Source: the human T2T-CHM13v2.0 reference genome, Homo sapiens
Direction: 5' to 3' (one strand)
Assembly: GCF_009914755.1 (NCBI RefSeq)
Contig: NC_060930.1
Length of the DNA stretch: 64,000 bases
Below the pieces are notes generated by a model. The model had not been told where the DNA came from and did not search any database. It saw nothing but the letters and a program-made list of their open reading frames with translations. Positions 1-64,000 of the stretch are shown here, piece after piece. Numbering within the stretch: the first letter of the stretch is position 1; each line of letters begins with the position of its first letter. The translations under genes and the position numbers were made by a program.

Positions 1-870
1 GCCAGGGGTACAAGAAGAGATGTCAGGAAAGCTAGATCATGGGGCCTGAATTGTTCAAGACATGTGGGCCATTGCAGGTACTTTGGCTTTTACTTTGAGT
101 GGGATGGGGGCCACTGGAGGGTTTTCAGCAGAAGGGGGACATGATATGACTTACATTTTGAAAGGATCTCTTTGGCTGCAGAAATGAGAACAAAACGATA
201 GGGAGGAAGTGCAGTTAGGAAGCTATTGCAATAATTCAGAAGAGAAGTGAAGCTATCTTGGATTAGGATCATGGCAGTAGCTAAGATGTGGTCAGACCCC
301 AGATAAATCCCAGCGTGGAAAAAACACCAAATAAGAGTTTCAGTTTTACAGGTGGGTGGAAGGCAAGGAGAAGGGGAGTTTGAGAGGTTCTTGTTCTAAA
401 CAACAAGAAGAATGAAGTTCTGCTTTCCTAGGAAGAAAGTTCTTTGGAAGGAGCAGGTTTGTAAGGTAGGGTGGTCAAGAGCTTACTACTGGACTTGTTA
501 AAACAGAGATGCCTCTTAGGCACCAAAGAGAAGATGTTGAGCATGTTGGATATACAGTTCTTAAGTTTAGAAGAGAAGTAGGAGTTGAGGCATAACATTG
601 GGAGTTAATAACCTACAGAAGATACTTAAAGCCATAAAACTTGGGAAATTGAAATAAATAGAGAAGAGAACCAAAGACTAACTCTGGGGCTCTTCAGTGT
701 TTGGAGGTTGAATAGATGGGGGAGGAACAAACAAAGGAAAGTGAAAAGGAATGGGTGGTGGGATAAGAAGAAAACCAGGAGAGTGCGGTGTCCTGGAAGC
801 CAAGGGGACAAGAGTTTCAGGGAAGAGGAAGTCAGTAGGTACTTCAAATGTCCGTGATAGGTCATGTAAC
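1..870 (-). mobile_element. L2 fragment (MIR follows at about 880-990)
   Basis: Typical antisense L2 phrases (ggccactggagggttttcagcag, gaagctattgcaataattcag). Confidence 0.6.
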
Positions 871-1824
871 ATGATGTCAAATCCTCACAATAACGCTATG
901 AAGCAGCTATTACTACTATTTTACAGATGAAGAAACACAGGCACAGAGAGACCAGCTCACAATGTAGCTCATGTGTCTATGCTCTTAACTACTGTAGCAC
1001 ATATATATGGTGGCTTCTGTTTTGTCCAAGATGATTCCATGAGAATACTTCTGTGATTAATACAATCCACGTGCACCCAGCTGTAGGGTTTATGTGGCTC
1101 TGTGATGTGGGATAAAGAGGTGCCTTGAGATTAATAAAGGAGGATTCCCCTTATGGCTATGCTATCTTCTATTGATGAAGTACAAGTCTTTGTAGTGAAT
1201 TAACTGAAACATAGTATCTTTGTAAGGGTTTTTTTCAATCTGATTCAGCACTGGTGGTGACTTCCTCTATCAATCAAGTCAACTAATAATTTGTGAGTTC
1301 TTGTGGCCTCTGATTTTCCCAAGTTCCCTTGGGATCCCAGGTGTCAAAAGCTACCAAAAAGGGTATCAGCAAACCAAGAGACTAATGGCTTACAAATGAG
1401 GAGGTTGAACATTTGCCTCATGAGAATGTTGAAAGATTAACTAGAGAGTGTATTTAAAAGGCTTAGTCTGGTGCTTGCCAGATGTTAAGTGTTTCCTACA
1501 GCCCACTATTTGTGTCCTTAAAAGTTATTTGTGTCCTGTGTCCATTCTGAATGAACTATACCAGTTGTGCCTACTCTAATAGATTGGTGCCAGTGATGTG
1601 CTGTCTGTTAAATTTTTTTGTGATCACCCCTAGCTATACAAGAATGTGTGGGTCTGTATGCATGTGAGAAATTGTAAATTAAGAAGCACCTGAGGGTATT
1701 CTATTTAACTACTGGAAGAGGGCACTGACACCATGAAATCATAGGTTTTTGAATGTGAGAGGTTATATTAATGAATTCAGTACTACTGTACTCAGAATCC
1801 AGAAAGCTTATTTCTTAATTTGAT

Positions 1825-2410
1825 GTGACAGACAGACCTTAAGGTGGCCCCAGTGATTACCACCTCATGGTATCCTCACTTTTATCTAATTCCCTTCCCT
1901 TGTATGGGGCCAGGACCTTTCACTTGCTTGTATCCAACAGAATACGGCAAAGGTGATGGGACGTCAACCCCATGATTACATTATGTTATATAAGACTCCA
2001 TCTTAGCAGACTAAAGATAAACACTCTTCATGTGGGCTTGATGAAGTAAGCAGGAAGTTGGAGAACCTAACACGATAAGGAACCACAAACATCCTCTAAG
2101 ACCTGAGAATGGCCTTCAGCCAAAATCTAGCAAACAGCCAGAGCCCTCAGTCATACAGGTATAAGAAAATGAATTTTTCCAACAACCTGAATAAGCCTGG
2201 AAGTGGGCTCTTCCCTAGTCTATACTGCAGATGAGAATGCAACTTAATCAACCAATCAATTGTAGCCTTGTGAGACCCAGAGAAGAAGAACCAGTTAAGC
2301 CAAACTGTGCCTGGAGCTCTGAGCCACAGAAACTGTAAGATAATAAATGTATGTTGTTTCAGACTACTATGTTTATGGTAATATGCATGCAGAAATAGAA
2401 AATGAGTACA
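1825..2410 (+). mobile_element. MLT1-type MaLR solo LTR
   Basis: tgtgacagacagaccttaaggtggcccc...ataaatgtatgttgttt...aatgagtaca ends. Confidence 0.7.
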
Positions 2411-4111
2411 GTTGGCAAAAAATAATAAAGCCTAGTTGAATGACTATACAAGAATTTTGGGAGGTATTGAAAAATATTTGCATTACAAAATTTATCATGA
2501 GACTAAAATGTTAAGACATTATTGTATTGAAGAATAAGAATACTCAGAAAAATCTAAGGAACAATAGAAAAACATCCAAAAGAATCATGCAGTGTGTAAA
2601 TGGTGTTGTGGCAATTAATGGAAGAAAACTAGATCATGTAATTAGTACTGCTAAGATAATTGGTTACATAAGTGGAAAATACTATTGGTGCAATAGCATG
2701 TTTTAAATTAAAATAAAGCATAGATATAATACAATAATACTGCATTTTGTCAAACTGAAGACACCATTGATACATCGTAATTTTTGTTCCACTAAAACTC
2801 AATTGATCAACTGATTAACAGATCAAACTGAATAGGTCCAAAACCAAACTCTTGAGCCCTACCACCTCAAAACTTCTACCCAGAGTCTTCCCCAGCTCAG
2901 TTGATAGAAATCTCATTCTTCCAAACACTTTGCAATCCTTGATCTGGAATGTACTATGGTCTTCATATTCAAAATGTGTATAGAATCCAACAACTTCTCA
3001 CAAGGGCCACTGTTATTTTTTGGCTAAGAGCTAATTCCATGTGGTTCTAGTTACCAATATCTCCTGCCTGAATTTCTGCAGTAACCTTCAGCTTGGTTCC
3101 TTGCTTCTAATCTATTCTCAATACAGCAGTTGGAGTATTCTCACCATACCATGAATAAAATCACCTCCTCTTCTGCTCAAAATCCTCCCTGTGTTTTTAT
3201 TTTTGTTTGGATTAAAAACTAACGTCTCTGTAGTGAACAAAGGAAATGAAATACGTAAACTCTTTGCCTCACAATTTTCATTTCTTAGGAATAAACCCTG
3301 AAGAAATAATTCCAATGTGGACTAGTGTCATGTTAAATAATATTCATTTATCATCATATATCATAACTTACATACATAGTTCATAAACATCTAATAACCT
3401 AAGTAACATATATAGTTCATATATAGATATAATAGCCGAGTAACAAAAGAAAACCCTACAAATTAAATATCCAGTCACAAGAAGATTTTTCAGCTAAGAA
3501 ATACTTCATCTATTGGATATGTTGGAATATAATGTGTATCCTTTAAGAATCCATATTGCTTTATAAGATTCACAAAGATATTCACACTTTGTGAATCTAA
3601 TAAAGCAATATGGAAAACTATATGCTGTCAAGTTAGAAAATATACAACACAATACATAAACTATAGAACTATTCAAAATATGCATACAAAATAAAGGCAA
3701 TAAAATTAAATTATAGTCATTGAATTAAGCTTATGACAATCTTTTTATTTCTTGTTTTTTGAAGTATCTATAATTAGTTTTTTTTACTTTTTTAAATTAA
3801 GCAATACAGTTACGTTTAAAATATTACATGCAATCACAAGCAGGACACACAATACTATGTGTAGACAATTCAGTAGCAATTATCAAGAATGTAAAGATTG
3901 GATAGATACAGATTGAAAGATAACTGTCAAAAATAAAACACTTCTTTTTAGTAATTTTTATTTCCTTCATATTTGCAAAATATGTTAATTTCACTGGATT
4001 TGTAAAAAGAATTAAAGAACTTAAAAATCACAAATTCATTTTTATAGTAATACGTTGACAAAAAGAATTCACTGTAAAATCCTAAAACCAAGCAGTTGAG
4101 GTCAAATTTAC

Positions 4112-4202
4112 CTTTCCTGGGGATCAGTGTCTCATCCACTTGCATATCTTGTGCGTTCTTGCTCTCCCTTGCTGTGGGACTCAACTCTGTCTTGGTGGCC
4201 AT
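4112..4202 (-). CDS. SLC17A3: SLC17A3 (NPT4, organic anion/urate exporter) first coding exon, CDS part (exon about 4112-4235); gene continues past the left edge
   Basis: ATG at 4202 gives MATKTELSPTARESKNAQDMQVDETLIPRK, recognised as the NPT4 N-terminus. Donor CAGGAAAG|gtaaat follows 4112 (91 nt CDS). Acceptor atag|GTGAAAACC precedes 4235. Exon end matches the paralogous SLC17A2 exon (CCAGGAAAG|gtaaag). Confidence 0.95.
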
Positions 4203-5327
4203 TGTGTTTCTCCTCTCCTAGTGAATGGTTTTCACCTATCAGGGAGATATGTAATTCACATGCATCAGTTGAGAGAAAGAGACTCCCCGTTGAAATATTT
4301 AAACAAGGGCACCAAGGAAAAAAAAGCTGGCCCATTCCATCTGGTTGGAGACAGGGAGGCTCATTATCCCCTCTTGGCTCAACACAACAAGCATACTGCA
4401 CGTAAGGTTTGGAATTGTTTATTTATTAGGATCTAGAGTGCTCTTGGTGTGCCAGTTTATGAGCAATGGCTTTGGAGTTAAGCATTCCCAAGTTCAAACT
4501 CAGGTTCATGATTTACTGTGCCAAGTGCCACTAGGAGCACATTTGTGTGTTTCAGTTTCCTCATCTGTTGTTAATAACAACAACATCTTCATCAAAAAGT
4601 TGCTGTTGGCTTAAACAGATTGCACATGCCTAGAACACTGCCAGACACCCAATAAGTAAAAGCTGTATAATACAGTTTATTGTCATCATCACTGGAGCTA
4701 CCATAGCAGTGGGTCACCTCAGAGCTATGCTCCTCTGGAATCCTCTACCTGCACCTGAGAACCTGGCTTCTACTACCCCTGACAACTCCCACACTGCTTC
4801 CTCATTTGACTCACTGTAAGTATCGCTGATATGTGTGTCACTCATAATTGGGGACCAAAGTTGCATAGTGAGAAGATAACATTCAAATCTCATATTATTA
4901 TTGTCCATAGGTTGATGATGTGTCTGTAGAGTTCTAGAAATAACTAACATGGAGGTTGTGACCTTTTTGCATATAAGAGAACTGAAAAGAACCATTACTA
5001 CATTACAATACTAGGATCTTCAATGCCCAAGGAGATTTTTATGTGTTACTATGTGTAGAATTGTAATATTTGTGCTATGTTTAGTGCTCATATTATTAAA
5101 TTTATGATTCTCTTAAAGAAAAAGTCTCAAAATATATAACTGCTTCTACCAGTAATAAACCAAACTTGTTAGCTTAATAAATTAAATCCTCTTAAACGTC
5201 TAAGCACTAGTACTTAACCACAACTGCCCTGATATCATTGTTGCAAACTAAGGAATAACTTCTTAGTATCTCTTTATAATAAAAGTTTTATTATTCAGAG
5301 GTATGTTTTCACCAAGACAGGAGTGAC

Positions 5328-5664
5328 ATAAGGACATACCCAAGGCTGGGTAATTTATAAAGAAAAAGAGGTTTAATGGACTCACAGTTTCACACGGCTG
5401 CGGAGGCCTCACACTCATGGCAAAAGGCGAAGAAAGAGCAAAGATACATCTTACATGGCAGCAAGCAAGAGAGCTTGTGCAGGGGAACTCCCATTTATAA
5501 AACTATCAGAACTCATAAGACTTCTTCACTACCATGAGAACAGTATGGGGGAAACTGCCCCCATGATTCAATTATCTCCACCTGGCCCCACCTTTGACAC
5601 TTGGGTATTATGTGGACCACAATTCAAGATGAGATCTGGGTGGGGACACATCCAAACCATATCA
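5328..5664 (-). mobile_element. THE1-family LTR (partial), followed by an old antisense L1M to about 5990
   Basis: gacatacccaaggctgggtaatttataaag...gggtggggacacatccaaaccatatca. Confidence 0.8.
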
Positions 5665-6836
5665 GGAATTATAAAGTATGTACTCACTTTTCTCCTGGTT
5701 TATTTCACTCAGTATAATTATTCTAAAATCCATCCATGTTGTTGTACATATTAATAGTTCATTCCTTCTAATTACTGAGTAATATTCCACCCCATGGCTA
5801 TATCACAATTTGTTTATCCATTTATTTACCTTTTGATGAAAAACTGCATTGTTTGCAGTTTTTTGACATTACAAATAAAGCTGCTGTGAACATTAATGTA
5901 CAGGTCTTTGTATAGACATGTGCTTTCATTTCTCTCAGATAAACACTTAGAAGTGGAATACCTGGATTGTATGATAAGTGTAGTATTAATGTCTCTTCAG
6001 ATCTTGGCATTGGGCATTCTAATTCCATGGTGTGGCCAGTACATTTTAAAAATAGGTCTTCTGTTTCTAGGGAAATTGCCCTGGTTCTATATTCAAAGAT
6101 TGCCTGGGAGATATTTTACCAAATGACAAAGCTGGGTCAACCTGCATTGTTTTGTGCTACATGGCAATGCTAAACAAGAATATGATGTTTCCATTAGCAA
6201 TTTTTCTCCCTTGAATGATACTTATTCTCACTCCCCTGCTCCTTTATGAGGTGAATTTAATGTGACTCTATTGCTGTGAGACTTTATACCCCCTACTAGG
6301 GGCTCTGCTTGGATTGGAACATTCTAAAATGTCAGGTTTCCATTCTGAAGCCACTCCAAGATTATCCTGAATTAAGCAGCAATGGGAGTTGCCCAGATCT
6401 ATGGCCTCTTCACAGCACATCAGCCTCTGCATTCTTGAACTTGGTTATATGACAGAAAGACTGGGTGCTGCATCATCAACCACTGGCAAGGAAGAAGTGC
6501 TTAGTGAGAACCTGATAGTTGCTAGAGGCCCCTACAACATGGACTCATGACTGCCTGAAATGAACTGTATTTCTGTCATAAACAGGATCTGTTTGGTTAA
6601 AGTTATACCCTCTTATTTTAGTAACAGGTAGTTGTGTTTGTGAAGCTGCTTTCAACTGACACACAGCATGAAAAACTGATACCATATATGTAATCCAGAA
6701 GGGGAAATGAAGGTAAAACTTGAAGATCAAAATGTTGTCTCTTAACAATTGGGTCTGAGTTCAGAAATGATGTCCACATGTTTGAATACGCCCCATGTTA
6801 GCAGCCAAGAATGGTGGCTTAAGACTCTGGGTTCTC

Positions 6837-7474
6837 CACTTTTACACTGTTGGTGGGACTGTAAACTAGTTCAACCATTGTGGAAGTCAGTGTGGCGATT
6901 CCTCAGGGATCTAGAACTAGAAATACCATTTGACCCAGCCATCCCATTACTGGGGATATACCCAAAGGATTATAAAACATGCTGCTATAAAGACACATGT
7001 ACACGAATGTTTATTGTGGCACTATTCACAATAGCAAAGACTTGGAACCAACCCAAATGTCCAACAATGACAGACTGGATTAAGAAAATGTGGCACATAT
7101 ACACCATGGAATACTATGCAGCCATAAAAAATGATGAGTTCATGTCCTTTGTAGGGACATGGATGAAGCTGGAAACCATCATTCTCAGCAAAATATCGCA
7201 AGGACAAAAAACCAAACACTGCATGTTCTCACTCATAGGTGGGAATTGAACAGTGAGAACACATGGACACAGGAAGGGGAACATCACACACCAGGGCCTG
7301 TTGTGGGGTGGGGGCGGGGGAGGGATAGCATTAGGAGATATACCTAATGTTAAATGATGAGTTAATGGGTGCAGCACACCAACATGGCACATGTATACAT
7401 ATGTAACAAACCTGCACATTGTGCACATGTACCCTAAAACTTAAAGTGTAATAAAAAAATTAAAAAATAAAAAA
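6837..7474 (+). mobile_element. 5'-truncated L1PA (ORF2 C-terminus, 3'UTR, A tail) in SLC17A3 intron 1
   Basis: LLHCWWDCKLVQPLWKSVWRFL...FSLIGGN*; 16-bp TSD AAGACTCTGGGTTCTC at 6821-6836 and 7475-7490. Confidence 0.95.
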
Positions 7475-9979
7475 AAGACTCTGGGTTCTCTGAATTATTG
7501 ATGTTGGAACAAGTTCTTAGTTTCCCCTTCCTTAGATAACTTAGATGAGGGCTACGTGGCATCTGACTGTTGTCTCAATCCAAGAAATTCAATAACTTCT
7601 TGATGGGAAGGATGGTTGGCTTTTTGTTTCTAAGGTTAAATGAAGATCCTAAAAAGAGAAATGAAACAACCAAACAGACATATCCAAGTATGGTAAGTTA
7701 TATCAGAGGGAAAAATTATGTAAATAGATAAAGGCATGGAAGAACCTGAATTAAGGCAGGGAATTAAAACTATTCTCAGAAAGAATAGTGCACAGTAGGG
7801 CAATGATGTACTGGAACCAACTCACTTGGGGCCAAAAGAGCTCATTATTAATGTTTTTAGAAATTTTTCAAGCTAGTTGTTGAACATAGCCATTATCCAT
7901 TAAATGATATGAATTTAGAGTTCAATTAATTATATTTTTAAAAGGTATTTTAACTTTATGACTTCATAATTATTTCATGGCATTTTATTGTAAGCTCCAC
8001 TCTTGAGGTTTTTTACATCTCTTGTATCTATATGGTGGGAATACTGTATAAAGATGTGCTATTGCACATCTCTCCCCAACTCTGAATTCAGTAATGTCAT
8101 GATGGTAGCTTGGAATTGGCCATAATACGAGCTTTAACGCCAAAAAAAAAAAAAAAAAAGGCAAAGGCTACAAATTTGGGCTTAATTTATTGTTTTATGG
8201 ACTTCTTGGGCTTAAGAAATTTATCAAACAATGTTCATCTAAGTGTGTGTGTCTGTGTGTGTGGGTGTGTTTGTATGTATACACACTACATATCTATATC
8301 CACAAAGACACAAAGACACACACTTACATAAACATATAGAAATAGATATGTAGTATGTATACTACATTCATTACTATATATATGTATATTTTATACATAT
8401 ATATATATTTATATATATAATGAATGCTTTTCAGGCATGAAAACCCTGAAACATGAGTCAGACTTCACTTCCCACTGATTTCCTTTGCAATGATGTGACC
8501 TCTTCTGCAAAGCATGGGTACTCTTGCTAAGATGACATCCTTCATACCCAGCCCTGCATCTGCATTGCCACTGCCTCTATTCATCAGTATCATCTCCAGT
8601 CTCCACAGACAGGTCAACGTCCCCTGATTCCATACCGATCTTCCCATTTGTCTCCTGACTTTTGAAAATATTAATACTTTTTAAAGCTATCTAAGGTTTC
8701 ACATGACAGTCTACCACCTGCACACAGCTTGTACCAACACCCTATCTCTAAGTGAACCAGGATGTCACATCTTCCCCTGCCAGCAGGTGTGGTCTACCCA
8801 CCTCACCATGACAGACACCTACTGCCATGGTAACCTCAAAACATTTCACTGACTTAAAAAGCTGGATTCAAGCTCTGCTGACCCTTCCCACACCCTGGGG
8901 CTATAACTAGAGGAAAGAGAAGTAATCTAGAGGGAAATCCCAAGGCACCCACAGGTGAGCCAAGAACAGGCTCAAGTAGCACAACATAGAAAATGCACTC
9001 TCATTATCTTCTCTTAAATGTGCCCTTCCAATCAGTCTTATAGCCTGTCTACACCTTGGCTTTACTCAAGTAAATCCCTTTTGTTTTAACAGCTCTCTTT
9101 ATTTTCCACTAAAAAGCTATGCTGGTTATCTGGGTCAGAAACTATATATTGCACTCTGAGAAGTTTCTGGTCCAAAGCAGTGTTCATAGAGAACCACATT
9201 GAGGATCAGCTTTCAGTAGAGATGGTTAGTTTAAAGGCAGGGAGTGTTCTAACAGCATCTTCCCACACATCTGTGAAGTTGCAGCTGCCACAAAAAGTTG
9301 TACCTTCTCCATTCTGGCCTTGAGGACTCCCTGATTCCCTCCTTCCCACTGCCCTCAGCCCACCTACCATCTTCTGCTGACTCTGGTGACTGTCCCATTG
9401 CCTCATCTCTCCATTTCCTCTTCTATCCCTAGCCATTTTAGTTTGGTTAAATTTCACACCAACTCACCGGATCTTGATGCAGCATTTCTCCAGATGCTTT
9501 CTTGGACCAGAGCCACCCTAGCCATTGGTATAATAGAAATAATTATTATTGCCACTCTTATAAATTACTGCACCAGCCAGTCTACATCAATCCCAGATGG
9601 AGATATTACTGACCCTCTTCCTCCAGGTCACCCAGTTGGTAAATGAAAGAGATGATATTTGTTCAGAAGCCAGTTTGACCTGCAAAATTTTGCTTTTAAA
9701 CACCTCGCAAGAGTGCCTATTTCTTGGAATTATCTTCCATAGCTGCTACTGTCTCCACTAGCTAGTTTCAAAGCATATGGATGATCAGATACAAAGCTTC
9801 AGCTTCCTGCCACTTCTCCCTCACTTTTGTCAGTCTTGTTAATATGGATTTTTACATTTTTCATTTTTATTTTTATCATATGAGGAAACTTGGGGTTGGG
9901 GAGTATATAAAAATTGTCCATTGCTATACAGAAAAGAGTTTTGGAGGTCTTCATCTCAATACCAAGAGAAGTGACTTAC

Positions 9980-10060
9980 CGACTTAATGTCTGTGGAAGG
10001 GCTTCAAGTTGAACCCAGCGTTTCCTCCAAGCTTACTCCCTTGGACTTTTTGGAGCAGAG
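9980..10060 (-). other. SLC17A3: Probable SLC17A3 non-coding exon 1 (5' boundary approximate)
   Basis: Consensus donor TCG|gtaagt after 9980, with an HNF1-like site just upstream; position suits a 5'UTR exon splicing to the 4235 acceptor. Confidence 0.7.
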
Positions 10061-10095
10061 AGATGAGGATTCTTTGCCACCCTAGGGCTTAAGTT

Positions 10096-10108
10096 GCTAA
10101 TCATTAAT
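10096..10108. promoter_or_regulatory. HNF1-like site in the putative SLC17A3 proximal promoter
   Basis: GCTAATCATTAAT versus consensus GTTAATNATTAAC (11/13); fits a kidney/liver transporter. Confidence 0.55.
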
Positions 10109-11904
10109 AAAAGTCATCAAACTACAAAGTTGACTCAGAAGGGCTTCTTGCCAAATAGGCTTTGAAGAAGCATTCGGAAATCCAGCCCAATCCCCTCTGC
10201 AGTTCTTTCTGCTTTTTGGCTGATGTAAGCTTCTCCACCTTCCCCTTGTGAGTGTCTCCTCAGGACCTCATAGGTGTCCTCTGGTTCAGACACTTGCATA
10301 TAGCTATTTTGCTTTGCTTTGTGGTGTCTTCAATGTCTTTAGTCTTTTTTGAAAAGGTTAAAAAGAGATAAATTATAATTAAAGAGTTCAGTATTTTTGT
10401 GTTTTTTCCTTTGCTATTTTTGATTTTCCCCCTTAATTGAAATTTTGTTAATTTTTTTCTTCTTTGAAATATGTGAATTGTAATATTATGGGTAAACTTG
10501 AACTTCATTCACTCTGTTGCTTTCTCTTTCCCTGGGTCCTTGTCCTTTTCTCAGCAAACCAAACCAAACCAAACCAAACAAGCCTGGCATAAATATAATA
10601 TGATTTCTCCATTTTTTTCTATTCTTACTATTTATATGAGTATTCACAAACTATATGTAATAATGCTTTGTATTATTTCTAAATTTGCACACATGCTATC
10701 ATGTAGCATTTATGGGCCATTCTGTAACCACTTTGGAAAATAAGTGGCATAAATTTGGCATACCTACATGTGCACAGTGAAGGCCAAACTCTTTCAATTT
10801 CTTGTGGTTAACTCTTGCGCTAACACCCAGGAAGTCAAAAGCACTGTCACTGCTTTCCAAGAATGTGTATAGTTCTGCTTGTCCTTGTCTCATAGATGAG
10901 GCAAAGCCTTCAGACTCCTAGCTTTCTGTAGTTTATTTCCAGCTCTCTGAATGCCTTGGGTTCATAATCCAGACTCCTTTCTTTATATGAGCATTAGAGT
11001 CAGCCATGGAAATTTACACCTTGTTCTGTGCTTTAATGGCTTTCCTGGCCTTAGCTCATACTCATCACTTTGACTTTAAATCCCTTCTTACTTTATGGCC
11101 CTGAGGAGATCTCCTTTAGATTCTAAGTTTGACTCTTTATACCTATTTGAACTGTATTGTGAGAGGAGAGTGAGTAAACTACCTCTCAACACCCTGGCTG
11201 AGAAGTGGGAGCCTGGCAGTATATATCACAGATCAAGAATTCAGAAGGAGGAACCCGGGTCCTGGGGAGTCAGAGCTACCATTTACTGCGCATTTATTAC
11301 ATGTCATCCTCACAATGCTTTCAGGTAAGTTTTATTATATTCTTTATAACATAAAAGAAAAAAAACAGATTTCTTCCATCTGCACTTTAAGAATTTAAGT
11401 ATGGAAAATTTAAGCCCGTTATCGTGTGGGGGTAGTGTCAATTTCACCTTTCTAGGTAAAAGATTTTTCCCTGAGTCATTTCTGAAGGACTCTGGACCCT
11501 GGGATAAATAATGATCAACTTTGGGATTCACATATCACAGGAAATGTTTCTGACCCTGAATTATCCAAGTCAGAAAACGTTACTTGGTTTTGCAATTTAA
11601 TGTTTAACTTTATTTAAAGTGCTCCTGAGTTCTTTACATGCTACTTGGTTTGACTTGGTAGAAATAGACCCAAGTTGTCTCTGTGTAGAAAGAATAACAA
11701 TTCAGCTTTTCTTCACCTCTATGATTAAACACTTGAATATGAATTGAGATATTTCCTTGACTTAGGTTGTAATATCCATCTCTTTTAAAAAAAGAATTTT
11801 ACATTTTCCTTTTGAATAAGATTTATTTTTAAACTGCTTTGTTTTAGCCATGGGGATCATCAGAAAAGATAGAGTACACATTTCTCCTTTAACAGTTATC
11901 TTTA

Positions 11905-12219
11905 GCCAGGCGTGGTGCTTCACGCCTGTAATCCCAGTGCTTTGGGTGGCCAAGGCCAGAGGATTACTTGAGGCCAGGAGTTTGAGACAAGCATGGGCAA
12001 CAGTGAGACCTCCTCTCTACAAATTTTTTTTAGAAAATTGGCTGGAGATGGAGGACGCATTTGTAGTCCTAACTACTCAGGAGGCTGATGAGGAGGATTC
12101 CTTGAGCCTAGGAGTTCAAGGTTACAGTGAGCTATGATCATGCCAGTGCACTCCAGCCTAGATGACACAGCAAGACTCTCTCTAAAACAAAACAACAACC
12201 AAAAAAAAAAAAAAAAAAA
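11905..12219 (+). mobile_element. AluJ
   Basis: Diverged dimeric Alu, A tail, degenerate TSD aacagttatctt/aacagctatctt. Confidence 0.85.
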
Positions 12220-13479
12220 CAGCTATCTTCAGACTTGTTTCATAAGACTGTGAACATTGTTGTTAATAATCAGTCACATGACAGCTCAGCAGGATGCAGG
12301 CTCTGATTCTGGGTTACATTTCAGAGGACTCCAGTGCACAATCCTGTTGTGATCATAGGAAACCTGTCTCTAGTCTTCCTAGAGGAAGCCCAGGATGGGT
12401 CCAGGGAGAGGAAGCACCTTTAAGAGTCAGACCTTCCCTCAAAGCTCACAATGTCCAGCAGGGATTCTGATGAATCAGGGGTAGCTGTCAAGCAAACACA
12501 CTGAATGAGCCTAAGTCTTAAAACAGAAGACTTGACTAAATGGCAGTGGTCATTCACTGGAGCTTGGCTGGTTTTTCACACACACTCTGGTCTAAACAAT
12601 GAACCCATATGTGATGTTATATCTGCTCAGAACCTTACATCTTCATGGTTCTGGCAAATCCTTTTTTCTCCAAGTTCAAGTCAGACTCCTGTTTTGCCTT
12701 ACCATCTCTATGACAAATGGGGTCAATCTGGTCACTGTAGTTATCAGGCTGACATCATCTGGTCATGGGCTTGGAAGTCCATCTAGAACACTAGTGGAAC
12801 ACTCCATCTCTATTATTTTGTCTTCTATCGCTGAGCAAAATGGTGCATTTTTTGTTATCTACACAATGCATTAACTTATGTCCTAGATTGCCATACTGAA
12901 AACACGTCTTACTTTTTTCCTTACACATGTCTGCTTTCTAGTCTACTTTCCAGTTTCGATGCCATTTCTTTCAGCAACTATTTTGCCAGGAATGCCCAGC
13001 TAAAACTGCAAAATCATATATTGAGGACAATGGCTATGGAAAAGAAGAAAGAACAATTGTGACAAGTATAATCTCTAGGAGAATACACACAAAAAAAATC
13101 AGGAGTGCTTATGGGCTGAGGTGTTATATGCTTTCAGATAGAATAGTAAACAAAATTGATATCTGTAGTGCATAAAGGATGTCATAATTATCAAGTGAGA
13201 AAGTGTTGCATTCTTTAACCAGCACAAGTTACAAAATTATACCATGCTGAATTCATATCAAGACAACTTCACCTACTACCAGGGACTTAGAGTAAATGTA
13301 TTTTACTTTGTTGAGTCTCACTTGGAGATCATTGAAAAAAATTAGGAATAAATCATGAAACAAAATGAAACCATCCACCATACTTTGCATATAACAGAAA
13401 ATCAATCAATGAAGGTCATCTGTCATAATTATCATTACCATTATTATTTCTATGACCACCTCTGAGACGTCATGATTAA

Positions 13480-14260
13480 TATTCATGATTGAAATAAAGC
13501 AATTAAAAATCAAATTCATTCAAAATAATCAAATATAATTTAATTAAAAAGTTGGAGGCAGTCAGCCATCAGTCAAAAAATATTGTTACTGTATGCATTC
13601 CAAAAAGAAATGTAAAGGGATAGCATTCCCTAGAAACAATGAATAAAATAAAATTCCCTGTATTTAATAAACAGCATCTGTAAAACCTACAACAAACATT
13701 CCGAAGGTGAATCTTCCTGTTACAATCAGATACATAAAAGAGGTGTTTGCTACATCTATTCACTGGAAGGCCTAACTAGCACAATAACACAAGAAAGAAA
13801 TGTGAAGCAATTAGAAAACAAGTAAAACTATGATTATTAACAGATGATATGATTGTCTACGTAAGAAAACAAAAAAAATCTGTACATAAATTACTTAACT
13901 AATGTGAGTTTGGCAAATTTGACAGATGGAAAAGTGATATTCAAAGACCGACTGCATTTTAATTACCAGCCCAAAACAAAAAAAAAGATATTATAAAAAG
14001 AGATACAATTCACAATGGCAATAAAAGAATGTAACAGCCACAAAAGGATATAAAACCTAGGAATAAATCTAATAAAAGATGTAGAAGATCGTTACGCAGA
14101 AAATTGTAAAGCTTTATTGTAAGGTATTGAAGTCGAACTAAATAAAGAGACATAACATTTTTATGAACAGGAACATTCAAAAATGTAAAAATCTCGTCTC
14201 TCCAGACTAATCCATATGCCATTCCAACCAATATTCCAAAATAATTTTCCATATAATTTA
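13480..14260 (+). mobile_element. Old L1M ORF2 fragment
   Basis: cagatgatatgattgtctacgtaagaaaac (ADDMIVY RT motif remnant) in A-rich sequence. Confidence 0.65.
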
Positions 14261-14717
14261 ATTTACTAAATATATCCTCAAATAAAGATGGTGGTTATCT
14301 CTTTCTTTGTAATCATTCTTCTACTCTGCCCCTCACCCCCTTTTCAGAGACTCCTTGTAATAAGGCCTATTTAACACTAAATACGTGCTGAACACTATTC
14401 TAAGCACTTTACATACAATAACACTTTTACTTCTCATAGCAAACTTCTATGGTAGGTACTATTATTATGCCAGTTTACAGAGAGGTTAAGTAACTTGCTA
14501 GTAAGCTACGGAGTCAGGAATCCAACCACCCAGAAAGTCTGGCTGTTGTGTCCATTCTCTTACCCTCCAGACTATTTCATCTGTTACGCAAACATTGAAA
14601 CCAACTTTCAACATCAGTTTCCTATAAAATTTCCCTCTCATTATTCTTCCTTTTGTATCTTGGCATTACTGTGAATTTCACCTGTATCAATTTTCTTCCA
14701 AATTCCTGAGATCACCT

Positions 14718-14870
14718 GCCTACCTTCCTTCCCTTCCTTCCTTCCTTCTTTCCTTCTTCCTTCCTCCCTCCTTCCCTCCTTCTCTCCTTTCCTTCCTTCT
14801 TCCCTGCTTCATTTTTTTCTTATTCTTTCCTTCCTCTTTCCCTTCCTTTCTTATTTCTTTCCTTCTTCCC
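14718..14870. repeat. (CCTT)n-like polypyrimidine simple repeat
   Basis: Visible directly. Confidence 0.85.
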
Positions 14871-17390
14871 TAATTCTAAGGATATTTGTCATTTCTAAGA
14901 AAACCTTCTTTTTCACACATCTAATTTTTGTTTTAAGTATGTCAGCATATATTTCTGATATTATTCATTTATTTATGTTAAATATTTATACTAACATTCT
15001 TCTAGTTTGGAGAGGGGTTCTAGTTTTTCTGTTAATTTTGGTGCTCTGTCTTGAGGATGTTGAGTTGTACTTGTCTATTGGTTTTTGTTACAAGCGATGG
15101 TGTTGAATTGCCAAATAGAAGAATACCTTTCCAAAACTTAAATGTTATTTACTACTGAAGTTCAGGTTAATGAACTTTCTGATTCTGAGAACTTGTCTTA
15201 GCAGATGAGGGTGAATGTTGGTTGTGCTGCCGGGATGGGTGTATGAGGTGCTGGCATTTTGAATCTGGGAGCTCCATGTTCTTACCTGAAACATTTTTAT
15301 TTCTTAGCCCCTAGTGACCACATCAATCACTTAAAGTGTAGCTAGATTGCAAGTCTTAGCTTGGAGAAAAATGAAAAGGGTAATTTCTCTCTTATTCTCC
15401 TCTTTTTTATTTTATTTTTTCCCTCTGCCTCCTTTATGAAGGGGAGTTTGCTGCGGCTTGACATGGCTTTTCTCAGCTTCCAACATTTACACCAAAAGCT
15501 CTTAATTTGGCTCAGTTCCTTTTGATTCCTCCCTCTCCCACTCAGACTCTTATTTTTCTCTTGGTGCTAAACCAGGATGAGGAGCAAGATCATGTCAATG
15601 TTGTTACAAGAGAGGATTAAGGGCCAAACCTATTTATTGGCCTTTGTATTGCAGAGTTTAGTTTTTATTGTACTCAGTTGTGGCTTCTATTTGTCAGACA
15701 CCTGTGCTTACAAGTGATAGAAGTCCAACTGAAATGGCTTTGGAAGAGAAAGAAAGAGAAAAAGAAAATATGGAGACTGAGGTAGGTCACAGAATATAAG
15801 AATGAGCAGCTGTAACAAGCACAGTTCCAGGGACCAGAGACTGGAATTAAATCTCTGCCCCAAAATAAATGAAGACCTTTGGAACTCTTATTTCAGCTGT
15901 TCTTTTGCACCTTCTCCCTTCTCTTAAATCTACTCCAAGAGGCAACAGACAAGTCTGTTGGCAGTTTTGGAGTCTCATTCATCACATCCATGAAAGCGAA
16001 GAAAAAGCAGCTGTGTTCAAAACCTAGGAGAGGCTCTTATTGGCCCAGCCCAGAGTACTTTATTACCATTTGAACCAATTGCTGCAGCCTTGTGGGTGCA
16101 GTGCCAAGTTGTCTGATTGGTCACTCCCATCATCCCAATGATTTTCAACCTACAGGTCATTACTCTTATCAATTTAGCACCTCTTATCAATTTAGCCACT
16201 ATGGTTTTTTAAACAAGATGGATGAGGCCCAAATAGAATGGAACAGATCATAGTGCATCCCACTTAGTAAGAGTCAGGATTATTTTGTGAAACTTTCGAT
16301 GCTGCAACACATGTGTTTACATATAAGCCTATATATTAGTATTGCAGCACACTTTAAAAATGTATATTTTTTACTCTAGGTCAGTCATACTCCAAAAGGG
16401 TTAAAATTCTTCTCTTTACTGCACGTTTTATGTATTTTATTTCTATTGATAATGCCTCTGATTCCCAGACATAATGCTTTTGGTTGGACTTTCAAAAAGG
16501 ACGGCCTAGAAGATAATTGTTCAACCATGTAATTGCTTCACTTTTCATTACCCTGTGGGTTTATTGGGCAGCTACATCTATTTCTCCTCTGGACTCCAAA
16601 GTCAAAGGTTGTGTTTTGTACGCATGCTTCTTTCTTTACTCTAGGTCAAACTCTATTCCACAGTCCAGTCTGGGAACTGACGTAAGCTTCTAGTTGTTAG
16701 ACAATGGTAGCCATCAAAGAAACTTAAGGTGATCTAAAGTTAGGTTTAATAAAAGTAAATTTTAGACTAACATCTGCCATATGTACAGATATTTATGAAA
16801 CCATCTAACCATCAGATTGCGCCAAATGTTCATTCCTAGCAGATGCAACACCATTCCAGAGACAGGATTTTGTTACCCTTAGAGTTAGTATCAGGCAAAA
16901 GGAAATCAATCTAAACCAATGCTTTGGACACAAGCTTATCTAGAAATGAAGCCTAGGGTATCCTCCATAAAACTACAGGTTACAGACCTTACTGAACTCT
17001 CCAGATCTGGACTCTGCAGAGTCCAGCTTTGGCAGAAATGTGGCTGATAGAGGCCATTACAGGAGCGTCCTTTGGCCTGTAACCCTCTTTTACATCAGCC
17101 TGGCTGACCACCCTAGAATGAGACCTCTTGGGAAAGCTGACAGCCCACAGAGTGATACCTTCAACCAATTGGCACATACATACCTCCCTATAGTAAAATA
17201 TCTAAAGGCTAAATACAATCTTAAACATGCCAAATAAAAAGCACTAAAGCATGTCCCTTAGGCTTGAAGAAATTAATCATCAGTTGACAAATTCATTATA
17301 ACTTGATGGCAAATAAAACAGCCCACATGAACAAAACTGTTTTATAAGTGCTTTTCTGGATACCACATAAAAATCTCTTTCACAAAATTA

Positions 17391-17591
17391 TTAGGTTAAT
17401 GCAAAAGTAATCGCGGTTTTTGCCATTAAAAGTAATGGCTTCCCACAACCAGATGTCCCATGCAAAGTAGTGCCCTCTAATGCCAAACCAAAAGCAGAGG
17501 TCATAAAGACTATATCCCTTACACACACACACACACGCGCGCGCGCGTTAAAATAATGGCAAAAACCGCGATTACTTTTGCACCAACCTAA
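17391..17591. mobile_element. MADE1 (Hsmar1-derived MITE) with a ~108-bp internal insertion
   Basis: TIRs TTAGGTTAATGCAAAAGTAATCGCGGTTTTTGCCATT and AATGGCAAAAACCGCGATTACTTTTGCACCAACCTAA; TA target duplication at 17389-17390 and 17592-17593. Confidence 0.93.
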
Positions 17592-17841
17592 TACAGCTTG
17601 CATTGAAATCCAGTGCTAAACTCAGCTTTCAGGAAACCAATGTGACATAATATTGGTAAAGAAAACAAAGTGGAGAGTATCAGGGTAATGAATGAAAGGA
17701 ATGGAGAGACTTTGTTGAAATACTCTTGGGCATTATCTGCCTATGCTTTTACTTGAACTCGTGGCTGGCTTTTGGTTTTACTTTTTCTTTCCCCTCGAAA
17801 AGTAGGTCATCTGCTCTGCTGGGCTTTATTATCTGGGGACG

Positions 17842-18214
17842 TTACTTGCCCTTGGCCTTGTGGTGGCTCTTGGTCTTCTGGGGCAGAAGCACGCCCTGAA
17901 TGTTGGGCAGGACACCGCCCTGCGCGATGGTGACTTCGCCCAGCAGCTTGTTAAGCTCCTCGCCGTTGCGAATGGCCAGCTACAGGTGGCGCAGGATGAT
18001 GCGGGTCTTCTTGTCGCGGGCCGGGTTGCCAGCCAGCTCCAGGATCTCGGCGGTCAGGTGCTCCAGCACGGCCGCCAGGTACACCTGCGCTCTGGCCCCG
18101 ACACGCTCGGCATAGATGCCTTTGCGGAGCAGACGGCGCTGGAGCCCGGCCAGGGAAGACCAAGTCTGGGACTTCAGCGCCAGCCTCGCCACCCTGCTTC
18201 CCACAACCAGATGT
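17842..18214 (-). pseudogene. H2AC3P: Histone H2A pseudogene, canonical replication-dependent type (likely H2AC3P/HIST1H2APS2)
   Basis: Start codon is ACA (ACA TCT GGT TGT GGG AAG = M-S-G-R-G-K position). Lesions: a +1 frameshift near codon 13, deletion of FPVGRV and of one N codon, and premature TAG at 17980-17982. Ends [21 protein letters not shown]. Still CpG-rich. Symbol is from recalled locus order. Confidence 0.93.
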
Positions 18215-18276
18215 CTCCTGCGAAGTAGCGCCCTCTAATGCCAAACCAAAAGCAGAGGTCATAAGTACTATATCCC

Positions 18277-18310
<34 letters not shown>

Positions 18311-18508
18311 CCCCTAACGGCTAACTTCTCTGGAAGGTGCCTCATCCAAGCAAAGCAGAACTGAAGATACTTTTACATGCCTTTTTCCGTTATTTTTTAT
18401 CCAATCAGACTTTTTCAGACTTCCTTTGAATACAAGTATCTGCAGGATTTTCCTTGTCACCTGTAGACACTTTTTCTCTTTTCAAGGAAGCTAGAAACAG
18501 ATTTTGAT

Positions 18509-18577
18509 ATGCCTAAAGTTTTGAAGTGTTCTACAATCTCTAGAAAGGGCTCCAAGAAAGCCATATGTAATATGCAT
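18509..18577 (+). pseudogene. H2B pseudogene 5' remnant (H2B-psi-A), divergent partner of the H2A pseudogene; possible C-terminal remnant at about 18795-18872
   Basis: MPKVLKCSTISRKGSKKAICNMH aligns gap-free to H2B [23 protein letters not shown]. ATG is 295 bp from the H2A start, with CCAAT at 18401-18405 in between. Confidence 0.75.
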
Positions 18578-18917
18578 TTTTTGTATAATTTGAGAATATT
18601 TATTTCCTCTATAGAGAGCAAGAAAATGAATGGGAAGTGGATGTATGAAAGTCATGTGTTATGTATTCATGGAAATTAATAAGTATATCATACATAGGTC
18701 AAGAAATGGGAGGACAAAGAGATAACTATATTCATGAGGCCTGAAATAAACAAGACACCTGGGCACAAGATACTTATGATATACTAAATATACAGCTAAC
18801 ACTAGATATCCAGGGTACACTGAAGGTTATACAAGCACCCAGTATTTTCAAGGCCTTGATTCAGCCACCTACTGGGGACACCCATTCTGTCACCATGTGT
18901 TCTCTGTTCAAGAAACA

Positions 18918-19444
18918 CACTACTATTCAGCCTTTAACAATAAGGAAGTCATGCTGTTTGTGAAAACATGGGTGAACCCAAGGAACATTAGGGTAAGCAA
19001 AAAACAAAACAAAACAACAACAACAACAAAAAAAACAGGCACAGAAATGCAAACACTACATCATCTCACTTGTATATGGAATCTAAGTATATCAAACTTA
19101 TAGAAGCAGAGAGGAGAACAGAGGTTACCAAACGTTACGGGTTGGGGAAATGTTGGTCAAAGCACACAAAATTTTAGTTAGACAGGAGGAATAAGTTCGG
19201 TTCAGGAGATCTATTGTAAAACATGGTGACTGTAATTAATACAATGTATTGTATACTTGAAAATTGCTATGAGAGTAGATTTTAAACGTTCTCACTACAA
19301 AAAGAAGCGTATGTGAGGTAATGGATAATTATCTTGATTTAGCTGTTCTACAGTGTATACATATATCAAAACATCATGTTGTACAACATAAATATATATA
19401 TATACAAGATTTATTTGTCAATTTAAAAAAAGAAATAAATAAAA
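18918..19444 (+). mobile_element. L1MA-type 3' end lying between H2B-psi-A and H2B-psi-B
   Basis: tactattcagcctttaacaataaggaagtcatg...aaattgctatgagagtagattttaa...A-rich tail. Confidence 0.8.
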
Positions 19445-19849
19445 CCCATGGCTGTTTAGCATGTCTTTCTCATAGAGCAAGTGTGTGTCATTATCCTCTC
19501 CTACGGCACTTCCTGTCTGTGGGATCCCTTGCTGGAATCTCAGTGCTAGTCCTTGTAATCATACCATTAGCTGGGAAAGTTAATGTGGCAGGGAAAGACA
19601 GGATGTTGGCACATTCTGTACTTCCAGGTCAGCACTATGGTCCTACCATCTTGCTTGCTCCCTATTCTAAGTATGTAAAATTATGCTATCTTTTTCCCTT
19701 GCTTCTTGCAGTGGATTTTAAATTTATTTAACCAACCATGTATATCTATCATCTTTATTTGGCCTGTGAGATTTTCTGTTCCATAGGTGGCCTGCCTCCT
19801 TATAGCAAACTTGGAAGCTCCATTGCATCAGAATATTTTCCAACAGGAT

Positions 19850-20212
19850 GCCAGGGTTAAGATCAAGAAAGACGAGAGAAATAGAAGTTCTGCTGCTCAG
19901 AGACTCTAAGTGAACAACTAGTAATCTTGTAGGATGTTGAAACAGATACACTGGCATCTGACCCAAGGCCATGTGAATCATAAATTCCTTTTGCAATGGC
20001 ATCCTCGAGTGGATCACTGGTAAGGCCTCCCATCTGGCCCATTGTAACAGATGATTGACCATACCTCCAGGCAGTTCAAAAGGCCAAATGCTTCCTACTG
20101 CCTGGGGTGCTGGCCAAGAACACTATTGGCCAATACCAAGTACACTAGCTGCCAGTGAGTTCCTTTTATCAGACTTGAACATCATATACCAAAGACAGTT
20201 TCAGAACTACCT
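19850..20212 (+). pseudogene. Decayed H2B pseudogene (H2B-psi-B), including a degenerate 3' stem-loop
   Basis: MLKQI..TGI*PKAM*IINSFCNGILEWITGKASHLAHCNR*LT..TSR..LLPGVLAKN..TKYTSCQ* (TGA 20156-20158) is collinear with H2B. AAAGACAGTTTCAGAACTACC at 20191-20211 resembles AAAGGCTCTTTTCAGAGCCACC. Confidence 0.88.
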
Positions 20213-21064
20213 TGGTTTTTAAAATTAGAGTTCTAGTTAATGTTTTTGCTAATAATCTATTGGTTGTGTTAGTAATTAATAATTCATGGATTGTGAATCA
20301 CCCAATCAAGTAGTACATTAACACAGCAGGAGGTGGGGGAGAAATTTTAAATTTCTCTCAACTTTAACATGTTTTCTTATGTGGTTTGCTTTCTTTAGTG
20401 GTTTGTTTTTAAGATTATAGAGTACTGTGTGCATGTGCTCTAATGTACCACTTATGAAGTGACAGCCTCTGTTCCTTTGCTTTTTCATTAAAGTCTTTAA
20501 ATATCATTTTGTGCTCTGTTTGAAGTTTAAATATCATCTTCATAATGTTCTCAACCTCTTATGGTATCTTGGTTTAATCTGTTTCCTAATTTGCTAGTCC
20601 AACTCCTTCTCCATAATTTTTAAAATAATTTTTCCAATTTACTAAGATTTTGAATCAGTCCTGGAGACACTGGTCCCTAAATCTAAGTGCCATGTTTTCC
20701 AGGATCACTTTTCTTTTCCAGGTCAGATAATTCCTGCTCAAGCTAGGGTTCACTCAAAAAGGCAGCTTCTGACGGCAGTTGATTGTAGGTGGCTGGATTT
20801 ATGACCCAAACTTGACCAGTGTCATTTTTCATAGACTTAGGTTGAGGAGGTTAGTTTCTCTCAAGTAGTTGAAGCTGAAACCTACAAAATTTAGGTGCTG
20901 TAGGAAGAATCTTTTCAAAGTACTCTTGGTACAGGCCACACTCGGGTACTAGGCTGTCTGGTGTTGCTTTCTGAGTGGTTCATGCCAAATATGAACACTA
21001 TTAAATCAGAGTGGAATTTGATCAGCTCATTTACATGCATTATTTAGTTTTCGTCCACTGAGAG

Positions 21065-21109
21065 ATTGGGTTGTCCCTATGCTTTCTTTGAATATGGCAA
21101 CTATAAATA
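21065..21109 (+). promoter_or_regulatory. Fossil H2B promoter: inverted CCAAT, octamer-like element, TATA box
   Basis: ATTGG 21065-21069; CTTTGAAT 21086-21093 (ATTTGCAT-like, 8 bp before TATA as in H2B promoters); TATAAATA 21102-21109. Confidence 0.6.
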
Positions 21110-21171
21110 ATTCCTACTTGGTACTGGCTGCCAGTCTTTTTATCCCTAAGTAGTGTGAGGCTGAATCTACT

Positions 21172-21583
21172 ATGCCTGGGTCTTCCTTTAAGTAGTTTGC
21201 TATTGCCATAATTGACTTTAAGAACATTGGTTTGCCATCTCCAAAAACAACTCAAAGAAACTTTTACCAAAACTCAGAAGATTAGCATGAGAGATGCCCT
21301 ACAGAGAACTACTCCATCTGCTTTAACAAGGTCTTGAAACAAGTGTGCTCCAACATGGGCATTTCATACAAGGCAACACGTTTTGAGAACTATTTTATCA
21401 AGGATATCGTCAAGCACACAGTAGGACAAGACTCTCTCTAGGCCCATTGTAACAGATACTGCACTATCGCCTCCAGAGAGAGCTAATGATCTGTGCACCT
21501 GCTCCTACCCAGGGAATTGATTAGGCATGCTATATCTGAGGACATCAAGGCCATTATTAACTACACCAATTCTATCCAAATAA
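21172..21583 (+). pseudogene. Full-length decayed H2B pseudogene (H2B-psi-C), TH2B-like N-tail
   Basis: From 21301: TENYSICFNKVLKQVCSNMGISYKATRFENYFIKDIVKHTVGQDSL*AHCNRYCTIASRES**SVHLLLPRELIRHAISEDIKAIINYTNS. This is gap-free and about 45/91 identical to canonical H2B by my count. ATG CCT at 21172. Confidence 0.92.
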
Positions 21584-21614
21584 GCTGCTGTTGAGGATTC
21601 AAAGAACATAAGAC

Positions 21615-21636
21615 AAAGGCTCTGTTCACAGCCATC
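21615..21636 (+). terminator. Histone 3' stem-loop remnant of H2B-psi-C
   Basis: AAAGGCTCTGTTCACAGCCATC; the 16-mer core matches GGCTCTTTTCAGAGCC at 14/16, 34 nt after the stop. Confidence 0.85.
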
Positions 21637-21904
21637 AACATTTTCTGTTAATAGCTACCTCTTAATGTATTCATATTTCTGATGGATAGCCCTTTGTATT
21701 ACCTCTTTGTGAATTGTTCAGGATCCTATATAATTGACTTAGTAAAACTTTTCTCCTTTCTACCTTAAATATTAAAAAGTAGGTCTATTTTGTTTATGAT
21801 TTTTCCTAATGAGGGATAGCACATGCTTGTATGTTTGTGTTTCAAAAAACATACTATGTGGCCAAAAATGGTCTCAGTTCACCACATGATTTAGTGAAGG
21901 CCCC

Positions 21905-22375
21905 TGTATTAGTCTGTTCTCATGCTGTTAATAAAGACATACCTGAGACTGGGTAATTTATAAAGGAAGAATGTTTAACGGACTCACAGTGTTTCACAAA
22001 GAGAGTTTCAGAACTACCTTGGTTTTTAAAATTAGAGTTCTAGTTAGTTCTAGTTAATGTGTTTTAGCTAATAATTTGTTGGTGGTGTTAATAATTCATG
22101 GAGTCAGCATGGCTGGGGGAGCCTCACAGTCATGGCAGGAGGCAAACGAGAAGCAAAGGCATGTCTTACATGGCAGCAGGCAAAAGAGAGCTTGTGCAGG
22201 GGAATTCCCACTTACAAAAACATCAAATCTCATGGGACTTCTTCACTGCCATGAAAACAGTATGGGGGAAACTGCCCCCATGATTCAATAATCTCCACCT
22301 GGCCCCACCTTTGACACATGGGGATTATTACAATTCAAGGTGAGATTTGGGTGGGGACACAGCCAAACCTTATCA
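21905..22375 (-). mobile_element. THE1 solo LTR with a ~106-bp foreign insertion
   Basis: tgtattagtctgttctcatgc...cagccaaaccttatca; 5-bp TSD GCCCC on both sides. Confidence 0.9.
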
Positions 22376-23097
22376 GCCCCATTGCTTTTAATGTGAATAG
22401 CCTGAATTAATTTATCTAATTATTGAGGTTAGACACATGTTGTATAATTGTTGCATTTATTTTTTTTTCTGGTTTCAATTGCCATCATCTTGTGTCTTCG
22501 TTTTAACATATTTTCGGCCACAGTAGGGGAACTGCCCTTTGAAAGTATTGGAATCATCTTTGATTCCAATTGAACTGTACAAATGTTTTGTTTTTCAACT
22601 TCTGAAGACAGTTCTATCAGAATTGCATTGAATTTTTAGATTAATATAGATGACAGACATTTGTATAGACTTGTGATTTGCCATTTAAGAAGCTAGATGC
22701 TTTGAGGTATGAAAACTCTTTTTGTACTTCTTTAAAGCTTTATGGTGTTCTTCATGGGGCTTTACACATTTCATGGAGCTTATTTTAAGTTATTTTTCTT
22801 GCTTATTAACATATCTGTGTATAAATATAATGCAAGACTGTTACATTATATTTTTAACTGCTTTTCTATGAATGAATGCTATTGATATTTGTGTTATAAT
22901 ACTGTATTTGGCTGCTTTGCTAAATTTTATCATTTCAGTTTTCCAGGTTTTCCTCTAGGATTTTCCAGGTAGACAGTAATCTGTCAAGCAGGTAAGTAGT
23001 TTCTAAGCAGCAGCACAGGGGCAGCTGCTAGGCTAGCTTGCCACATTTTTACATATTTAGCCAGGAAGGAGACAATGAATCCAAATGTTAGACAGTT

Positions 23098-23461
23098 TGT
23101 CTTAATCAGTTTGGGCTGCCATGAAAAATTACTATAGGCTTAAAAAATAGAAATGTATTTCTCACAGTTCCAGAGGCTGAGAAATCCAAGATCAAGGCAC
23201 CAGGAGATCCACTGTCTGCTGAGGACCCACCTCCTGACTTGCAAATGGCCATCTTCTCCCTGTATCCCCACATGGCAGAGAGCAGAAAAAGAGAGAGAAA
23301 GCAAGCTCTCTCTTGTTTTATAAGGATGCTAATCCCATTCATGAGCTCTCCATTATCATGGCCTATTTACCTCCCAAAAGCCTCACCTCCTAATTCTATC
23401 ACAATTGAGGTTGAGGTTTCAATATCTGAATTAGGAGAGAACAAACATTCAGTCCATAGCA
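23098..23461 (-). mobile_element. MLT1A-type solo LTR
   Basis: tgtcttaatcagtttgggctgcc...cattcagtccatagca; TSD CAGTT. Confidence 0.8.
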
Positions 23462-26400
23462 CAGTTTATGCAAAACTGTTTTGCATAATAGCAAAAACAG
23501 TTTTTTTGCAAATAGCAAAAACAAAATCAACATGATGTTACATCCCTGTTTGCCTAGTTCCAAAAGAAGACATGAAACTGGAAGGGCCAAATGACAAATG
23601 ACACAAGAGGTGGGCTGTTCTGTCATTGAGGAGCCAACTCCACACTACAGCCATGCAATTTTATAGCCTGCGTCTACCCAAAGGGCAGATGTAGAAAGTC
23701 CTATGCCTCACTGGAACCAGAGAAGTGATAGATGAGAAACTACCTCACAGCAGCTTCCCACAATAGAAGTAACTTCCATCTAGTTGGGGAGGCTGATGAT
23801 AAGTGGCCTTGTGACAATTCCTCACAAAACTGCCTCTTCACATATAAATATAATATAATTATAATTATAATATGATATATTACAGGGAATTCTGCCATAC
23901 AGGGGATTCTGGGAGGATCACAGGGCATTCTACCATAATGGATCAGAGTGCAACTGAGTCTTGCCTGTGTGGCCTATGTGCAGATCTGCAAAGTTGCCAG
24001 GGTGCCATAGAAGAGCCACTGTCCTCCACAAATCATATGATTATTTTACTCTGTTTGTTTCAGTAATTAAACCTCTTCTCTAAATACATTATATAATAGT
24101 CTGAAGTGATGATTTAAAATAGTGATAATAGTAGACTTGAATTTCTCAGATATAATACACATTTTTCTTTGATATATATTTCTGCCATGTTACTAACAGG
24201 CTTTAATTAAAAATAAGTATAAAATATTAGCATCTACCCATTTAGCAACTAGTAGATGCATATGGTTCTTTTCTCCTTTAATTTGTGTCATGAATTCCAT
24301 TTATAGTTTTTATCATTAGCAACAATAGAAGCCATAATAATGGAAAAATATCCTGAAAATGCTGTGGCAAAACATTTTTCAATCTAGAATTCTATGCACT
24401 GCTAAACTACAACTATAGGATGAGAGTAAAATAAAGACATATAGACAAAGACTGAAAAATTTTACAACTCACAGAAAGACACTTAAGTTAATGTATAGTA
24501 AAAGAAAATATTTTCACCATTTGGATTTCAGAAATCTAAAAGTTTTATAACACACTGTTAGAACATAAGGAAATGAGCAATGAAATAAATTATTGATAGA
24601 TGTGTAATTTGTTGCAGCCGTCTGTGAAGAGCAATTTAGAAGTGTCCATTAATATTTAAACACAGATACTTTTGACCCGCAAATTCAACGAAGAGATTTT
24701 CACCTGTAGTTACACTTGCACTGGTGTGGGCTGAAGTATATGCAAGAATATTCATTGCTACATTGTTAATAGCAAAGAAAGAAATCAATAATATAAAACA
24801 TATAGCATTTAATATGGTGAACACCCTGTTAAGAGTGCTTTACATATGTTAACTCATTTATTAACTCTCCCAACAATCCTCTGAGGCCAGAACAATTATC
24901 ATCCCACATGACAGATGAGGAAACTGAGGAGCAAAGCTGTTAAATAATGTGGCAGGCACTGTTATGTGTCTTTTACCTCTTGTGGAAAAGACAGTCTTAT
25001 ATGTTGACAAACCCATTTTTCTTTTCCTGAGCTACTGGACTGCTCATTCCCATCATCCTTTGAAGTCACCTTCTGTGCCTCCACTGAACAGCCTGCATTA
25101 GATGGTGATGCCAGTAGGAAGTAAACATTTGCTTTCTTAAACCACTGAGATTTTGTACAGTTTACTTGTTAACACTGTAAAGTCTAGCTTACTCTGACTC
25201 ATTCAGAAATTGGTACCAGAGGTGGAGTACTACCTTAACAAAAAACTAAAATAATTCTCCTGTCATTGCTCCATGAAAAAATCATGGGGGCAGTGAAGAT
25301 AATGCAGTATGAACTGTATTTCAGTGAGGATGGGGCACAAACTGGATGCAGACAAGTAACAGCCAATTAGTTTTCAAGGGTAATGTGGCATGTTTCACTT
25401 CTTTGTTGTCTGGGCCAAACTCCATTTTAAGATCCCTACTTCTTTATTCACCTGTATGTACTTTAAAAAGAGCTCTAAAAGCAAAAAACTCAGTTTTCAA
25501 GCCTCCTTGCAACTAATGTGGTCTTGATGCACATTTCTGGCCAGGAACACATAAGGATTTTCTGATTTGAGAGTTGATGTGAACTCTGGATATGCACCCA
25601 ATGATTATGAAACAAAAAAATGAGGAGGGAAGTCAAAAGACTTGGCATAGGTGTATTAGCCTAGAGGTGACAGATAAACTGAAAATCTCAGTGGCTTACA
25701 AAAATAAAGATGTATATCTTGTTCACACTACATTCATTGAGATTGGCTGTAGCCCTTCTCCATGTCATCTTCCTGTCAAGATCTAGGTCAGTAAGGTGGA
25801 TTCTATGTGGAAGATGGGTGGTTGCATTATGGAGAGAAAATAAATAATTTGGTGAGCCATGAACTGATGGTAAAAGTTTATTGTGGATGTGACTCATGTG
25901 ACTTCTATTCACATTTTATTGACCAAAGTAAGTCATATAGATATGCCTGATGCCAATTGCCTAGGAAAGTATCACCATCCCAGAAGGAAGGGCAGAGATA
26001 TTTGTAATTAAAAATACAATTCATCACAATCCAAACTTCTGATCACAAATATTCAGTTCATGCTCCTTTCCACACACAAAATATATTCAATGGGTGCCCC
26101 CTCCCACTCCAAGAAAGAAAACCCAAAAGTCCTATCCAGTCACAGCATCAGCACTGAAGTGCAGGATCTCATGACAATCTCTGCGTAAGTCTGGATTTGG
26201 GTCCTTTTGTTCTGAAACCAATAAAATGACGTCTGCCCCACCTCTACTCTACCGCACAACCGCATGTACAACAGTGGAACAGGAATAGGATAGCTACAAA
26301 AATAGGAAACAGAAAATACTCACTTGTTGGAGGAAATTATGAAATCATCCAGGGCAGATATTGTAAAGTTTTTCTACACTGGATGTGTACTGACTGATTC

Positions 26401-28889
26401 CTTGCTTAGTCCATAGTTCTTCATCCTCAGAACAGCTCGTTGTTTTCCATGGCCTTTGGCTCCACCTTCTGGGGAATCTTTTCTTTTCCATTATTCCTTT
26501 TGGCCACATTTGAAGAGGACATTGGATATGCCCCTCCTTAGGAACTGAGCATCTTTCACTGTCCATCTTCTGCCAAAAAAATTGAAAATAAATAAAATTT
26601 AAAAATTGGTATACCAGGGTAAACCAATATATTTTTTGAGTCCTGAAGTTATGGTCTCCTTTAGTCCAGACTGATTTGTACAACTCTCAAGGCCCTTTAC
26701 ATTGCCTTGCTTACAACCAAGTTTGCATGCTAACTTTACTTGCCACCCCTCCCTTCCCAATTAATTTGAAGATGTGCTCTTCTCTCTTCAAATCTTTCTC
26801 TCGACTTAATTTTGGGCACTTCAAGCCTATCAGATTCCCATGGGAAAGCCATGTTCTTTGTCTCATTTTTCTGAGCCATTTTATTGAATCAAAAGTATTT
26901 ACTAGATACTATCTTAATTCAGAGGTTTGAACAACAAACATGAACAACCTCATTGTTTTGACTTTAGTTCTTGTCATGAGAATGACTTTTAACAAGTTTT
27001 TTGTTTCTTAAGTCATTTCTCAATTGAGATGAAGTTTTTTTCTTCCAAACCTAAAAGTCTAGATATTCTGAAACTGGCCAATTATTTTTGGGCCTCCTAT
27101 ATTTTTGGAGAACTTTGTCAAATGCAACCAATAGTAACAAAGGCACACTACTAACAGCCAATATCTCAACCACTTCACCCAAAGCAAGAAGCTCATTAGA
27201 TATATTATCAGCTTTCCAAGTTGCTTTGGGCAAAAGTTTAATGTATTTCAAAGGTTATGCTTCTAGCCTCCAAAATTTTTTTTCCTTTGCCTCCTGATAA
27301 GTCCTGAAACCAACACTACACGCATTTTGGACTTTTGTTTGTTCGTTTGTTTCTCTTGTGGTAGCATTTGACTTCCAGTACTAATTTTTTTTAAACCAGT
27401 CAGAACAGGGTAGGTTATGCTGCAGTAGCAAATAATCCCCCAAATCTCAATAGTTTACAAGAACCTCCTTCATTCTACATATGCAATGGACAGCTGTTGC
27501 TCTGTTCCACATCATCTTCACAATAGCACTGGATTGATAGGACAGCTTCCATCTAGAACATAATAAGTCTCATGACAGAAAAGAGAGAGCATTGAAAAAG
27601 TTTTTGACTGGAAATGACACATCATTTTGGCTCAAATTACAGTAGTCAAATTAAACCACATAAACAATTTTGATATTAATGAAGAAGGGAAATATAATCC
27701 TTCCTCAAGAGAGGGGAAGAAAATATCTGTGTACAAATCATTGGTGGATCAAAAAGTAGAGCGAGCTTCGATCCTTGTTGTCATCATTATATCACTGCCT
27801 TACTTTTGAGCTGTCTAAACCAGTGTTTCCAGTTCATGAGTTCAGCTATTCTAATTTACTACTTAACTCACATGTTAAGGTTTTGGTTTTCTTCAGTGAC
27901 AGTAATTATCAGGTTTCTTTACACATCTCATGCATAACTGTTTGGTCTATTCCTATTCACTCTTTTTGCTATTATAGTCATCATTTCTATTATTTCTTCT
28001 TGTGTTCACTTATCTGAAAATATGAGGATGGCTATTTGAATTTCCTTAACTCATGGTAGATTGTTTCCACATTTGCTTTATAATTTCTGATGGTGAGAAC
28101 ATAGTAAATGGAAATTTACTTGAGGGTGCTCTAATGGCTAGGAATTTAGCGATTAACACTTTTGAGATGATTTCTGTTTGTTTCTGCTAAGTATCACCAA
28201 ACTAACTATTTTTGTGTTCATTTCATGGCTTTCCAGGTCATGTACATATTGTACATTTGAATCCTAAAACAAAGCAAGTACAAACTGGTATTTATGCACT
28301 CTCAACATGGGCTAACAGAGAAAACCTATCTTGTCTCCCAGTCCCAATAAACATATGTTTTCTAGTTTACCTGCCACTGCAGCTATGGCTTTTTGTGCAT
28401 CCTGGCTTTATGCAGAGTGACAAGGGGGAAAAGAGACTCATTGAGGAAATTTTAACTGTAATGTCAAATAAAGAAGGACATTAGATTGGTACATGTAACT
28501 AGAAAAAAATATGTTTTATTCTCTTGAGTTGTTGGCATGATGTTTTTTAAAGTAGGGTGATACATGATGGACATTGTGTGATAAGAGTTGGTTTTGACTT
28601 GACAATGTAGCTGAATGTAATTCAGGATAGGAAATATAATAGTCAGTTACCTCTATTTCTATTGTGTAGGATGACCTTGGAAGTAGCAGTCATGACCAAT
28701 TTTAGAAAAATTATAAGATAATAATAAAAAAGACTTGAAGGGAAAGAAGCCATCTTTCTGCCCTCAAATAGATTCATAGCAGCAAAGGCAAATATAGGAG
28801 AAGTGGGCCAATGAAGATGAAGTCAGGAATGCTTTGATGTGCCTCCAATCTCCTCTTCAGTAAGACTAGCCATGCCTATCTTTAACCAT

Positions 28890-29718
<829 letters not shown>

Positions 29719-32700
29719 TGATGACAAACTAAGATTAAGAACAAGGTTCACGTCTTCATAAAGTGAAGAGTGATGATGTGTCAGCACGAAGGGCCAAGTT
29801 TATTTTATTGGCTATCATGCTGGGATTGGGGTTTTCATTGTATCAAGTTAAAGGTTGTGTCTTACATATGTCAGGCATATATGATGCCTCAGGCAGAAAG
29901 CCACATTGAACCAACTTCAGGAAAGAAAGCAACTGGGTTAGGGAGCTCACCAAACAGAAAGAACAATGGATGTAGCAAGAACAGCTCCAGACATCTCATG
30001 GTCTAGAATTCAAGATTTTAATCTCATTCTCTTCCTCCCCCTTTCCTTCCTCTCCCTTCTTTTTTCCCCTTCTTTTTCTCCCTCTCATTCTCTCTCCTTT
30101 CCTTTTTCTTTCTCTACTCTTTCCTCACTCATGACCCCAAACGGCTCTAATTTCTGCTGTTTTCTTGCCCATCACGTTCCTTCAGTTAGTCTTTTCTAGG
30201 AGAGAAAAGCCCTTTGCCTGGCAGTCTGGAGTGTCATCCTTATATCTTTACTATAAGAGAAGAAGAGGTATTTGGGTTCAGCCTCCAGATCAGAGAATCT
30301 CCTGAAGGACTTTTATTGGCTTAACTCTGGTCACTTCCCTAATTCTTGAACATATCATCCCAGCTGATGGAGGTAGAGTTCTCCCATTGGCCAAGCTTGT
30401 AGGAACCTTTGGTAACTTGGAGGGCTCTAAGACCATAAAACAAGAGTTTTCCAAAGCACTAATTATGTCTCACTAGTGAAATCAATTTGAATTGATATGA
30501 ACAATATATTTTTTAAATGAGATATATAATAGGATAAATCAAGGCCTTATTCAATAAAATTAAAAATTTCAGAGTGTATTTCACTCTGAAATAAAGGTAA
30601 CTGTTTTGTAAGTATTCTATTTTATTTATATGTGTTTGTGTTTCTGAGTATGTCCTGAGTTGCACGATAATACTATATTTCTTATTGGGTAACATTGTCA
30701 GAAAAGTTTCTAAAAACTTTCTCTGCTGCACTTATTTTATACATTTTATTTATGTTAATAATCTCACATTTAACACACTTATGATTTATTCTCAACAGAA
30801 AAAGGTGGTATTTCTTTCATTTAGTCTTTTAAAAAGCTCACATTATCAAATGATTGCTCAATCATTTAATCTCTTTGCTTCTCTTATATGCATTGATTTA
30901 ATAAATATGTATACTAGTTTCTCCATCGATTCTTTAGATTTGAAACTTATTTTCCTTTTATTCTTACAAAACTGACTTGTCTATAGGCCCACTTCTACTT
31001 CCTTTATTCTATCATCTTCCTCAACTTATTCTGTGGTCAAAGAATGGAGAAATAATATTAATAATATGTTTTTCTCATCAATGACTTCCACCTGTTCTCT
31101 GAGAAATTCAGCTTCAAGAACTTTAGTTTGATATGACTGCAAAGATAATACACAGTCTAAATCACAAAAATGTCTCAAAGGTTTTTTTTTTATTTGTTTC
31201 TTTGAAATATCCATGAACAGGCATGTTTCTCCCCTGTAGTGCAATTTGTGTGAAATTCTGGCATGCACTTAAGAGGATGTCCTAAAATACCAATATTTAA
31301 TTGATTCTAAGTCATGTATTGTATCACATTTTTGCCCATGGATTGTTGAAATCCATGGACAAAACTGATAGCATTTTAGAACTTCCTTTGTCTAGTGGCA
31401 GTCTTGATATATTCACACTATCTATTGACAAAAAATCTAAAGCACCAGGCTCAAAGCTTGTAGAGTAGGTGTCAGTGATTTGGAGGACATCTCTAGGGCA
31501 ATAGTAGAGGCATTTTTAACCCCTAACAACTAAATGATCATCAGAAGTGAGTGATATCCTCACTCATGACCCCAACTGCTCTAATTTCTATTGTTTTCTT
31601 GCAGAAATGAGAGCAGGTGGGGTCATGGGTGAGGAATGAGGTGTTGAAAGTGAATGGGGTGTTGAAAGCAAGGTGTTTAGCAGTGTTCTGAAAGCATACA
31701 TTTAAGTAGGCTATCCGGGCACTGTCAATAGCTAAGTGTCAAGCTAAGTACTCTATTTTATTCTAAGAACTATTTTTAGAAATGCTGAATCAACAAATCT
31801 CAGATGGCACAGAGGTTGTCATTTTTGAATAATATGAATATCAGTAATTTTAGTTGGAAAAGAAGATTTTCAAAGAGCCATCTAAGTTTCCAAAATAAGT
31901 GTTGCAGTCATATTAACTATTATATTTTCCTGCCTGTTGATCTACTGCCTGTGAATTGCTTATCAAACCAACAACCAACTGGAATACATAGACTGCATGT
32001 CTTGTTCATTTCCTGCATTCTCAAGTAATGGTTTAACAAACTCATGAGCTTACTCTTTAATCTGAACCATGCTTAACTTCAATTATGTTGATTTAGTCTA
32101 AGGATGCAGAATTTATTTTATAGTTATGTAGGAACTGGAATCCAAAATGTAATATGCCTCCAAGCTTTTCTTTGTTGGCCTCTGAAGGAGCATCACCTCT
32201 ACAACTTCAACGTTGTTATGAATACCTCTGGGGAGGTGTTCACCTCAGGACCCAAATTTGGAAAAAGGGAAGTGCCACTTTGGAGGAGTGCTCTGAGCAG
32301 CTGATCCATTAAATGTCCCGATCACATGCACGTGGAAGTGTCATTGCAATATCTGCACTAACAGAAGCTCAGTGACTTGAGAAGTGAGTCTGGAATTCTA
32401 AGAAAAAGGCAAGGCATCTCTCTTGCCACTTGTTATTTTTCCAGTCAAGCAACTGTGATAAGAGGGCATGGAGAGCAGGAAGAAGTGAAAAATCCCAGGA
32501 AAGTCTGGAGTGGAATCATTAAACCAATTCTGCTCCCTCTCTAGGCCAACTTGGGCCTATTATGAATAAGGAGGTCTCTTATAATCCATCTAACTCCACT
32601 CAGGAACAATTTGGGGATCTGAGACTGTGAACTCAGTGGGCAAAAAAATATTTCTTGGCCTATCATTATTCTCTGTAGGATGTTAAGGACAGGTTTCTGT

Positions 32701-32973
32701 ATGTGGAGTCCTCAGTTTTTGCCTTCTCTCCTTGAGATATTTTTATGCTATTTAGTAATTGATGGCCACAGTTGATCGACCACATTTCTGGGCAACTCTA
32801 ATAATCCTTGTTATATTAATCATTGGACCAATCTTGATTGTGTATGACCATCATCTTGTAGCTACCACCTCTATGTGGATGCTCTCCTCACCCTGCTTAA
32901 GTGCCAATGTCTGTGCTATGGGCCTACCTGTCACATGGATAATCTCTTCACTCCAGTCAGGCTCCAACATTAA

Positions 32974-33573
<600 letters not shown>

Positions 33574-33589
33574 TAAAAAGTCTTTATAA

Positions 33590-33956
<367 letters not shown>

Positions 33957-35023
33957 TTACAACACTTCTGTGAATCACGAGACAGTTTTGAATGCTAAAT
34001 GTCAGTTAACAGATCTAAAGGGACCAACATCTGCTTTCCCAAATTATATGAAAGAAGATCCTGATCCCTCATCAGGTGAAACTCACATCAGACAACAGTG
34101 TCTGCATTTCTCCAAAACCCGCCTCAGCCCCATGGCCACTTTCCAGGGTTATCCTGCCTACCAAGCACTCTCTTTCCTCAGAAAAACTTGGGGGAAAATG
34201 TAGAATAATAATTTTTTAAAGTTCTGACCAACTTCTTGAATCACTCAGCATGTTTTTGACTGCAGGTACAGAAAACGCTGACTCAACAAATTTAAACACT
34301 ATATAAATTTCTTATCTCCCCAAACAGGACATCAAAGGCAGAAAGGTTCCAGAGCAGGGTGATCAGAGCTCTGGCTCCACTGCCCTCAGTCTTCTTGCCT
34401 CTGCTCTCCTTCACAGCAGGCTTTACCCCCCATGCTGGTCACAGTTTCAAGTGTCCATGCAGACACAAGTTAAAGGCAGGAAGAAACAGTGCGTTTCTCT
34501 TGGAGATCAAGGAATGCCTTTCCAGAAAACTCCCCCTTATGTCTCATTTGCCAAAACTTGGCCTAGTCTCAGGTGCTGCCTGAGCTAATCAGCTACAGAA
34601 GAAGGGACCACATGACTGGTGTGGACCAGTCAGAATTCACCACATGAAGCTAGTAATGTGGCTCACACTTCCCAGGGGGATATGGCCAGGTAGCAGACAG
34701 TGGATCGCTGAACAGAATACTGATAGATTTCAGCACCAAGGTTAGAATGGCTACCACACCTAATCCCACCCTATCCCCGTTTCCTTCTTTAATTTTTTCC
34801 ATAGCACTTATCAGTAGCTGACAAACTGTATATGTTTTTACTTTTTTATTGTCTGTAGCTCCCAAGTAGAATACAAACATCTGAAACTCACTGTATCCAT
34901 CCTGAGTAATGTTCTTTTCAGCTCAGTCACAATCATTTTTTGATAGCCTATCCTATAAGCTTAACTTATAGTGTTAATCAGTATTAATACATCTTAGTGG
35001 GAAAGAAGGAAAAAATAAACGAT

Positions 35024-35055
<32 letters not shown>

Positions 35056-35711
35056 TTTACGTAACAGAGCAAGTGTGAAAATACCTAAAGGCTTTATAGC
35101 TCCTTTTGTCAATGGATACATGACAGCATTTTTGGCATTCTTTACTACTCTTATTCTATGCTCCATTTGTCTTCAGTCAGCACCTCAGCTGCCCTTATGT
35201 TTTACTTGGTAAGGCAAATTCCTAAATGAGCCTGGTAATTAGTCATCCAGCTTATAGGAAGGTACTATAGTTTTTCATTAACTTTTTCACTGGGCTTGAG
35301 AGTAGTAAGGACTCCCAGAGAATTCCTTGTGTTCCAAAAGTACTTCTCCTTGACATCTTGGTATAGGATTAATAACTGTTTACCTTTGATAATCAGGAAG
35401 AATGACTCCAGCTAGTACAGTTACGTGATGCCTATACATTCCTTTTTTTCTGGGAAAAATGTAATGTGAAATTAAGTGCAAAAACCATGCCTTGTTTATG
35501 TATGTATCAAACACTTCTAGAGCTTTCCCAATACAGTTCTCTTCTCAGCAAACAAGAGGACTATACCCTCATCCCCACCCCTGCACTTAGGTGTAGCCAA
35601 TGTGTTGTAACTTAAAGAGGAGAGGGCACTGGATGAAGGGAAATCTGTCTAACAAGCTTCTTTATTTCACCTAGTGGAAAAAAGCCTTAATCTGCAGTGG
35701 GGCAGTTTTCA

Positions 35712-36135
35712 AGGACATAGACTGAATTGGCTCATGCATTTATGGAAGATGAGGAGTCCCATGATCTGTAATCTGCAAGCTGGAGACCCAGGAAAGCTGG
35801 TGGTATGATTCAGTCTGAATCTGAAGGCCTGAGAACCAGAGGAACTGATGATGTAAATCCCAGTTCAAGAGCAGGAGACCAGATGAGATGTCCCAGCTCA
35901 AGCAGTGAGGCAGAAAAAAAGGCCCAAATTCCCCCTTCCTCTGCCTTTTCTTCTATTCAGACCCTGAATATCAGGTGGCATAATGCCATCCACACTGGGA
36001 AAGACAGTTTACTTTACTAGGATCACCTATTCAAAGGCTAATCTCATCCAGAAACACGCTCACAAACACAGCCAGAAATAATGTTTAACCAGATAGCTGG
36101 TTATCCCCTGACTCAGTCAAGTTGACACAAAAAAT
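35712..36135 (-). mobile_element. MLT2 LTR fragment, then old L1M to about 37100
   Basis: gaattggctcatgc...gtcccatgatctg...cagtcaagttgacacaaaa. Confidence 0.7.
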
Positions 36136-37191
36136 GAACTATTTCAAAGCTTACTGTAATCAACAGTTTTGTCAAAAAGATAGACACAAATCAGTGGAAT
36201 GAGATAAACAGTCTAGAAATAAACCAACAAAAATATTGCCAACTAAGGCAAAGGTAATCAATGGAAAAAAGATAGTCTTAGCAACAAATAGTACTGGAAC
36301 ACCACAATGTGTTAATAAAGTGAAACTGGAGACATCTCTCACACCTTATACAAAAGTAACTAAAAATAAATCAAAGGACTAGATGTAATGTATCAAACAT
36401 TACATCTTTTAGAATGTATCAAACATTACAAGCTTTTAGAATAAAATATAGAAGAAAATTTACATGATCTAAGATTTGGCCCCAATGAAGTTTTAGCTAT
36501 AATAACAAAAGTATTAGTCATGGAAGAAAACAAAATTGATAAGTTCAGGTGGGCTAAATTAAGGGAAAAAAATCACTTTGCAGTAGAGAAACCTGAAACA
36601 TTACCTAAACCACATGATGAAGGTTAATATCAGTGATGTCATGTGGATATCATGTTCTCCCTAAAATGATGTGACAAGAAGGGCCCTTTGCCCTTGTGGT
36701 ATTATTTCAAAAAATCTATAACTCCGGTGTAATTATGAAAAAAAAGCAAATGATCTTCAGGACTGTTAAGGTCATGAAAAGCAAGAAAAGACTGAGACAT
36801 TGTCACAGACAAAAAAAGACTAGGGAGATATGACAAGAAAATGCAGTGTGGTATTCCAGATTGGACCTTGGAACAGAAAGAAAACATTAGTGGAAACAGT
36901 GGTGAAATCCACATAAAGTCTAGGGTTTGGTTAATAGAGTTTCATGTATCAATGTGAGTTGCTTATATTTGACAAATGTATCATAATAATGTAAAATCCT
37001 AACAATGGGGGAAAGCTAGGTGAAAGATATATGGGAACTCTCCTGTACTGTCTTTGTACTATCTTTGCAACTTTCCTGAAAATCCAAATTATTCTAAAAC
37101 AGAAAAGTTCATGCTATTAGAAGTGAGGATAGAGGTTACCTTGAAGAAGCTGAGGTCTAGAAGAGACCATGAAGGGTCTAATTAGCTAACA

Positions 37192-37402
37192 CACGTTGAG
37201 TATCCCTTATGCTTAGAACCAGAAGTATTTCAGATTTTTTCAGATTTGGAATGTTTGCATTATACTGAGTATCTCAAATCCAAAAATCCAAAATCTGAAA
37301 TACTCCATGAGCACTCCTTTGAGAATCATGTTAGCATTCAAAAAGTTGCAGATTTTGGAGCATTTTGAATTTCCAATTTTTAGATTAGGAATACTCAACC
37401 TG
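37192..37402. mobile_element. Tigger-derived MITE (MER46A/Tigger4a-like)
   Basis: TIRs cacgttgagtatccct ... aggaatactcaacctg. Confidence 0.7.
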
Positions 37403-37650
37403 AGTAGAGGCTGCCTGCTAATTACCTGGGAGCTAATTACATGGATATGTCATTTTGAGAAAGTTTAGCTTGCTGATATGGATGATTTTCTGGATAAAAA
37501 TTATACTTTGATAACAATTCTTTTAAAGGAGACAATAGTTATTAACTTTTAAGTACTTTTTAGCTCTACAATTCAGAATTCTTTAGTGCTAAATATTACA
37601 TATTTTGAAACAAAAGTTTTGTTTATATTTATTTATTTGTTCCCCCCCCC

Positions 37651-37942
37651 TTTTTTTTTTTGAGACAAGTTCTCACCTTATTGCCCATGCTATAGTGCAG
37701 TGGGTGATTATAGCTCACTGCAGCCTCAAACTCCTGGACTCAAAGGATCCTCCTGCCTCAACCTCCCAAGTAGCTAGGAGTACAAGCATGCACCACCATA
37801 TCCAGCTAATTTTTGTTTATTTCTACAGAGGCAGGGTCTCACTATGTTGCCCAGGCTGATCTCAAATTCCTGGCCTCAAGTATCCTCCCACCTCTGCTTC
37901 CCAAAGCGCTGGGATTACAGGTGTAAGTCATTGCACCCAGCC
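37651..37942 (-). mobile_element. AluJ
   Basis: Diverged antisense Alu. Confidence 0.85.
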
Positions 37943-38550
37943 AAAAGTTTTATTTTAAACTTATTATTATGAGCATGTAACAGATTTATGTGGTTTGAAA
38001 TTCAAACCTACAAAAGAAAATAATAAAAAGCTAACAGATAGACAAACAAAAACAAAAGCAAAACCCCACTTGGCCATGCTCTCTAGTTCCTCATTTCTCT
38101 CTTGGAAGAAACCAGAGCAATGTTCCCTGTGTATCCTTCCAGAGATAATTTTTTAAAATACTTTTTTCTTTTTAACAGAAGAGATGGTAGACTACTTCTT
38201 TTAAATTAAATTAACATACATTTACTTGTTTCTTTTTATTGCTATAGAAAATGAAGTTGGGGAAACAGGAAAAATGACCTAGTATTATCATACTAACATA
38301 CCAAAATTTTTCAGTTATATGTATTTCCTGTTTCAGTTTTTACCCCACCTGTTTTTTATTTGGTTTGAAATCATAGTACAGATAAAAACTTGAGGCAGGT
38401 ATTTTAGACTTGTTTTTCTTTTGTAACATAAAACTTTGAGAGCACCAGGAAATCTGGAAATATTCATTTAGTTATTCATAATTCAAAATATTGTTATATC
38501 CACTTTGTGTCAGACTATTTGTTAAGAACTAAACTAAAAGAAAAAGATGG

Positions 38551-38841
38551 GGCTGGACATGGTGGCTCACACCTGTAATCCCAGCACTTTGGGAGGCTGA
38601 GGTGGGTGGATCACCTGAGTTTGGGAGTTCGAGGAAAGCCTTGCCAACACGGTGAAACCCTGTCTCTACTAAAAATACAAAAATTAGCCAGGTGTGGTGA
38701 CACACGTCTGTAATCCCAGCTACTCAGGAGGCTGAGGCAGGAGAATCACTTGAACCCAGGAGGTGGAGGTTGCTGTGAGCCGAGATCATGCCACTGCACT
38801 CCAGCCTGGGCAGCAAAGCAAGACTCCATCTCAAAAAAAAA
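38551..38841 (+). mobile_element. AluS
   Basis: Full Alu. Confidence 0.9.
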
Positions 38842-39050
38842 GATGATAACACCCTCTGGGAGATTACATTCAGATAGAACAAATAAAGGTGTAGAACCTA
38901 AGATGTGACAAGGACACTGTTGGGTGACTGATTCTTCCTGGGAACATTTATAAAGGCTTCCTAGGGGAGGGCGTGTTTGTGTAAGAGCTTTCCAGGTCAG
39001 AAAGTATGTACAGTGGAAAATGTATATGAAAAGACCGTGTTTGGGAATCA

Positions 39051-39455
<405 letters not shown>

Positions 39456-42215
39456 CTATGAAATTCTTTCTGTGAGGCAATGGGGCAATGACCCTAGAAC
39501 TGCTGAGTTAGCAGCAGTGACAGACTCAGTGCCAAATCATATATTAGAAAAAAAAATCAGATAGAGGTAAAGTCCAGATCCAAAGAAGAGGGTTTTTAGC
39601 AGTAAAGCAGACAGTAGAACCCACCCAGCTTTCTAGGGTGCAGGGGGCCTCCCTTCCAGGCATCATGAACAGTGGGGGACCATAACTAGGCATGATGGCT
39701 TCAGATACAGGGCTTGTTCATCTCTTGTTGTGGTCAGGCACTGCCTAATGAGAGCAACCCCTTCCAAATGCTACTGCTGTGTTTAACTAGGGCTCTTGAT
39801 AATCTGACCAGCTTCTGTCTTACTGATTTTAGGAGAAAAATGGAGCAACCTGCAAGATGAGTGGGATTAGCTTCGTGCTGTCTCCCATGCACACCACTCA
39901 TGCACACTTGGCGAGCATGGCAGTTCCATTTATTTTGCACGCAGTTGTGATTTAAAAACTTTTAATTAATTAGTCTTATTAGTCTTCAGTTGGATTTAAA
40001 TGTCAAATAATAACCTTCTACCTTGTAAGAGGAGCCCTTTTACCTAAAGCAAGGCTTAAGTTTGGATAAATTTTGTCCTATTTATTATTCATCCACAAGC
40101 TCTCTTAAAACACTGAATACACACTAAGAAGGCTCTCAGCACTCCGAATAGTGTGATAAATCAAAAGCCAGTAACTTCTCAAAGTCATTGTGTATTAGTC
40201 AGGGCTCTCCAGAGAAATAAAACCAATAGAACATATATACATGGGCTTTTACCCAAATGTCATCTTTTCAATGAGTCCTCTTGCCTGCTTAATTTTTCTT
40301 TTTAGCATTTGCCACCTCCATATAACATGCACTTTACTTATTTATTGTCTTATTCTCTTTCACATGGGCAGGGGTTGCATTTGTCTGTTTACTGCTGTAT
40401 CCCTAGCACCTAGAGTGGTGCCTGGCATACGGCTGGTGTGTGATACATATATTTGGAGTGGAGGTAAAAGTCACCACTTAGGCTATCCACTTTTGTGACA
40501 GGGACAACACACGTATCACTTGTCATTGTACCTATAGCATCTCACCCAGAGCCACAAAAAAAGTGGCTCAAAGTATATATTAACAAAGAACAAAATGGAA
40601 TAATCCCATCTGAAGGCGAGGATATAATAAAAGCAACATACCTTTTTTTGGAAGGACATGGAGAGCATCAACCTTAAGACTAAAGACTAAACTTGAGAAG
40701 CAATTATTACATTTCTATTAAAAATTACCAAATACAAATAGTTAACTTTGAAGAAATATATGAATAATGATGGTATCTGCAAAAGAGGAAAAGACTTACT
40801 CAATTTCATTGTACCTTAGTTGTAAATAGTATTCAGGCCACCATTTGGAACCTATGTGACACAGTTTAGTTCCTGTCTATGTTCATAAGAGAGGGCAAAG
40901 GCCCGTTTACATCCAACCTCTGTATGCCAGCAGCCACGTATGCCACACTCTAAAATGGCTAAACAGTCATTCATCAGAATCGGTTCCAAGAACTCCAACA
41001 AAAATTAGAGCTCATGGTGCCAGATTGGCCTGGATTTTCATGCTCCTGGGTGATTACAAAGTTGTAAATAATGATGCTGTCCACTGATTTTCATCATGCG
41101 GGGCTCTCTGCTTCACTGTGCCTTCCTCTTATGTCCATGGCACCAATTTCTCTGATAGTTCCCCCAGGGGATAGGGTTAGATGTGGGTTCATAAGCGCTG
41201 GACCACTGAGGGTAATTCACTCTTAAGACTAGCGAGCACTTTCTGAATCTGAGGAGTCACATATTAAAAGAGGCAGAATCATCTTCTGATTTCAAAAAAG
41301 CAACTACATGACCACCCTGAAAGTGATTTCAAAACAGTTGAAAGCTAGCTGTTCAAGTTGATAAAAGCCACTGCAGTTCCCTGCAGGGAATGCTGATGGG
41401 CTCCGTTCCCTCTGCACATTAGAGCCATTTAAATGAAATAATTGATCATATTAACTGAAATCACCTGGCTTATAGCTCAGGTCCTAAGAATTGTTAGTGG
41501 CACTTGGAGCTACAAAGAGGAGTCCCCAAAAGAAACGATTCTCACTTTATTTTGGCAAATGGGTGGCTTAAGTAGAACTGGTCCTATTCCATAACAATAA
41601 AAAAGGAAAAAATAAATTTTATATAAACCTATTTCCAAGATTTCTTACCCCTTCTTGTCAGCATTTCAACTTTATTTGGTGGAACTATCTTTTCTCAATT
41701 ATGTGTGATGTATTGTGGTCGTGAATCATGGTGTCCTGAACTCCCTTTGGAAGCTAAAACGGTCTGTTGAGGCTCTGCCTACCAGCTCTCTAGGGTTTGT
41801 TAAAGCAAAAGAGTGAGCACTTTACTTAAATTTCACCAATTATATTATCTTCTGAGACCTTAAATGTTGAGTAGAGGGAAAATACAAGTTCAAGCCTATT
41901 TATTTCAACAATGGAGCAAGTTGCTACAGCTAAGACCTTTTGAGGCTGCCTGTTTCTTCAGGTTTTCCTTTGATTCTCAGAGTAACCCCACCTCAATTTA
42001 TTTGAATACATGTACTTATGGCTTAACCAACACACAGGTGGTTTCTTTAACTACAGTGCAAAAATCTTCACACATACAAACTTTTTAAAAAACAATTCTC
42101 AATATGAAAAAGAGAAATCAATATAATTGGCTACAAATTATTGGCATCTTTTCAGAGATTTTCTCAAGAAAGTAACTGAATTCCTAAAATTCTTATGACT
42201 TTGTTAAAGGACTCA

Positions 42216-42602
<387 letters not shown>

Positions 42603-42677
42603 CTAGTAGTATTAAAGAAAGTTTTTAATGAACAAATAATGTTAAGGCGGATTTTTTTGTTTGTTTATTTGTTTTTG

Positions 42678-42711
<34 letters not shown>

Positions 42712-44542
42712 AGACAGAGTCTCACTCTGTCGCCGAGGCTGGAGGGCAGTGGCACTGTGTTGGCTCACTGCAACCTCCGTCTCCTGGGTTCAAGCAATTC
42801 TCCTGTGCTAAGGCAAATTTTTAAGGATTATAAATAGTAAATATTAGAAGGGATACTGCTTAAAAATAAACAATTTGGATAGCTAAATGGTCTTCAGACT
42901 CTTTTGATTGTACAACATGTAAAAGAATTTTGAAAACTTTAGGCATTCCTTTGAATATTTTTAACTTGATTTCTAAAACTTTTCATCAAAAAATAAATTG
43001 TTTTGTAAATAAAAGAAAACATTAAACATGTTATAAGATGAAATAAGATGAAGAGTGACTATAATTAGAATAAGTATTTCATGACATAAGTTTATTTTAA
43101 TAAAAGTTCTAACCACTTTATTGTATCATTCATATCAAGTTTTTTAAATATATATTGAAATTTGGTGCTCTGGGAAAATATGCCAGCTTCATTTGAAAGA
43201 ATGAGTTCCTATCCTGTACTGCTTCAGTTATTCTGAATTCAGAACATTCCCACTCTGGCCAGTCCTCTCTTATAATAAAACATACAATACTGTGCATATT
43301 CTCAGTGATTAAAAAAAATACACACAGCAGATAAAAGAAGAGGGAGCAGGCAAACCAAGAGCCAAGGTGAATGTGTTAATCATTAGCAGGTTATCCCCAA
43401 ACCAATATTTGGAAGTACTCCTTTGTTGACAACCAGAAAGTGTTTACACTTCAGGCATTGCACCTAAATAAAGTGTGGATGCCTTTCCTTTCTAAAGTGG
43501 AAGGAGGGATATTGTGGACATAGGCACATTCTGAGGCAATTTTAGGAAATAAGTTGAAATTGATGGAAATTGAGAAAGACTTTGGAAAGTGTTTGCCTGC
43601 CTCCACTACCAAAAAGTCCATGGAGAAAGCAAAGTAAAAGGTCCAAAAATGAAAGTCAGCAGAAACCAGAAAGATGGGCAACAAGGTTTTACCATACAGA
43701 TAAATAGAAGAGAGATTCTTAGTAAAGAAAACAAATTGAGGACAATCACTAAATAAAACAAAATCGAAGGAAACTCTAAGACCACCAGCCAAAAAGCAAG
43801 AGAAAATGATTAACACCTTGGCACATCTTGGTGAAGGAATTCCAGGATAAAGAGAATCCTATAGCACCTAGCCTAAACATAGCTCTCCTACAAAAAGTAG
43901 CTGGCTAACTAGACTTCCTCATATTGGACATCAGAAGAGACTAGCAGGAAGTCAATACTGTTCTGAATAAGACAAATTGTGGAACAAAATTTCTGTTCCC
44001 AGCTAAGTTAATATTACAATGTTTTAAGGCTCCACAGTGATCATAAAGAGTACTATGAAATAAATTCTCAGCTACTGTGGGACTCAGAGGCTCATCCAAG
44101 TACTGCTCCAAAAAAATACTCCATTGAAATGTTTTGAGATGAAGAAGGATAAAGGATGGACATGAAAAAACAAAACAAAAAACACTTCATTGTCCAGGGG
44201 TATGCTAAGTGAGCAAGAAGTGTCCAGCACTCAAAATTAAGGAGGCACTCACTCTCATGTGCCAATTCTGTTCTTGCATGAGCCTAAGAAAGGATGCCTC
44301 CTTAAATATTGCTTCCTGGGCACCTCACTTGCCTCATCTTGGTTTCAGCCCTCAAATTATGTTCAAATAACAGTGAAAAGTATAATACCCAACAGAATGC
44401 AAATGCTATAATTCTTCTATGGAAACTACTCAATGCAAAATTAATACATTAACTGCAAAAGGTCAGAGCAAAACTTCCAGAGAACAGTAGTGAAACCAAG
44501 AGTGAGATGATAGGATGCCTCAGTGTGTCTGTTTTCTTATTA

Positions 44543-44706
<164 letters not shown>

Positions 44707-44961
44707 GCTGAGAGTCAACAGCCACTTTTTTACTATATAGGTTATTAACTTGAGAAATAAAGCATTAAAAGAACAATGAATTTGGGAGCACAACACAGCA
44801 AAATGTAATCTGCCCACAAAAGTGGACTTAGAGGAGCAATTTTCCTCTAAGCTTTAACCTGTTTCATAATTAAATGAAAAATAAATAAACTATCCAAAAC
44901 AAAATTTATATGAAGTAAAGCAAAGGGAAATAGGACATAAGCTTGATAAAAGATAAAGCTA

Positions 44962-45303
<342 letters not shown>

Positions 45304-46501
45304 CTATTCTTAAAATTAGTAAATGACTAAGTAGTCTAATGAAGGAGAAAGAAAGCACACATGCAATTGGGTCAGAAGTACAAAGAAGCTAAAACCTCAG
45401 ATATAGATAAAATGAATATATTATTAAAAAGATAGCCTGATAAAACAGTTGAATTTTTGCAAATATACTTTAAATAGTGTGTAAAATAGATGATCCTCCA
45501 AGATAACATAAATGGTCAAAATTGATCAAAGAAAAATATAAAACCCCTTAAAAGACCAGTAACTGAAGGAAATTGAGAAAGTTATCAAAGTCTCCTCAAA
45601 ATGGCTTTCAGCCTGCATGATTTTTACAAACCAATGCTTTCAAGCTTTCAAATAACAACAGCAATTATAAAAATTCCATTCTAGTCAATCTTTTTCAGAG
45701 TAATGGGGAAAAAGGAAAGTTCTCCTTTCTTGTTTTTGAAATCAGCATAAGCTCCATATCCAGACACAAAAAAGATACACAAAACACATGTATGCATACA
45801 GAGCCAATCTCATATATCAGTACATCAGCCAAAGTCCTAAATAAACTATTAGTGAATCAAATTCTGTCGTACATCAAAAGAATATTCAAGGGAAAGCTCA
45901 ACATTAAGAAATACATTAATATAATTCATAATATTTAACAGTCAAGGAGAAAAAGTAAGTCATCTCATCATTAGGTAGATGACAATAAACTATTTGAGAA
46001 AAGTGAATTAATTTTCATGACTATTGTTAGAAACAATCCTTTAGGGATGGGGAGGGGAGATGAATTAGAAATGTTTCCTATCAGTTCACAATTGCATCTA
46101 TTCTGAAGCCATTAGGAATGTGAATGGTAACTCTTCCTCAAACCATCACATAAGGAAAGATACCCTGAAAGTCTGACACACCGAAGTCATCTGTCAGGAA
46201 TCAATCAGAGAAGCTGCTGGGAAAACCTCAGAGAAGCTGCTGGGAAAACCTAGGCATTCTGAGTCATCATTGTTCTTATCACCCGTGGCAACTGATGCAA
46301 TTGGAAGCAACTGATGCTTTCAGGGTCATGGTTTCTTCAAAGCCTGAGCTCATTAATTTTGCTGTTTGAGAACTTGCAGTTTGATCCAAAAGCTGACAGC
46401 ATCGATTGACCCATTGCCTTCCTTCCTGCTCTGATACTGGAAGTTCCAACAAAAGAGGAGGAGGAACAGGACCAAGAAGAACATGAAAGCAGAGGACCAG
46501 G

Positions 46502-46805
<304 letters not shown>

Positions 46806-48573
46806 GCAAAGGACCGAAGGACCAAGACCCCTTCCCAACTGCTCCATTGGTCAAAACGAAGTCAGAGCAGAAGCTCTCAAAAGGATGATACTTTGAATTT
46901 GCTTTCTGTTTTATTTTCTACATTCATAAACGTGCACAAATCATAAATGTACAATATTCACAAAGTAAACACACATCCAAGTCAAGAAATAAAATATTTC
47001 TAGTACCCCAGGAGCACTTCTTAAGTACCATCCATCCAGCCACAACCCCCATCCCTGCACAAGGGAAATCGCTCACTGATTTTTAACAGGACAGATTGGT
47101 TGTAGCTGTTTTTAAAAAGTATTTTATAAACCTTTAAAAGAATGTGCGTTTTGTCTTCCTTTAATCAATATTGTGCTTATGAGACCCATTCATCTATTAT
47201 ATATTGGGGTCTGTTAATTCTCATTGCTATACAAATAGACCGTGGTTTATTTACTCATTCTTTTTTTAACAGACAACTTCCTGTTCAGGCTATTACAGAT
47301 AGTGCTCCTATGAACATTGTTGTACATGTTTTATGGATGTATATGTGCATTTCTAAGTAAAATGTCTGAGTCACTGGAATTGTACATTTAGCTTTAGGAG
47401 ATATTGCCGAGCAGCTTTCCAAAGTTCACATTCGTAACGTATGAAAGTTCCAGTTGCTCCACATGTCTGGCAACATTTTGTTTTCCATCTCCTTTCATTT
47501 TATCCATTAGTTAATTTTATAGTGGTATTTCATTGTAGTTTTGATTTTCATTTCTGTAATGACTAATGAAGTTGAACATCTTTTTATATGTTAAGGAGCC
47601 ACTTACATTTTCTCTTTTATGAAGTCCCTGTTCAAGTCATTGGCCCATTTTTTAGTTGGGTTGTCTGTCCCCCACCCTTTTTTGGTTTTTTTTCCTCTTT
47701 TTTCTGTACATAATTTGACTACCTATTATACTATGTCTTTCTTTTTTCTTCTACTTCTTCTTTTAGTTTTCTGCAAACCCCCTTTCCTCTTTGTGTTGTC
47801 AATATCATGAAGGCAAAATCAATGTTCTCATCTTAGTACCACCCTCAGGGCCTGACACTCTGTTTTTCTGAAAAACTTGCTCAAAAATACCCATTGATTT
47901 GCATTAGGAGATTCTCTTCATCTGCTGAATTAGCCCAAGGTTCTTGTCCAAGCAGTTTTTTAATAGGATTTAAAATATGGTGGGAACTTCTTCTCTAGAC
48001 ATGTTGTGGCAAAACCAGAATCAGTTCTGTGTGAGGAGACAAACTAAAGGATATGTCTTAAGTGTTAGGAGCCAAATTAATTCCTGTTAGAGTTGACGCT
48101 GCCTATCTGAGTATCTTGGGAAAGTAAGAAAAATATGAAGAAGGTTAAATTATCTTTTTCTACGCTCAAAAGGAACTTCTCTTGTATGTGATACACTTCT
48201 ATGCCTTGTATGTGATACATTTCTGTGCCTTTTCTCATCTTGTTATGTCTTCAATATTTTTCTCCCCCATATAAATTGTCATTTCACTTGAAAGTGTCTC
48301 TGTCATCTCTCTCCAATTTTCATTATATGGTCTAAACTATATTGCTATCCCTTCTGGAAGTGTCTACATTGCCTTCCTTCACATTCATTCTTCTCACAAT
48401 ACAAGCTTTCCAGTTCTATCTTCTCTGTCCTTGATTTCTAAGTTAACCTCATTTATTTAATCTTGTATTGGTCATTTTCTCATCATTAATCTCTTGCAAT
48501 TGGGCTAGGATAAATAAATATCTGTTTAATCTGATGGAAATATCTGGATCTAAATAATTTGAAAATGGTCTAT

Positions 48574-48579
48574 TTTATT
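48574..48579 (-). terminator. Candidate SLC17A2 poly(A) signal AATAAA (a second at 48802-48807)
   Basis: AATAAA on the minus strand about 560 nt after the stop codon. Confidence 0.5.
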
Positions 48580-48869
48580 TTAGCATGTAAATTTTAATAG
48601 AATTTAATCACATAAATAAACGTCTATGTTTTACAATGTATAAAAAATAATAAAAACTTTAATTCTGGGGATTATAGCTTTACAGTTCTGATCGGTGCTG
48701 AGATCTGTAACATATGGCTACAATTCCGAGCAGATCTTCTCTGCATCCAATAACCTGCCCCACCATGAAGATATTTATCAGTGATCATTTTCACATGAAT
48801 TTTTATTTATTTAGTACTTTCCAATGAGGAAAATTCAAAGGCCACATGAATTGACTTTTCAAGTTTGTC

Positions 48870-49047
48870 CAGCTGTTGTCAACCCCGGGCGCATGCTAGA
48901 AACCTCTAAGGAGTATCTAAAAATTAGTAGTATCTGGGTTCCACCCCAGACCAATTCATTCAGAATCTCTGGAGTGGGTCCCAAGTATCAGTGTCTTATA
49001 AAGGCTCCCCAGGGAAGACTAACACACAGCCAGAGTTAAGAACTGCT
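48870..49047. mobile_element. MER5 (hAT-Charlie) in the SLC17A2 3'UTR
   Basis: caccccagaccaattcattcagaatctctggagtgggtccc...cagccagagttaagaactgctg. Confidence 0.7.
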
Positions 49048-49135
49048 GAGTCTATGGTCAGGAATATGGAGAGAAGTAAAAAATGTTTAAAAAGTTCATG
49101 CTCAGTACCACATTTAAGTTTGTAACTTTATGTCC

Positions 49136-49270
49136 TCAGAGGCGGGTAAGGGTCCTCTCTTTGGCCCAGTCTTGAAGTTCTGCTTGTCCAAACGTGAGGT
49201 AAAAGACCAGGCCAAACATGTTGACTGCAGCAGACAGGAAAAAGACATTCCTCCAACCAGACTCAAAATC
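49136..49270 (-). CDS. SLC17A2: SLC17A2 last coding exon
   Basis: [44 protein letters not shown]. The exons sum to 1437 nt = 478 aa + TGA. Confidence 0.95.
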
Positions 49271-50404
49271 CTAGATGTAAAAAACAGAGAAAATGATCAA
49301 TCTCACAAGTTCCTTCTACACCAGTTCTAGTAGCCCTCCCAGTTGTGTATTGCAATGTTGATCACAAGGAATATAAGGAACAATGTGCAGTAGTTACTTA
49401 AGAAAGTTTATGAAACTATTGGAAACAAAATGGCCAAAATGCACATGGGGTTCTGAGTTGAGATGGTTATTTCTTTAAACAAAAATAAAATACACTAATG
49501 TTTTTCTGAAAATTTGGATTTCAACATATAATATTACTCATTTAAAATTATGCCTAAAATGGCATTGTGGCATTGTGTTTGTGTCTTCTCTGTTTTTTTT
49601 TTTTGTTGTTGTTGTTGTTGCTGTTTGTTTTGTTTTTTTTTGTTTCTGTATTGGCTGTTGACAACTATCACTATAACCCATCTCAATTCAACATGAGTTC
49701 TCTTTGGTCTTCTGTGTGACCCTCCTCAGAAAGCCCTACTAAGTCATTTCCAGCATTATAGTCACAGTGGATTCCTAGCAGTTTAGTCAAATATTAACCT
49801 GGGAACTTGATCACATAGAAATGTAGTAAAAACAAAACTTCTCTTTGTAAGTTGGTTCTAGTCAGTCCTTCCATCCCTGCCTGGGTCTGTCTTTTCATCT
49901 TCCTCATGAGCCTGCATTTCCAAACACCGAGCAAGCCTCCTTGCAATGTCTCACAGCCGATCTGTTTCCAGACATTAAATTATCTTTAAACTGGCCTAGG
50001 ACACTTTGTTTCCCTTTTGTGATTTTTTAAAAATTGGATTAGTCTGAACATATTCTTCATGATCTTCTTTTGCCCCTCTGTCTTCGTCTCTTGCTATTCC
50101 TTGACATGTGTCTTTCATTCTGGTCATAACTAAGAACTGTTTCATGCTCATGTACCTCTAGGAAGTCATACGTGCTGTCTTCTGCACCGGAACAGCTCAT
50201 TTTAATCAATCTAACATCTATTCATCTTGAGAAAATAAGCTTATATTTTTCTTCCTCTGGGAAATCTGACCTACCAGAGTCTGATTTAGAGGCTCATGTA
50301 AATAGAGTAATTGTGTTGCCATCCAGATCTTTAGAGCACCGTGTGTATCTCCAACACCTAAAACAATACCTGCCACTTGAAGATGTTCAATAAACTGACC
50401 CAAC

Positions 50405-50495
50405 CTGACTGATGAGGAATCCAGTGGCAGTGGAAGAGATGATTCCTGCGATGAGCCCAAATCCCCTTGAGATTCCCATGAGGAAACTTGCATAT
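50405..50495 (-). CDS. SLC17A2: SLC17A2 coding exon 10
   Basis: [30 protein letters not shown]; 91 nt; AG/GT. Confidence 0.93.
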
Positions 50496-50971
50496 CTATG
50501 GGAAGATGATTTTATAAATGATTTTATATAGAAAGCCACCTACAGCTTCTGCAGCAACTCAACTTTAATGCAATTCAGCTCTAATGGCAAAGTCATTTTG
50601 CTTAATGCAGTTTTTCATTCACCTAAAGACATTCAGGGCAATGTCTATTTGCCAAACCTGAAATTACCAATCTACCAAGTCAATAACCAGGGAGCAATGC
50701 AGTCTCTCTGGGAACCACGTTTCTTTACCCTGGCTGCTCAGTGTAGAAGCCAGTTTGTGCAACGGGCAGGACACAGACTCCAAAGCCAGACTCCCCCAGT
50801 CCAAATCCTGGCTCTGCCTTTATGTGACCATAGTCACACCATTTAACCTCCTTGTGCCTCAGCCTTCTCCCTTATAAAATGGGGATAACAATAGGGCCTA
50901 CCTAATATAACTGTGAGGATTAGATGTGTTGATATATGGCAAGTCTTGGCACAGGAGCTGGCTTATTGTGA

Positions 50972-50974
<3 letters not shown>

Positions 50975-51028
<54 letters not shown>
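50975..51028. repeat. (TA)n microsatellite in an SLC17A2 intron
   Basis: About 26 perfect TA units. Confidence 0.95.
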
Positions 51029-51030
<2 letters not shown>

Positions 51031-51349
51031 GTAGCTAATATGAACAACACCATGGAAACTTTTCCAAATCACCTGTGTGTGGGCCTTTTCCCAGCATACA
51101 CAGTTCAATCTCTGTTAGGGAAGCTTGGGAAGGTTTTTGTCAAAATGATTACTGGCCAAGATTGGAAATTGTTGTTCTAAAAATGCCACATTTGTTGTTC
51201 TAAAAATGGCCACAGACAGATATTTGTAGTTATTTGTCATTCTGCCATTAGTGCAATGTCAGTAACATTAAAGAGTTTCACGGCGACCACTGAGGTCTAA
51301 CACCTCTGGAGGGGTCTGGAGGAGGGGAAAAAACAGGTAGAGCTCTTAC

Positions 51350-51497
51350 CTGGGGGCGATATCTAAGGTGTTGATGATAAACCCTGAGTCACATAGGTTA
51401 CTGGTCCCAGGAATAAGTATCAGCAAAATAATGGTTATCACGTAACTGGAGGCCACAAAGGGCAGGGCCACAGCACATATTGATGGAAGGAGGAGCC
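51350..51497 (-). CDS. SLC17A2: SLC17A2 coding exon 9 (148 nt; skipping shifts frame)
   Basis: [50 protein letters not shown]; AG/GT. Confidence 0.92.
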
Positions 51498-51586
51498 CTG
51501 GGCAATGAGGACATGCTGTCAGGGAACCCTCTGAGACCATGTGCAGAAAAGGGATTGGTTAAATGGGCCCACACGCTTATCCTTAC

Positions 51587-51719
51587 CAAGAGATGAAAAG
51601 AGCTTTCGCACAGTGATCAATCTGAGAAGATTCCTGGACAAAAGGAAATCTGCCAGCTGACCTCCTAAAATTGTACAGCTTGCAGCAGCAATAAAAGGCA
51701 GGGAGGACAGAACTCCACT
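51587..51719 (-). CDS. SLC17A2: SLC17A2 coding exon 8
   Basis: [44 protein letters not shown]; 133 nt; AG/GT. Confidence 0.94.
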
Positions 51720-51928
51720 CTGAAGGAAGGAAGTTTATACAGAGTAGTTATAGAGATACGTTAGCACCAAAATTTGTCAGTTACACAGACCAGCCATTAA
51801 CTTACCCCCATGATACTGTGGGTTGTTTGGGGGAAAATTAGCATCCTTTTTCACACTAAAAGAACACTGTCTCAGATAAGAGGGCCAGAAGCTGCATCAC
51901 TCTGGGCTCCAGATAAAAGCAATATTAA

Positions 51929-52232
<304 letters not shown>

Positions 52233-52535
52233 AGCAATATTATTTCTAAAAGAAGCTTTGGAATCAGCTGGTGTGGTAGTATAGCATAGTGGTTAAGAAT
52301 ATGGATGCTGCAGCAGCTCTATCACTTAGTATTGTGCAACCTGGGGCAAGTTATCTCACCTCTAAGTGTCCTGTTTCCACATCTGTGAAAAGGGAATTAT
52401 AACAATGCCTCTCTCAAGGTCATTGTGAAGGTTAAATTAATGGTTATATGTAAAGCCAGAATGTAATAGGTAACACAGAACTGTTTCTCCTTATTACCAT
52501 TATCATTTTCGTAGAAGTATAGGAAGTAAACTCAC

Positions 52536-52697
52536 ATCTCTGATGTTAACATGGAGCAGAGTACTGATATACGTTGGTAGGTATGTTAGGATGATGGTGC
52601 ATAACCAGAAATGGCTGAAAAAACCCAGGAAAATGGCCCAAAGTGGTAGGCATGTGACCATCGCCTTTATGGGGACAGCTCGTCCAGGAGAACTGGG
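52536..52697 (-). CDS. SLC17A2: SLC17A2 coding exon 7
   Basis: [54 protein letters not shown]; 162 nt; AG/GT. Confidence 0.94.
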
Positions 52698-52819
52698 CTG
52701 AAAAGAAAGATCTAATCAGCATGAGTATTAGAGCAGCCAAGATGGTGCCTCTCAGAGGAGATCCACACCCTGCCCTAGAGACCTCTGCATGGGCCACAGG
52801 TACAAGGTGTGCACTGTAC

Positions 52820-52938
52820 CTGTTGAGCCAGTGAGGACAGGATGTGCTCCTTTTCCCTAACACTTATGCACGGGTGATGCATGGGGTCATCATAAATCAC
52901 TGTGAACCATAGGAGACAGCAGACACAGCCAGTGCTAC
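52820..52938 (-). CDS. SLC17A2: SLC17A2 coding exon 6
   Basis: [40 protein letters not shown]; 119 nt; AG/GT. Confidence 0.92.
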
Positions 52939-54337
52939 CTGGGAAGAAGGGATAAAATTAGTTTTTAGGTAGATTTGTTTACTGGGGGAAGGAAGTTTCC
53001 TCTGAAGTGGCATGCCTCTCCCTTCTACACACTAATCAATTAATGCTTATTCTACCATAAGGACCTAAATGTTCCCATTCTTTCTTTCAATCCTTCTACA
53101 AACCTGTTAAAGCTTTTTAGATATTACGTCTCAAATAGAAAGCCACCATTTGTCAATGTCAGAGCCCTCTGGAGATAACAGGAGCGTGGCATTGCATAGC
53201 TGATTAATTACTTTAAAGTCTCCAATGATTACAGTGTTATGTATTTTAGGCAGCAACTTCTTAATGCACACATAAGTTGTCTTGTTGCGGAAGATCTGAA
53301 TAGTCAGGTTTGCAGTCATACATACACGAAACAACCTTCCATGAAATCATGTGGCAGGGAAAAATTTCCAATGCACTTACAAGAGACAGTATTATTTGTA
53401 TTCAAGCCATACATCCATTATGGATTCCCAAAAGAAATATTTTTGTACAATACCTGGTTAACATGTACAAACCAAAATAATTAGCATCATTAATGAGAAA
53501 GCCATTCAGGCCAGGACTATATTTAATGACACCATTTGGCTATAAAAACAAAATCAAGTGTAGAAAATTGTCTTATTATTGGAATTCCTTATTTGAAGAA
53601 CATTCTATGTTAAAAGATTCTGAGGACTAGTTTTCTTTAAATCCCCTCTAATTACTGGATTCACTGATTCTTTTATTTTAAAGCTAAAAATCAGGCACCA
53701 TGATGACACCCAAGTGATGAAAACATAGAATGGATTCCTTGCCTCAAGCATTTCACAGTCTAGTGGAAAGAAAAGGAGAAATAAATAATTACACACCAAC
53801 ATAACCTAGAGAGGAAATATCATAAAGGAGAGAATGCCAGAATCTGATAGGGTAAGCCCTGGAAGGGCCCATGGGGAAGGGAACATTTGAATTGAACTTT
53901 GCAAGATTAACTTGGTAGAGAACAGGTGAAAGGCATCTTGGACAGAAATAATAATTATAATGAAATATGAAGACACATTGAAAATGTACTTCACTATCTT
54001 TGACATCTTAACTGCATATAGCAGGCACTTCAGATGTGGTGGTAGAGATTCTGCAGAAGGTGCTTGATATGGAAGGACAAGACTGCATCACAAGTCGGTG
54101 GGTGCCATGTGAATAGTCAACTCCTCTACCTTTTGCGTGTGGCTTCCCAGAACCACCAGGAAGGTGTTAATCAGGTTGTGTGACTAGATTAAAAATGATA
54201 CCAACCGTTGACATTTTTTATCATCTTCCATTTGATAAAGGACATTTTCTTTCATATAGGAAGAATGTGGGTGGTGTAGGTGCCAAAATGGATGCTCAGG
54301 AAATGGAGGCATTAGGATTTAAGAGAAAGTGACTCAC

Positions 54338-54424
54338 CAAAGATGTAGAAGATAAAAGGCCAGCTCAAGGCCTGTGAGATTAGTCCCCCCACACAGAGGA
54401 TGATGAAGGATCCAAATGCTGACC
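54338..54424 (-). CDS. SLC17A2: SLC17A2 coding exon 5
   Basis: [29 protein letters not shown]; 87 nt; AG/GT. Confidence 0.93.
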
Positions 54425-55276
54425 CTAAAGGAAAAAGGGAGAAAAACACTTATGAAAATATCAAAGGCTGAGACTTCGTGGCCTCCCTAAACAATGTCCC
54501 AACAGTGAGGTGGCAGACTTAGAATTATTGGGCAATGAGAGTATTTATTTCTAAAATAGCTCACAGATTTTCCCCAGTAAAGTAATATGATATAATTAAA
54601 ATTAACAAATAATAGTAACACACTCTCTGATTCTTCAATGGCTCCTCAACACCAATGTGACCAAATCTAAATCCCTTAGTTTGTCACAGTAACTCTCTGC
54701 TATCACAGCCCATTAGCATTTTCTTGTGATTACAGTTGCATTCTTGCATGATCTAATATGAGGCTAGGGGCAGGAAATGAAAGACTTACAAAAATCGGTA
54801 AGATACAGCCCCTGCCCTCAAAGAGCTTCTGGTCCAATTGGAGAGAAAAATGTGAATAAAATTGATTGTCACTAGTGAAATGCCATGTAGGCTTTGGAAG
54901 TCTACATTAAAAAACAACAAGACACATATTTCACAGAGACCTATAGTAAGAAATGCATTTTACAGGGTAACATAACACACACACCAATATGCATAAACAC
55001 TTGTACATACAACCACACACATATGCCTCAAACGATGGTTTCATGAATCGATATTTAACTTTACCATGTCCAATGCACTCCAACAATTTCTATTCTATTC
55101 TACTCATTTTTTAAAATAATGATTTTAACCCGCTCAATGGATTTTATGACTCACTAATGGGTCCCAAACTGCAATTTGAAAAAAAAGATGTAAAATATAA
55201 ATATAATAAAACTACAATGTACGTGGAAGTATATCTGAGGATAAATTGATAATAATTATAAGATTTAGGAAGTTTT

Positions 55277-55594
<318 letters not shown>

Positions 55595-56869
55595 TTAGGA
55601 AGTTTTTACATAAGCTATGCAATAGGATAGATGGAATTTTGGCACAAGGAACAGGGGCAAAGAACTTTCCAGGCATATAAACTAACGGGAGCAGAGCCAG
55701 AGGGAAGTGCAGTGCAGATCTATGTGGAGAGCAGCCAATGTCCAGTGCCACTGGAGCCATGCTTGCACAGGGGAGTTGAGTGGAACAAGGTTGGGGCCAG
55801 ATGGCTAAGAACTTTTGTATTCATGCAATAAAGAGGTCAGGCTTTACTCTGTAAGCATGAAGGAACACATTGAAAATTCTCAAGCGGGTGAGTAAAAATG
55901 CGCCATCTTTATTTTAGCAAGCTAACTTGGTTTTGGTGGGAAGAAGGTTGAAAGAAACCAGTCTAGAAGAGAGAGATCAGCAGATAGTATTTGCAAATAG
56001 AGGAGATGGTTACAACTATGATGGAAGGAAGCAAGAACGCAGGAGGGTTGCTTGAGGTAAAAGTCTGCAGGATGCAGCTGTGTAGTGGACCTAGGAGTGA
56101 GAAGCTGGATGGAATTTTAGTTCTGCTCTTCGAGTATATACTCTCAGCACGACAGGCTGGGGAGAACAGCAATGATAAAGCTGTAGAGGCCTGAGTAGGA
56201 TCACATACCATGGAAAGGCAGTCTAGCATAGTGATTGAGAATGTCTGCTCTGGGGCTAAAATCTGCATGGGCTTAAATCTCAGACCTACCACCTGCTGGC
56301 TATTTGTATTTGGGCAATTTTCTTAATCTCCACCTTCCTTAACTCCCTTCTCTGTAAAATAAGAATTTAAAATGGTACTTATATGAGAGGGTTGTTGTGA
56401 GAATTAATGAGCTCATAATAGAATAGTAAAGAGCTTAGAATAATACAGAAACTTCAAACTCTTCCAGCCTGATTTCTCTCCTTACCACCTGGAGCTGTGG
56501 TAGCCTTAATTCTCACTTCAAAATCATTGCTAAGATGGTGTATATATAGCTTACTTGATCTTTTTCCATGTGTGCAATTCTTAAAGGTTTAAACTTTTTC
56601 CGACAAGGCTTTTCTGACTACTAAGGCTTTTCTGACTACTAAGGCTTTTCTGAGCTGAAACCTAGCTCACAATGGTTTTTTCTACTTCTAAGCTTCAATG
56701 TCTTTACTGCACAGATGCATCTTTCCTATTTGTGATGCAAGTGTCTTATATTGTTGAATTTTTCAGCAGTACTTTTTCTCTCTCTTCCCCAAACCATTTG
56801 ATTCATAGAAGATAAGACACAGTGGGATGGAACAGATGACAAAGCTATGACCCATCTGTGCACACTTAC

Positions 56870-56957
56870 CTGATCCTGCAATGGTGGTGAGCTTGCTTCG
56901 TTCAAGTGGAGGAGCCCACTTTGCCCAAATAGTAAACTGACCTGTCCATGCCATTCC
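56870..56957 (-). CDS. SLC17A2: SLC17A2 coding exon 4
   Basis: [29 protein letters not shown] with the SLC17 WAPPLERS motif; 88 nt; AG/GT. Confidence 0.95.
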
Positions 56958-57042
56958 CTGAAATGAAAATCATTAAGACCTTTGATATTTTGTAGAATTC
57001 AGAAATCTGGATCCCACCAAGAATGAGAAAGTATCTGGATAC

Positions 57043-57276
57043 CTGGGCCATGCCCTGGACTGTCCGAACCATGATGACCAAAATCACTCCGAAGTCAGCA
57101 GCCAGTGGTGTAAAGAGGGTGAGAAGGGAAGAGATCAGCAAACCAGCACCAAGCATTTTTTTTGCTCCAAATATCCCTGCTAAATATCCACTTGGGATCA
57201 GAGTCAGTATTATCCCATAGTTGATGGAGCTAAAGATGATACCCTGAGTTTCTGGGCTCCATTGATACACAGAGGC
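57043..57276 (-). CDS. SLC17A2: SLC17A2 coding exon 3
   Basis: [21 protein letters not shown]...RTVQGMAQ; MFS/SLC17 motifs; 234 nt; AG/GT. Confidence 0.95.
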
Positions 57277-58774
57277 CTGGGGGAAAAATAGGAAAACTCT
57301 TTGTCAAGAAGTCCTATTATGAAAATCTACTTTACAGTCAGAGTTGCTTGAGGTTAGTGAGACCCTAGTATAAAATATTGATTTTTGTTTCTCTCTGTAT
57401 TCTTCCTACCTTCCCAAATAACCAATTATACCCCTAATTTGCTTGTCTTAGTAGGAGAGAAAAACAGAAGAAATGAAGAAAAGAGGTAAAGAAAATGATT
57501 ATATAGATGAATAATAGGAAGAAGTAAATGGAAGAAAACATTGAGAGATATTTCATCTGTGAAAGCACTTCCTCTATTTTGCTTCTAGTAAAAGTTGAGT
57601 AACATCTTGACTCTTATATCAAAGAATTTTTTAAAACACACACACAAAACTTTACTGAACTCTTAACCAAAATCAGTGCCTAATTAAAAAGAAAAGTCAA
57701 GTTTGGGAATTATGGTCTGCCCTGGCTGAACTGAGTTCCTAAAACACATATTACAAATGAATAAGATCACATTCTTCTGATATAACTCAATAAATAATTT
57801 GAATTATTTTAAAATAACTACCTAAAATTCCTAAATAATTACATAAATTATATTACCTGAATATTTACCTAAAAATAAATAGATTTTAAAATAAATAAAT
57901 AAAAAATAAAATAGATTTTAAAATAAAATAAAAAATAAATGCAGTAAGGCCCCTAAATATCTGGCATCATGCTATAAAGTAGAGAGCCAAAGAATATAAA
58001 ATATGAAATATTTTACCCACTCAAAAAAACTATAAATAATACAAGGTATATGATTCATGTGAGAATCAAGATTTGAGGATGAACATAAATAAAACAGAGA
58101 CTTTGAGAGGAGAAAATAATAATTTGGGAAGGTCCCAGAAAGGAAGCAATACTTGAACTATCCCTTGAAAAATGACTATGATTTGTAGAAAGTCAAAAAG
58201 GAAAATTTTATCTCATCGGAAAAAATAGCAAAAGTGAACTTGTAGCATTTGGAAGAAACTAACAGGGACTCTGGCTTGCTCAGGGCAAAAACTTTCCATG
58301 GGTCATTGATAGCAGATGTGAGTGTGCTGAGAAGCAGGCCCAAATTCTGAAGGAACACAGCATGTCCAGTGAACACTGCATGTTTGGCAACTTGAAGGTG
58401 TCCAAGATTCCTGAGTAGTGAATCTACTCAGTGTGGATATGTAGACGGGATAATGGAGGAAAGACTGGAGACAATAAATTTATGTACTCATTGTAAATAA
58501 GCTAGGTCCAATGTAATAAAATCATTAATCATGAATTATAGGGATGACATGGGAAATGTACAGTACAAGATAATTTAAAGGATAATTTTTTTAATTGGGT
58601 AAATTCATGGTTTTCATATAAATGTAAAATAAACATACAACAAAGATTTTATTTAACTCATTGATTAATGGAGGAAGTAAGTAAGATGTTATAACTGGTT
58701 CAAAGGAAAACTCAAAGAATCACGCATAACACAAGCAGGAAGCAATGCTGAAATAGACTTTAAATATACAGCAG

Positions 58775-59086
<312 letters not shown>

Positions 59087-59555
59087 TCAACTGGGAGGTG
59101 AGTGGAGAAAAGTTTTAACTGATTTTTCTCTTGGCAAAATTTATTTGCAAAGCTATGGACAAGAATCGTTTGCATTTCTATTGGTTATATAGAATTTACA
59201 GGGATATAAAATTGCTCAGAAACAATAAAACAGGCAGAGAACTGAATAGGATTGAGTAACCTATAAGAATGTGCCCAGGTAATACCTAGTTTTTCATTGA
59301 AGACATCACATAAACTGTTCCATTTTTAAATTTTTCACATTTAACTCTACAGTTCCCCCACCTTATAATCATAATAACCTCAATGAAATCTTATTTTTAT
59401 TATTGAAGTAAGCAATGTCTCAAAGAAAAATAGTTCCAGTCAGTTTTAATTTGTCATTGGAAATGTATACTTCCATACTCCACAGAATCAAGATCTATGC
59501 CTTCCTTTCAAAGTTTTTTCTCTCAACAAAGAGCCCTATTTTCCATCATACTTAC

Positions 59556-59767
59556 CTTTGTATCAAATTCCTTGATGGATATGCTGGAGTTATTGAAGGC
59601 ATCTGCAACAGGCCCCTCAGTGGAGGCATTAGATAGACCTTGCTGCTGAGTGGTGTTCACCATGGCGATGATCGCAATGCTCAGACTCACACGCTGCGTT
59701 ATCATGGTGAAGTTTGAGAAGTGCATGATAAGAGCCAGCCCATAGCGTAATGAACAGAAATCTGGAC
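59556..59767 (-). CDS. SLC17A2: SLC17A2 coding exon 2
   Basis: (G)[37 protein letters not shown]...KEFDTK; AG/GT ends; 212 nt, phase-consistent. Confidence 0.95.
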
Positions 59768-60365
59768 CTAGACAACAACACAGATGTATGCAGTGAGCAT
59801 CCTGACTGAGACCCCTTTCTTTTCCTTTCTCTCACAGCTCGATCTGATAGAACTTTGGATGACACATGAAGTCTCATTGTCTTTTTTTCACCAAAATAGC
59901 CAGCACTACAAACCCACTTTGTCAAATTATTTGGTTGGCTTCAAGACAGCGAATATGGGATCTTATAACCAAGTAAAGCAAATATGGCCATCTTTCAAGG
60001 GGATAGGAAACACATGATAAATAGAGAAAACCCACATGTAAGGCATTTATGTCATATTGCTCCAAAATGAAGTGAATGGGGATGACAGTGGCAGAGCCAG
60101 TCACATAACCTTCTCAGCGTCAATAAAATTCCCTGGGCTGTAAGTCAATAGTCCCATCTGTTATGCACATTTGTTTATCACAAAGCTTGAGAGTTTATAC
60201 ATAACGAGCTGCCTTTGAATTAAGGTATTGCACATCCAAGGATTCTCTTTTAATACATTTGAGAGATGGTACTTTAAATGAGCACTTTGACTAATTCCCT
60301 AGTGTAATGTCTACTTGGAAATGTTATTGCTATGTGTCACTAGGTCCTGCCTTCACATATGTTCA

Positions 60366-60683
<318 letters not shown>

Positions 60684-61089
60684 TTAATATGTAGAACTAT
60701 TTTTACAAAGCTTGCAGGTGATGTGGTGCTGGAAGATATTCAATATATTGAAAGGACAAATTTTTTCTTTAAAAGCATCCCCATAAAATGGAACAACCAC
60801 AGACCAATATTGAAAGGGTTCCCATGTGCATGATAGATTGGATTTTTCCTGCTTATTTGAAGAAAAGCACTAAAGTGAAAGAAAGAGAAAACCTGTGAAG
60901 ACACAGATAAAAATATAATGGAAGAAATAATTTTTAATGGCCAAAAAAGCTCACAGATAAGAGTGGTGGTCTGGGAAATAATTATTTCCATTTTACTGGA
61001 GGTTTCCAAGCTCAGGAGAAAGAGCCAGCCGCTTGGTGAGAATATTATAGTAGGGATTCATACATAGGTTGGTTTAAAATGACTTTCCC

Positions 61090-61386
<297 letters not shown>

Positions 61387-61626
61387 GACTTTCCCAAAAC
61401 TTATTCCACTCCCTAGATCCCAGGATTTATTGCTTATTTGGCTTAATTTCTCGCAGATGATTTCATGGGGCTAAGGAAAAAGCAACAGGATCAGGGGCTG
61501 GAGCTGGCTCCAATGTTACACTGGGAGTATCTTTACGAAGGGTCAGTGTGATGCAGAGATGTGTAAATGTGTCGGAATAAGCTTCAGCTTATTAACATAG
61601 CCTGCAAACAAGAGCAGTGGCTTTAC

Positions 61627-61654
61627 CTTTCCTGGTGGCAGGCTTCCCGTCCAT
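61627..61654 (-). CDS. SLC17A2: SLC17A2 (NPT3) coding exon 1 (exon 61627-61737, includes 5'UTR)
   Basis: ATG 61654 gives MDGKPATRK; donor AAG|gtaaag; acceptor ccatag|ATAAAAG before 61737; 28 nt CDS. Confidence 0.92.
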
Positions 61655-62602
61655 TTAGCTTCTGTGGGAAATGGTACCACGCTTTGTGGTGGAGTTTCCC
61701 TGTGCCCTGAATCTCTTTTACTACGACAGTCTTTTATCTATGGAGAGAACATAATCCAAAACATAATACACAAATAATTTCCCCTTGTTAATGTTGCCTC
61801 CTCTTAGCATCAGTAAAAGTTTTGACCCAACACAGCTCTATAACTTACATTTTATGGGGCACTACTGGTATGCTTTTGGTTACAGGATTGTTAAAAGGAA
61901 ATCTGGCTGTAAGTTCCAGCTGTGTGACCTAGAGCTAGTCATTTAAATTCTCTAATCATTCATTTCCTCATCTGTTCAATAAAGATAAGGCTCCTTTCTT
62001 AGTGCAGCTGGAAGAATTAAATGAAAAATTGCATGTACTTTATCAAACCACAGAGAAGCATGCGAAGGTGAAGAGTGGTATTGCTTGTAGCAGACCATAA
62101 GACAGGACAATTAAACTAAGCTCAAGAGCTAAGGAGGAAGGTTCCAGAGCGGTCTTTCCTTTCATTCTGATGGTGTTTCTCTCCCCTCTGTACCACCAGA
62201 ACAATGTTCCATGTGCCTTCGAACATGAAGGATGACATTACATAACACTAATATGTATTACATTTAAAAGTTTAAAATGTTTATTCTCATGTTTGCTACA
62301 CACAATGTGGACACTTGCTTGGACTGACAAAGTCTTCATATCACCTAGAAAATTATAATGAACAGGGACTAATTACTACAATTGTGAATAAATCCAGCTA
62401 TTGTGACAGGCAAAGAGAATTCATGGCTCTAAATATGGACATGTTTAATTTAATATTTGTATACTAATCAAATTATCTTTGGGGATGCATACATTTGTTT
62501 CTTTTAGGAAAAATCCATATCCTAAGAATATCATCAATTTTCCATTCATTCCTAAATTGAAGCTTCTATGACTTTATTTTTTAAATTGCTTAAAATCCTT
62601 CA

Positions 62603-62959
<357 letters not shown>

Positions 62960-64000
62960 CTATTTTATCATTCAAGGCTTTGCACTGTTTTTGCACACAA
63001 AATTTAAAAGACTTGTCCGTACTTTAAAGATATTCATAATCTGTGACCTTAGGATGAAGGATTATAAAGAAAGGCATAGATGAAAAATTGTGTCCAAAAA
63101 TATCCTTTGTAGTATTACTCATGACTGCATAATGTTAGAGATAAATTAACCTAATAATGAGAGTCTGGCAAGTCAATTTGATAGATTATTGTGATGGAAG
63201 CTATTTTAAAATGTTTTCGACAATATTGAATTACATTAGAAAAATGCTAGTACTCTAGTGTACAAAGCAGGATACGCTGTGCACATCCACATACAGGAAT
63301 AGAAACTGATTCACACAAGTGCCAGTAATGACTATTTCTGGGTTACAAAACAGGATGATCACTTCATTCTTTGTGACTTTCTATATTTACCAAGTGATTT
63401 TGTAAATAATTAGTAGATACTCATTTTATATTCAGAAGTAGCTAAATGTATTTAAAAGAGCAATAATTGGACTTCATCAGCATGGCAAGTATAGTTTTCT
63501 GCTTTCCAAATATCTCTAGAATTCTGGGAATAGTATCTCTCCATCTAAATTTTGAATTTTGGGTGTTTGGAGATTTTATTGTTGTTGTTGTTGTTGTTTT
63601 GTACAATGGACCCAAATGGAGGCCCAATTGCTAGTAAGATCAGGTCAGCACCAGGACAGATACTGGTTGTTGCTCTGCCTTAGAAGGCCTCCAAGTCTTG
63701 CTAACATCTGGATATCAGGAGTTCAGCTCATTGCTCTACACTCAGATCCTAGCTGAAGTCATCTGTGGTCAAACCCAGAGTTTGGACCATTTTCTATTTG
63801 ATTTCACTTTTTATGCAAGATCCCGTGGCTTGGCTGAAGGCAACTCTTTAACTGTACATGCAGCTGCAATTACTTACACTCCACTTAAAGCTTTCCCACC
63901 AACTTCTCCAATCTTATAAACACTGAAAGCTGAAAGAGACTCAGAGATCCTCTGGCCCAACTGTTTATTTTATTGATAAGAAAATTTGCGTAGAAAATTT

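What the first reader, a model, noticed from the sequence alone, without database searches (positions are those of the whole stretch)
17391..17591. MADE1 mariner MITE carrying a captured copy of the neighbouring H2A pseudogene 5' end
Seen: a normally ~80-bp MADE1 is 201 bp long. Positions 17440-17547 copy 18198 onward (first H2A codons, 5' flank, CA repeat), about 760 bp away, with 6 mismatches in the ~81 nt before the CA run. The junctions show GC microhomology and a re-copied TTAAAA(G)TAATGGC. Both copies carry the dead ACA start codon. Inference: a template-switch or Pol-theta-type templated insertion at the hairpin apex, after both MADE1 insertion and H2A inactivation. The result is a Pack-MULE-like TIR-flanked cargo. 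Known: Hsmar1 TIRs are bound by SETMAR.
Basis: partly seen in the sequence, partly recalled or inferred. Interest (0 to 1): 0.7.

Follow-up and report, generated by a model that had tools for sequence, protein, structure and literature searches.

The report
MADE1 transposon with locally copied filler
An 80-bp palindromic human transposon relic was broken at its centre and patched with a copy of DNA from 758 bp away (the start of a dead histone H2A gene); this is a real but already described kind of repair scar.

Summary
A single MADE1 element with TA duplications on both sides lies at 17391-17591. It is split at its palindrome centre by a 108-nt insert. The first 97 nt of the insert copy 18198-18294 in direct orientation, 758 bp away, with 6 mismatches. 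Both copies carry the ACA that replaces the H2A start codon. A GC microhomology marks the left junction, and 13/14 nt of the MADE1 apex are present on both sides of the insert.

The unique part of the insert occurs exactly twice in the assembly, so the composite never spread.

The structure is not a one-off. I examined 24 other MADE1 loci with enlarged centres. Ten carry 50-203-nt inserts whose best or only genomic match lies 0.4-3 kb away, in either orientation. Among 240 mock segments from the same loci, none had a comparable local match.

The class is in print as single-copy "Pack-TIRs" made by local gap filling (Tan et al. 2021, PMC8277862). This locus is not among their 33 human cases.

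The initiating lesion, the polymerase and the (CG)6 tail remain open.

The parts
17389..17390 (.). Left TA target-site duplication of the MADE1
   Evidence: sequence. It is included in the inverted-repeat arm.
17391..17439 (+). MADE1 left part, element bases 1-49: the left 37-nt TIR, the 6-nt loop and the first 6 nt of the right arm
   Evidence: many genomic MADE1 copies match query 1-47/49/52 at 92-98%. One search gives L_len = 49. [quoted passage not shown]
17426..17439 (+). First copy of the duplicated apex segment TTAAAAGTAATGGC (element bases 36-49). Its last two bases, GC, are the left-junction microhomology shared with 18196-18197.
17440..17536 (+). Templated filler: a 97-nt direct copy of 18198-18294. 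On the minus strand it reads (TG)n, then the H2AC3P 5' flank and 5' UTR, then ACA TCT GGT TGT GGG AA.
   Evidence: 94% identity, 6 mismatches; the unique part occurs only twice in the assembly.
17454..17456 (-). Copy of the ACA that stands in place of the H2A start codon
   Evidence: sequence, in register (+758) with 18212-18214.
17536..17547 (+). (CG)6 run at the distal end of the insert. It lies in register with the last CA units of the source microsatellite but does not match them. Its origin is unexplained.
   Evidence: (family D2); there is no other such run in the 64-kb window.
17548..17591 (+). MADE1 right part, element bases 36-80 with one G missing. It starts with the second apex copy, TTAAAATAATGGC (17548-17560).
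   Evidence: genomic MADE1 copies match query 156/158/160-201. One search gives R_len = 44, an excess of 13 nt over 80.
17592..17593 (.). Right TA target-site duplication
18196..18308 (+). Parental (source) segment: GC microhomology (18196-97), the first 17 nt of the H2AC3P reading frame, the 5' UTR and flank, and the (AC)15 microsatellite (18279-18308)
   Evidence: It is contiguous with the rest of the pseudogene.
17742..18232 (-). H2AC3P, the H2A pseudogene. It has ACA for ATG at 18214-18212, a frameshift after about 10 codons and an in-frame stop at 17982-17980.
   Evidence: Hub annotation. (translations). Pfam Histone_H2A_C, E 2.1e-19, on 17845-17979(-). The 77-aa piece 17983-18213(-) matched no Pfam family at E <= 0.001.

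Best explanation
This is a single-copy Pack-TIR. A resident MADE1 (an 80-bp Hsmar1-derived palindromic MITE) suffered a break or a stalled synthesis at its hairpin apex. The damage was repaired by local gap filling. A 3' end that already reached element base 49 paired through a GC dinucleotide with DNA 758 bp downstream on the same strand. It copied about 100-110 nt there: the first 17 nt of the H2AC3P reading frame, its 5' flank and the CA repeat. The product was then joined to the other end, which reached back to element base 36. Both ends therefore carried the apex, so 13/14 nt of it now flank the filler.

Shown here: the anatomy, the direction of copying, the single-copy status, the order of events (MADE1 insertion and H2A decay came first), and the recurrence of the same architecture at other MADE1s.

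Inferred: the break-and-repair pathway. My split for the initiating lesion is roughly 50% secondary-structure break or replication stall at the palindrome, 25% Hsmar1 transposase excision followed by interrupted repair from the sister chromatid, and 10% an L1-endonuclease nick at the apex TT|AAAA. The polymerase is unknown.
For: (1) Anatomy: (L_len 49, R_len 44, excess 13 nt, TA on both sides).

(2) The copy is old DNA, not an assembly artefact. It has 6 differences in 97 nt, K2P 0.065 to 0.079.

(3) Direction of copying. The 18198 copy continues into the H2A reading frame, while the 17440 copy is bounded by MADE1 on both sides.

(4) Single copy. With the 201-nt composite as query, only the self match covers 1-201, the source covers 48-146, and every other listed match covers only 1-52 or 156-201 (40 of 1018 candidates were scored). 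The 90-nt unique part gives 2 matches from 2 candidates.

(5) Recurrence. Of 24 MADE1 loci with enlarged centres, 7 have a match of >=50 nt at >=90% within 1.5 kb. None of 240 mock segments from the same loci does (Fisher p = 2e-8). L047 adds a 109-nt match at 84%. L019 and L029 have parents 1.73 and 3.03 kb away, found genome-wide. L032's local parent is 94% identical against 80% for the next best match. The unique part of L023 occurs only as insert plus parent in each copy of a segmental duplication. Orientation is direct in 6 cases and inverted in 4. In the 8 simple cases the left junction lies at element base 43-53, and MADE1-derived DNA exceeds 80 nt by 11-26 nt.

(6) The published model. 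Tan et al. 2021 (PMC8277862; sections 8 and 14 and Supplementary Data 4 read) describe single-copy Pack-TIRs made by gap filling. They report a cis bias (most parents <5 kb away), a median microhomology of 2 bp, and breakpoints skewed towards the inside of the TE.
Against: The right junction shows no microhomology in the present sequence (G|T). The (CG)6 tail is not explained by the present source. It needs either later change in one copy or a further untemplated or self-templated step.

The apex location in my inner-anchor sample is partly forced by the search pattern. Only the outer-anchor sample tests it freely: 5 cases plus this one.

No outgroup genome could be examined, so an empty MADE1 at the orthologous site has not been shown.

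The locus would probably fail the published pipeline's BLAT score cut-off of 100, because only 99 nt align with 6 mismatches. It is not in their list of 33 human cases.
Confidence: 0.88

Rival explanations
1. L1 ORF2p-mediated insertion. The L1 endonuclease nicked the apex at TT|AAAA and reverse-transcribed a local, non-polyadenylated RNA antisense to the H2AC3P 5' end. The 13/14-nt flanking repeat would then be a true target-site duplication.
For: The MADE1 apex is a real L1-endonuclease target. L027 carries an Alu-like insert with a poly-A tail and an apex duplication starting at AAAA. L028 carries a poly-A retrocopy with duplicated AAAGTAATGGC. At least 5 further sites show Alu-like ends in their first 80 nt; I recognised these by eye and did not test them against a library. 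The duplication here is of similar length.
Against: There is no poly-A tail. The duplication starts at TT, two bases before the AAAA where the retro-insert duplications start. The copied segment runs from inside the reading frame into the promoter flank and a microsatellite, so it is not a known transcript. The parent is 758 bp away, and all 10 parents I identified at MADE1 loci lie within 3.1 kb. Insertion of RNA drawn from the whole transcriptome does not predict that.
Confidence: 0.04
2. A mobilised Pack-MULE-like element. The composite was assembled elsewhere, or here, and then moved as a unit by Hsmar1 transposase.
For: Both TIR termini and the TA duplications are intact. Multicopy Pack-TIRs exist in other animals (PMC8277862 abstract).
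Against: There is exactly one composite and one parent in the assembly. The parent lies 758 bp from the element. That is expected for in-situ capture and not after transposition.
Confidence: 0.02
3. Not one element: two independent MADE1 fragments flank a pre-existing local duplication. Alternatively, the repeat is an assembly artefact or chance.
For: None was found.
Against: The left and right parts are collinear pieces of one 80-bp element that overlap by 13/14 nt and carry one pair of TA duplications. The arms differ at only 2 of 37 positions. The two repeat copies differ at 6 positions, so they are not a collapsed or duplicated read artefact. The repeat's E-value is 1e-34. The same architecture recurs at 9 other independent loci.
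Confidence: 0.01

Closest known systems
Single-copy Pack-TIRs formed by gap filling (Tan et al. 2021, Nat Commun, PMC8277862)
   Same: A TIR transposon split internally by a duplicated non-TE segment. The parent lies in cis, a few hundred bp to a few kb away. There is short microhomology at a breakpoint. The breakpoints are close together and internal to the TE. There is a single copy, and the capture came after the TE inserted.
   Different: This locus is not among their 33 human cases; the only MADE1 case there is the PVT1 locus with a parent on chr10. The insert is at their lower size limit and probably below their BLAT score cut-off. The paper's main text does not mention hairpin, palindrome or MADE1 ('find'). 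The stereotyped apex position and the 11-26-nt apex overlap seen here for MADE1 are therefore not described in the parts I read. Their relaxed list of 199 human candidates is not among the supplementary files described, so I cannot say whether this locus is in it.
Pack-MULEs of plants (recalled; described in the Introduction of PMC8277862)
   Same: TIR-flanked captured gene fragments. A gap-filling / template-switch origin has been proposed for them.
   Different: A different superfamily (Mutator rather than Tc1/mariner). Pack-MULEs are often multicopy, with parents in trans. Here there is one copy with the parent in cis and no sign of movement.
Microhomology-mediated template switching, FoSTeS/MMBIR (Hastings et al. 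2009, PMC2621351; only the search listing and abstract start were seen)
   Same: A 3' end leaves its template and re-primes nearby on 2 nt of homology. Either orientation is possible, and the result is a templated insertion.
   Different: Those models were built for large pathogenic copy-number changes. This is a fixed germline scar of about 100 nt at a defined 80-bp palindrome.
L1 endonuclease / target-primed reverse transcription insertions at the same MADE1 apex
   Same: The same target motif (TTAAAA in the loop) and flanking duplications of about 12-18 nt.
   Different: Those inserts end in poly-A and their duplications start at AAAA. This one has no poly-A and its parent is local genomic DNA that includes promoter flank.
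mir-548 family hairpins derived from Made1 (Piriyapongsa and Jordan 2007, PMC1784062; passages read)
   Same: The same 80-bp palindromic element. Intact copies in this genome score 94.1 and 89.4 bits on Rfam RF01061, whose gathering score is 90.
   Different: The composite gives no mir-548 match at E <= 1. Its arms still pair (DNA fold -43.3 kcal/mol, z = -8.2), but around a loop of about 125 nt.

Membership tests
MADE1 (Hsmar1-derived MITE) | An 80-bp element made of two 37-bp terminal inverted repeats around 6 bp (PMC1784062) | tested here: met
   With the insert and the second apex copy removed, the parts are element bases 1-49 plus 50-80. The 37-nt arms differ at 2 of 37 positions. The loop AAAAGT is present at 17428-17433.
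MADE1 (Hsmar1-derived MITE) | TA target-site duplication | tested here: met
   TA at 17389-90 and at 17592-93.
MADE1 (Hsmar1-derived MITE) | Sequence similarity to the dispersed genomic family | tested here: met
   107 matches at E <= 0.001 (40 of 1018 candidates scored), with the halves 84-100% identical to copies on many chromosomes. Intact copies L007 and L010 match Rfam mir-548.
Pack-TIR (criteria of Tan et al. 2021, Methods) | An internal non-TE sequence flanked by two pieces of the same TIR element, each covering at least 10 bp of the consensus terminals | tested here: met
   The 49-nt and 44-nt pieces both reach the element ends.
Pack-TIR (criteria of Tan et al. 2021, Methods) | [quoted passage not shown] | tested here: inconclusive
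   108 nt lie between the MADE1 parts, but only 97-99 nt match the parent. A RepeatMasker-based boundary was not computed.
Pack-TIR (criteria of Tan et al. 2021, Methods) | A unique parental copy with identity >=90% and BLAT score >=100, and an internal:parent length ratio of 80-120% | tested here: inconclusive
   The parent is unique, identity is 94%, and the lengths are 108 against about 110 nt. BLAT was not run. With 99 aligned bases and 6 mismatches, the score would probably fall below 100.
Pack-TIR (criteria of Tan et al. 2021, Methods) | The parental copy is not itself flanked by the TE (within 100 bp), and the copy is not a retrocopy | tested here: met
   In one search, the only match of the composite near the parent is the shared 99 nt, with no MADE1 halves there. 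The copy includes 5' flank and a microsatellite upstream of the pseudogene, and it has no poly-A. Other TE families within 100 bp of the parent were not screened.
Pack-MULE | Mutator-like TIRs with 9-10-bp target-site duplications (recalled) | tested here: not met
   The TIRs are MADE1 (Tc1/mariner) with TA duplications. The resemblance is one of structure only.
L1-mediated (TPRT) insertion | A 3' poly-A tail next to a target-site duplication that begins at the endonuclease cut in TT|AAAA | tested here: not met
   There is no poly-A. The flanking repeat begins at TT (17548), not at AAAA. Compare L027 and L028.
Pol theta-mediated end joining (templated insertion) | Dependence on POLQ; short microhomology; templated inserts usually of a few to a few tens of nt (recalled) | not testable with these tools
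   Only the 2-nt microhomology is visible. At about 100 nt the insert is longer than I recall as typical.

The most novel reading that the evidence does not exclude
The loop of MADE1 is a sequence-defined natural fragile site, and it records many local gap-filling events with a stereotyped signature. Both 3' ends extend 3-13 nt past the dyad, so the apex is kept twice. The filler is 50-200 nt, from 0.4-3 kb away, on either strand. In the partial sample I could examine, 10 of 16 MADE1s that carry foreign DNA fit this pattern and 3 more fit partly. The published human list has one MADE1 case. If the pattern holds genome-wide and across primates, the roughly 80-bp MITE would give dozens of dated, independent events. 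Those events could settle what initiates Pack-TIR formation: hairpin cleavage, replication stall, transposase excision or an L1-endonuclease nick at TT|AAAA. They could also show which ends are used.
Probability: 0.25. Interest if true: 0.5.

Novelty: new member of a known kind. Interest (0 to 1): 0.3.

Why it matters
The locus is a clean, datable scar of DNA repair by local template switching in the primate germline. It duplicated the core 5' end of a histone pseudogene (flank, 5' UTR and first codons) into a transposon, and it destroyed the element's miR-548-like hairpin. By itself it changes little, because the class and its model are published.

The side result may be more useful. Short captures at the MADE1 apex appear common and stereotyped, and they fall below the thresholds of the published catalogue. 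That suggests Pack-TIR numbers in primates are under-counted. It also suggests MADE1 could serve as a natural reporter for how palindromes break and are repaired.

Tried and rejected
1. Rfam on 17200-18500 gave only chance-level matches (E 0.2-0.9) and no mir-548. The positive control on intact copies worked.

2. Pfam on the N-terminal 77-aa reading of the pseudogene found no family at E <= 0.001. Only the C-terminal piece matched Histone_H2A_C.

3. I looked for a second local template for the (CG)6 run. There is none in the 64-kb window.

4. I tried to align H2A paralogues to the copied 5' flank. The only other genomic match (C6:27001890-27002018, 70%) covers the coding part alone, and its locus could not be cut out. 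The statement that ACA replaces ATG therefore rests on the translation T-S-G-C-G-K-Q-G-G and on the recalled H2A N-terminus (Met-Ser-Gly-Arg-Gly-Lys).

5. I tried to fetch 10-kb and 3-kb stretches around the survey sites. As a result, 15 of the 33 outer-anchor sites were seen only as their first 80 nt and were not analysed.

6. Earlier findings of this scan were not open to the session.

7. Pack-MULE-like mobilisation, an L1-mediated origin, two separate MADE1 halves, an artefact and the reverse direction of copying were each considered and rejected. The reasons are given under the rival explanations.

8. Dating cannot separate a transposase-era origin from a later one. K2P is 0.065-0.079, but the 95% range for 6 differences in 81 nt is 2.7-16%.

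Full report
**Observation.**
- A TA dinucleotide (17389-90) precedes 49 nt of MADE1 (17391-17439).
- A 108-nt insert follows (17440-17547).
- Then come 44 nt of MADE1 (17548-17591) and a second TA (17592-93).
- The outer arms, 17389-17428 and 17554-17593, are 40 nt long and 95% complementary. The two 37-nt TIRs differ at 2 of 37 positions.
- The stretch 17438-17536 repeats 18196-18294: 99 nt, 94% identical, 758 bp apart, same strand. All six differences lie in the 81 nt before the CA run. Two are at CpGs that the downstream copy keeps.
- The first two bases of the repeat, GC, belong equally to MADE1 and to the source. This is the 2-nt microhomology at the left junction.
- TTAAAAGTAATGGC (17426-17439) recurs after the insert as TTAAAATAATGGC (17548-17560).
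- One correction: the last 11-12 nt of the insert are (CG)6 (17536-17547). The source has further CA units there. Base-for-base templating can therefore be shown for 97 nt plus the microhomology.

**Identity of the pieces.**
- With the 201-nt composite as query against the window's own assembly, the halves match MADE1 copies on many chromosomes at 84-100% identity. Apart from the self match and the source, every listed match is confined to query 1-52 or 156-201 (107 matches, 40 of 1018 candidates scored).
- Made1 is described as 80 bp, with two 37-bp TIRs around 6 bp, and as the source of the mir-548 family (PMC1784062, passages read).
- Two intact genomic copies (in L007 and L010) score 94.1 and 89.4 bits on Rfam mir-548, whose gathering score is 90. 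The composite gives no such match at E <= 1.
- As single-stranded DNA the composite's arms still pair: -43.3 kcal/mol, z = -8.2, and none of 200 shuffles folds as well.
- The downstream repeat copy is the 5' end of H2AC3P (hub annotation, 17742-18232, minus strand). Read from 18214, the minus strand gives T-S-G-C-G-K-Q-G-G and then loses the frame. Another frame gives a recognisable H2A body with an in-frame stop. Its C-terminal 45 residues match Pfam Histone_H2A_C at E 2.1e-19, while the 77-residue piece before the stop matched nothing at E <= 0.001.
- The ACA in place of the start codon, and TGT at codon 4, are present in both repeat copies. The pseudogene was therefore already damaged when it was copied.

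**Direction of copying, copy number and artefact.**
- The 18198 copy runs on into the H2A frame, whereas the 17440 copy is bounded by MADE1. So 18198 is the parent.
- The 90-nt unique part of the insert has exactly two matches in the assembly, the insert and the parent (2 of 2 candidates scored). No second composite exists, so nothing indicates that the composite ever transposed.
- The six differences between the copies rule out a duplicated-read artefact.

**Recurrence.** I searched the same assembly for MADE1 copies with enlarged centres.
- With exact inner-arm anchors, 70 sites have 0-19 nt between the anchors and 39 have 20-400 nt. The reversed-pattern controls gave 0 in both searches. Eleven sites have 66-260 nt.
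- With exact outer-arm anchors and 100-300 nt between them there are 33 sites. I held sequence for the first 15 in chromosome order, plus two already known. Fifteen were seen only as their first 80 nt and were not analysed.
- The test set was 24 loci. This excludes one copy of a segmental duplication and excludes duplicates between the two samples.
- Twelve of the 24 loci have a local match of the internal DNA within 1.5 kb at E < 1e-4. Seven have a match of >=50 nt at >=90% identity.
- As a control, 240 mock segments of the same lengths were drawn from the same loci. Thirteen had any match and none had a strong one. Fisher p is 4e-8 and 2e-8 respectively.

The cases with an identified local parent of >=50 nt are listed below.

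| Locus | Copied length | Identity | Orientation | Distance to parent | Note |
|---|---|---|---|---|---|
| this locus | 97-108 nt | 94% | direct | 0.76 kb | |
| L023 (chr5, with its segmental duplicate L024) | 119 nt | 91-95% | inverted | ~0.8 kb | unique part found only as insert plus parent in each duplicate |
| L032 (chr13) | 181 nt | 94% | direct | 1.07 kb | next best genomic match 80% |
| L019 (chr4) | 194 nt | 94% | direct | 1.73 kb | next best 81-82% |
| L029 (chr9) | 54 nt | 94% | direct | 3.03 kb | |
| L035 (chr1) | 126 nt | 93% | inverted | ~0.4 kb | |
| L039 (chr3) | 50 nt | 96% | direct | 1.15 kb | |
| L041 (chr3) | 56 nt | 93% | inverted | ~0.6 kb | |
| L043 (chr4) | 203 nt | 96% | inverted | ~0.4 kb | GGCA microhomology |
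| L047 (chr6) | 109 nt | 84% | direct | ~0.9 kb | |

- Three more loci have local matches of 26-38 nt: L016, L030 and L044.
- I classified the other 11 loci by eye from the printed sequences. Two are poly-A retro-inserts (L028, L036). One is a 25-nt insert plus a T run, unresolved (L021). Four are rearrangements of MADE1 DNA alone (L031, L033, L037, L042). Four are adjacent or nested MADE1 copies (L034, L040, L045, L048).
- Of 16 single MADE1s that carry foreign DNA, 10 therefore took it from within 3.1 kb and 3 more did so partly.
- In the 8 simple cases the left junction lies at element base 43-53, and the MADE1-derived DNA exceeds 80 nt by 11-26 nt. The apex is kept on both sides, as it is here.
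- In the inner-anchor sample this apex position is partly forced by the search pattern. In the outer-anchor sample it is not, and all 5 cases there, plus this locus, show it.

**What is in print.**
- Tan et al. 2021 (PMC8277862) define Pack-TIRs, TIR transposons that carry duplicated host DNA. They report 370 in 100 animal genomes and 33 in humans.
- They argue that single-copy cases arise by gap filling independent of transposition. An internal break, possibly caused by secondary structure, is repaired while the template switches from the sister strand to nearby DNA.
- They report that most parents lie within 5 kb, that the median microhomology is 2 bp, that the breakpoints are internal and close together, and that 22 of 33 human cases arose after DNA transposons fell silent about 37 My ago. 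I read the abstract, sections 8 and 14, and passages of sections 4, 7 and 12.
- I read their list of 33 human cases in full (Supplementary Data 4). This locus is not in it, nor are the other MADE1 loci above. Its only MADE1 entry has a parent on another chromosome.
- Seven MADE1 rows occur among the 370, with a median MADE1 divergence of 0.10.
- Their pipeline requires an internal sequence >100 bp and a BLAT score >=100. This locus probably misses the score cut-off.
- A relaxed list of 199 human candidates is mentioned in the text, but it is not among the supplementary files described.
- A search for 'Pack-TIR' from 2021 onwards returned only this paper carrying the term. A search for MADE1 with Hsmar1 and insertion returned 10 papers. 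None is, by title or abstract start, about inserts inside MADE1.

**Mechanism.**
- What is shown: a resident element, a break position at the apex, a templated copy from 758 bp away on the same strand, 2-nt microhomology at entry, retention of the apex on both sides, and no later movement.
- What is inferred: two 3' ends that both extended past the dyad, one to base 49 and the other back to base 36. One end primed on nearby DNA and was then joined to the other. Such ends could arise in three ways. They could be nascent strands of repair synthesis that fall off the sister template once they become self-complementary. They could come from nicks 3' of the loop on each strand of an extruded cruciform. 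Or they could come from a replication stall.
- The use of either strand at other loci (6 direct, 4 inverted) fits template switching.
- I cannot tell whether the first lesion was structural, transposase excision or an L1-endonuclease nick. The endonuclease nick is worth noting because the loop is a proven L1 target (L027, L028). But the retro-inserts there have poly-A tails and duplications that start at AAAA, and this insert has neither.

**Dating.** K2P between insert and parent is 0.065 over 97 nt, or 0.079 over the 81 unique nt. Measured against a recalled human-macaque neutral divergence of about 6-7%, the event falls near the catarrhine ancestor. The 95% range for six differences (2.7-16%) spans both sides of the end of Hsmar1 activity.

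**Unexplained.**
- The (CG)6 run lies in register with the last CA units of the parent: 7 CA plus 6 CG units in the copy against 14 CA units in the parent. It is the only such run in the window. Three readings are possible: CpG decay in the parent, change in the copy, or a self-templated addition during repair.
- One G is missing from the second apex copy.

**Limits.**
- No primate outgroup, pangenome, methylation or ChIP data could be consulted.
- The survey covers 24 loci chosen by exact words, not all MADE1 copies.
- Repeat-family names for the inserts (Alu-like, L1-like) are by eye and from recall.

Noticed in passing
L027 1501-1860; L028 1501-1778; further sites listed (e.g. C14:94646166, C22:31491759): The TTAAAA loop of MADE1 is used repeatedly as an L1-endonuclease target. 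Alu-like and poly-A retro-inserts sit exactly at the apex, with 11-18-nt duplications that start at AAA(A)GTAATGGC. Family names are by eye.
   Followed up: partly
own genome: Among MADE1 copies with both inner-arm words intact, 39 have 20-400 nt at the centre and 70 have 0-19 nt. Many of the 39 are short direct or inverted duplications of the apex itself (e.g. C9:132360663, C3:109529770). This suggests the palindrome centre is generally unstable.
   Followed up: partly
window 17536-17547: A (CG)6 run, unique in the 64-kb window, sits where the parent has (CA) units. Both MADE1 arms also keep two CpGs each (TCGCGG at 17411-17416, CCGCGA at 17566-17571). The copied 5' UTR, in contrast, lost two CpGs that the parent keeps.
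   Followed up: partly
L023 (C5:176480647) and L024 (C5:178451062): A MADE1 with a captured insert and its parent about 0.8 kb away both lie inside an inverted segmental duplication on chromosome 5, about 2 Mb apart. The capture therefore predates that duplication.
   Followed up: partly
L032 about 1707-1880 (C13:28598720 onward): After the captured 181-nt segment, the right arm of this MADE1 is expanded into a tandem array of units of about 29 nt (AATGGCAAAAACCGCAATTACTTACTTTT, at least 4 copies).
   Followed up: no
window 17742-18232 (-): H2AC3P has ACA for the start codon, Arg-to-Cys at codon 4, a frameshift after about codon 10 and an in-frame stop at 17982-17980. Its 5' flank (18215-18300) has no other match in the genome apart from the captured copy.
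   Followed up: yes
window 17001-17032: A perfect-centre 16+16-nt palindrome, CCAGATCTGGACTCTG/CAGAGTCCAGCTTTGG, 88% complementary (pair I2). It overlaps a 15-nt tandem repeat at 16992-17020.
   Followed up: no

What the first reader, a model, noticed from the sequence alone, without database searches (positions are those of the whole stretch)
17760..21660. Fossil histone sub-cluster between SLC17A3 and SLC17A2: one H2A plus three tandem H2B relics
Seen: besides the obvious H2A pseudogene, three co-oriented H2B-derived segments lie on the plus strand (18509-18577, about 19850-20212, 21172-21636), roughly 1.3 kb apart. None appears in the ORF track because of stops. They have promoter and stem-loop remnants and no poly(A) or TSD, so they are in-situ dead genes, not retrocopies. 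Known: the TH2A/TH2B pair and the main HIST1 cluster flank the SLC17 genes on 6p22. Inference: a lost histone module once sat inside the SLC17 array and may still be intact in other mammals. I recall only the H2A pseudogene being named here but cannot check annotation.
Basis: partly seen in the sequence, partly recalled or inferred. Interest (0 to 1): 0.8.

Follow-up and report, generated by a model that had tools for sequence, protein, structure and literature searches.

The report
Fossil histone genes, one split by transposons

Summary
All four histone-derived stretches are real. A profile of 19 intact human H2B genes hits the window at only three places (E 2e-14, 3e-36, 1e-35). The H2A pseudogene scores E 9e-105.

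There are two H2B relics, not three. Segment 1 (18509-18565, codons 1-19, with the promoter shared with H2AC3P) and segment 2 (19850-20158, the rest of the coding region, plus a stem-loop relic) are halves of one gene. A 1.28-kb dispersed repeat carrying a nested second repeat separates them. Removing it in silico gives one collinear full-length match (165 bits, E 2e-52).

Segment 3 is the annotated H2BP5. It keeps promoter, TATA box and stem-loop relics, so it died in place and is not a retrocopy.

The H2B relics are old: 27% and 31% change at conserved sites. H2AC3P shows only 8% and is still CpG-rich, so the H2A gene probably outlived its partner.

H2AC3P and H2BP5 are already named. The split H2B is missing from the RefSeq table I was given. 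I could not test for intact copies in other mammals, and the published nomenclature lists none. Interest is low.

The parts
17742..18232 (-). H2AC3P, the H2A pseudogene. The coding relic runs 18214-17842. The start codon is lost (ACA at 18214-18212). There is a +1 insertion near 18175, an 18-base deletion after 18139, a 3-base deletion near 18012 and an in-frame TAG at 17982-17980.
   Evidence: tblastn E 4.5e-50. nhmmer 18211-17830, 345 bits, E 8.7e-105. Pfam Histone_H2A_C E 3.4e-18. The span comes from the hub annotation. The positions of the lesions are my own reading of the alignment.
18233..18508 (.). Decayed two-way H2A/H2B promoter. It holds a (CA)n run at about 18268-18310, an intact CCAATCAG at 18401-18408 and an octamer-like CCTTTGAATA at 18423-18432.
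   Evidence: It aligns to profile positions about 80-409 within the hit at 18139-18563. The promoter plus 5' coding profile gives 18352-18562, E 3.2e-4. The columns are shown.
18509..18565 (+).
   Evidence: The N-terminal-only profile gives 18510-18567, E 2.2e-4. It is collinear with segment 2 once the repeat is removed.
18566..18920 (+). Left part of dispersed repeat X, which is inserted in H2B codon 19/20. It begins TGTAAT.
   Evidence: Copies elsewhere in the genome match 18566-18919. No copy matches 18530-18565.
18921..19460 (+). High-copy repeat nested inside X, with an A-rich 3' end at about 19420-19445. I recognise it from memory as a LINE-1 3' end.
   Evidence: 41 matches including self, 6149 first-look candidates of which 40 were scored, 72-79% identity over 19028-19445; one copy (L029) aligns over 18921-19436. 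The family name rests on recall; Pfam gave no support.
19461..19849 (+). Right part of repeat X. It ends ...CCAACA(GGAT).
   Evidence: 5 other genomic matches at 68-75%. In 6 other copies with both halves (L033, L034, L035, L037, L038, L040) the left and right halves lie close together on one strand: 73-105 bases apart in four (L033, L035, L037, L038), wider in L034 and L040. Here they are about 540 bases apart. The end of X was judged from the multi-copy alignment.
19850..20158 (+).
   Evidence: DNA alignment to the H2B coding sequence, bases 70-379, at 19865-20156. nhmmer 19938-20247, E 2.7e-36. tblastn E 1e-7.
20189..20247 (+). Relic A's decayed 3' stem-loop (20189-20211) and downstream-element relic.
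   Evidence: It aligns with high posterior to profile positions about 823-880. Rfam does not detect it at E<=10.
20950..21171 (+). Promoter relic of relic B, with an octamer-like CTTTGAATA at 21086-21094 and a TATAAATA at 21102-21109.
   Evidence: The promoter-only profile gives 20966-21143, E 2.2e-6. The full profile hit starts at 20950.
21172..21583 (+). It has several in-frame stops and a 33-base extra stretch in the N-terminal tail.
   Evidence: tblastn 21289-21573, E 9e-21. nhmmer 20950-21651, E 1.3e-35. The hub annotation places H2BP5 at 21240-21573.
21613..21657 (+). Relic B's histone 3' stem-loop relic. The stem and loop are at 21618-21633, with one broken pair.
   Evidence: Rfam RF00032, 23.8 bits, E 0.0028, below the gathering score of 34. 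The 3' part of the H2A gene profile also finds it at 21592-21656, E 5e-4.
17438..17536 (+). Secondary patch copy of the H2AC3P 5' end and upstream flank (source 18196-18294, 94% identical). It sits in the centre of a palindromic mini-transposon.
21991..22107 (+). Secondary patch copy of relic A's stem-loop and 3' flank (source about 20188-20280). It sits inside a high-copy LTR-like repeat.

Best explanation
The interval holds the remains of three replication-dependent histone genes that died where they stand: a divergent H2A-H2B pair and one more H2B gene downstream, in the same orientation.

The H2B partner of H2AC3P (relic A) was interrupted at codon 19/20 by a dispersed repeat of about 750 bases (X). 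X later received a second, high-copy insertion. This pushed the first 57 coding bases and the shared promoter 1.28 kb away from the rest of the gene, so a reader of raw sequence sees two fragments.

Relic B is the annotated H2BP5. It is a separate, complete gene relic with its own promoter, TATA box and stem-loop.

Shown:
- Homology of every piece to H2B or H2A.
- Collinearity of segments 1 and 2 across the repeat.
- The repeat nature of the intervening DNA.
- The very different decay of the H2A half and the H2B half.

Inferred:
- The two H2B genes decayed independently for a very long time, about as long as repeat X has sat there.
- The H2A gene stayed under selection as a solo gene for roughly two thirds of that time and died much later, probably in early primates.
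- Nothing here now encodes a histone.
For: 1. Only three places in 64 kb match the H2B gene profile. Together they cover the profile once over for relic A: positions 4-464, then 546-880.
2. No second promoter or N-terminal relic lies between 18568 and 19937. Three sub-profiles give 0 hits there at E<=50.
3. The intervening DNA is repeat.
   - 19028-19445 has at least 39 other copies.
   - 18566-18919 and 19462-19845 match the same loci elsewhere. In 6 of them (L033, L034, L035, L037, L038, L040) both halves are present on one strand, and in four of these (L033, L035, L037, L038) they are only 73-105 bases apart.
   - Similarity to other copies begins at 18566 and ends at about 19845-19849. These are exactly the points where H2B homology stops and resumes.
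4. Removing 18566-19845 in silico gives one hit over profile positions 4-885, at 165.1 bits and E 2.2e-52. Only 4 extra bases sit at the junction.
5. The distance from the H2A start to the H2B start is 295 bases. In 12 intact human pairs it is 304-382 (my arithmetic from the coordinates).
6. Decay at sites conserved among intact genes:
   - H2AC3P 21/263 = 8.0%, GC 0.65, CpG o/e 0.68.
   - Relic A 75/282 = 26.6%.
   - Relic B 92/297 = 31.0%, with CpG o/e 0-0.18 in the relics.
   - Repeat X differs from its family majority at 96/446 = 21.5%, about as old as relic A's decay.
7. H2AC3P is 72.9-86.2% identical to 16 intact H2A genes. That lies inside the range among intact paralogues (median 85.3%), so there is no sign of a recent conversion donor.
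8. Relics A and B are 59% identical (199/336). Each is closer to the consensus than to the other. Shared derived bases number 16 against 11.9 expected, P = 0.088. This fits independent decay.
Against: - A clean target-site duplication for X cannot be read. Candidates such as GCCATA / GCCAGG are too decayed.
- The left end of X rests mainly on one other copy that reaches it (L040). Two or three more begin within 15-20 bases.
- About 75 bases of X that other copies carry between the two halves are missing here.
- The stretch 19850-19937 is so decayed that nhmmer alone did not align it. It is placed by the pairwise alignment and by the joined run.
- A cluster of 5 shared derived bases at coding positions 251-259 in relics A and B hints at some common history or conversion that I cannot explain.
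- The ages are rough. GC-rich genes decay faster than average DNA after death.
- The family names of the repeats come from recall, because no repeat library is available here.
Confidence: 0.85

Rival explanations
1. One reading: three separate tandem H2B relics. Segment 1 would be a 3'-truncated gene and segment 2 an independent 5'-truncated copy.
For: A possible ATGCC start-like string sits at 19848-19852. It resembles relic B's ATGCCTGGG. The three pieces are spaced about 1.3 kb apart.
Against: - Segment 1 stops and segment 2 starts at the same H2B codon, within about 6 bases, and precisely at the two ends of a dispersed repeat.
- No promoter or N-terminal homology lies upstream of segment 2.
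- There is no 3' part after segment 1.
- The ATGCC string can be read as the resumed ...GCC of codon 18, or as a target-site copy.
Confidence: 0.07
2. H2AC3P died together with its H2B partner. It looks young only because gene conversion from a working H2A gene overwrote its coding region later.
For: The sharp drop in GC and CpG at the 5' edge of the H2A coding relic is what a conversion tract limited to coding homology would give. Its 3' stem-loop looks partly deleted (my reading). The H2A profile alignment stops at position 405.
Against: The best identity to any of 16 intact human H2A genes is 86.2%, no better than a typical pair of paralogues. No donor is visible. A conversion old enough to hide its donor is hard to tell apart from late death.
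Confidence: 0.15
3. The H2B relics are retrocopies, or chance similarity, rather than genes that died in place.
For: Histone mRNAs have no introns, so the usual intron test for retrocopies is not available.
Against: - Homology extends into promoter DNA upstream of the transcription start. Relic B's promoter-only profile gives E 2.2e-6. Relic A shares a CCAAT-bearing promoter with H2AC3P at the normal spacing.
- The E-values of 1e-35 to 1e-36 exclude chance.
- No A-tail follows either 3' end.
Confidence: 0.02

Closest known systems
H2AC2P / H2BC2P, the dead divergent H2A-H2B pair next to TH2A/TH2B on the other side of the SLC17 array (in L010)
   Same: A divergent H2A-H2B pair pseudogenised in place at the edge of the major histone cluster. 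I found it at L010:7065-7370(-) and 7738-8084(+). Seal et al. 2022 name such in-place decay as a feature of these clusters (section 10 read in full).
   Different: [quoted passage not shown] Its H2B half is the better preserved one: 88% protein identity over residues 25-126. Here the H2B half is the ancient wreck, it is split by transposons, and no coding orthologue is listed.
Intact divergent H2A-H2B pairs of the major human histone cluster (for example L009, L012, L014)
   Same: Head-to-head arrangement, about 300-base shared promoter with a CCAAT box and an octamer-like motif, no introns, and a 3' stem-loop.
   Different: All reading frames here are broken, the H2B gene is interrupted by 1.28 kb of repeats, and the promoter carries a (CA)n run.
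H2BP5 (RefSeq/HGNC pseudogene)
   Same: Relic B is this gene. The annotated span 21240-21573 lies inside my 20950-21657.
   Different: The annotation covers only the best-preserved coding part. The relic also keeps its start codon region from 21172, promoter relics from 20950 and a stem-loop at 21613-21657.
TH2B (H2BC1), the testis H2B 137 kb away
   Same: It is the nearest intact H2B on the telomeric side. At protein level the segment 1 tail looked 60% like it.
   Different: At DNA level TH2B is the least similar of the 19 H2B genes to both relics. Over coding positions 58-381 of relic A it scores 61.9%, against 68.0-72.2% for the other 18. Over the whole coding region of relic B it scores 61.4%, against 62.0-65.2%. 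The relics descend from ordinary clustered H2B genes.

Membership tests
Replication-dependent (clustered) H2B gene, as a pseudogene | Coding homology to H2B over the histone fold and the N-terminal tail | tested here: met
   Relic A after removal of the repeat covers profile positions 4-885. Relic B covers positions 165-859.
Replication-dependent (clustered) H2B gene, as a pseudogene | 3' stem-loop shortly after the stop codon, instead of a poly(A) signal | tested here: inconclusive
   Relic B: Rfam Histone3 at 23.8 bits, E 0.0028, below the gathering score of 34; also found by the H2A 3' profile at E 5e-4. Relic A: aligned by nhmmer only and not seen by Rfam.
Replication-dependent (clustered) H2B gene, as a pseudogene | H2B-type promoter (CCAAT, octamer, TATA) upstream of the start | tested here: met
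   Relic B: promoter-only profile E 2.2e-6, TATAAATA intact. Relic A: CCAATCAG intact, TATA lost. Both carry TTTGAAT in place of TTTGCAT, a variant also present in 3 of the 19 intact genes.
Replication-dependent (clustered) H2B gene, as a pseudogene | Open reading frame | tested here: not met
   Stops and frameshifts occur throughout. These are pseudogenes, not genes.
Divergent H2A-H2B gene pair | Head-to-head orientation with about 300 bases between the two start codons | tested here: met
   295 bases here, against 304-382 in 12 intact pairs (my arithmetic).
Processed (retro) pseudogene | No homology upstream of the transcription start; an A-tail; target-site duplication | tested here: not met
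   Promoter homology is present for both relics. No A-tail is seen.
Interspersed repeat insertion (repeat X with a nested high-copy repeat) | Other copies in the genome whose similarity ends at the same boundaries; target-site duplication | tested here: inconclusive
   Multiple copies and shared ends are met. A target-site duplication cannot be read. Family names could not be tested because no repeat library is held. Pfam on the flanks of 3 copies found nothing in 9 frames.
TH2B (H2BC1) type | Closer to TH2B than to the canonical clustered H2B genes | tested here: not met
   TH2B is the most distant of the 19 genes for both relics.

The most novel reading that the evidence does not exclude
After a transposon destroyed its H2B partner, the H2A gene lived on as a solo gene for most of placental history and died only in early primates. 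On this reading it could still be coding in some non-anthropoid mammals. The leftover CpG-rich H2A body and two-way promoter may also have been kept as a working regulatory element. RefSeq marks an enhancer at 18049-18569 that ends within 4 bases of the transposon junction. A CpG annotated to HIST1H2APS2 varies in blood methylation studies (PMC5984086, passages read).
Probability: 0.25. Interest if true: 0.35.

Novelty: new member of a known kind. Interest (0 to 1): 0.2.

Why it matters
Practical value:
- The work corrects the count from three relics to two.
- It adds one H2B pseudogene, the lost partner of H2AC3P, that is missing from the RefSeq table I was given.
- It extends H2BP5 to its true ends.

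Biological value:
- The locus is a small natural experiment. The two halves of one divergent H2A-H2B pair decayed at very different times, with the dated transposon between them acting as an internal clock.
- This shows that an H2A gene can probably persist after its paired H2B is lost.
- It also supports the view that histone genes were interleaved with the SLC17 genes very early.

None of this changes what is known about histone clusters, where decay in place is already described (PMC9526256).

Tried and rejected
- **Pfam on read-through frames.** H2A is clear. Relic B reaches only E 0.045 and relic A is not seen. Pfam is too insensitive for frameshifted relics, so I built DNA profiles from intact genes of the same genome.
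- **TH2B ancestry.** A 60% protein match of segment 1 to TH2B suggested it. The DNA comparison rejected it.
- **Duplication of an already dead gene (relic A and relic B).** Shared derived bases number 16 against 11.9 expected, P = 0.088. The shared TTTGAAT octamer variant also occurs in 3 intact genes. Not supported. The cluster at coding positions 251-259 is left unexplained.
- **Target-site duplication of repeat X.** No clean one can be read.
- **An H2A partner for relic B, or any H1, H3 or H4 relic in the window.** None was found.
- **Rfam stem-loop for relic A, for the patch copy and for H2AC3P.** Not detected at E<=10.
- **Confirming the nested repeat as LINE-1.** Pfam on the upstream flanks of 3 other copies found no family in any of 9 frames. 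The name rests on recall.
- **Literature.**
  - A search for 'SLC17A2' + 'SLC17A3' + 'histone pseudogene' returned 0 papers.
  - A search for H2BP1, 2, 6, 7, 8 and 9 listed 9 of 12 papers; I saw only the listing and it gave no locations.
  - I could not see Fig. 1 of PMC9526256, which shows unannotated or missing genes per species, nor GENCODE. The claim that the split H2B is unannotated therefore rests on the hub's RefSeq table alone.
- **Orthologous intervals in other mammals.** No tool holds them.


Full report
**What was checked.** The window is human chr6 (T2T). The same genome is held as G000, so I took intact histone genes from it as references. These were a canonical H2B, TH2B, a canonical H2A and TH2A, later extended to 19 intact H2B genes with flanks and 16 intact H2A genes.

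**The observation.** tblastn with these proteins against the whole window gives the following:
- H2A pseudogene, 18201-17845, E 4.5e-50.
- Segment 3, 21289-21573, E 9e-21.
- Segment 2, 19950-20063, E 1e-7, followed by 20074-20133.
- Segment 1, 18509-18565, only E 0.29.

Pfam on read-through frames was too blunt. H2A was clear, segment 3 reached E 0.045 and segment 2 was not seen.

A DNA profile of the 19 intact H2B genes (400 bases upstream to 200 downstream) gives 5 hits at E<=10, of which 3 are significant:
- 18139-18563, profile positions 4-464, E 2.1e-14.
- 19938-20247, positions 546-880, E 2.7e-36.
- 20950-21651, positions 165-859, E 1.3e-35.

A profile of the first 140 coding bases alone finds segment 1 at E 2.2e-4. 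All three segments are therefore real H2B remains at about the stated places.

**Segments 1 and 2 are one gene.**
- Segment 1 carries only the promoter and codons 1-19. Segment 2 carries only codons about 20-126 and the 3' end.
- No promoter or N-terminal relic lies upstream of segment 2. Three sub-profiles give 0 hits between 18568 and 19937 at E<=50.
- The 1.28 kb between the segments is repeat DNA.
  - 19028-19445 has at least 39 other copies at 72-79% identity, from 6149 first-look candidates of which 40 were scored.
  - The stretch 18566-18919 and the stretch 19462-19845 match the same loci elsewhere. In 6 of them both halves are present on one strand. In four of these they lie 73-105 bases apart, and here about 540.
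  - So a dispersed repeat X carries a younger nested insertion.
- Similarity to other copies starts at 18566 and ends at about 19845-19849. H2B homology stops and resumes at exactly these points.
- Removing 18566-19845 in silico turns two hits into one collinear hit over profile positions 4-885, at 165.1 bits and E 2.2e-52. Only 4 stray bases sit at the junction.
- The H2A and H2B start codons are 295 bases apart. In 12 intact pairs the distance is 304-382 (my arithmetic).
- Relic A is therefore the lost divergent partner of H2AC3P.
- I could not read a clean target-site duplication.
- The names I use for the repeats (LINE-1 3' end, MADE1-like, THE1/MaLR-like) are recalled. Pfam on the flanks of 3 copies found nothing in 9 frames.

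**Segment 3.** This is the annotated H2BP5, but the relic is larger than the annotation. It includes:
- promoter homology from 20950 (promoter-only profile E 2.2e-6);
- an intact TATAAATA at 21102-21109;
- a start region at 21172;
- a stem-loop at 21613-21657 (Rfam 23.8 bits, E 0.0028, below the gathering score of 34), which the H2A 3' profile also finds at E 5e-4.

Promoter homology rules out a retrocopy. No H2A partner for relic B was found, and no H1, H3 or H4 relic is in the window.

**Ages and order of events.** The table gives change at columns conserved among intact genes.

| Element | Differences | Non-CpG sites | GC | CpG o/e |
|---|---|---|---|---|
| H2AC3P | 21/263 = 8.0% | 5.5% | 0.65 | 0.68 |
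| Relic A | 75/282 = 26.6% | 22.4% | 0.39-0.47 | 0-0.12 |
| Relic B | 92/297 = 31.0% | 28.2% | 0.41 | 0.18 |

- Repeat X differs from the majority of 6 other copies at 96/446 = 21.5%. The insertion is therefore about as old as relic A's decay. It may have been the killing event, though I cannot show that.
- H2AC3P is 72.9-86.2% identical to the 16 intact H2A genes. That is within the spread among intact paralogues (median 85.3%). No recent conversion donor is visible, and late death of a long-surviving solo H2A is the simpler reading.
- This fits the supplement of Seal et al. 2022, where a whole-word search found H2AC3P in the chimpanzee and macaque lists and in a human gene table.
- Relics A and B are 59% identical (199/336), and each is nearer to the consensus than to the other. 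Shared derived bases number 16 against 11.9 expected (P = 0.088). They decayed independently and are not copies of a dead gene.
- Both descend from ordinary clustered H2B genes, not from TH2B.

**Comparison with what is known.**
- Decay in place is a described feature of these clusters (PMC9526256, section 10 read in full).
- H2AC3P (formerly HIST1H2APS2) and H2BP5 are named genes.
- The dead H2AC2P/H2BC2P pair on the far side of the SLC17 array, which I also saw in L010, is the nearest analogue. [quoted passage not shown]
- No coding H2AC3 appears in the supplement. The whole word 'H2AC3' has 0 occurrences in 2 files.
- I could not see Fig. 1 of that paper, or GENCODE. 'Unannotated' for relic A therefore rests on the hub's RefSeq table.

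**Verdict.** The count is wrong: there are two H2B relics, one of them split by nested transposons. One of the two is already annotated. Whether intact copies survive in other mammals remains untested. For the two H2B genes it looks unlikely, and for the H2A gene it stays open. This is ordinary pseudogene biology with a tidy internal clock, and the interest is low.

Noticed in passing
window 17389-17593: A palindromic mini-transposon (arms 17389-17428 and 17554-17593, 95% complementary) carries a roughly 109-base insert in its centre. The core of the insert, 17438-17536, is a 94% copy of 18196-18294, the 5' end of H2AC3P with its upstream flank and (CA)n run. In other genomic copies the arms are adjacent, and the middle part matches nothing but 18196-18294. 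It looks like a templated patch laid down during break repair. I recall the element as MADE1-like.
   Followed up: partly
window 21904-22376: A high-copy LTR-like repeat (7958 first-look candidates, copies 82-92% identical) is interrupted at 21991-22107. The insert has its core at 21995-22099 and copies relic A's stem-loop and 3' flank (about 20188-20280). Identity is 98% over the first 50 bases, and 81% over 91 bases including a 12-base gap. In other copies the two repeat halves are mostly 4-7 bases apart. The inserted sequence occurs only twice in the genome. This is a second local patch copy sourced from the fossil pair.
   Followed up: partly
window 31873-31913: A weak match to the histone 3' UTR profile (half a stem-loop plus a downstream element; 13.1 bits, E 0.002). 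No histone coding relic lies beside it. It may be an orphan 3' end or chance.
   Followed up: no
window 17845-18215: The H2AC3P coding relic still meets the usual CpG-island criteria: GC 0.65 and CpG o/e 0.68 over 371 bases. The surrounding DNA is at 0.18. Blood methylation at a probe annotated to HIST1H2APS2 has been linked to post-traumatic stress symptoms (PMC5984086, passages read).
   Followed up: no
window 18049-18569: The RefSeq 'enhancer' from the hub table covers the 5' half of H2AC3P, the whole fossil two-way promoter and segment 1. It ends 4 bases past the transposon junction at 18565/18566. I could not see its source or the reason for its ends.
   Followed up: no
L010:6512-6604 (+), and L010:7065-7370 (-) with 7738-8084 (+): Near TH2A/TH2B, beside the H2BC2P/H2AC2P pair, there is one more short H2B-like fragment (residues 22-52, 64.5% identity, E 2.4e-9).
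   Followed up: no
window 18268-18310: A (CA)n run followed by a C-run sits just upstream of the TATA-like site on the H2A side of the fossil promoter. It was copied along with the patch at 17438-17536.
   Followed up: no

What the first reader, a model, noticed from the sequence alone, without database searches (positions are those of the whole stretch)
21065..21660. H2B-psi-C: complete TH2B-like gene fossil with promoter, apparently duplicated N-tail motif and near-intact stem-loop
Seen: ATTGG, octamer-like CTTTGAAT and TATAAATA precede ATG CCT. The N-tail MPGSSFK*FAIAIIDFKN aligns position-for-position with TH2B MPEVSSKGATISKKGFKK, keeping the diagnostic I11 and F16 that canonical H2B lacks. 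A second out-of-frame AISKNNSKK..TKTQK follows, suggesting an internal tail duplication, then RC..E.Y. The 91-codon core is gap-free, and the stem-loop matches 14/16. Inference: an extinct H2B.1-like (germline-type) paralog, possibly with a lengthened tail.
Basis: partly seen in the sequence, partly recalled or inferred. Interest (0 to 1): 0.72.

Follow-up and report, generated by a model that had tools for sequence, protein, structure and literature searches.

The report
Decayed TH2B-like H2B gene fossil
This is the long-dead human histone pseudogene H2BP5, whose N-terminal tail still carries the signature of the testis histone H2B.1 (TH2B); it is an evolutionary relic and not a working gene.

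Summary
An H2B gene fossil runs from promoter remnants at about 21029 to a 14/16 histone stem-loop at 21618-21633. RefSeq already annotates its middle as H2BP5 (21240-21573). It is dead: five in-frame stops, a frame-shifting 35-nt tandem duplication, 1-nt and 10-nt deletions in the tail, a 4-nt insertion at the C-terminus, and a broken stem-loop pair.

The H2B.1 (TH2B)-like reading is supported by the N-terminal tail and not by the core.
- H2BP5 has H2B.1-type residues at 7 of 13 diagnostic positions and canonical-type residues at 0-1.
- Simulated decay of canonical genes reached 7 in 1 of 2500 runs. A conservative 11-position test gave 6 of 2500.
- Protein placement puts it on the H2B.1 side with weight 0.94-1.0.
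- Nucleotide phylogeny of the core is unresolved and open to composition bias.

The duplication is not a multiple of three, so a functional longer tail is not supported. The ATTGG is chance-level; the true CCAAT homologue is a decayed CCACT.

A second, unannotated H2B fossil lies at 18509-20158, beside H2AC3P. Its tail also reads TIS.

No orthologues could be examined. This is an ordinary pseudogene of modest evolutionary interest.

The parts
21029..21036 (+). distal octamer-like ATTTACAT, at -143 from the ATG
   Evidence: The same 8-mer sits at -135 in H2BC2P (L023), and ATTTGCAT sits at -236 in H2BC1 (L024). It occurs 2 times on the + strand of the window.
21055..21059 (+). decayed CCAAT box (CCACT)
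Evidence: In the pairwise alignment with fossil B it lines up with B's CCAATCAG at 18401-18408.
21086..21093 (+). proximal octamer-like CTTTGAAT, 8 nt upstream of the TATA box
   Evidence: Fossil B has the same 8-mer at 18424-18431. Intact genes L003 and L019 have ATTTGAAT at the same place.
21102..21109 (+). TATA box TATAAATA, at -70 from the ATG
   Evidence: H2BC2P has TATAAA at -68.
21172..21285 (+). N-terminal tail region, 24 nt longer than that of H2BC1. It has stops at 21193-21195 and 21283-21285. The homologous reading shifts frame by +35, -1 and -10 nt.
21196..21230 (+). tail duplication unit 1 (reads FAIAIIDFKN; has F at position 16)
   Evidence: 22/35 identical to unit 2. It matches the H2BC1 template at 21/35 and six canonical genes at 14-16/35.
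21231..21265 (+). tail duplication unit 2 (reads FAISKNNSKK in its own frame; has S at position 16)
   Evidence: 22/35 identical to H2BC1 and 16-19/35 to six canonical genes.
21286..21573 (+). histone-fold core, 96 codons without gaps, with stops at 21439-21441 and 21484-21489
   Evidence: 46-49% amino-acid identity to human H2B genes, E about 1e-18 to 1e-21.
21574..21594 (+). C-terminal end with an apparent 4-nt insertion (reads IQISCC*). The original stop is seen as TAA at 21580-21582, out of frame.
   Evidence: The indel size was read by eye against TCCAAGTAA of the intact genes.
21613..21657 (+). 3' stem-loop remnant (16-mer at 21618-21633) and downstream flank
   Evidence: Rfam RF00032, 23.8 bits (gathering 34), one broken pair. 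14/16 to the consensus and unique in the window.
18371..18431 (+). promoter remnants of a second, unannotated H2B fossil ('fossil B'): TTTTACAT, CCAAT (18401-18405) and CTTTGAAT (18424-18431)
   Evidence: It lies inside the RefSeq enhancer 18049-18569 listed in the hub's annotation.
18509..18565 (+). fossil B start and tail, MPKVLKCSTISRKGSKKAI
   Evidence: tblastn E = 0.2 alone, but collinear with the core match. TIS matches H2B.1 positions 10-12.
18570..19925 (+). about 1.36 kb of foreign sequence interrupting fossil B; H2B codons about 20-44 are missing
   Evidence: Window positions about 19028-19444 are an interspersed repeat: 6147 first-look candidates in the genome, and 40 scored copies at 72-79% identity.
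19931..20158 (+). fossil B core with stops, a frameshift and internal deletions, ending KYTSCQ*
   Evidence: tblastn E = 7e-8, 23/38 identical to canonical H2B.
20189..20211 (+). fossil B stem-loop remnant ccaaagacagtttcagaactacc
   Evidence: Read. Not detected by Rfam at E <= 10.
17742..18232 (-). H2AC3P, a canonical-type H2A pseudogene. By position it is the divergent partner of fossil B (277 nt between their starts), and it is much less decayed.
   Evidence: 81-87% nt identity to H2A genes; 79% aa identity to canonical H2A, 75% to H2A.1.

Best explanation
H2BP5 is a non-functional relic of an intronless, replication-dependent-style H2B gene. It was copied at the DNA level, with promoter and stem-loop retained and no poly(A) tail, into the stretch between SLC17A3 and SLC17A2. 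Its ancestor carried an H2B.1 (TH2B)-type N-terminal tail.

The gene was disabled by:
- a 35-nt tandem duplication in the tail that shifts the frame;
- 1-nt and 10-nt deletions;
- five in-frame stops;
- a 4-nt insertion at the C-terminus;
- decay of the CCAAT box, the octamer and the stem-loop.

Shown: the anatomy, the lesions, and the H2B.1-type tail residues. Inferred: that the ancestor belonged to, or branched early from, the H2B.1 lineage, and that it died roughly around the eutherian radiation. It makes no histone today.
For: Anatomy and lesions.

Tail signature:
- Thirteen positions separate 43 eutherian H2B.1-type proteins from human canonical H2B. H2BP5 has H2B.1-type residues at 7 of them (S5, A10, I11, S12 or F16, T23, C34, I41) and canonical-type residues at 0-1.
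- Simulated neutral decay of canonical genes to the same core identity gave 7 or more matches in 1 of 2500 runs. Decay of H2BC1 gave a mode of 7.
- With T23 and I41 left out, 5 or more of 11 arose in 6 of 2500 runs.
- Both 35-nt units match H2BC1 and H2BC2P better (20-22/35) than six canonical genes (14-19/35).
- RC at positions 33-34 matches H2BC2P and the PDB chain 3x1t_D (titled only 'Histone H2B type 1-A'; that it is mouse is recalled), both with KRCRKESYSIYIYK. C34 is found in 23 of 43 H2B.1-type proteins.

Placement and tree:
- Protein placement (LG+G4; 19 H2B.1-type and 14 canonical rows) gave weight 0.94 on the H2B.1 side for the unit-2 path and 0.999 for the unit-1 path.
- The core nucleotide ML tree groups H2BP5 with H2BC1 and H2BC2P, with UFBoot 83 and 52.

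Other:
- Fossil B nearby also reads TIS at positions 10-12. I11+S12 in two independent decays of canonical genes occurred in 0 of 2500 simulations.
- Decay level: 40 of 172 invariant non-CpG sites are changed, against 6 of 174 in H2BC2P.
Against: - Branch-by-branch placement on core nucleotides does not discriminate. Weight on H2B.1 branches is 0.40, and the best placement outside them has dlnL -0.26 and pAU 0.67. The full-length nucleotide placements only put H2BP5 near the base of all the variants.
- H2BP5, H2BC1 and H2BC2P are the three lowest-GC rows, so composition may attract them.
- At 14 strict nucleotide sites shared by H2BC1 and H2BC2P, H2BP5 has the H2B.1 state at 4, the canonical state at 3-4, and neither at 6-7.
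- Overall nucleotide identity does not favour H2B.1. In the tail it is 0.608 against 0.600; in the core it is 0.595 against 0.621.
- Unit 2 and fossil B have the canonical S at position 16. All 61 H2B.1-type proteins fetched lack S there: 59 have F and 2 have L.
- Position 69 (K, codon AAG) is one change from the canonical N codons and two from the H2B.1 codons. Positions 43 and 62 are uninformative (read from the alignment).
- G8 is not matched.
- No H2A.1-type partner is present: H2AC3P is canonical-type.
- The flanks show no significant similarity to the H2BC1 or H2BC2P flanks.
- The diagnostic set and the 10% frequency threshold were chosen after seeing the data, and the mutation model is approximate.
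Confidence: 0.68

Rival explanations
1. H2BP5 is an ancient canonical (replication-coupled) H2B pseudogene. Its resemblance to H2B.1 in the tail comes from retained ancestral states (T23, I41) plus chance substitutions during decay.
For: - T23 and I41 are present in bird and frog H2B.
- Many H2B.1-type residues are one transition away from the canonical codons, so the simulated null has a mean of about 1.6 matches and reached 5-7 in 27 of 2500 runs.
- Core nucleotide placement cannot reject canonical positions.
- S16 in unit 2, K69 one step from N, the proximal octamer of the ATTTGAAT type seen in canonical genes L003 and L019, and the canonical-type H2A neighbour all lean this way.
Against: - Seven of 13 matches arose in 1 of 2500 simulated decays, and 5 of 11 in 6 of 2500.
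- Canonical-type residues are retained at only 0-1 of the 13 positions. That was reached in 23 of 2500 null runs.
- I11 needs two specific substitutions, is present in both duplicated units, and also appears in fossil B.
- Protein placement gives the canonical side a weight of 0.064 or 0.001.
Confidence: 0.2
2. H2BP5 is a mosaic. A canonical-type H2B gene had its 5' end overwritten by gene conversion from an H2B.1-type gene before it died.
For: - H2B.1-type states are confined to codons 5-34, while position 69 and the overall core identity lean canonical.
- Fossil B shows the same pattern: TIS in the tail, N69 in the core.
- Raman et al. 2022 report recurrent gene conversion among clustered H2B.W copies (passage seen).
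Against: - H2B.1 itself differs from canonical H2B by only three conserved fold positions (passage), so a tail-only signal is what any H2B.1 relative would show after heavy decay.
- No breakpoint can be located in sequence this decayed.
- S16 sits inside the supposedly converted stretch.
Confidence: 0.08
3. The locus still has a function as non-coding DNA or RNA, for example as a regulatory element or a transcribed pseudogene.
For: The neighbouring H2AC3P / fossil B promoter region is listed as a RefSeq enhancer (18049-18569, hub annotation). TATA and octamer-like motifs survive at H2BP5.
Against: - No functional element is listed over H2BP5 itself.
- Invariant non-CpG sites are changed at 23% and CpG-context sites at 42%, as expected for neutral decay.
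- The CCAAT box and the stem-loop are both damaged.
Confidence: 0.03

Closest known systems
H2BC1 (H2B.1 / TH2B / HIST1H2BA), locus L024, about 158 kb telomeric on the same chromosome
   Same: - Tail features: K at position 7 (the extra codon), I11, S12, T23, F16 in one unit, and an AGA/AGG-type codon at R33.
- Intronless gene with TATA box and stem-loop.
- Same chromosome arm, on the telomeric side of the main histone cluster.
   Different: - H2BP5 is dead, while H2BC1 is intact and paired with H2A.1.
- H2BP5 has no H2A.1 partner and carries a 35-nt duplication.
- It has C rather than T at position 34.
- It lacks a demonstrable match at fold positions 43, 62 and 69.
- The flanks are unrelated.
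H2BC2P (formerly HIST1H2BPS1), locus L023, the known human H2B.1-type pseudogene
   Same: - Both are H2B.1-type pseudogenes with a tail frameshift.
- Both have KR-C at position 34.
- Both have ATTTACAT upstream and TATAAA at -68/-70.
   Different: - H2BC2P is young: 6 of 174 invariant non-CpG sites are changed, against 40 of 172 in H2BP5.
- H2BC2P sits next to H2BC1 and has intact orthologues in other mammals (Seal et al. 2022, passage). No intact relative of H2BP5 is known.
Canonical replication-coupled H2B genes (H2BC3-H2BC21 and others; loci L003-L020)
   Same: - Gene architecture.
- Proximal octamer of the ATTTGAAT type, as in L003 and L019.
- Core identity of 46-49%.
- S16 in unit 2, and position 69 one change from N.
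   Different: The canonical tail reads PAP where H2BP5 reads AIS, S where it has C34, and is one codon shorter before K.
Siamang H2B type 1-A-like protein P0077
   Same: It carries an independent internal duplication in the same tail segment, GTTISKK GTTISKK. This shows that the segment is prone to tandem duplication.
   Different: In the siamang protein the duplication is in frame (7 residues) within an annotated ORF. In H2BP5 it is 35 nt and shifts the frame.

Membership tests
H2B.1 (TH2B) histone variant lineage | N-terminal tail signature relative to canonical H2B (extra residue before K7, T10-I11-S12, F16, E27, C/T34) | tested here: met
   - Seven of 13 diagnostic positions are H2B.1-type and 0-1 are canonical-type.
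- The null of decayed canonical genes gave 1/2500, or 6/2500 in the conservative test.
- Not all features are met: G8 is absent, F16 is in one of the two units only, and E27 is deleted.
H2B.1 (TH2B) histone variant lineage | The three conserved histone-fold differences from canonical H2B (Raman et al. 2022, passage). From these are taken to be positions 43 (I), 62 (S) and 69 (T/S). | tested here: inconclusive
   H2BP5 has F43, R62 and K69. Positions 43 and 62 are equally far from either type. The K69 codon is one change from canonical N and two from the H2B.1 codons (alignment).
H2B.1 (TH2B) histone variant lineage | Groups with H2B.1 in a full-length phylogeny | tested here: inconclusive
   Protein placement favours the H2B.1 side (weight 0.94-1.0, dlnL 2.5-6.7). 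Nucleotide placements do not reject other positions, and composition bias is possible.
H2B.1 (TH2B) histone variant lineage | Shared synteny: head-to-head with H2A.1 at the telomeric edge of the cluster, sharing a promoter | tested here: not met
   H2BP5 lies between SLC17A3 and SLC17A2 (hub annotation), about 158 kb from H2BC1. No H2A fossil lies upstream of it. The only H2A in the window, H2AC3P, is canonical-type and is paired by position with fossil B.
H2B.1 (TH2B) histone variant lineage | Germline (testis, oocyte) expression | not testable with these tools
   No expression data were available.
Replication-dependent histone gene unit | Intronless CDS with an upstream TATA box and octamer and a 3' stem-loop in place of a poly(A) signal | tested here: met
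   All the elements are present in the right order and spacing, but each is decayed.
Rfam RF00032 Histone3 stem-loop | Score at or above the gathering threshold (34 bits) | tested here: not met
   23.8 bits, E = 0.0025 in 5.5 kb, with one of the six stem pairs broken and the first loop base changed. It is a remnant, not an intact element.

The most novel reading that the evidence does not exclude
H2BP5 and the unannotated fossil B may be relics of the stem of the H2B.1 lineage. On this reading, early eutherian copies scattered among the SLC17 genes had already gained the TIS / C34 tail but not yet F16 or the fold changes. They would then record an intermediate step in the origin of TH2B. They would also show that the now isolated H2A.1/H2B.1 pair was once linked to the main cluster by a chain of histone genes.
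Probability: 0.22. Interest if true: 0.5.

Novelty: new member of a known kind. Interest (0 to 1): 0.33.

Why it matters
H2B.1 (TH2B) is the main testis H2B and, according to Raman et al. 2022, the only H2B variant never lost in mammals. That paper dates its origin to the eutherian ancestor, but the steps of that origin are not known.

A heavily decayed H2B.1-type fossil far outside the H2A.1/H2B.1 locus would add early, failed copies to that history. So would the second fossil, which has a mixed tail. Both give concrete sites to look at in other mammals.

For genome annotation, the result extends H2BP5 from 334 bp to a gene unit of about 630 bp and adds one unannotated H2B fossil. Nothing here suggests a present-day function, so the practical importance is small.

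Tried and rejected
- DNA search of the genome with the core found only itself. The translated search with X at the stops was needed to find relatives.
- Overall nucleotide identity to H2B.1 against canonical genes does not discriminate. Neither do the strict nucleotide sites: 4 H2B.1, 3-4 canonical, 6-7 neither.
- Promoter and 3' flank comparisons with 22 human H2B loci gave scores within the shuffle range, apart from the stem-loop. The H2BP5-to-fossil B flank scores were also not significant.
- I looked for evidence that fossil B and H2BP5 are sister copies. They share 4 derived non-CpG states (three of them adjacent, in AHCNR), while 21 and 18 states are unique to each. Sites changed in both numbered 6, against 4.1 expected if independent. 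Sisterhood is not established.
- Tandem Repeats Finder does not see the 35-nt duplication.
- I looked for a living H2B.1-like protein with S at position 16. None was found among the 61 H2B.1-type proteins fetched. The tail-restricted search returned only 54 eutherian type 1-A or 1-A-like entries.
- I considered relatedness to H2B.W and H2B.K. Core identity is 30-32% and 40%, against 45-49% for canonical H2B and H2B.1, and the tree does not join them. This was rejected.
- A processed retrocopy was rejected: promoter motifs and the stem-loop are retained and there is no poly(A) tract.
- A first protein placement run with all 43 rows and the AU test timed out. The smaller run has no AU test.

Full report
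**What is there**

The window is human chr6 (T2T), between SLC17A3 and SLC17A2. The frame-1 reading is MPGSSFK*FAIAIIDFKN...HERCPTENYSICFNKVLKQV.... The 16-mer ggctctgttcacagcc lies at 21618-21633.

The core (21286-21573) aligns to H2B without a gap over 95-96 codons at 46-49% identity. RefSeq annotates only 21240-21573 as H2BP5. The whole gene unit, from promoter remnants to stem-loop, spans about 21029-21657.

**Is it more than chance**

- The core match has E about 1e-18 to 1e-21.
- The stem-loop is the only site in 64 kb within two mismatches of the consensus. It is found by Rfam Histone3 at 23.8 bits, E = 0.0025. That is below the gathering score of 34, and one of the six pairs is broken.
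- TATAAA lies at -70 from the ATG, against -68 in H2BC2P. TATAAATA and CTTTGAAT each occur only 5-6 times per strand in the window.
- ATTGG occurs about once per kb. In the alignment with the neighbouring fossil, the CCAAT-box position is occupied by CCACT at 21055-21059.
- An additional octamer-like ATTTACAT lies at -143, as in H2BC2P at -135.

**The lesions**

- Frame 1 is formally continuous from the ATG to the core, but homology runs through three frames.
- MAFFT opens a 34-nt insertion in the tail. It corresponds to two adjacent 35-nt units, 21196-21230 and 21231-21265, that are 22/35 identical.
- That score at lag 35 is reached at 0.03% of window positions. Of 500 shuffles of the tail scanned over lags, 10 reached the observed best. 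Tandem Repeats Finder misses it.
- Each unit aligns to the same H2B.1 tail segment, codons 9-20. A 1-nt and a 10-nt deletion follow, so +35 -1 -10 = +24 nt restores frame 1.
- There are stops at 21193, 21283, 21439, 21484 and 21487.
- The C-terminus carries an apparent 4-nt insertion (read by eye).
- Because 35 is not a multiple of three, the duplication is a disabling lesion. It does not show that a longer tail was ever made.

**Canonical or H2B.1-type: nucleotide evidence**

A translated search of the window's own genome returned 30 H2B loci. They include H2BC1 (L024), the H2B.1-type pseudogene H2BC2P (L023; named from Seal et al. 2022, passage), 20 canonical-type genes, H2B.W and H2B.K.

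- A maximum-likelihood tree of the 288-nt core joins H2BP5 to H2BC1 and H2BC2P, with UFBoot 83 and 52.
- When H2BP5 is attached to each of the 49 backbone branches in turn, the H2B.1 branches hold only 0.40 of the likelihood weight. The best alternative is 0.26 log units worse, with pAU 0.67.
- Adding the tail only places H2BP5 near the base of the variants.
- The three grouped rows are also the three lowest in G+C.
- Overall identity and the 14 strict nucleotide sites (4 H2B.1, 3-4 canonical, 6-7 neither) do not decide either.
- The flanks carry no significant similarity to any human H2B locus beyond the stem-loop.

The nucleotide evidence from human paralogues alone is therefore inconclusive.

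**Canonical or H2B.1-type: protein evidence**

I fetched 43 eutherian proteins named H2B type 1-A or 1-A-like and found 15 positions at which they differ from human canonical H2B. Thirteen of these were usable.

- H2BP5 carries an H2B.1-type residue at 7 of the 13: S5, A10, I11, S12 (unit 2) or F16 (unit 1), T23, C34, I41. It carries a canonical-type residue at 0-1.
- I simulated neutral decay with CpG hypermutability, transition bias and G/C-to-A/T bias, run until core identity fell to 47%.
- From canonical genes, 7 or more matches arose in 1 of 2500 runs, and 1 or fewer canonical residues were retained in 23 of 2500. From H2BC1 the mode was 7.
- Bird and frog H2B also read KTQK and SYSIY, so T23 and I41 may be ancestral. 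Without them, H2BP5 has 5 of 11, which canonical decay reached in 6 of 2500 runs.
- Protein placement under LG+G4, with 19 H2B.1-type and 14 distinct canonical rows, puts 0.94 (unit-2 path) or 0.999 (unit-1 path) of the weight on the H2B.1 clade or its stem. No AU test was run there, because the larger run timed out.

Caveats: the diagnostic set and the threshold were fixed after seeing the data, the model is approximate, and the canonical rows are all human.

**What does not fit a crown H2B.1 gene**

- Unit 2 has S at position 16. All 61 H2B.1-type proteins seen lack S there: 59 have F and 2 have L.
- G8 is not matched.
- Of the three fold positions that Raman et al. 2022 give as the conserved differences (passage), positions 43 and 62 are uninformative. 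The K69 codon is closer to the canonical N codon.
- There is no H2A.1 partner.

The ancestor may therefore have been an early offshoot of the H2B.1 lineage or a conversion mosaic. This cannot be settled without orthologues, and none of the collections at hand holds mammalian genomes.

**Surroundings**

A sensitive tblastn of the window found a second H2B fossil on the + strand that is not in the annotation table.

- Its promoter remnants are CCAAT at 18401-18405 and CTTTGAAT at 18424-18431.
- Its ATG is at 18509 and its tail reads MPKVLKCSTISRKGSKKAI.
- About 1.36 kb of foreign sequence interrupts it, including an interspersed repeat.
- The core resumes at about 19931 and runs to a stop at 20156-20158. 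A stem-loop remnant lies at 20189-20211.
- Its tail also reads TIS, with S16 and N69. Its placement is ambiguous, with 0.43 of the weight on the H2B.1 side.
- It shares the string AHCNR with H2BP5, but shared derived states are not clearly in excess.
- It lies 277 nt from the start of H2AC3P on the opposite strand.

H2AC3P is canonical-type and far less decayed: 79% amino-acid identity to H2A against 75% to H2A.1, and 81-87% nucleotide identity to H2A genes.

**Age (inference)**

At sites invariant in 19 intact human H2B genes and outside CpG context, the fractions changed are:
- H2BP5: 40 of 172;
- fossil B: 20 of 133;
- H2BC2P: 6 of 174.

From general knowledge of human-lineage neutral divergence, recalled and not computed here, the H2BP5 value points to a death around or before the eutherian radiation. 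That is close to the origin of H2B.1 given by Raman et al. 2022 (section 7, read).

**Literature**

- Searches for H2BP5, for HIST1H2APS2/H2AC3P, and for combinations of TH2B, pseudogene, SLC17A2 and histone cluster found no paper that classifies this pseudogene.
- I read passages and section 7 of Raman et al. 2022. A search of its one held supplement gave no hit.
- I also read passages of Seal et al. 2022, of the 2026 H3.4 paper and of the 2019 histone catalogue preprint.

**Verdict**

H2BP5 is a real, complete but thoroughly dead histone H2B gene unit that is already annotated. An H2B.1-type origin is the best-supported reading (about two in three), resting on the tail alone. The idea of a functional lengthened tail is not supported. 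Novelty is limited to the classification, the wider gene boundaries and the extra fossil next door.

Noticed in passing
window 18371-20211 (+): An unannotated second H2B fossil with promoter remnants, ATG at 18509, tail MPKVLKCSTISRKGSKKAI, a 1.36-kb interruption, a decayed core and a stem-loop remnant. It sits head-to-head with H2AC3P, and its promoter falls inside the RefSeq enhancer 18049-18569.
   Followed up: partly
window 17742-18232 (-): H2AC3P is canonical-type and much less decayed (79% amino-acid identity to H2A) than either H2B fossil beside it (47% and about 60%). Its start codon reads ACA, it has an internal deletion and a stop, and a (GT)n run lies just upstream. The three fossils therefore died at different times, or H2AC3P was refreshed by gene conversion.
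   Followed up: partly
window 17389-17593 and 18196-18294: A 99-nt direct repeat (94% identical, 758 nt apart) holds the first bases of the H2A coding sequence, its 5' flank and a (CA)n run. Its second copy (17438-17536) lies downstream of H2AC3P, exactly between the two 40-nt arms of a 95%-complementary inverted repeat (17389-17428 and 17554-17593). From memory, that inverted repeat resembles a MADE1-type mariner MITE. It looks as if a promoter fragment was copied into the middle of the MITE.
   Followed up: no
window about 19028-19444: An interspersed repeat inside the interruption of fossil B. The genome search gave 6147 first-look candidates and scored 40 copies at 72-79% identity. The family was not identified.
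   Followed up: partly
protein P0077 (siamang H2B type 1-A-like): It carries an in-frame tandem duplication GTTISKK GTTISKK in the same tail segment that is duplicated in H2BP5.
   Followed up: no
proteins P0048, P0072, P0056, P0094, P0013, P0021, P0047, P0086, P0099: Several UniRef H2B entries from birds, frogs and mammals contain internal repeats of H2B segments and look like gene-model artefacts. Only their N-terminal parts were used.
   Followed up: no
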